DNA of 60,730 nucleotides, the filler included, from Sluysia triapertura (Eukaryota), in NCBI GenBank assembly GCA_046118255.1. It is 5 parts of 5 records of this genome, joined end to end, with 100 filler letters (N's around TTAATTAATTAA, not from the genome) between each part and the next. Parts side by side here need not be neighbours in the genome. Positions count along the whole stretch, not along the records: positions 23,986 to 36,429 come from JBJNIA010108758.1; 4 more parts are not named here. One strand, written 5' to 3'. Numbering within the stretch: position 1 is the stretch's first letter; each line of letters begins with the position of its first letter. The notes under the pieces were generated by a model. That model was not told where the DNA came from. It saw only the letters and a program-made list of their open reading frames with translations, and made no database searches. The translations under genes were made by a program, and so were the position numbers. Below, in pieces: positions 1 through 60,730 of the stretch.

Positions 1-775
1 CGCGGTAGATATGAGCGCAATATAAATTAATATATTATTATTATTATTATTTTTAAAGCCTTATGTCACTTCAATCCCTTTTATTGATTATCTAAGCAAT
101 ATATAGAATTTGACTAAAATAACTTTATTTATAATATAGTAAAGTATTACAATATAATAAAATTAAAACTTTATTTATTAGTTTAATTTGCAGTGATAAA
201 CAATTTAAATAAAATAAATCAAATTTAAAATTATTTATTAATTTTAAATTCAGACTAATGACTATTAGTAGGAAAATTTTTCGTATCAAGTAATGTTATT
301 CCAATAGTTGGTTGACTATCCAAAATTTCTTCGTATCAAATATTCTTTTGATAATATTGTTAATCAATTGTCGAAAAATTGTTGAACATTTAACAGAAAA
401 TTCTCCGTATAACTTTCCGTATCTTTAACTAATAAGGTTATACCACAATCTTCGATCGATTATAAAATTTTGAATCACTATTGAATATTCTTGTTAACTG
501 TCAGTACTACTTATACCTTTGCGATATTTTTATTCTGATATTAAAAGTCTTCTAATCAATAATAAATGCATTCAATATAATGTTTGCAAACGATAATAAA
601 AGTATTATTTAATATAATAATTACAAATTATACTATGTACTAAAATATGTTATTTCAGTTCTACAATAAATGTAATAGTTATTTTCAGTCTGAATATTAT
701 TGTGATACTAAATTTTACTTTCATATTTTTATTTAATCATAATTTAATATGATTTGAGTCTATCATAATGCTTTT

Positions 776-1045
776 AAACTTTAATATCGTATTATTTCTA
801 TTTATTCTGCTAATCTTAATTTAAAATAATTTTAATAGAAAATTATGCTCTTAAATTTTAATTTCATATTATTTTTATCTAATCTTAATTTAAAATGATT
901 TTATTTATTTAATCAACTGTGATAGTAGAGTTCAATGTTTATAAATTTTGATTTCATGTTGCCTCTATACAGTCTCAATTTAAAATGATTGTTATTTCTT
1001 ACTAAATTTTGATTTTATATTACCTCTATGTAATCTCAATTTATT
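776..1045. repeat. Degenerate tandem repeat, about 4 units of 60-90 bp
   Basis: Core aaattttgatttcatatta..ctat..aatct(c/t)aatttaaaatgatt recurs near 776, 853, 943 and 1004. Confidence 0.5.
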
Positions 1046-1328
1046 CTACTGAAAAAAAGTATGATCTCAATAGTTAAAATGATTACTAATATCATTGAGA
1101 ATGTTAATGTGATTATTCTTATTGAGCATTATATTTATATAAACAAATGCTAAGTCTATCCTGCATTAAATGCAAGTCTGGGATGAAATTGAAATAAATT
1201 CTCCCCAATTGTCATCATTGGGCTTTAATATTGAAATAAATATCAACTGAATGTCGAGGTTAATTTATATTGCGATGAAATTATTAAGTGATAATTATAT
1301 AATTTATAATTTATATAATCATTATAAT

Positions 1329-1418
1329 GTTAGACTTCATAAAATGGACTGATCGAGAATCGAACCCGTGCCCTCTCGCTGCGCATTTCGATGCTCTAAC
1401 CAATGAACCATCAGCTCC
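1329..1418 (-). mobile_element. tRNA-derived SINE (tRNA-Ala-like head), copy 1
   Basis: Minus strand reads GGAGCTGATGGTTCATTGGTTAGAGCA...TGCGCA...GGGTTCGATTCTCGATCAGTCCA, with A box, B box and acceptor-stem complementarity. The non-tRNA 3' flank TTTTA(T/C)GAAGTCTAACA is shared with the copy at 60659-60730. Confidence 0.75.
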
Positions 1419-2160
1419 GTCTAATAATTTTATTTCATTATAATCAACATTACTATCATAATTCAACATGGTACTTTACGATTTTACCCAAACAATAATA
1501 AAATCATTATAATTATTATTACTTTCTCAAACAGTTGCGATGTCAACCTAACATTTCTGAATGAAGACCATTATTTTTTACGACCTTCGACCTTCGGATT
1601 TAGTCAAAGTACCACTTTAGACCTGCTTAAATTTTTTAAATCTTTTTAAGTAAAAGATTTAAGTATACCAAAGATTTATTCAAATTACGAATTTTACAGT
1701 GTGGGGAGGACTTTTTCATTTTCATGATCAAAACTTTATTGAATTCGTTAAAAACTGCGATTAATATAGAACAATTTAAACAAAACGTACTAACGATTAA
1801 TAAAATAGGCTTAAGGCCTTTTAAAAACAACAAATTTAAACATAAGCCAACAAATTTAATTTTAATTATATTAACAAGAAAAAAGGTCATAAAAATATAA
1901 CTTTAATAAGTGATAAATGTAAAAAGTTACCATGGAGTAACTAAAATGGAATAAAATTGTTTAATATTTTCCAGTTTCACCAATTAAAGTAAAAATTTCA
2001 TTAGTAATATTTCCGAAAATTGGACAAATAAATAAATCGACTGGGTCAATGAGTATTATTTTCTGAATACTCCTTTTTATTACACAATTCATTTCTTTAC
2101 TCGAATTTTGGGTCTTATTGGTCCAATTCGTCAAATAGCCACTTATTTCACAACCATATT

Positions 2161-2203
2161 TAAGCTGAGTGTATCTAAGCTAAGTGTATCTAAGCTGAGT
2201 GTA
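2161..2203. repeat. 15-bp tandem repeat x3 (taagctgagtgtatc)
   Basis: Directly visible; one mismatch in the middle unit. Confidence 0.8.
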
Positions 2204-2444
2204 GAAGAATCGCAAATGCTTGATAACAAAATTAAATAGATAAATAGAACAACGTAAAGATAGTATTTACAATTCATTTGTAACACAAATTTCGTAACTT
2301 ACAATTCTTTTGTAATACAAATTTCATGATTTAATAATTGTTGCAGCATAAAATAAGATTACTAACTTTTAATGAAAAAATCCATTCTTTTATTTTTTAG
2401 CCTATATTATTAATTTTTAATATTTTTATAATTTATATTTTCAG

Positions 2445-2511
2445 CTAAAGGAATTGATGTACGTCGTGGAAGATCACTTGTACATCGCAATCATTTACGT
2501 GATATTCATAG
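2445..2511 (+). other. Possible isolated exon of an unknown gene
   Basis: Pyrimidine tract + CAG acceptor, GC-richer open segment (AKGIDVRRGRSLVHRNHLRDIH), then GTTGGT donor. Product not recognised. Confidence 0.25.
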
Positions 2512-5500
2512 GTTGGTCATATGAATAAATAAATAAGTTTACAAATAAGTCATATAATATAACATTTATGTAGGTATTTAACGAAACTGTTCAAATACTT
2601 CTTCAAAAATATCATTTTTTGAATGATACAATTAAAATGAATTTGTAAATTTGTTTAAATTGAATTTATATCCACACAAAACATCTTTGATTTGCTCATG
2701 TTTGATTATTTCTATATTAAGTTTATGAAGTACAACTTTTCGAATCTTAAATAAACCGTAAGCACGAAATGAAAATCGGCCAAACAGTGATAAAAGGCTT
2801 AGAATAATAAAATACCAAAGACAATAATATCCAGTTGCTATATCGATAAATTTTTTAATAAATTACTATAATTATCTATTGCAGTAAAATCGTCTTTATC
2901 ATAAATATGGTTTAAATGCATAAAGGGCCCACAATTATTTGATCATTCAAATGCAATACTGGGATAAATCAAAGTTGCATTACCAATAAAAAAACGTGGT
3001 TAGAAGAATGTAAAAACTTGTTTTATTTATATTTGCCCTCTGTAAATTACTGATTCGATAGTCAGTAGTTGCTGATATTATGCCTCTACATTATCTATGC
3101 TCTTTTGCTACTTAGCGGCAGGTTGTTCAAGCCAGTGGTATAAACCTTGGCGAACGAACGTCACTGAATTCCTGAAAGGTAAGTTTTACAGCATTTTCCT
3201 ATTAAAGCTATATTTGTCATTTACTGAACTGCATCCACGACTGCCTGCTTAACTAAATATTATATCGTTCATCGACATAAGAGCAGCACTTTTTATTTTG
3301 TAATTTCTTAACAGTCTTTGAGAATAAAACAAAGCCAAACTAATTGTGATTGTAAATAATACCCCGACAATACAAACATTATAATAATTATTATTGGTTG
3401 TTGAGAATTAAATTGATCATTTTGTTTTAAAAAAATTAGATTTATATTGTGAAAGTGGCGTTGAAAAGTTGAACATTTGTATGCATTCATATGGGATAGA
3501 TCGATTTAGACACATGTATTTTGTATTGTTTTATTGTCACTTACACAAGTTATATTGCTGTGACATGTATCACATGAATAAGTACTAATCAGTGAACAAT
3601 TTATACCATAGTACGGGTAAATACATTGACAGTGAGGCAAATCATTAATAAAAATGGATACTCTTGCGACATTAGAATATAAACAAAAAAATTAAATACC
3701 GAACAAAAATCTTGCTAACATATAAACTACCTATTATATCTACCATATAATAAACCAATTAACAATATAAGCAGAATATATAAAAGTAAACAAAAGAAAT
3801 ACAGTGATAAAAGATAACGAGAAGCAACAATGGTAACAATAGCAATTGAATGATAACAATAATTAAAGGTCTTTTTGTAAATTTTAGACAATAAGAATGT
3901 TACTATGTTAATAACCAAATGGAAATCTTATTAATATGTATTGTTATCATTCTTGTGAGTTTGTTATAGATACGTGTTATATTGAAGCTAGATAGTTAGA
4001 AGAAATTATTGATGTAAGAAATATGTTACTGGTGTTTCTATTCTTTGTAATTTATTTATTTTTGAGTTGCTATGTTATGATTTTGGATTGAGTTCATCAC
4101 TTGGAGATTCAAATAAGGTTATGCATTGTTGTGTGAAATTAAGTGAATGTGTATATAATAAGTGTAAATGATTATGTGTACGTGTAAATTGTTTGAATCA
4201 TTAATAAAATAGCCAGCAAGGTATATAAAAAGTGTCAGAAATTTGAGAAAGAGGAAGTAACTTTGACAATTAACAATAATTAACAAACTTAACTTTGGAA
4301 GTAACAATAAAAATTATAATGATAAAAATTACGTAATTTTTATATTTTAATATGATGATATTGATGATGTTATATTATTATAAGAATTATTATTACAATT
4401 GGATTTAAAATAACAATAACTATAGTTCATGATAATTTTGTACAATAATTAATTTTGAATGAGTCAAGTATTTTGTTTAATGTTCTGTGTATGTAAGAGA
4501 TGTTTTTATGTGATGACGTTTTGATAATTTGATATGATTTCCCTACATATAGGATGAATTATTATTTTATTAAAAAGTTTATTTTCCTCTAATTGTAGCG
4601 CTTTTAATCAAATTTATATTCAAACATTAAAATTTCAAAATAAGCTTAATCTCAATTATATTTTTACATATATCACATAAAAATCACTTATCAAATAATA
4701 CAAAACAATATAATGTAACGCAATAAATATCAATTAACACCACCAAAAGTTAAATATCTCCAATAAGTATTACAATAAGTATAATAAGTTGAATTATACG
4801 TTAGATAATGGTGACACAACTAAAAATAATAAACAGTATTTACTTTATAATCAAATAATAAGCGTCATCTTCAGTTTACAATTAAATAATAAAAATTTTT
4901 AACTTAAATTTTCTTCGTCAATCTTGAATTATTGTCATCATCATATTCATAGTTGTTTTGTGAAATATTTTACACTGTACTCTTGACTTTTACAATAAAA
5001 CATTTTCTTACGGAAATCACATGTACATTCTTTGAGAATCGAAGCTAAAATGAGAGTCCTGACAATTACATAGTACTACTTGTCAAACACAAAAAATTGA
5101 TTAATAATCAACCATTATTTTCTTCTGTCTACTTTTTATCAAATTAGCAGTAACAATTATGATAATATAAATGGGTTCGCCTGTGATTTACGATTTTTAT
5201 CTCGAGGAAGACGTAATCACAGGATGAAAATGTCAATAATTCTTCAAAAGATGTCTTTACTCATACTGCAATTTCTTGATTTTTTAACGGACAGGATTAA
5301 AGTGAATATTTAGAATCTTATAAGAGTGGTTTACTATCTGGATTGAATAAATTGCATCCAATGTGTTCATTAATGGTTGTGTAGAAGAAGAGCCATTTGC
5401 TAATTGTGACGATGTTTTTGAAACTAAACCTAAACAAAGTGATATCTAAGTAAACAATATAATTTATAAAAACAAAAACCAGATATTGAATATTAATTCA

Positions 5501-6350
5501 AGGCTGCAGTTATGCATTACCACTTTATCTACACGTTTAAGTTTTTAAATCGTATTATTTTTTGGTCTCATACACCATCGTATCGATTTGGTTTTGAAAT
5601 TGATACTTAGGACATAATTTGAATAAAATCAAATTTATGTTAGCAACTTGTTTAAATGAACTTATTGCAGCAATATGTGAAATTGAAAAATGGCTCATTT
5701 TTTATCAAAATACTCATCTGAATTTACTCTTAGAATTACTATCTTTAATTTAAGGATAGAACATTAATAAAACTACTGGAATCTCTTTATGTACCAATTC
5801 TACCGTGTTTTTATCCAAATTTGTACTCTAAATCTCTGGTATGTAAAGACATCATAATTTGCATGTAAATATTTCTAATATTCTATTAAGTTTAAAAAAA
5901 ATAAATTTTATATTATATGCATATCGGTAACCTATATTAACTATTTAATATAAATTAAACGTCTCATTTATAAAGTAATGAAGTCATACCAAATTTATGC
6001 TTATACGGAATAAATTCATTTATTAGAAATGTAAAAATAAAATTTAGTTTATTTACGTCATTGTTAAATTGTAAACCAATTGCTTAGCTTATGCATATTT
6101 TATACTCTAATTTGATTATTTTATACAACATAAAACATGTGTTGAAGATGATTATGTATATACTGGAATTGTTTTATTGTAAATTTTTCATGTCTTTAAA
6201 ACGAATACTTCTCAAGACGTATCGAATGTTCTTATGAGTATGTAGTTTATTTTATTTTTTGGAAATTTATTTAACTTTCTTATTTAAACTCTGTAAAAAT
6301 TGTAAGTTAATATGATAATTTAATAATAAATTTTTTATTAATCCTATAAA

Positions 6351-7100
6351 ATGGAGTCTACATAACCTCTTAACGAAAGTGATACAGCAGACGATTATTG
6401 TGGTCATGATGAACTTCCTTATGCGAATGTAACTGAATGTTTCTCGATTTCAAATAATACAAATGGCGAAAATCACAATTTCGGATTTAATGATAAAATA
6501 AATAAGAAATTATTTAGCTATGAAAAATCACGTCATGATGCTGCTAGGCGAATACAACTGTCGTTATAAGGCCCGCGATATAAATGGACTTATTAACGAC
6601 AGAAAGGGGTGTGCGCAGGAAATGTTTCAAAAATTCAATCAACCTTATGATGAAAATTACATTCAATTCGTTTATGAATCAAATCACAGTAAACTATCAC
6701 TAATGTAAGCTTTAACGATAGAATTGATCAAATCTTTGAAACGTGGAGTAACTATGAACCCAGTACAAATTTATATATGTTAAGTGAAAAAGAATCAAAT
6801 ACTGACTTTAGTAATGAACATATTTATGATTCTATTCCTTATGATACATTATCAACACCTCTCTTCATCCGGAACATCAAACAAGACCGATAAACATGGT
6901 GATTCGTCAATTCTTTCAAGTGCCGTCAGTGAGCAATGTTGTGCTGATAATCAACTTTACCGAATCTTAAAATATAACGAAAATAATAGTCGAAAAGTTC
7001 TGCTAACGATTCTTTCAGATCAACATCATAAAAATGAACATTCTATAATCATTACAGAGCGGACTAATTCTAATGATTTTATATCTAATAACATGTGTAA
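6351..7100 (+). pseudogene. Decayed coding-like segment with a possible IQ motif
   Basis: Frame from ATG 6351 reads ...KSRHDAARRIQLSL*GPRYK..., resembling IQxxxRGxxxR. Several in-frame stops and frameshifts. Confidence 0.3.
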
Positions 7101-8149
7101 TTTTAAAAAATTTTTAACCATAAGTTTGTCTTTTATCAAACGTAGAATTTTAAGTTTATGGTGTTATGTAATAAATTAACCAAATGTTATTGTTTTCTTT
7201 ATGAAGGTAATTTTAATCGAATAAAGGTCCTTAAGATCCATGTTTATGCTAAAGAATTTCTAATTTGTAATATAGAAAAAACTTATATTTATCCTAATTT
7301 ATTGTATAATATTAAAAACTATATTTTTACATTACCATTCGAATATATTATACAAAAGCTGCGTTGAGATAAAAATTTCGTTGACACTATTCGATAAAGT
7401 TTTCCACGAAGTCAATAATCAGAGAACGTAATGTAATTGTTCTGCTCGAAGAATCGGATTTAGTAAAACTGCATTGAAATAAAGTCCTTCCGCGAAGTCG
7501 ATAATCAGAGAAAGTAATGTTATTATTGTGCGAGATCAATGTTTGATTTTCACCTTTTATATAAACTTTTATTTTCTTTTTATTTATGCTGCCTACAGAA
7601 CATAAACGATTTGGATAAATATTTGATATCGAGAAATATTTTATAAAAATTATACGATAAAAATTTTTTGACTTATTTTTTAAATATTTACGTGATAAAA
7701 TTTTTTATGATTTTCGATAAATATTTTCAAAAAATTGATTTAATTAAGTTTTGATAATAAAAATTAATAATTAATTTTTTCAGAAAACTATTTCAATTTG
7801 TAAATTTTTATAAAATTAAAAATTATTCTTTTCTGATTGATTTTCTGAAATTAAATTAAATTATTTATAATTATATTAAATTAAATTATTTACACTTCTA
7901 AATAACTTACATTAATATAACAATAATTATTAATAACATACCTAAAATAGTGAATTTAACTTTAACTCAATTTTCTAACAGAAAAGCTAAGCTCCTTATC
8001 AAAGAAATCATTTTAGAAATCTTCCAAATTTCTAGATTCTTCTATTTCATAGCAATCATCTCATATTCAATTTATTTATCTTTTCATCACTCCAAATATG
8101 AAAAATATAATATTTTAAAATTGAGAATTAATTAAAATTTTACTTTGCT

Positions 8150-8500
8150 CAACATTAAGGATTTTCTTGCATGAACTCGACTTTTATCAAAATATCTTAC
8201 AAAAACAAAGGCATGAACAGTATCAACTTTATCATAGCATTTTGCATTCAAACATTATTGAAAAAAGTTTTTTTCCTTAATTAAGATTTTAATGGATTAA
8301 TATATTTTTTCCTGTTTTATGCTTAAAAGTTTTATAGAGGTTTAAAAGTTGTTTGGTACTTTATAAGAGTGTCAAGGACTTCCAGTGTTTGCATCAGTGT
8401 GATTCCTTTTCCTACTTCTTTATTCTAACTATTAATGCATATTTTATTGAGTTCCAATTCCACGTTTTTTTCACACCTTTCTTATCAAACATTTTGGTAA
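8150..8500 (-). mobile_element. Possible hAT transposase remnant
   Basis: Minus-strand fragments FSIMFE and FVFVRYFDKSRVH resemble the FSIxxDE..VRY region of hAT transposases. Heavily decayed. Confidence 0.35.
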
Positions 8501-10789
8501 TTCCAACATAAAGATACGTAAATAAATACATAAGTATGATAAAGCTTACATTGGACAACTTTAATATTAATATAGTTGTAAATATCCATAAATTTATATA
8601 AAGAGAAATTTATAAACAAGAAAAAATGTACAATCTAAAATGTTTACAATTTATAGGGTTATTCATTTTTATATTAACATATTAATATAAAAATGTAATA
8701 TAATTATGTAATATAAAAATGAATATTAGTTAATATAAAAATGAATAACCTTATAACTAAAATAAATCTGTCATTAAATATAATAAAACAAAACAGAAAT
8801 GTACAAATAATAATTACAAATTCCTGTTGGTTTGTTTGAAACTTACACTAGCAAAAATGATTGAAGTACAAGTTCGCCTACAGTAAATGACATTCTTAAA
8901 CGATTTCTAAATTTAAATTATTTTAATCTTAGCAATTTATCCGGCTGCAATATAAGGTATAAAAGTTTATATTTCTCAGTCAATCTAACCAATAATTTGC
9001 TAAAATATGGATAATTTCTATAACGTCTAAGCTTAGAAATACTATTAAACTTTTATTATAACAGTGAATAAACATAAAAATACGATATGTGGGGAATTAA
9101 TCTGCCAAAATTAATTCTAAGCAATAATGAATTTAACTAATTATTCTAGTAATAATTTTTCAAATTACCACAAAAATGATTTAGGATTTTAGGTTGATTT
9201 TAATCTTACTTAAGTAAGCAAGCGTGACAAAAATAACCAACTGTAAAAACAGGAAATTTTGAATAAGGATGTAATAACGATCAAAATTCTATTGGCGGAT
9301 TCGATGTCATTTTTAGTATTAATGAATCGCGGAGATTTATCAAATTTTCTTTACGTTAAGCTATTTTTTTGTCAAATATGTTATAATTCTTTAATTCTAA
9401 AAACATTTTTAATTCTTTAAATTTTTCATTACCTCATTTTAGTAATTCATTTCATCATCTTTTTATGTTCTAGGTATGATATCGCATAATATCACATCAT
9501 TTTAATGCAATTATAAAAATATTATAATTTAAATATTATTTTGCTATTAATATTAAAATCATTGTTATTCAGTTTATTTTTATTATTCCTTAACGCATTA
9601 TAATTATAATTATTATTAATATTATTATGATTATTACGATTATAATTAGTATTATTATTAAAGAATAACTTTAGCTTAAATATATTCAAGATACATTTAT
9701 TCAATATATCTTTTAATTTGGAGATTGAGTTCTTTAATATTCTCTGTTCTTAAAGATGGAAGTGCTAATATTATAAATTATTTTAAACTTCTGAAACCTT
9801 ATTTTGTAATCTCGTAAATACAAAAAGAAAACTTTAAACTTTATACACACAACGCATTAATGAACAAAATCACAAACGTATAAATTTTTTTATAAACTTA
9901 TATAGACGTACAAATTTTTTGAAAATTATTATTTATAAATAAAAGAAAAATTATATATAAGCTTTTTATAAATTATTACTTACGATTAATTACAAAAAAT
10001 ACAATTTTATATCTTATGCAGGATAATAATAACACGTAAAAAAATCGTTAATATCGATGATTAACCAAATATAACTGAATCGAGGAATCGTCGTAGAATT
10101 GCACTATTAGATAGTGAAGATCATTAATTCATCTCAATGATTAAATGTTAAGCATCACAATCGTTAAAAGATGAAAATATACCACGACTGTTAAATATAT
10201 TGACGTAATTACTGTTAATGCATGCAAAATATTAGGTACTTATATAGTATTTTTAATATCAAACAAATTCACAAAATTATTTACATATCACAAAATCATG
10301 TGCACATATAAATATCATTCATTTTATTCCTGCATTAAAAATTATTAGAAAAATTATTTATTAAAATATTAAGATTTATTTATGTTATTTAATATTAGAT
10401 TTATTTAAAAGTCAACATACTTATTATAAGTAGAATTTATCTACAAATTATTATTTGCATTTACATTTATTAATTTTCTCACATTTTATTCTCACATACA
10501 TTCAATTTATCTTTTAATATTTATTAATATCAGTGGACTGTATTCAAATATTTACAATCACAACATGCTTACTATAAAATAATTCAACATGTATGGGTTT
10601 ATAAAATTTATTGTGACTTTGTGGTTCACCATTAATTCAAATATTTTAATTTCGTTAATATTCATTAATTTAAATCTATTCAAACCTTCATAAACATTCA
10701 TTCTAATTCAAACATTCAAACATTTTCATTTAATTCGAATTGATATTTCAAACATTCGTAATTTCAAACATTCAGTATATAACTATAAT

Positions 10790-11195
10790 AAATTATTTTA
10801 CTTCTTAAAGTCCAACAAAACAACATAACGACTTAGAGGTAATATGTATGTTTGATTCTGAGTTACGAAGAATAAAGCATTGCAAAGAAAGGAAATGGAG
10901 AAGTGAAAAAAACTTATGACACAAACAAAGAATACATAAAATCTCGTAATATACTATTAAAAAGCTATTAAAAGCTATTATAATGAGTCGTTTGAAGCAA
11001 ATAAATCAAATATTAAAGGTATTTATCAATTATTAAATAAATTATGTGGTAAACAAAGTGAAAATCATGTTGTATATGATAAAATTACGTCAAATGACTT
11101 TTTCAAATTTTTTGTATTGAAAGTTGAAAATATACGAAATAGCATTAATAGATCAAACATTATATTAGAAATGCATAAGAAGAAGAACATAAATG
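10790..11195 (+). mobile_element. CR1/L2-like LINE ORF2 fragment (region between endonuclease and RT)
   Basis: ELRRIKHCKERKWRS and NDFFKFFVLKVENIRNSI. Near-identical DNA (gagttacgaagaataaagc..tgcaaagaaaggaaatggagaagt) occurs in the LINE at ~37327-37415. Confidence 0.7.
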
Positions 11196-11295
11196 NNNNN
11201 NNNNNNNNNNNNNNNNNNNNNNNNNNNNNNNNNNNNNNNTTAATTAATTAANNNNNNNNNNNNNNNNNNNNNNNNNNNNNNNNNNNNNNNNNNNN
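11196..11295. other. Artificial assembly linker N44-TTAATTAATTAA-N44
   Basis: Exactly 100 nt with a six-frame stop 12-mer. Identical linkers occur at 23886, 36430 and 49485. Confidence 0.97.
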
Positions 11296-11340
<45 letters not shown>

Positions 11341-11433
11341 TTACAGTATTATAATATATAACTTTACATTATTATTATTATTACTATTATTATTACTTTC
11401 GGCATGTACTTGTGTATATAAATTAATACTAAC

Positions 11434-11694
11434 CGTTTAATAGCGGTTTCCCATTCATCATTTTCATCTTTGGAAAAGTCCAAGCAATCAACATTTTTAA
11501 CAATTTCATAAGCCGCATTTACTTCATCAATTGGATTGTTTTCAACTGCATCTGATACCATCAAAAAAGTGCTCTTGATCGTCACTTCGGTTCCAATTGT
11601 TGTGTCTTTATTGTCACCATTAGGACCGATTTTAGGACCCGGTTTTAAAACTCGAACTATGACTTGTCTTAACTGTTCATGTTGGTTTCGAAAT
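11434..11694 (-). CDS. DYNC1H1: Cytoplasmic dynein 1 heavy chain, N-terminal tail region, internal exon (third visible)
   Basis: acttAG acceptor; (R)FRNQHEQLRQVIVRVLKP...NPIDEVNAAYEIVKNVDCLDFSKDENDEWETAIKR; GTTAGT donor. Matches FRRQHEQLRAVIVRVLRP...[24 protein letters not shown] and is in phase with the previous exon. Confidence 0.93.
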
Positions 11695-12828
11695 CTAAGT
11701 ACAATGGTGGAAGAAGTAATTAAATTTCATAAATTAATTTTCTATCACATTTAATTCATATACAAATTTGTACATTTCAATTAGAATAAATTGTTGTAAA
11801 AATCTTGTTTCAGTAAAAATACAAATGAACTTAAACATTTCGCCAACAGCGTCACATATGTTTGACAACTAGATTTTCTGACCTGAACCCAGCTTCACAA
11901 ATGTGTGATGAGATTTCATTATCAATTTATGACAGTAGTTTGTACGAGATGACTTATGTCATAAAACAATAAAATAGATGCAGGTGTGTGAAATCGTTAA
12001 TTTTACATCTTACAAAAACTAATAAATGATATCATATTTAAAAAATTAAACGTTTGGGCTGTAGTTTTGATTTTTTTTCCAGAGCCTCTGGTAACGAACA
12101 CTTATTCTTCTAAATAAATTATTAATGTTATATTTTCTAGAAAAATGAAACCACAATACATCGTTTTTGTGTTTTAGAAATAAATATTTTCCTCTTCATT
12201 TCATACGCAAAAGTTCAAATGATGAATAGTGAACCACAAAATCTTTATTTCTACATAAATACAATATTCAATTTCTAAAGCAACATAACCAAACAGAACA
12301 TTCATAATAGTGATAACAGTACAACAATCTATAAATCATATTTTCACTAATTTACATTTATCTCCCATCATCACAAATTATCTCAAGTCACATTTCATAA
12401 TATTTCAACATCACGAATTACAAAACCTGTGCTTAGAAATTATTCTAAGGACGTTTCAGTTCAATATACATTTACAATAACATTTACAATATACATTTAC
12501 AATTTGTTAGTTACATTGTTCATACATCTTTCCATCAATATCCGCATATCATACAAAAGTGGCACACAAAATGGTCCTTATTTTCTTGATAAAGTTTATA
12601 TTATTTAACGTAGAATATTTCCTAATTTTTATAATTAATATATAAATATTGATCAAAATACATTGAATTTATCTTCCTCAGAAAAACCATCCTAAATATG
12701 CAATTTATAGTCTCGATAGAGATTATACACAATAACATTTTAAATTTTTAATTATATCAATGTAATACATTAAAATTTAGATTAAAGTATCCTACAATAA
12801 ATAAAATTAAGAAAATGTCAATTAAAAT

Positions 12829-12830
<2 letters not shown>

Positions 12831-12891
<61 letters not shown>
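12831..12891. repeat. (AAT)n microsatellite
   Basis: Perfect AAT run inside a dynein intron. Confidence 0.95.
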
Positions 12892-13367
12892 TTACTATTT
12901 AAATTTGTGCAAAACGACAATCAATATAATTTCTTTGACGTGTTTTATTGACATTAAAACACAAATTTAAAACATAAATGAAGTCAAGACATATGTACAT
13001 AAAATCCTAGAATAAATAATTAAATATTGATTGTTTAAATCAACGTGGAGTTCATTATATTTATATACCCTAGATTACTAAATGAGTTCTTAATATACAT
13101 TGTTGAAAATGTACTTTTTTTAAATATTGGTTATAAATATGAACCAATAAAGATAATTGCAATAAAATATGTAAATTTAATTTTATCCCACGGGATAGTT
13201 TCGAAAAATAAAATATTTTTAAGTGGTCTTATTTGGCGAGAATATCAGTATACAACATACAATGCTTTCTTTCCTTAAATAACATTTTGTTTAGTTTTTA
13301 TATCGTTCACAATTTTTGTTTTTTAGTTCTTCATTTAATAAAAGGAATTTAAAAAATTTCAACTTAC

Positions 13368-13588
13368 CTCTTAATTTGATCGAGTCGATTTTGTAATTTT
13401 TTATGAGATGCTGTCATTTTCCAAGAAAACTTGACAAATTCATCACGTTTCTTTTTCGACATATCGCGTAACAAATTTTGTATACGATCATACTCATCAT
13501 CCCATGTACTAAATACTTGAGCACAAGCATTTATAATCTTCTCAAAATCATCATATGGCATACTCATTAAATGTTTTGTACTGATAAC
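13368..13588 (-). CDS. DYNC1H1: Cytoplasmic dynein 1 heavy chain, internal exon (second visible)
   Basis: tatAG acceptor; VISTKHLMSMPYDDFEKIINACAQVFSTWDDEYDRIQNLLRDMSKKKRDE...HKKLQNRLDQIK(R); GTAAGT donor. Confidence 0.95.
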
Positions 13589-14305
13589 CTATAATCACAA
13601 TAATAATCATAGCAAACTTATTCTATATATTTTCTCAAATTTATTGATATAAGTAATGATACATAAACCTCCAATCTCAGTTTACTAGCACTAACATTTT
13701 TATAATAATTTGAAGAAAATTTGCAACACAACATAAAAGTCACAATCAAATTCTAAAATCATATTTGAAGATTTAATTATATAGACAGAAAATGTACCAG
13801 TAATATAGACGTAACTTATTTAGGATTACATACAAAAACTAAATCTTAAGAGATATTCAATAAAAAAGTAAGATAGCTCAAACAAATTCATTTAAATAAA
13901 CTGAAATTTTGAACCCATTATTTATGACAAAAGCAGAAAAATATAAATGTTATCATGCGTGAAATAAAAAACACAAGTATATGAACTAATCAAAACTACC
14001 CATAGTAAATTTACTTTATGCTTGTGCAATCATATTAAGATATTCCAGTTATTCCATTGTGTTAACAATGTTACTCTTCACCTATCTTTAAATAAAACAC
14101 ATCTCTCCGAAGAACCACAACGTTCTTTATACTTTATTAATTTTAAGAGTAATTTAGTTTTATTTCTGTAATTTAAATAAATCTACAATTGTTGCTAATG
14201 TTTATATCTTAAAGTTGAAGTCAAAATATTTATTAAATTTGGGACATGAAAAGATTAAATAATGAACATAAGTTTAAAAATACATAAACCACGAAATAAA
14301 CGAAC

Positions 14306-14526
14306 CTTAAGCATCTGATTAAGTAAATCTCTAGACAATGCTTCCATTAATTTCATTATCCGTTGCGTGGGATATTTCGTAGCTCGAACTTTTTTCAAAT
14401 GCGAAAATATTTGCATAATGGCTTCACTAATTTTATCTAACTGAGTCGCTGATAACAAATCATTGATAGGAAAATCTTTCATTAATTGATTGTAATCTTT
14501 AACTGTTGACTTGGATTGTGTTAAAG
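14306..14526 (-). CDS. DYNC1H1: Cytoplasmic dynein 1 heavy chain, internal exon (first visible)
   Basis: [32 protein letters not shown]...[25 protein letters not shown], bounded by AG and GT. Matches the conserved DYNxLMKDFPLNDLLSATELDKI motif. Confidence 0.95.
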
Positions 14527-14617
14527 CTTAAATAATTTAATACATTATAATTGCATTACAATCAAAATTATATTAATGATTGAATAGATATATTAAGATA
14601 TATCATGCATTTTGATA

Positions 14618-26778: not shown

Positions 26779-28077
26779 CTGAATGAAAATAATACATTAA
26801 TTTTATTTATTTATAATTGTAAATAGGTAATTTGATAAAATTGGATTTTTAATTATAACGGCAATTACTCCATTTAGATCAATGTTTACCTAATTTTCTA
26901 GATTTAAACCACATTGTAAATCTTTAAACTAATATGAAAAAGCAACCTCAAAAACAAATTCTGATAAGCATAATAGAAAAATAAGTTATGAAAATGTCAA
27001 TGTTTAGTTGAAAGTAAAAGTACGAATAAATAATTTTAAAAATTTAATTAATACGTTACTCAATGTACAATCAACTAATAATTTGTATGTTTATTGCTAG
27101 TATTTTTTTATTTTTTTGAAACTTAACGCAAAGGTACAATTTTATTTATTTTGAGAGGAAAGGCGAGTATATGTATCGACACGTAGCATCAATGCATATT
27201 CAATACAATGTGCGCGATAATTCAATAAATGTAATAATTTATTAAGATTTTATTATAAGACAATTCAAAGTAAAAACCAAACAACAAATAATAAAGTATT
27301 TAAATATTAAGTACAAATATTAATTTGTAATTTATTAAATTACCAAGAAAAATGCTTACAATTAAGGTTTATTTTAACACTTGCCTTACACAAACTGAAT
27401 AAACGAAAATAAAATTTTTGAATTGTACTTCATCTTTATAAATGGATTGTTTGCCAATTATTTTGTGTAATACAAATTGGATAATTACTATGTAAATCAT
27501 TTAATATTTTAGTATCTTTAATTCTTATTTTATTTGGCCTTAATTCCACCTATCCGATATCGAATACAATAAAATGTATTACCTTATCTATTTTATCTAC
27601 AGTTAATAACATTGCAAAATAATTATAAACAATTATAATTTTGATTAAATAAGCATTATTTTACTTATATATTATTAACTTGTATTGACCGGTATCTATT
27701 TAATCACATACTTTTATAACGGTCCAATAACCCAAATATACTTTAAAATATTTATAGGGTTATTAAATGTTTAAATTCAAATGTAGTAAGACTTAAGAAA
27801 GTATAAGACCTTCTAAATCCCTTAATATCTAATAAGTAGTATTTCTTTCGACACTTCTTTATTCTTTTAAGAAAACGTATCCAAACTTTTAATCAAAATT
27901 CTTAACAAATAGAAGTATTTTATTTTGAAACATTTATTGAGTAAATAATATTTTCATTTACATACTTATTTCTACTTTTTCATTGTTTATCTTATTTTAA
28001 AAATAAGAAAATTTCATCTTGATTCATGTTTATAAAAAAATAAAATTTTTAAATTTTGTTTAAATATTTAATGTTAA

Positions 28078-29147
28078 ATGGCAACAGAAGTTTTAAAAAA
28101 TATGTCGACATTTGTTAAATCGATTTTTTTGTCAATTCTTCAAAACTTTGTGATTATATTCTTATTTGTACCTGAATTAGTAATGTATATGGACTACAAT
28201 CGTGATAATGGAAATCAAAATCCAGAATTCAATGTCATCATACAAGATCTTAAAGTTAATACAAAATTCTCAAATAATTATCGGTCCGTTATAATCATAT
28301 CGAAATTTTATTGCGTTCGTATTATCGATGATACCGATTTAAAATATACCCATTTGATAAACTTACTAGATGTTGGGAACGTTTCGGTATGGTGAGTTTA
28401 AGATAAACGCTTATCAAAAACGCAATCACAAGCAAACCTCAACACAATCCAACACATTTCTCATAAATAAAAACATATAACACAAAACAACAAATCAAGG
28501 CACAAACACAACTTTTATAATATTAATAATTATAGACGATTTTACAATCAAATTTTAACATTATTGTTGTGTTATTGTTATTTGTAAACTTTCTAATTTT
28601 GTGTTTTCTATTTGTTGCGGTTAATGTTTTTCAATTTAGTCTTATGTACTGGTAAATATGTTGCCATTTTATTTTTACAAGTCATTTCATTTCCATTATT
28701 GTTTATCTTGCTTTGACTTATATTGATCCTGGTTACGTAAATGAAATGGATTGTGAATCTGCAATAATTAAAAAAGAAAAAAAGCAATGTCGAAGGGATA
28801 AATATAGATTTTGTATGCTTTTCAAACAAAACATTGCAATGCATGTGGTAAATGCGTCAAGAAATATAACCATCACTGTTCTTGGATTGGCAATTGTATC
28901 GGTGCAGATAATTATTCAATTTTTGTCATTTTTATCACATTTGAACTTATATTTATATTTATTATATTTGTTATCAATTTGTCCAATCAAAAACTTCATT
29001 ATTAATAATCGTTTCTCTTTATCAAATTGGTTTCAAGTAATTTGTTTATTCAGTGGTTGCCTCTTACTTTTATTTATAGTACAACATTGTGGTACATATC
29101 CGAAACCAATTAATTTAAACATAAATCCATTTCATCAGAGTTATTGA
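28078..29147 (+). pseudogene. ZDHHC palmitoyltransferase (ZDHHC12-like), frameshifted
   Basis: IDPGYVN in one frame; TKHCNACGKCVKKYNHHCSWIGNCIGADNY plus a TM segment in another. DHHC reads NHHC and the first CxxC is damaged. The 5' extent (ORF at 28078) is uncertain. Confidence 0.8.
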
Positions 29148-31255
29148 ATTTTTACCAATTTTTTTAATCATCAATATCCTAATAATTGGAACGTTTTGTA
29201 TCAAAAACGTTACTAAAAAGACAAAACAACACTCATGCACTCATAAAAAAGTTGGAAAAAAGTGTGTAACTGAAGACGAAGATGATGATAAAACGGTAAC
29301 AGCAAGTAAGAATGCGGTGCATTAGTAGTTAATATAAATTATAATTTTATCAAAAAGATTATTCAGTCATGTAGAAAGTATGTTGAGTTATAATTGTTGA
29401 TATTGTTTTTATGAAGACAAATTTTTATTATTTATTTAATGTTTAAATATTATTTTTATTATAATAATATAAAATAAAAAATATATTTAAAGTTAAATAA
29501 AATGTATGTGTGTAAAATATAAATTTAACATAAAACATTGCTTATATTTAAAATTTAAAGCTAAAAATAAAATATTTAATATTTCTTTATTTTAACAAAT
29601 TAAAAAAATATAATTTTGTTTTGTTGAAACAGAGAAATAAATGGCTGCCTAAATTTCACATAAATAGGGAAATTTAGACGAAAATCAGAACAATTTTTAA
29701 ACAGAAATTAGTAACAAAATTTGCTGGAAAAATTCGGACAATTTCCTTTTCAATTCTATGGATGTAAGTTTATTTTTATAAGTTTAAAGGGAAGGACCTA
29801 AAATCAACTTAATATTATTTTTAATTTTGATGCTAAACCGTAATAAGGCTAAGCTCAACAGTGACTTAAAATTATATAAATATCAGATTCGTCTGATTAT
29901 TATTAAAATATTATATTTGTTTTATAATTCGTTTTGTATAAATTTGAATACTGCCTGATAATATACGTTAAGATTTTATTTTTTATATAGACCGTAAAAA
30001 GACTAGCTTAACTTTTAAAAGACATACTTATTTTGTTAGACTGTAAAAGGTTAACTTAAAATATAATTTTATTATATTTTGAATAGATTTGTCATAAATA
30101 AATACTACGATCTTAAAAGTTTTATAAACTTCTACGTGACTATTCTTAAACTTAAAATATTACGTGACTAAATTTATTGTCAAAATCCAAATTAGAAGGC
30201 CTTCGTTCAAATATAAGTCATTTCAGTTAGCCCAACTCATCTCCAGAATCTTTTTGCAAGCACAAGTTAAGTTTCCTTAGATAAAATACTTGCACTTAAA
30301 TCACCTTAACATTATACTAGATTGCTTATTTAAACTTTCGTTACGTATACTTGTGAATGTCAAAGAGAATTACTTACCACGACCGTTCAAATGACCTTTT
30401 TTAGTTTTTACTTTAGAAAATACTCTGAAATTGTATTGTTTTTTACCATTTTATAATGTGACTTAATTTCATAAATAATTTTATATACAGGTCAAATAAC
30501 CGATGATGGTATGAATAGGTACATTTGGTGTAAAACAAACATTATTATTAAAAGTAGTACAACTGTGATAAAACTTTTCATGCTTTAATATGTTTACGCG
30601 ACATAATAAAAAAATTAGTATTTTAATGATTTGGATATCAATTATAGCAATAACAATGAAAAATTGAGAAATTGATTGTTTAAAAAAAATTTGTCGAAAA
30701 AATGAAAACTGCAAAAATTATTGGATGCTTATATGGACAAATGAGTGGTTTTATACGATATCAAAATACACAGTTATGAATCACGAAAGGAATACGATTA
30801 AATGAAATGATTAATGGAATCGACAAGAAAACAACCATTTATTTTTGTAAATCCAGTTAAAGTTAAATTGTACGATAATCTCAAGCACGAAATAAGTGAA
30901 ATGATTATATTTGATTACATCAACGATTTAGATTCAATTTATGAATTATCATGGGAACAAATAATTTCTTTTTATTCCGTTACAATAGATTATTTAGTTA
31001 TTATGTTGCTGTCCTGGCAAGCAATGAAATCTAATCCTACACCAAAAACGAGCGCTAATTCCACTATAGGTTGTAATTATAAATTGATAAATTATAAATT
31101 GTAATTATAATTATAATTATAATATTGAAACAACATTATTGATGTTATTTATATTTATTAAATTTAATGTATTTTGGTATATTGAAATGTTCAACTGTTT
31201 GTTTTTTCATTATTGAGAGAAATAAAGTGAATAGAATAAATGTTTAAATTAAAAC

Positions 31256-32259
31256 TGTGAATTCACCAACGTACTGGACTTACCGGCGATGGCCAGCCGT
31301 TGGATTTGGTAAAATAAAAGTATGGAGGTTAAGTCAAATTTTAGAATGTTCGTTGTTTAGAATGTTATCTATTAATTATTAGTAATTTATACAATTTATT
31401 CAGAAAATTTAAATGTAAATTTTTCGTAGATCCTTTGAAATAGGATCGAAATGATTAGTTTTCGTTGTTAGATTTATATTCTAACAAAATCCAATTGACG
31501 AATGATTTTGCTTTCAATTAAAACTATGTAAATTAATTCAAATTAAGAAAAATAAATCGTAAGGTTTATTATTAAAAATGTTGTGTATATATAAAAAAGG
31601 TATACTTAAGAATTAATCAAATTCTTTTGCTCAGTAATTATTTTAGTTAAAAGTTTACAATGAATCTATTATAAGATTCGAAATGATTTACAAATATGAT
31701 TTTTAGTCAGATTTTGTGTGGATATCTTATCGATATCGACTTCTATAAAAATAAACTAACTACAATAATGGAAAATTGAATAAAATTTCTTGAAGTCACG
31801 ATTAGCTTGGCAGGATTGGAATGAAGATATATTCGTTGATAACATAGAGTTAATCTTTGTAGAAAATCGGTTAAAAGGATATATGTCAGACTAAAACAAA
31901 ACTAATATTTTATTTATTAAAACTAATGATTTTTGTGATAAAATCAGTTTTTAATTAAATATAATTTTTATTAATAATTTAAAAATAATTAAAATCTTAT
32001 TAAAATTGATTAATTCCTTTAATTCAAATACAAATCCTTTAATAATAAATTCAAATACAATAATTAATAAATTCAAATAATCATTAAACAGTTTAAAATA
32101 AAATCAATAGTTATTCAAAAATAAATCGATAATTATGTAATTGTGTTTATATAAATAATCAGTAAAGCACAAATCAGAAATCACTTCAGTTTTTAAAAAC
32201 ATTTTATAAATCCAATGGCTGGCCCTAACTGGTAAGTCCAGTACGTTGGTGGGCTCACC
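31256..32259. mobile_element. ~1-kb non-autonomous DNA transposon with ~55-bp imperfect TIRs
   Basis: CACCAACGTACTGGACTTACC.G...GGCCAGCC.TTGGATTT at ~31264 is inverted at ~32208-32251. AT-rich non-coding interior. Confidence 0.85.
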
Positions 32260-32789
32260 TTAAAATTTTTGCTTTATTCTATCGTATCTTCACTTTACTT
32301 TTCCAACAACAACAACAATAATAATAATAACGATAATCACGGAATCCATGATAAAACATTGATAACCTCTGCTGTTATTGTGACCCAAAATAAACATATT
32401 GATAATTTTCCACATTCACTAATGAAAAATGATACGATTAATGAAAATATTAATGAAAATGCTAGAACTTTAATAATACTAATAATAATAAAGTATGGGT
32501 TTTGAGAATAAAGTCAAGAATAAAGATTATAACATGACTTCACACACCAAACAGATCACATTACTTATAATCCTTGCTGTTCACTAATTCCACAAATAAT
32601 AACATTAAACACATTGTGTCATATAAATAATATATTGCAAAATAAGTATCTAAGTAATTTTTATAACAACAATTACGATTATCCTCACCAATCTTATAAT
32701 AATTATAATTTTCTTTTTTGTTTTATTGGAATTTCTTTCAATTTTACATTTATTTATTTACATTTTATTCATCTTAATTTGAGCAATCT

Positions 32790-33357
32790 CGGGCCGAAGA
32801 AAAAGATAATATAAGTTACGTAAGTGATAACGAAGATAACTATAAAATAGAGATTTTATGAAAATTGAATCCCCAAGATTTGAGCATAAGAACTCTAATT
32901 TTAATACTGAATATGATAATAATTTAGATTATCGAGTAAATAGTTATAATACTACTAATCCTAATTTTAGAGGAAATAATTCTAATTACAGAGGTGACAA
33001 TTTTAATAGAGGAAATAATTTTAGAACAAATAGAGCTCCAAGGTATGATGATTCTCGAGGAGTTAGAAGTAATTTTAGAAAAGATAACTCTCCAGCTTTT
33101 AGAAATAATAATTTTGGTTTTAGAGGTAATAAAAGAACCTCAAACTTCAACAGTTACGAACAAAGACCTGCACCGCATAGGCCAAGTTCGGCCGGTGAAT
33201 ATTTTGATCGACAAAATAATAGTAGTAACACTAGAAGTAGGAGCCCTGATAAACTTAATGATAATAATCACTATAAGGCTTAGACAAACAAGAAGGGAAT
33301 GTAATATTTAATAACTGTGGTAAGCAAGGTCACTATGCTAAAAATTGTAGGAGTTAA
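32790..33357 (+). mobile_element. Retroelement gag-like remnant: N/R/G-rich region plus CCHC zinc knuckle
   Basis: ORF 32858-33283 carries NFRG-type repeats. 33301-33354 reads VIFNNCGKQGHYAKNCRS, i.e. Cx2Cx4Hx4C with the first Cys read as TTT. Confidence 0.75.
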
Positions 33358-34369
33358 GAGCTTACACCTTTAATCATAATCTTACTAAAATGCAAAATTA
33401 TTCGAGAGGGACAGGTTCTGATAGAAAACTAAGATTTAATGACCTTAAGAATAAGAGTAAGGGACAAATAAATTATAATTATAATAAAATGAGAAATAAT
33501 TATGACAAAGAAATGCACGGAAATTATGATACTGAAGAAGAAAACTATGGGAGAGCGATGGAATATAATAAAAGACATAAAGACGGATTTATTAATGAGT
33601 TTTCCAGAAAAGTAGATGATGACGATGATGATGAAAATGAATATAAATATAATAGACAAAAGGAAGATGAAGATGCATTCATAAATTATATGTACACATA
33701 TTATCTTGAATATTTAAAAAGAAAACAAGAGTTGAAAGACAGGGAGTTATAATAGGAAAAAGATGCACTTTAAGTGAATAATAAAAATCAAATGGATGAC
33801 AATAGTGACAATTCGAGTTTAACATCAGGTAAGAGAAGTGATACTGATTCGATTACCACTGAGGAAAATGATTCGAATGACACCACTGCGTTCAATTTTG
33901 GAAAAGATAACATAACAGATACGAAATCGATAACAAGTAAATATCTCGAAACAAATTCAACAATCAATGAAGAAGAAAGTTAGAGTATAACCGAAGATGA
34001 AGGTTCAAATACAAATGAAATTAGTAATTCGAATACAAGCAATGAATTTAGTCTAGAAAGCGAAAGCGAAAGCGAACCGGAACCAATAATAGTATCTGTC
34101 AATGAGGAAAATAAAGAAATTATATTAGAATTAATTACAAATAAAGAAGTTAATGCATTTCTTTCATGTTTAAATAAGGACCGACCAAAAACAGAAGATA
34201 TTTAAATTAATTTAGAAAATTTAAGTAAATCCGACTTAAGTTTACAAAATGGCCATAAAAATAAGTCCTTTTAGTTGCGTGAAGTAGAGAAGAGAGTCCT
34301 CATAAAGTTAAAGGAAGACTATTAAAGAAAACTGCACTTATAGAGAGAAATGAAACACCATCAACCTTA

Positions 34370-34590
34370 ATGAATACTAAAATATTAATTAATGATTCAA
34401 TAAATGTAGTAATGGAACTGCCTCTCACTACGAAAGTCAAAGAAATTATAGAGCTAATTAAGATGAATGACTCTAATACTAGGTTGTCCATTTATATTTT
34501 GTTTATAAAAATCTGGCGCCCAATGATTTTTTAAATGATTATAGTTACCCTCTTGGAATTCATAATGATATATTAAAAGCTACTATTGTT
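34370..34590 (+). pseudogene. Ubiquitin-like domain (one frameshift) inside the gag-glycoprotein element
   Basis: MNTKILINDSINVVMELPLTTKVKEIIELIK aligns ungapped to the hydrophobic pattern of ubiquitin 1-31. After a shift near 34485, HLYFVYKNLAPNDFLNDY aligns to RLIFAGKQLEDGRTLSDY. Confidence 0.55.
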
Positions 34591-35291
34591 TATGATACAT
34601 CCCTTAGTTATTCTACTCCTAATAAAGTTAATATAGATATAAATGAAAATAAAGTTAAGAATAATGTTATTATTGATACAGATAATGAACAGCCAGATTA
34701 CATAATAGATTTAAATGATATATTTAAATAAAAGAGACATTAAATAAGGAAACAAATACTCTCAAAAGAAGACCAGGCAGACCCAGAAAAGAAGAATGTA
34801 GTCATCAATTAATAACTTCTAATAGTGTTAATAGGAATACTTTAGACTTAACGAAAATTATTTGTAATGGCGATAAAATTGAAATAGATACAAGTTTAAT
34901 TTATGCTTTATTGTCGGATATATTTGATAATTTTGGTAAGTATAAAATATTGTTACCTAAGATTAAGGATTATAGAAGTGCAATTACTCAGTTAACACAA
35001 CAATTAGGGGAAAATATAGAGATAAGGATATAAGTGATTATATAGATACAGGGCATATAAGTTAGTAAGAGATAAACAAATTAATACTGGATTAAATAGA
35101 CAAAAGCTCAACATCATCATTGCCTATACATTGTTCCAATGCGATAAAGCGAAACTTCTTACTAAAGAAAAAGTAGATAAAATAATAAATTTCATAGACA
35201 AAAAACTTAATAGACAAAAATATAATTAAAGAAAGAGACTAATGAAACTCTCAATAGGTTCACAAATATATTAGGAAATAATAATAACCTA

Positions 35292-36429
35292 TTGAATAAT
35301 ATACTGCCTAAATTAGGTAATTCGACTAATAATATGTTATTTGGAATTATTTTGCTTGCCATGTTTGGCATAAATAAGACAAATGGAATTAAGGCATTTG
35401 ATTGCAGTAGGCCTCACGTACGTAGAAAATTTTCATTACTCGACACAGATGATTGCCCGGAATCACGACCCAATAGAGTAATCATTAAGATAGTAAGATA
35501 CTTAATGTGCATCAAGAAGGCAATTTAATAACAACTATAGTAAGAGAATGTTCGGTTAAACGATCAATCGTAATATGGTATTGTGGACATCATAGCCACT
35601 CATTGATTATTGATATATCAAACGTTTTAAAACCTTTTAAGATATCACCCAATAATTGTAGAGATGCATTCGAAACCGGCTGCATAAATTTAAATAAGGG
35701 AGATAAGTTAAAAATAAAAGATAATGAAAAGATTATTTATAACGTAAAGACAGAAGGAAATGTATTACTAGATGAAACGTGTGAAAGAGGTTCTAGAATA
35801 TGAAGGTAAATTATATCATAACGTCGTTGCACAAGAAACATACTTAGTAAGTCTGAAAACTTAATGAAAGTTTCGATAGAGAAAAAGGTACTATGATCTC
35901 GCGTTCATTTTGTAAAATAGATCAAACTAGCTGCGACGCAAGAAAATCTATATTACTCTGAATTATATAATATTTCTAAAACAAATTAAGTTTAATATTG
36001 GATCAGGATTTGTATTTCAAAATGATCACGAAATACCTATTGAGGAATTAAGTAAGAAACAAACAGATAAGGAAAATTTAGAAAGACAAAGACTAAAGGA
36101 GATAGAAACTCTTACAAGTCTTATGGCAAATAAGGAAGAAGATGGTTTAATATTTATGTCAAAAAATTCAATCATTAGATGTGGTAAGGAAATAACAGAA
36201 ACTAACTATCAAGGTATTTATTTGCCTGAACCTAAAAATCTAAAATTAAACGCATATTTCAACAATAAGATTGACTTTTACTATTATTTAGGACTAATGT
36301 CGCTAAAAAAGTTTATCAAGCAATTATAATAAGAGATTGTCAACTAAATAAGGAAATTTTACGAACTAAGTTAGCGATTGCAATTACTAATCCTAATCTA
36401 GTAGCATCACTTTTACCTTTAGAAGAAGG
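35292..36429 (+). pseudogene. Chuvirus-like envelope glycoprotein, frameshifted and truncated at the linker
   Basis: Signal-like LFGIILLAMFG, then AFDC..FSLLDTDDCP, ECSVKRSIVIWYCGHHSH, ISPNNCRDAFETG, LNAYFNNKIDF and DCQLNKEILRTKLAIAITNP. Same motif order as chuviral G (YDC..SLL..C, CG.xSH, AYxNSK, CxL..L.IA..P). Confidence 0.8.
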
Positions 36430-36529
36430 NNNNNNNNNNNNNNNNNNNNNNNNNNNNNNNNNNNNNNNNNNNNTTAATTAATTAANNNNNNNNNNNNNNN
36501 NNNNNNNNNNNNNNNNNNNNNNNNNNNNN
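36430..36529. other. Artificial assembly linker N44-TTAATTAATTAA-N44
   Basis: Same 100-nt structure as the other linkers. Confidence 0.97.
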
Positions 36530-36559
36530 TAATAATAATAATAAATAATTAATGACATT

Positions 36560-37420
36560 TAAGTACTTTCATTTAATCTATCAAAATGTATGAAAATAAC
36601 ATTGAAACATTTTGTTTAATAGAAACTTGGATTAATGATGATAAAATATTTAATTCATTATTCCCTCTAAATAGATATTTATTTTTTCATAAATACATAG
36701 AAAAATCAGATGGTGGTGATATTGGTGTTATAAAAAATAATCGAATAAGTCCCTAATTAATTGGCATTGTTCCAGTTAAATATAAATCATTTGAACATAT
36801 AAAATTAAGTATTACTGAAACAAATAAAATAATAATATTAATTTTTCTATAGACCACCAAGTAATTTAATTATATATTTTTAGATGAATTCCATGATTAT
36901 TTGGATATTATTTTAGGAAAAGCCAAAGAAGTTTTAATAAAAGGAGATTTATAAAAAATGAATGACGAATTTAGAACATTCATAGAATTACTAAATATAT
37001 TCAATTTAACGAACTGCGTGAATTTTATAACTCATAAATATGGAAATATATTAGATTTATTAAAAACCAATATTGGTAGAAATATTGTTACATATATTAA
37101 AGTGAATAATTTATTAGATATATCTGATCATTATATATTTAGGTTTAAAATAGAATTTAAGATTACAAATTGCGCTTGGTATAAAACATTGATATTGAAG
37201 AGCTGAGCGCAGACTTAAATTTTGCAGACTATGTAGATACGATGAGAAATTTATACAACAGAACATTATTCTTATTTTTAAACAAGCATGCACCTTTAAA
37301 GTACAAAATGTGGTGCGTTTATTATTGAGTTACGAAGAATAAAGCGCTGCAAAGAAAGGAAATGGAGAAGTAAAAAACTGACGAAATAAAGAATGAATAC
37401 AAAAAATCTCGTAATATATT
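36560..37420 (+). mobile_element. CR1/L2-like LINE ORF2, APE endonuclease remnant
   Basis: YQNV, IETW, GGDIG, YRPP, FLDEF, KGD(F/L), TH..GNILDL and ISDHY occur in order, then KHAPLK and ERKWR. Many stops and frameshifts. Confidence 0.88.
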
Positions 37421-37854
37421 ATTCCAAGCTATTAAAAAGAAGAAAGTGGATTATGGGGTATTTAGCGGATGTTATTAACAAATTATAGTGACTTAATGTA
37501 GTAAGAGATTTTGAGAGCGTTATTTCGTATGTGATATGCAAATTTTCATGTAGATCAACTCTCAGAAACTTACGTTTGTTTATATCATTGTTACATTTTA
37601 AAGAATCAAATACTTTAAATCTAGAGTTAGATGAATGTGAAGCTTTAGTGATTCCTCGTAATGTGATAGTGCATTTATAAATGATTTTAATGTAATAATT
37701 AAAATTTTCTTGCAAGATTATTTCTGGTACATCATTTATATACTGAGATAGTTTATTCTTGATTTTAATTTCAAAAAAAAGGAATGAATTAAATTTATTG
37801 GAAAACCTTTTTATTTTATCGAAATAAAAATAGAAGTTATAAAGATACGATGAA

Positions 37855-38403
37855 TTATAATTTATTGAACTTTGAAAATTGTAAAAAAATTGTGCAAATC
37901 AGCGACGGATTTAACAGATGGTTCAGCGTCTCTTCTTTCATGGATCCTTTTTCGCCTTGGCACAGATGAAAATTTCTAAAATATATGTTATACAGATAAT
38001 CAATGTTAAAAAGGTGAAAGATCAAATTAAATATTAATTTATTACTTCTAATGTTGAGAACTCTACTGTAAATCGAAACTTCGAATATACCATTAGCCCT
38101 GTTGATTAAAAACTGATGAGCATTCTCCGACGGATACCAATCTGATTTTCCATAAACTGCATCAATGGCGACATCCAAAATCTGGCAAAGATTCTCTGGC
38201 AGGTATAAGTTTGATTCCTCGTAAGTAGCGTAACAAGTAACATCTAGATTCTGATGAACATCTTCTGTTTCATTCATTAATATCCTAGGATCGTATCTAT
38301 CATCATTTACACTTTGCTTTACATCACTAATAAACGCTGACATTGTAGAATCGCATCTAACATTATTTACACTTTGCTTTAGGTCACTAATAAACGCTAA
38401 CAT
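37855..38403 (-). CDS. Unknown ORF with internal tandem repeats, downstream of an LTR
   Basis: 182-aa ORF with a 60-bp duplication (M[LS]AFISD[LV]KQSVN) and three weaker ~22-aa E[DN]xxQxL repeats. The 3' part may be intronic. Confidence 0.4.
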   Translation of the reverse strand: MLAFISDLKQSVNNVRCDSTMSAFISDVKQSVNDDRYDPRILMNETEDVHQNLDVTCYATYEESNLYLPENLCQILDVAIDAVYGKSDWYPSENAHQFLINRANGIFEVSIYSRVLNIRSNKLIFNLIFHLFNIDYLYNIYFRNFHLCQGEKGSMKEETLNHLLNPSLICTIFLQFSKFNKL

Positions 38404-38822
38404 TGTATAGGAGCTGCCGAAAATTAAAATAATTGAGACTTCTTTTTTCTAGTATATTAATTTTTTGTTTTTAAAATGGCTGTATATTGCATAAATTTTT
38501 GTTCGTTACTGTCTGAAAATTATTGTAATCACTCCTAAGAAAAGTAAAAATAAATGGCTGACTAATAAGTTGAATAATTGTGGTCTGAAAATTAATTTTT
38601 CATTGCTTATTTTTAATCCAATTGTCTTTGCCGAATAAAAATCTCTTAATTCCTCTTTGTCTCTTACTGATATCAATATTGTCTCCAATAATTGGGTATT
38701 TAATAAAGACAACTATGATTGGGTGTTTCAATTTTTAGTTTGTCTTATTTTTATCTCTGACTAATGAAAAATTTGTACTTTAATTGGTCTAATGATAATT
38801 ATTACATAATATGAATCAGTGT

Positions 38823-39859
38823 TGTAATATGGAGAGGTTATTATGTAATAATTAAAATGAGTGTGAATAATATAGTAATAATAATGAATAATAATAATAA
38901 TAATAATATGATAAAAATAATAAGAATAATAACAAAAATAAAGTACATAATAATAATATTAGAATTGTGATGATAAGAGTAATAATAATAATAATAAGAG
39001 AAATAGTATTAGGAATTAACGCATAAATCTTTATAAAGCTGCAAACATGATCTTTCTGTCTTTTCTTTAAAATATTTCTAAAACATAAAGTAATAAGGTG
39101 AAAGAAGAGCAATGTAGACAAAAGAGTGTGAAGTAGCAACTGTTGTGGATGTATAAAATGTTATTTGTAGTTGCTGCTTCACAGTGTAATGTTAAATTCT
39201 TTGAGGTAGTTTAAACTTATGTTCGAAAGTATTGTGATTAAGGTAGCAAAAGAAATACAAATGTTAAGATTAGTTTGTAGAAATTTGTTGAAAAGGTTTA
39301 TGGTTGGAAACAAGATTTATGCATTGAATTTAATAATTACAAATGTTTGTTGACAGGTTTAAGTTTGAAATGCTTGTTAAAAAGGTTGAAGTTAATTTGA
39401 TTTTTAGTGGTGGTTGCGAAATAATTTTTTACATGCTATGATGTTTTTACAAATGGTTATGGATGATGAGTATGGTTGTGTGACGTGGAATTAGACTGTT
39501 GTTGTTGATTATTGTTTTAGGTGGGATGATCTTTGTTTCTGAAATAGTTAATAAGAACATTTGAATGTTATTGTATTTGTGATTTGTGAAATTTGTGATA
39601 TGGTTCTGACTTATTTGATGAAGTGTTTGATGAATGGATGTTATGAATTATTTGGAGTGCCAGTAGTGGTTTATTGAGTTGTGAATGTTTGAGATAGAGA
39701 TTATTTCGTTGGTGAATGTAAGTTGGAAAAGTGTTATGATTGTGTATTGTTGTTTTATGCGGTGAATTGTGTGGTGATTATAGTTGCATAGTATGATTGT
39801 GATTAGAATTATTTTAGTGGAGTTGTTTTTAATCTTAACTTATGGGGTTGGCCACTACA
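38823..39859 (-). mobile_element. Complete ~1.04-kb LTR, TGTA...TACA
   Basis: Starts TGTAGTGGCCAAC and ends CCATATTACA. Homologous blocks are shared with 23229-24158 and 51488-52140. Confidence 0.75.
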
Positions 39860-40681
39860 AACGGCTGAAATTAAACAAAATTACCTTTATTTTGGTATTA
39901 AGCGGAATCATTTGTCACTGTAAACTAATAAATATAAATAGATCTAATTAATATCTCTTTGTAATCTAATGATTGGCCAAGTATCTCGTAAAAATTCGAT
40001 CAATTTCTCTTGATACGTTTTTTGCAACTTGTAATATGGTGTTATTATTGTTTCTTCCTTGGTATTTATACTCGATTTATCCTGTGTAAGTTCAGCCAAG
40101 TAAATTTATTGATGAGAAAATTATTGAATACAATTGTTTATTAGTGAATAAAATTATTGTCAATAACTAAAATACATATGATATTATTGATACACATAAC
40201 ATTATTGAAATTGTAAAATTGTTTAATTTCAGTCGCATATTTTTAGTCATTCAATTTTAAACAAAATTACATTAAATTATTATTAAATTTGTAAACTACA
40301 TTTTATTCTATTATTATGTTTCTTGAAAATTTTATTAAATTCTTCAAATTTATATTTAGACTTTTTACAAAATTATTAATCAAACTAATTTTTATTTTAT
40401 TACTTACAAAATTCATTTAATTATTAGATATGGCTCAGAAGTATTTTTACTATTTTTGCGTTAACTAAATTTTATTCACAGATTTTATATAATTTTAAAT
40501 ATAAATTTACATAATAATTAATATCAGATGAAATAATCATAATTTTGGCTCACAAATTGTTATATAATTTAGATAAGTAATTTAAACTCACTACAGTTCC
40601 ATTTCAATTATTTGATTAAGTTTCAGCATGCAAACATTAACATTTGACCATAACTTTTAATTCAAGCATTCGAAATCTTAA

Positions 40682-41199
40682 CCCTTTCGGTAGGATCGGT
40701 ACTCATTTGTATCATCTACAACCATAAGTAACTGAATCGTACTTAATTTAATAAGCGACTGTTCGGATTGTTGCACGCCGTAATTCTATCCTTTCCCGAT
40801 ACAATACTGGAGTTTTCAGCCGATTTATGCTTACATTTATTTTCTTGTATGAAGCACGTTGTAATTACTTTGAGGTTACTACCGTGTTATTGCACATTTA
40901 TTTGCAATTCCAATTAATCATAATCATACTTCAAATTAATACAGATCCTCATTTTAGCAAAATCAAGTAATTTGTTACATTATATAATTTATTACATGTG
41001 ATACATATATTTACCATTCCTTATATTGAGTGATATAGATGTATACCACTAGTACTAAGGAAACAAAACATAAATTATCTTTACACTTGCTGTATTTTTT
41101 AACATCTCCTCTTTGAAAAAGGTGCTGACTGTTTGTTTTAGAATAAAATAACATTACACATCTAAATTTAAACTGATAACCGCCATATTTATAAAAGGG
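40682..41199. mobile_element. piggyBac-type non-autonomous element
   Basis: TTAA-CCCTTT ... AAAGGG-TTAA ends; the TIR match is only ~6 bp. Confidence 0.5.
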
Positions 41200-41858
41200 T
41201 TAATATTTATTTATCTTAGATACGGTTCATCATCAAATTTAACATTAAACATTCGATAATACTTTTATTTTATTACTTTAATATAATATTAGAAATTCGT
41301 TGCTCAAAAATTATTCGTCCAATAAAATCGCTTTAGATTATTAACTCTTTTCAATCTAAATTGAATCCGAAAAACAGATGTCCTGGAAATTTTTTTTGTC
41401 TAAAATTGTAATATAAGATAAATTATCTCACTTAAGATTTATTAATAATAAATATACAATGACAATGTGATTTAGATGAAAATCAAACAAACCACTCATA
41501 ATTTGCCGTAATAAAATTTAATTTATTACTTCAATTTATTAATTTAATTATTAAAGTATCAATTAGGATATTATACAAATACCCGTTTATGTCAATCAAA
41601 ATACATGATCCCAATGTACATAAAATATTTATAAGTCAATCAACTATTGAGACCAAATCTTTATAAATTAGTTAACTTCTAAAACCAAACAATAATCTTA
41701 TTCTATAATAACGCATATATTTTCTACAGTTAATTCTATTCTAATATATTAATTTACTACTACTACTACTACAACTACAAGTCATTCAACTATTAAATTA
41801 ACAATTATCATCTTATTAAGTTACGTCAGACTCGCCAATTAATCATTATTGTTGAAAT

Positions 41859-41859
<1 letters not shown>

Positions 41860-41910
<51 letters not shown>

Positions 41911-41940
41911 GCTGATGCTGCTACTACTAATAATAATAAT
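41860..41940. repeat. (TAC)n microsatellite grading into (TAA)n
   Basis: Directly visible. Confidence 0.95.
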
Positions 41941-43419
41941 CATATACTAGACTGATTGTACTAAACCATATTAAATTGAATTGATAAATAAACATTTTAA
42001 AAATATATTTCTATATTTAACATTTTATATATGTTATTTAATATTTTTACGTCTATATTTTACAATAATACTTTAACTTGTATTTTAATAATATTCTATA
42101 TAGCATAAAAATTGATTGTAAATTATTAAAATTAATTTATCTGAATTTGTCGTGTATTCGATATAATACACAGTTTGCCAATTGTCTCAGAGGCCGATTT
42201 GGTTCTTATGATTTTTCTGGATAGAAGCATATATATTGTTAAATTTTAACTAGCATTGATTACGACAATTCAGACTTAAGTTAACTGAATTTAGTTATAA
42301 TATTTATAATATATTTCTAGTTTATCTTAAATTATTTAATAAATGTCGCAATACTCTAATAAAAATAGAATTATTTAAATTTATATCTTTACATAAAATA
42401 ATAATTTGTTGAACAATTAAAAGATTAACTTAAAAAGTCGGTTTTACTTTATTTTGCAAAATTATATTTTTTGCAAGAAATTATCAAATATTTGGTATTG
42501 AAATTATAATGAGACTACGACAAGGGCGAAATTAATAAATCTAAATATTTTTCAATAATCTTGAAATAAAATTACGCATAAAAGTAGATTTAAAATATTT
42601 TGATAACAAAAACATCTAAAAATATCCAAAAATCAAAAAATAAACTAAAGAAACATACCAAAAGTGTAACGTAAAAAACTAATTTTACTAAAATGCAATG
42701 AAGCACAAACTAACAAATAATTTCAAAATAAATGTGAATATGACCGTATGGCAGAAAATTAAAATAAGTAAAATTGACCGTATTATCACGACATAGGGCA
42801 TTCAATCAATTATGAAAAAAATTTCAAATATTTCTGGGTATAATATTTATATTTATTTATAATCATTGTTTCTATAACTAATTTTGCTAAAATTAGAATA
42901 TTTACTACAATTATAATTTTCAATTCATTAATCAACAAAGTTATTGATATTTATTTTAAATACATTAGTAAAATTAAATTATTTGTGAAATAATGTATAA
43001 TGAATATATTATTTATTGTGCGTTACAAATAATTAACATTACAGTTTCAGTAATTTTTACTAGAAAAAATGCAATTACTGAACGAATTAATTTGCTCATA
43101 AAAAATTAATAAGGAAATTATTGCATTTTCACTCAACATTAATTTGTCTTAAAAATTAAATTTATACAAATTTTATTAATTTCAAATCTATTTATAAAAA
43201 CTTTATTTTGTACCACGACATCTGATTGTCTCATTGGTTAAATATAAAATTTTATGAAACAATATAAAAAGAGTTGATAAGCATTAGCACATTTAATTAT
43301 GATGGTTTTGTAACATTAGAATTTGAAGATTTAAAATGATGAAAAATTAAAATGACTAAAGAAGGTAGATGATCTAAATGATCAAAAAAATCAAAATCGA
43401 ATTCTTTCTCGTGATCATA

Positions 43420-44304
43420 CATTGGTGTGAAAAAGTATTGATACATCTTAATTATAGTGAATATTTTCTATTTAACTCATTAATATGAGTCTTAAGCCTC
43501 ATTTTATAATAGAACAGTGTTTTAAGCACTTGGTATTAATTTTGGAATTAACTGAAAACTTTGATTAGGGATGTAAACTTGATGTAAAAACAAAATTCAT
43601 TTGTAAGATAGGAGAAAAAAGTAATTAATATAATTCTGTTATGCTATTTTACTGATGCCGAAGTCAAAAAAAGCCAACGGTAATGCTTCAAAACCGAGAG
43701 TTAAGTATTCGAAGGATTTCAGGCATTTAATATTCTACCTGGATTTTATTTACATATTTTATTCAGAACAATTATTGGTTTCCTTTTCGACAGTTCAAAT
43801 AATCCTTAAAATGTACAAGGAGACCGAATCAGTCCAAAATATGCCAAGAATTGGCAGACCATATATTCTACTGAGAGGTAGACTTAATACATGATCCCGC
43901 AGTTGGATCAAAAAAGCTGGTGCCGGTGTAAAACATCAGTTAAAAATATGTTGCATACTAATAAGATGCAGCATTTAGAGCTTCCGGATTTACAAAAAAG
44001 CATCTGCTGACGAGATAAGCGAAAAAGAAAGTATATCAAGAAGGATACGTCATTTTGGAGCAACTTTTGTTTGTTTGGTGACGAGTCGGCACACATGTAT
44101 CCGGAGATTGTTATGTGCCAAGTTAATTGAGAAATGTGTCACTTCACCCAAGAATCCACTCTATGATGATATAGGGTAGGTGGGATTTTTGTTGCGAATG
44201 AAGTCTGGTAACTAAATTAAATGTCTTGAAAAAAATGATGTCAACTGCAAGGGAACTCTATGGGGATTTCCAATTTGTTATTGACATACTTTTTCATACC
44301 AATG
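43420..44304 (+). mobile_element. Internally deleted Tc1-like transposon with both TIRs and TA target duplication
   Basis: TA-CATTGGTGTGAAAAAGTAT ... ATACTTTTTCATACCAATG-TA. HTH remnant SFSTVQIILKMYKETESVQNMPRIGRP and catalytic-region W..FCLFGDES. Confidence 0.92.
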
Positions 44305-46527
44305 TAAATGTAAAGATCAACTTAAATTTTGGTTTATGTATTTTTTACTTATTTTTTTAGTATGTGACAAGTGAAAATTTTATTCTTAATTTTAAATGGT
44401 TTATCATTTCAAAGTAAATAGATAATTTTGTCAAAACTTTATAGTGTGAAATATTTTCATTCGCTTTAATAAAATCTTATTAAATTTCTTTTCCAGCAAT
44501 AAATTTCTATGTCCACATTTGTAAAAAAGTTGTTAGGATGTTAAAGCATGTGTAAAATGTTAAATAAATTTGTTTTATTGCTACAAGCAATTTTAATTTA
44601 TTGCAAGTTGTTAATTTGACATATTTTTAAATTTAAAATAAAGTGGCATAAATTAAAATTTTAATAAACATACAAAATAAATAAGAAGAAAACAGACAAT
44701 TAAATAAAATTTTAGAATCAACAAAGCTAAGTTGTAATATTTGCTTTACTAAGTCAAAATTCATTGCATTTTGAATGACACTTATAAAAAAAGTTGCGTA
44801 ACATTCTATTGATTCTATTGAATAAGATTAAAAAGTATCATAATAAATGAAGTACTGAAAATTTGTGATGATTATATATTGGATTATTGGAGAAATGAAG
44901 TCAGAAAAAAATGGCCACAAAGTAGAAATTTATACAAAATAGAAAAAAATTTGAGACAGATCATATGTGAACACTAAGATGAAACCACTGGTTAGAGAGT
45001 TTATTAGGTGACACCATTAAGATTGAACATTCGATAAAAGAGACTAGAACAAAACAAGGTATCTAATGCAAAAATATTCGAATTATATAATAATATAACA
45101 CATTAATGAAATATTCGTACATTATATTTTGATAAGTTTTGATACAAAAAATTAAAATATAATATATAAAAGAAAAAGCAAAAGCAAATGATTAAATATA
45201 AATAAAAATATGAAATAATATAATTATATTAAATCTCTCAATCACAACAAACCTTATTTTCACTGATAATTGATTCATAACTTACATTTTGCAAATTTCA
45301 GAGTTTTACCAGGTTGGTTTACATAGTTTTGGACAGCAACAACAATTCGTTCATGAAAAAATTGATATTTTCTTTCATTATGTATTTCCTGTTTTGGTAT
45401 GCAACTACGTCAATTTATGACAGTTCAAGTTCGTTATAAATCATCAAACAAATAGCACACCGTAGGTTGTTTTGGAGACATTTCAGTGACAATATTTGTA
45501 AGGTTTCAAAAGAGCATCTTTAGCCCAGATTACGCCTCAAAGGTAGGGTAATTAAAAATGTAAAAATATTGCTATAAGGTTCTCCATATGAAAAAATTAT
45601 AGCATTCACATGATAAAACTTGTTAACATAATTTACAAAACAAAATCTAAAGCTGCTAACCATTTTATATTTATTTATGCCAATATTACTTTTAAACTAC
45701 TGTTTCAGATCAACCTAATTAATCCATCGATTCAGACATTGCGAGCTGCAATCTTGCAAGCCTATTCAAAATAAACCATCTTTTCGAGATAGTAACTGAG
45801 ATATTAAGTGAAACAAAATTTCGAACATTTTGTCATGCGTTCAGTGATTATTCTTTTTGAGAAGATGTACACTTTTTACCTTTAAATGCCAAATACATAA
45901 TTGCCAAAACATTTAAAGTATTTTACAGAATATACCAAATCCAATAATGTCATTAGTTAGTTTATTTATCTGTTGAGAATCTTCCAAAACCAAAATGTGT
46001 CTGTTATTGGCTGCTAATTTAGATAAAGAGATCCAACAATTTTCGGAGTTGTTTCAATTTCATTTTATCCTTCAATTATTACTATTGAGGATTTTGTTTT
46101 TAATTTTTGAGGGAAATTATCTTGGTATTTTTTTTGTCTTCATAAACGAAAGGCAGCAAAATGAATTAAAATGTTTACATCTTCATTTTAGGATGTCGTT
46201 TTTCTTAATCACATCCTTTGCATATGAGAGGTGATTTTCTTTTACGAAATTTTGAAATCTCCATGCTGAGAAAAATACACAAAGAAATGTGAAATATGCG
46301 AATTATAGCAGCTTCGTTTGGTTCTTATGTCTGTGCTAATATTTTGACCATTATAAAAAATAACAATTACCACCAGTAGTTTTAATAAAGAAATACAAAT
46401 ATTCTTTAATTTTGTTTTTTCTATGAAGTCTGTAAATATTAAGAATTATGTGAAGTAGTATTGTTGGTTTCAGCTTTACCTTCACACTTTCTGCAACCAC
46501 TCAAATTTTGATGTGAAAATCCAAAAT

Positions 46528-46530
<3 letters not shown>

Positions 46531-46583
<53 letters not shown>
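46531..46583. repeat. (AAT)n microsatellite
   Basis: Directly visible. Confidence 0.95.
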
Positions 46584-46585
<2 letters not shown>

Positions 46586-49484
46586 ATTATTTTTTTATTT
46601 GTAATACTTAATCTTGAATACTTTTTGAGAGTAAATAATTTTTTTCCTTTTTCGTTGTTAGTGGTGAAAATAAAAGTTAAAGCTTAAAATATCAAAATCA
46701 AGTTATCGACCTTCAAACTTGACAAGCATGGAAAATACGAATGATTTTATTTTCTCTTAATCTATTCCTAATTTCATTTTGAGAATAAAAATAAAAACCA
46801 TTCCCTTTAATCCATTTAAACCATTTAAACTGTGAGTCAACGAAACACAAAATTTTGTTTTTATCATAAAGTCTTTATAAAATTTTACTGCATTTAACTT
46901 CTTAACATGAATCGCAATTTTCGAAAATAGCCCAAAAGACAGTTTTCTTATTGTGATTTTTTGACTTCCAATATTTCCTCAACATTGACGGAGTTCTATT
47001 CGTCTGTGATCATAATATGACGTAAATACTGCTTGATATGTTTTAATAAAATGAATTTTTATCTACATGATAATATAATGTATATAATAGTGACTGTAAG
47101 AAATTAATAACTTGCTGTATTTTTCTTAAATTTAGCAGGGTTCTAATAATAAAATTTAGTTACAGTAAACGTTTTACAATTTATAGTTGGCGCTTCTGCA
47201 ACTTGATAAGTTAACTATATTCACTTAAAAATGGATTTAGTACGTTTCTAATGATTTTTAAGAGAGTCTTAACTTTAAATAACACAATAAAGAAAAACTC
47301 AATTATTTTTAATTATATTAAACTAAATGCAAGGTTAGAATAAACTAGAACACAAAATTTATACAATAGAAACAATAAAAATAAAATTTTGAATATTATT
47401 TTAAGATCAAAATCCTCCTGTGATATTTAATCTCTTTTTTTAAAATTTATGTGAAAGTTTCCCCTCAATATATCAGGGTTCTTACACTATTAGAATTAAA
47501 TCACCTTAAAACAAAATAATTTACCCTCATGGAATAAAATAAAATTAGCTTTAAATGTTAACATGAAAGATACGAATAAATATCCATAAATATGCAAGTA
47601 CATTTAATGTTCATGGAAGAATCAGCTATAAAGATTAACATTAAAGAGAAATACATGAGTAAGTGTAATATTCAATTAGGAAATTTTATATAATTTTACT
47701 ACATTTAATAATATTAGGATAAATGTTAAAATTTCTTTTAAAAAGATATTTTCATTGCTTAATGATTTTATAATGATTTCGGTTTAAAATTATTTGAGAA
47801 ATCAATATTATTTTATTATTTTATTGTGGCTCTTATTATAAATTAAATAATTATTATTTTATTGCGAATCTTATTTTATCCATTTTGTGTAATTATTTGT
47901 TGTAATACTGTAATAAATCTTTAGAGACTTAATTAACGGTTAGACTTATATGGAGAAATCAGGTTTAGAATTTAAAATTCATAAGCATTTCCATCTTTCA
48001 TATCAAGTAAAACAAGTAGAACAACGACTCTTCAGTTAAACATATTAATCATAATAATATTTTAATTAAATGCAAACTGATAATTGTTGATTTATTATTA
48101 ATTAATTTGAAGTAAACGCTTACTTATAAAACTTAAAATGAAGTAAGAGTCGATTAGGTTAAAGAGAATAACGTTGACAAGTAAATACATACATTTAAAT
48201 AGATTGTAAATTAAATTAATGCGATGTGTATATTTGATCAATTTGCTGGGTGTTTTCTTAATAAGAGAACTTAACCCGCAGCAAAATAAATTCTTATTTC
48301 GAGTCCGTTTACAGTATAAGACTTACTAATGGCGTACCTGTAAAAATTACGTGAAAACAATTCAACAGATTAACTATATAAAAATACTCCTTGCCATGAC
48401 TTAAACAAAAATCGTCGATTATGTCAACAAATAACTGAATAACTTTTGAAATATAAAGATAGCAACGACCAACTCGGGCGTCTGTATTTAAGTCTATGTA
48501 AGAATAAGGTTAAGGTTAACAATATTCGTATAAAAACGAATTACTCTTTTACCATTAACACTTCAATTATTTATTAAGTCTTATAATAATCGTGAATTTT
48601 AAAATTTGTACGTGATATTTTATAGAAACTATCAATAAGTTAGTTTTTCGATTCTCTAAAAAATTGATTAGTTTACATTGTAATTAAAGTACTTCCAATA
48701 AAAAATTTATCTAATTTTAAATTTATTGCGATATAAAGAAGGTAAGTTTGACTTATGTTACAAATTTAACGCAAAAAAAATTACAATAAGTTAAAACTCA
48801 AAAATGTCTAAATTTTATTATACTACAAATTTAATAAACTTAATAAATTTAAAATAAAACAACTATACATTTATTAAAATGAGAACACAAGTAACTTAAT
48901 TTAAATAATAAAAAGTATGTGCAGATTTTTCTGAAACTGTTACAATTATAATATTATTAAATTTTCTGGGTCCACCTGTAATATACGATTTATGTCGTAC
49001 GAAGACTTATTCACAGGATATCAAATATCAAAAAACTATGATAAGGATTCCTTAAATCTTTCAGGTATTTAATTATCTCAATAATTAAGTTCAATGTTTA
49101 CTTTTAATCTAACTTATTGATCACTTAATTTTAATTTTAATTATAATTAATCAATTAATTCACTAGAAAATCAATTAATTCTAACAACTATTAATTACTT
49201 AAAGATTAATCAATTATTCGATAATTATCTTTGATCTAGCTCTTCCTTTCATTGCTTTATAATTTTAACTTAGTATTCTTTATTTAAATAGTTAATTCTG
49301 TAACTTTTGGAAGGTCTTTTATTTCTTTTCTTTTTAATAAATTCTCTTGTAATAAAATCACGTATGAAAAACAAAGTATCTATTCAAGGTTAACAAAGAA
49401 AATGATCAAATACAAATATAGAAGATACAATAATATATATATATATATATATAAAGTTTAGGATTACTCCTTAATTAATAATTC

Positions 49485-49584
49485 NNNNNNNNNNNNNNNN
49501 NNNNNNNNNNNNNNNNNNNNNNNNNNNNTTAATTAATTAANNNNNNNNNNNNNNNNNNNNNNNNNNNNNNNNNNNNNNNNNNNN
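49485..49584. other. Artificial assembly linker N44-TTAATTAATTAA-N44
   Basis: Same 100-nt structure as the other linkers. Confidence 0.97.
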
Positions 49585-49859
49585 AGTTATTCAAAATGAA
49601 AAGATTCTTAAACTCGGGCGATTAAATGGTGTAGGAGGTATATGGTTTGGTTGATTTAAGAATATAAAGATTTTTGTTATGAAGACTTACCTTTTATATT
49701 AATTATGTAATCCTTGTTTTTTAAATTTATTAATTCAAATTTAAAGTTGTTAGCTAACTTTATCTTTAGAGCTCGAATAAGAAAAAATGTAGACTTCAAA
49801 TTATATATATTTTTACTAAATTTGAAATTGAAAATAAGGATATAATTATTGAGCAGGCT

Positions 49860-51029
49860 GCATTTCGTATATTTCACCATGTCTTCATCAAGTTGCAGTA
49901 TCCTAAGACAACAAATCAAAATTAGTTCATACATGAATATAAAAATTCCTGATTACTTTAATGTTTTTGTCTTTTACTTCTTCATTGAATTGTGCTTCAC
50001 TGAGAACTTCATGGTACTTCCTTTTACATGTTGAATCGCTGGTTGTGTTGCCGAAGAGTACTGTTTCTATGAGGTTCTGTATACGCTCATAATGATCATT
50101 GAATAGCAATATATTGGTGCTGAGATATATTGATACAAGGTATGGTAGAATTTACAGGATGAACCAAATTTGATGCATCGTCCTGCCTCACTGGATTGAA
50201 ATGGACATTATAAAAATCTAATTGGGTTCCGATTTGCTTGAATTGGAGTGAAATTGTTTATTGACATTGTTTAAATAAATTATTAGTGATCATGATACTG
50301 CTGGTTTCTTCAATGTGTCTAGGAATGACCATTGGGAAATAAAGAAGACTAATATTGATAAATTTATTCGTGGTTTCACCGTAAGCATGAGACGTAACTG
50401 CTTTCATATATAGTTTTATATTCGATATATTTCCAATTACTCTTGAATCGTTTGACAGTTGTGTTGTCATTAATAGCTTTATCATATTTCTTGTTAATCT
50501 TTCATTTACAATTAATATAACATTGTCTTGCTTATCAACCGACAAAATGGATCCATTATCTTCTTTCCTTGAGTGGTTGACAGTTTGTGTTACTTCTACC
50601 TTACTTACAATTAATATATCATTATCATCATAATTTTTCTCATCTAATAAAATGTCATGTATACAAATGATTCCTTTGTCTAATGCGGATTGATCAGAAT
50701 CTTGTTTACGTACATATACAACTTTACCCTTATCATTGTTGTAAGTTTGCGAAAAAATCTTTTGAGGGATCAAACTAAACTATTCACTACAAAGAATAAT
50801 GTTATAGGCACTAGTGGCCATGGATCACTGTAATTTAAGAAGCACATTGTATAGAATCTTTTAAAATGCGTCATTGATGCTGATAAAGTTTGTTGTTGAA
50901 CACTAAGCCGATCACCCAATAGAAAGATAACATCATCAAAGATTTTCATGAATTTTGATATTCCTCTACATCAACTAATTCACCAATATAGTTTTGACAA
51001 TTTTTCAATACAATATGTTTATTAGACAT
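49860..51029 (-). pseudogene. Decayed LTR-associated ORF with CCCH zinc finger
   Basis: Pieces in order: KIFDDVIFLLGDRLSVQQQTL, ORF 50258-50773, CPFQSSEAGRCIKFGSSCKFYH (50142-50207), LFNDHYERIQNLIETV. Lies downstream of LTR 51488-52140. Confidence 0.7.
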
Positions 51030-51487
51030 TTAGAAATATTAAAGTTGAAAAGAAACTAAATCGAAATTTTTAATCTTTTTCTTTTGTAAGTTATAATTTT
51101 TTAAACTATGAATGATAATTTATTAAAATTCATGATTCTGTTTAAAGTACTGATAAAAAAGTATGATAATTAATTTTTGGTATCGATCATAGTTTTCCTG
51201 TGATTTTTTAAACAACAATATTATAGTACTTTTAACTTTTACTATTGTAATGGCAAATCATGCAGTAAACTCAGCTACTATTGGGCCTCCAATCAGAACA
51301 ATAAATGTCACTGTAATAAAATAACATTGATTGGACGTCCAATCAAACTGACAAACATTTATATTACGAATAACGGTGCGTAGCAACTGCACTTTATGGT
51401 AAATGAGTAAATGGAACTCTCAACAATGACAGTTGTAAATGATTCAATTTTGATGCTACAAAGACGGATAGGACCAGTCGTTGATGA

Positions 51488-52140
51488 TGTTACTGAGATA
51501 AACTGTTGATAAATACTGGTAAACCAATAATAATAATAATAAAATGGCTAAAATAATAATATTAATAATAATAACAGAAACAAAATGAAATGCATAAACT
51601 TTTCTAATGTCTTTTGTTCTTAACATGATCTTTTCTTTAAAAAATATAAAAGTATTTCTTAACATAAAAATTTCTTGAGATAAAATTAATAAAATTCTTT
51701 TCTTTCATTACTTAAGTTCGTATCATTTATTTTCTTCTAGAGTTCTTTTAAAAAAATGATTCAAATGAAGTTCTTTTTGAATTAAAATAACTTTAATGTA
51801 TGAGTTTAATGTTTTTCGATTATATAAAATATTGAATATTAAAAGATTGTGAACTTTAAATGTTTTGGGTTAATTTTGAAGTAGATATTTGATGATTTAA
51901 GATATAATTGTGGTTCTAATGTTATGGGATAATGAATAAAATGTTTTAAATGAATTTTTTAATGAACATTGATGGTTTTGAATGTAAGTATAGTTTGGAT
52001 GTTGAAAGATTGTGAATTTAAATGTTTTAAAGTATGAAAAGGTTCTAATAGATATGAGTAGGTAAAAATGTAAAGTGTTAAAACATGTGATATTGCGAAT
52101 AAAAATTAATTTGAATTTCAAATTAAGGTTGGCCACCACA
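51488..52140 (-). mobile_element. ~650-bp LTR with downstream PBS-like TGGTCC
   Basis: Starts TGTGGTGGCCAAC and ends CAGTAACA; contains aaagatcatgt and tttatgcattt like the other LTRs. TGGTCCTATCCG begins 11 nt downstream. Confidence 0.65.
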
Positions 52141-52700
52141 AATGTAAATTATAGTCCTATTATATTAAATAAAATTTCATTAAATGAATTATTAACTATT
52201 AACCAAAGTAATGCTGTGTTTATGATCATCAAAGACCATGTAATTGTACAAAATCATATTGTTTAAAGTTACATTGTGTATGCTCTGCTCGAAATAAAGT
52301 ACATGTAAATTGTAACCACATCAATCGTATGAACAATTTGACTCATGAAAATAATCATTTGACTACTCTATCGAAGATTTTGCGTAAAGATCCAATGTCA
52401 TGTGCACTTAAAATAGATTCTGGACAACAACAAGAGGAGCATTATAAGTGATGTGATTGTAAACGATCAGAACGTCGAGTGAGTGTCGAGAAGTTGAAGA
52501 TAACGAAAACAAACACTACAAGACAGTTGGTGAGTGTACCAGATACGGCAAAGATTGCAGATATTGTCACGGAGTTTTCGAATTCCAAAATGATTTTAGT
52601 TATTCGTCAAATTACAATGACCACCACGATAGAATGAAGTCCCTCTTATCAACCTTTGGAATCACATTAGATGTGCTAAATTTGTCTATTAATGATACTG
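52141..52700 (+). pseudogene. Third decayed copy of the CCCH-finger ORF family
   Basis: LLTINQSNAVFMIIKD, then GECTRYGKDCRYCH (52529-52570) and YNDHHDRMKSLLSTF. Confidence 0.65.

Positions 52701-60730: not shown

Follow-up and report, generated by a model that had tools for sequence, protein, structure and literature searches.

A decayed gag-env fragment of a probable Burro-like Ty3/gypsy retrotransposon in Sluysia triapertura

An assembly of Sluysia triapertura (GCA_046118255.1) carries a 3.6-kb fragment that very probably derives from a Burro-like Ty3/gypsy LTR retrotransposon, as a dead copy lacking its 5' part; the pol region is expected beyond the end of the contig. In this fragment, a remnant of gag is followed by a long decayed spacer and by the first part of a glycoprotein gene (env). 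Judging from the sequences of its relatives, the intact element would consist of one long ORF encoding gag (capsid and CCHC knuckle), the spacer, a signal segment, a class III env with its membrane anchor, and then protease, reverse transcriptase (RT), RNase H and integrase.

Remnants of gag and env at a contig end

The window, i.e. the whole stretch of 60,730 nucleotides analysed here, is made up of five contigs of about 11-13 kb each, and the gag-env fragment forms the right end of the third one (23986-36429). The linker N44-TTAATTAATTAA-N44 occurs four times in the window (at 11196, 23886, 36430 and 49485), and position 36429 is a contig end because one of these linkers follows it. The window is AT-rich animal DNA (19-32% GC per kb), eukaryotic, with exons of tubulin and of dynein heavy chain. 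A dynein piece, located on another contig, scored 61 bits against a monogenean protein (one of 50 candidates, in a search whose length limits left out full-length dyneins) and 50-53 bits against PDB dyneins; this leans weakly towards a flatworm host. An endonuclease-like remnant begins beyond 36530, but it does not qualify as the missing pol, because it sits on another contig. The features of the fragment and of its surroundings are collected in Table 1.

Table 1. Features in and around the gag-env fragment (positions in the window)
Feature	Position	Strand	Remark
MITE-like insertion (~1 kb) bounded by 52-nt inverted ends	31264..32251	.	Arms (31264-31315, 32201-32251) 86.5% complementary; very deep at both ends
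Low-depth flank; multi-copy remnant starts near 32800	32342..32819	.	One contig, depth 21.8, zero differences
N/R/G-rich stop-free frame, 145 codons; likely nucleocapsid-side gag	32846..33283	+	Similar tracts beside the knuckles of relatives
CCHC zinc knuckle, degenerate (another residue at the first Cys position)	33307..33348	+	zf-CCHC, E=1.7e-4
Spacer between gag and env, decayed, with an acidic tract and remnants of coding sequence	33351..35333	+	Length as in the accessory region of long-spacer relatives
Candidate ubiquitin/SUMO-like remnant, below significance	34385..34486	+	0.1 bits; ranks 10th among 81 window domains
AT-hook-like motif KRRPGRPRK	34764..34790	+	Single pattern match in six frames of the window
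Candidate Bcl-2-like remnant, below significance	35080..35169	+	0.9 bits, rank 4 of 88
Hydrophobic, signal-like segment before env	35334..35372	+	Relatives have hydrophobic segments there too
PF24664 class III (gB-like, predicted) env, N-terminal part to profile position ~362 of 653	35394..36429	+	Pfam, tblastn
Artificial contig linker N44-TTAATTAATTAA-N44	36430..36529	.	Sequence beyond belongs to a different contig

The N/R/G-rich segment noticed in a preliminary description of this DNA was recovered as a stop-free frame. It is without a Pfam match in the profile scan; tracts of the same kind flank the CCHC knuckles of the relatives P0005, P0007 and L003, as judged by eye, and the frame likely represents the nucleocapsid-side part of gag. 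The CCHC knuckle also reported there is real at the profile level (21.9 bits for zf-CCHC, cut-off 20.8) but incomplete: three of its four ligands are left, because another residue occupies the first Cys position. It is 50% identical over 22 aa to the knuckle of the relative L002 (E=0.03). The 5' LTR and the capsid region are absent from this copy, because the gag N-termini of four relatives match the knuckle region only and no LTR-like repeat was found on contig 23986-36429. A capsid-like gag domain is likewise missing from this contig, and neither a target duplication nor a primer-binding site turned up. An inverted repeat upstream of the fragment was considered as an end of the element and rejected; it is not an LTR. 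It constitutes a separate insertion, because both of its arms lie upstream of the remnant and low-depth DNA intervenes; no Pfam match was found in its six frames.

The env part is broken into five or more collinear segments, the frame changing four times or more. Three of the four pieces scanned match PF24664 in the Pfam scan, at profile positions 3-51, 63-155 and 327-362 (best E=1.2e-12), and the fourth (35931-36326), which has no Pfam match, is nevertheless matched by relatives in tblastn. The tblastn search resolved five segments in collinear order, the frame passing from 3 to 2, 1, 3 and 2. Env is cut by the assembly slightly past its middle, at about 55% of the profile, because the last of these segments reaches the final base of the contig. 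Identity to the relatives is 26-68% per segment, which makes them distant. The signal-like hydrophobic stretch and the motifs AFDC, YCGHHSH, AYFNNK and CQLNKEILRT, on which the glycoprotein had been recognized at first, are all present.

Relatives were collected by running phmmer with a single env frame, in which stops were replaced by X, against 1.84 billion representatives. This yielded 16 proteins, all of which contain PF24664. The glycoprotein had been called chuvirus-type: its membership of the chuvirus-like family PF24664 holds, whereas a viral context is lacking among the phmmer matches, and those long enough to show a context are retroelement polyproteins. Comparison with profiles and predicted structures, which had been proposed as a check of this assignment, gave the PF24664 match for the present copy and a gB-like prediction for the relative P0003. 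Env is predicted to be a class III, gB-like protein because the model of P0003 (19 sequences, pLDDT 72.5) matches herpesvirus gB; gB accounts for all the matches listed (best E=4.8e-13), with TM-scores by query length that are low (0.16-0.31). A PDB sequence search with the env alignment returned no fusogen, and only retropepsins and weak Bcl-xL matches.

The sequencing run X1 contains the stretch (share 0.44) and is possibly the source of the assembly itself. Aligned to positions 30000-36429 were 6977 contigs of this run, 361 of them at 99% identity or more, 1214 at 95-99%, 2690 at 90-95% and 2712 below 90%. Their summed depth, which is not a copy number, lies between 2,600 and 60,000 in every bin of 32795-36429, as compared with 122-488 at 32365-32794. 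Such a distribution is consistent with a family that is old and dispersed, its remnant at this site beginning at about 32800.

The decayed spacer between gag and env

The preliminary description saw about 2 kb of acidic, low-complexity coding remnants between the knuckle and env. The acidic tract and the coding remnants are there, but the spacer is more than mere low-complexity filler, because both its length and the position of a motif within it match intact relatives. The knuckle and env are separated by about 695 codons, as compared with 613 in P0013, 625 in P0007 and 719 in L002, which we group as long-spacer relatives; the distance is 259-362 codons in three short-spacer relatives. The motif KRRPGRPRK, which we take to be AT-hook-like, lies 207-209 codons before env in this copy and 191-225 codons before it in three long-spacer relatives. 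Among the 13 relatives tested, six have such a motif. The spacer is thus likely to be a decayed accessory region.

The spacers of several intact relatives seem to comprise ubiquitin/SUMO-like, AT-hook-like and Bcl-2-like parts, the first and the last as predicted folds. The L002 spacer was modelled on 4 sequences, with a pLDDT of 50 overall and mostly 50-70 in the Bcl-2 part. Residues 79-156 of this model match SUMO and ubiquitin (Foldseek E=1.9e-4; Z 12.2, rmsd 1.4, 75 aligned), and residues 298-431 match Bcl-2 proteins (Z 12.8, rmsd 3.2, 131 aligned), the latter Z being near the chance level for helical bundles. The Bcl-2 match is supported by weak Pfam Bcl-2 matches in P0003, P0013 and P0018. 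The L002 spacer is thus predicted to contain a ubiquitin/SUMO-like domain and a Bcl-2-like domain.

In the spacer of the present copy, profiles of the Ubl, Bcl-2-like and helical domains, made from three to six relatives and compared with the six frames of the window, gave nothing significant. Sub-threshold Ubl and Bcl-2 signals fall at the expected places; the two candidates rank 24 and 27 of 120, respectively, in a frameshift-aware scan. A search of the Atlas with 35038-35226 gave no usable match.

Position of pol in the relatives

The absence of protease, RT, RNase H and integrase between the knuckle and env, noted from the sequence at first sight, was borne out with the pol parts of four relatives: they gave no match on contig 23986-36429, and the one match at E<=1 in the window (E=0.34) lies on another contig. 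The preliminary description of an element with no visible pol is therefore true of the contig but says nothing about the element, as the contig ends inside the glycoprotein, before any pol could appear. In all eight relatives checked, the first protease motif lies 321-564 residues beyond the position that corresponds to the contig end, so that a missing pol is what the assembly break predicts.

The relatives reveal where pol would be expected. Among the 16 phmmer proteins, a retropepsin follows env in the same ORF in seven (in P0005 below the Pfam curated cut-off), and two (P0004 and P0006) continue from env to RT, RNase H and integrase. P0006 is labelled as a Flavobacteriaceae MAG, and is presumably animal DNA in a MAG bin. 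A CCHC knuckle precedes env according to Pfam in two of the 16 and by pattern in two more; the remainder are mostly short fragments of env. Two members of their clusters, P0019 (4844 aa) and P0022 (3003 aa), run env, protease, RT, RNase H, integrase; P0019 has an ankyrin match, and the other relatives measure 2600-3400 aa. A scan of metagenome contigs added at least three loci among 595 stretches. L003 is a single ORF of 2693 codons with a capsid-like domain, CCHC knuckle, env, protease, RT, RNase H and integrase; L001 has env, three proteases, RT, RNase H and integrase; L002 has gag, CCHC knuckle, spacer and env, and ends at a contig end. The corresponding scans found none among 21 stretches of genome contigs and none among 364 of viral contigs. 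A word-based homolog search gave 0 of 101 candidates with the best env piece and 2 of 7998 with the alignment A1.

Six relatives in total (P0004, P0006, P0019, P0022, L001 and L003) thus run from env to RT, RNase H and integrase. In L003 and P0007, env lies in frame between gag and protease within one polyprotein, while the present copy is too broken for a single frame. The domains that follow env in the relatives are of gypsy type (PF17917, PF17921, PF00665), and a BEL-type peptidase A17 is reported in none of them. Hydrophobic segments occur at the start and at the end of env in the relatives, and behind the integrase in all six that have a full integrase. These ORFs strongly support one of the options raised at the outset, namely that pol lies downstream of env in what was once a single polyprotein. 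The other option, a pol acting in trans, finds no support beyond the contig end itself.

This other option would hold if the family were a non-autonomous derivative: gag and env would have been retained, the pol behind env lost, and copying in trans left to a Burro-like partner that is autonomous. In favour of such a derivative, the sequence shows nothing beyond 36429, and the ORFs of P0005, P0007, P0008 and P0010 do end after one to several proteases with no RT; for P0008, however, an RT-RNase H-integrase ORF, P0020, is on record whose longest contig equals that of P0008 in length. However, the contig stops about 1 kb or more short of the expected protease, there is no positive sign of a deletion, and in six relatives a single ORF holds env and, after it, RT and integrase. 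We consider this derivative improbable.

Alternatively, an ordinary gag-pol-env element, either an errantivirus or an Anakin-like BEL/Pao element, could have lost pol from between gag and env. Gypsy and BEL/Pao elements with a PF24664-type glycoprotein are indeed described in the parts of PMC7642597, PMC10084718 and PMC13524379 considered here. Among the relatives, however, RT precedes env in none of the 16 phmmer proteins, in neither P0019 nor P0022 and in none of the three loci listed. Moreover, the spacer, which has the length and AT-hook-like position of gag-env-pol relatives, contains no pol remnant, and the lack of peptidase A17 also speaks against a BEL/Pao origin. This reading is largely refuted, and its probability is very low. 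Equally remote is a chance neighbourhood of an unrelated gag fragment and an independently inserted chuvirus glycoprotein: PF24664 is mainly viral and the Atlas neighbours of one relative's env belong mostly to Negarnaviricota clusters, but the context-bearing matches are retroelement polyproteins, the spacing is that of intact elements, and both the depth and an A/purine-rich bias of the + strand run unbroken from about 32800 to 36429.

Known elements and a possible mechanism

The gag-env-pol arrangement is indeed unusual, as the preliminary description held, but it is already published, for Burro (PMC6431247) and for errantiviruses (PMC13524379), as far as the parts of these sources compared here go. 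Burro, or GYPSM1, designates giant gypsy-like LTR retrotransposons of planarians (PMC6431247, citing Grohme et al. 2018 and Jurka 2007). According to the passages on Burro in PMC6431247, its Gag has two or three CCHC knuckles, Ubi2/SUMO-like and BCL-2 motifs come next, its env lies in frame before the protease and matches mononegavirus fusion glycoproteins, and it is called the first in-frame env between gag and pol; decaying Burro fragments with stops and frameshifts are described there from Dugesia japonica. Like Burro, as known from this published description, the present fragment has gag with a CCHC knuckle, then a spacer, then env. It differs in being a mere 3.6 kb of an element, and the Ubl and Bcl-2 folds are predicted in relatives and not in this copy. 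Burro is a giant element (>30 kb) with MATH, BIR, ankyrin and Smc parts and LTRs, which the fragment is too short to show.

In the portions of PMC13524379 covered here, the errantiviruses of Nematoda, Bryozoa and Platyhelminthes have solely an HSV/gB-type env, with their genes ordered GAG-ENV-POL. Its first supplement contains nine platyhelminth elements, six of them from Schmidtea, and the errantiviruses of this group are described as intact, with pol, and often multi-copy (up to 215 copies in Schmidtea). The motif CGHHSH occurs once in the env supplement, in Schmidtea errantivirus 6. On visual comparison, the rows for env domain I-II in Platyhelminthes_C1a (Schmidtea errantivirus 1-6) have motif and cysteine spacing in common with this env and its relatives, whereas the nematode env rows compared are unlike it. 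The fragment resembles these elements in its class III env and in having gag upstream of it (knuckle at 33307, env at 35394) with no pol between. It differs from them in being decayed and cut, the gypsy-type pol after env being seen in the six relatives.

A link to BEL/Pao had been suggested by the capture of chuviral glycoproteins by such elements in insects. As described in the parts of PMC7642597 consulted for this comparison, Anakin is a BEL/Pao element of mosquitoes with a chuvirus glycoprotein; endogenous Jingchuvirales glycoproteins and a chuvirus-like glycoprotein carried by a retroelement appear likewise in the part of PMC10084718 used here. The fragment shares with Anakin a chuvirus-like glycoprotein in a retroelement. 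Membership of an Anakin-type BEL/Pao group was nonetheless rejected, because the pol of the relatives is of Ty3/gypsy type, with gypsy-type RNase H and integrase profiles.

From the organization of the relatives, a mechanism can be proposed for the intact Burro-like element. As expected from general polyprotein topology, the hydrophobic stretch ahead of env would serve as an internal signal and thread the glycoprotein into the ER, where it could be released from Gag by signal peptidase. Through the anchor of env, the Pol part would come back to the cytosol, where the element's own protease would process it. Particles could in this way gain a gB-like fusogen, and the SUMO-like and Bcl-2-like domains may target ubiquitin and cell-death pathways of the host, a speculation made in the section on Burro in PMC6431247. 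The family would have spread by retrotransposition before this copy decayed. The copy itself, which is frameshifted, stop-ridden and 5'-truncated, makes no such product.

A bolder view is that the family is an invertebrate retrovirus spreading from cell to cell, whose polyprotein would comprise Gag, modulators of the host that resemble SUMO and Bcl-2, a fusogen of gB-like type, Pol and a second membrane protein. We regard this as unlikely. The second membrane protein, which would follow integrase in the relatives only, could be the attachment partner of the fusogen; it has no description in the parts of PMC6431247 and PMC13524379 that were compared, and a further search gave no account of it.

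Taken as a single locus, one dead fragment of a known architecture is of little weight, and it would gain weight if pol were missing from the family as a whole, or if the host belonged to a group other than flatworms, nematodes or bryozoans. Published accounts of the layout go back to 2019, and the copy is likely a dead member of the known gag-env-pol architecture. The analysis links the description of Burro with that of the GAG-ENV-POL errantiviruses, neither of which names the other; in the main text of the eLife survey (PMC13524379), Burro, Bcl-2 and ubiquitin are not mentioned. To these descriptions it adds predicted folds for the SUMO-like and Bcl-2-like domains of the spacer and for the gB-like env of the relatives.

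Repeats, genes and frames in the window

Positions 31264-32251 of the window hold a MITE-like insertion, roughly 1 kb long, whose inverted ends measure 52 nt. Its depth was very high in sequencing run X1, contig depth not being a measure of copy number, and no coding match was found in it by Pfam scan. Two stretches were assigned by eye: positions 36532-37400 (+), which we take to be a decayed non-LTR endonuclease-like remnant, and 24936-25550 (-), presumably a mariner-like transposase remnant; the scanned frames of both gave no Pfam match. A stop-free frame of 560 codons at 21322-23001 (-) was likewise without Pfam match. The dynein exons listed in the table were the basis of the host guess.

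Features of the window and of related metagenome loci L001 and L003
Feature	Location	Strand	Evidence
Cytoplasmic dynein heavy chain exons	window 11367-14527	-	
Divergent tubulin gene exons	window 25556-26796	-	Tubulin_C matches
Tandem duplication, 60-nt	window 38286-38407		
Transposase HTH	window 43634-43891	+	weak match
CXC/TCR domain	window 52212-52448	+	weak match
Internal copy bearing L-x-P-x-T-x-Y	L001:4805-5227		motif
Post-integrase tail	L001:9101-9952		hydrophobic segments
Post-integrase tail	L003:7754-8446		hydrophobic segments

Variation among related polyproteins

Retropepsin-like domains number two to four or more per polyprotein in L001 and in the related proteins P0007, P0010 and P0019. 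In locus L002, a lone in-frame TGA (L002:3058-3060) separates the gag/spacer ORF from env, reflecting either readthrough or decay. P0006 (HBK71150.1) is an animal-type retroelement polyprotein whose annotated source is a Flavobacteriaceae MAG, a label likely due to bin contamination.

Coding regions 3' of the integrase

All six relatives with a complete integrase (L001, L003, P0004, P0006, P0019 and P0022) carry hydrophobic segments 3' of it, two such segments being present in three of them. The L-x-P-x-T-x-Y motif, which we assume to be fibronectin-III-like, occurs in four of the six. Nothing meaningful was matched when three pieces of these relatives were scanned against Pfam. The six hydrophobic tails resemble a second membrane protein. 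In L001, the polyprotein is followed by a second ORF (L001:10617-12104), which contains an exonuclease domain of the RNase_T (DEDDh) family, matched at E=1.4e-5; this ORF possibly serves the element as an accessory gene.
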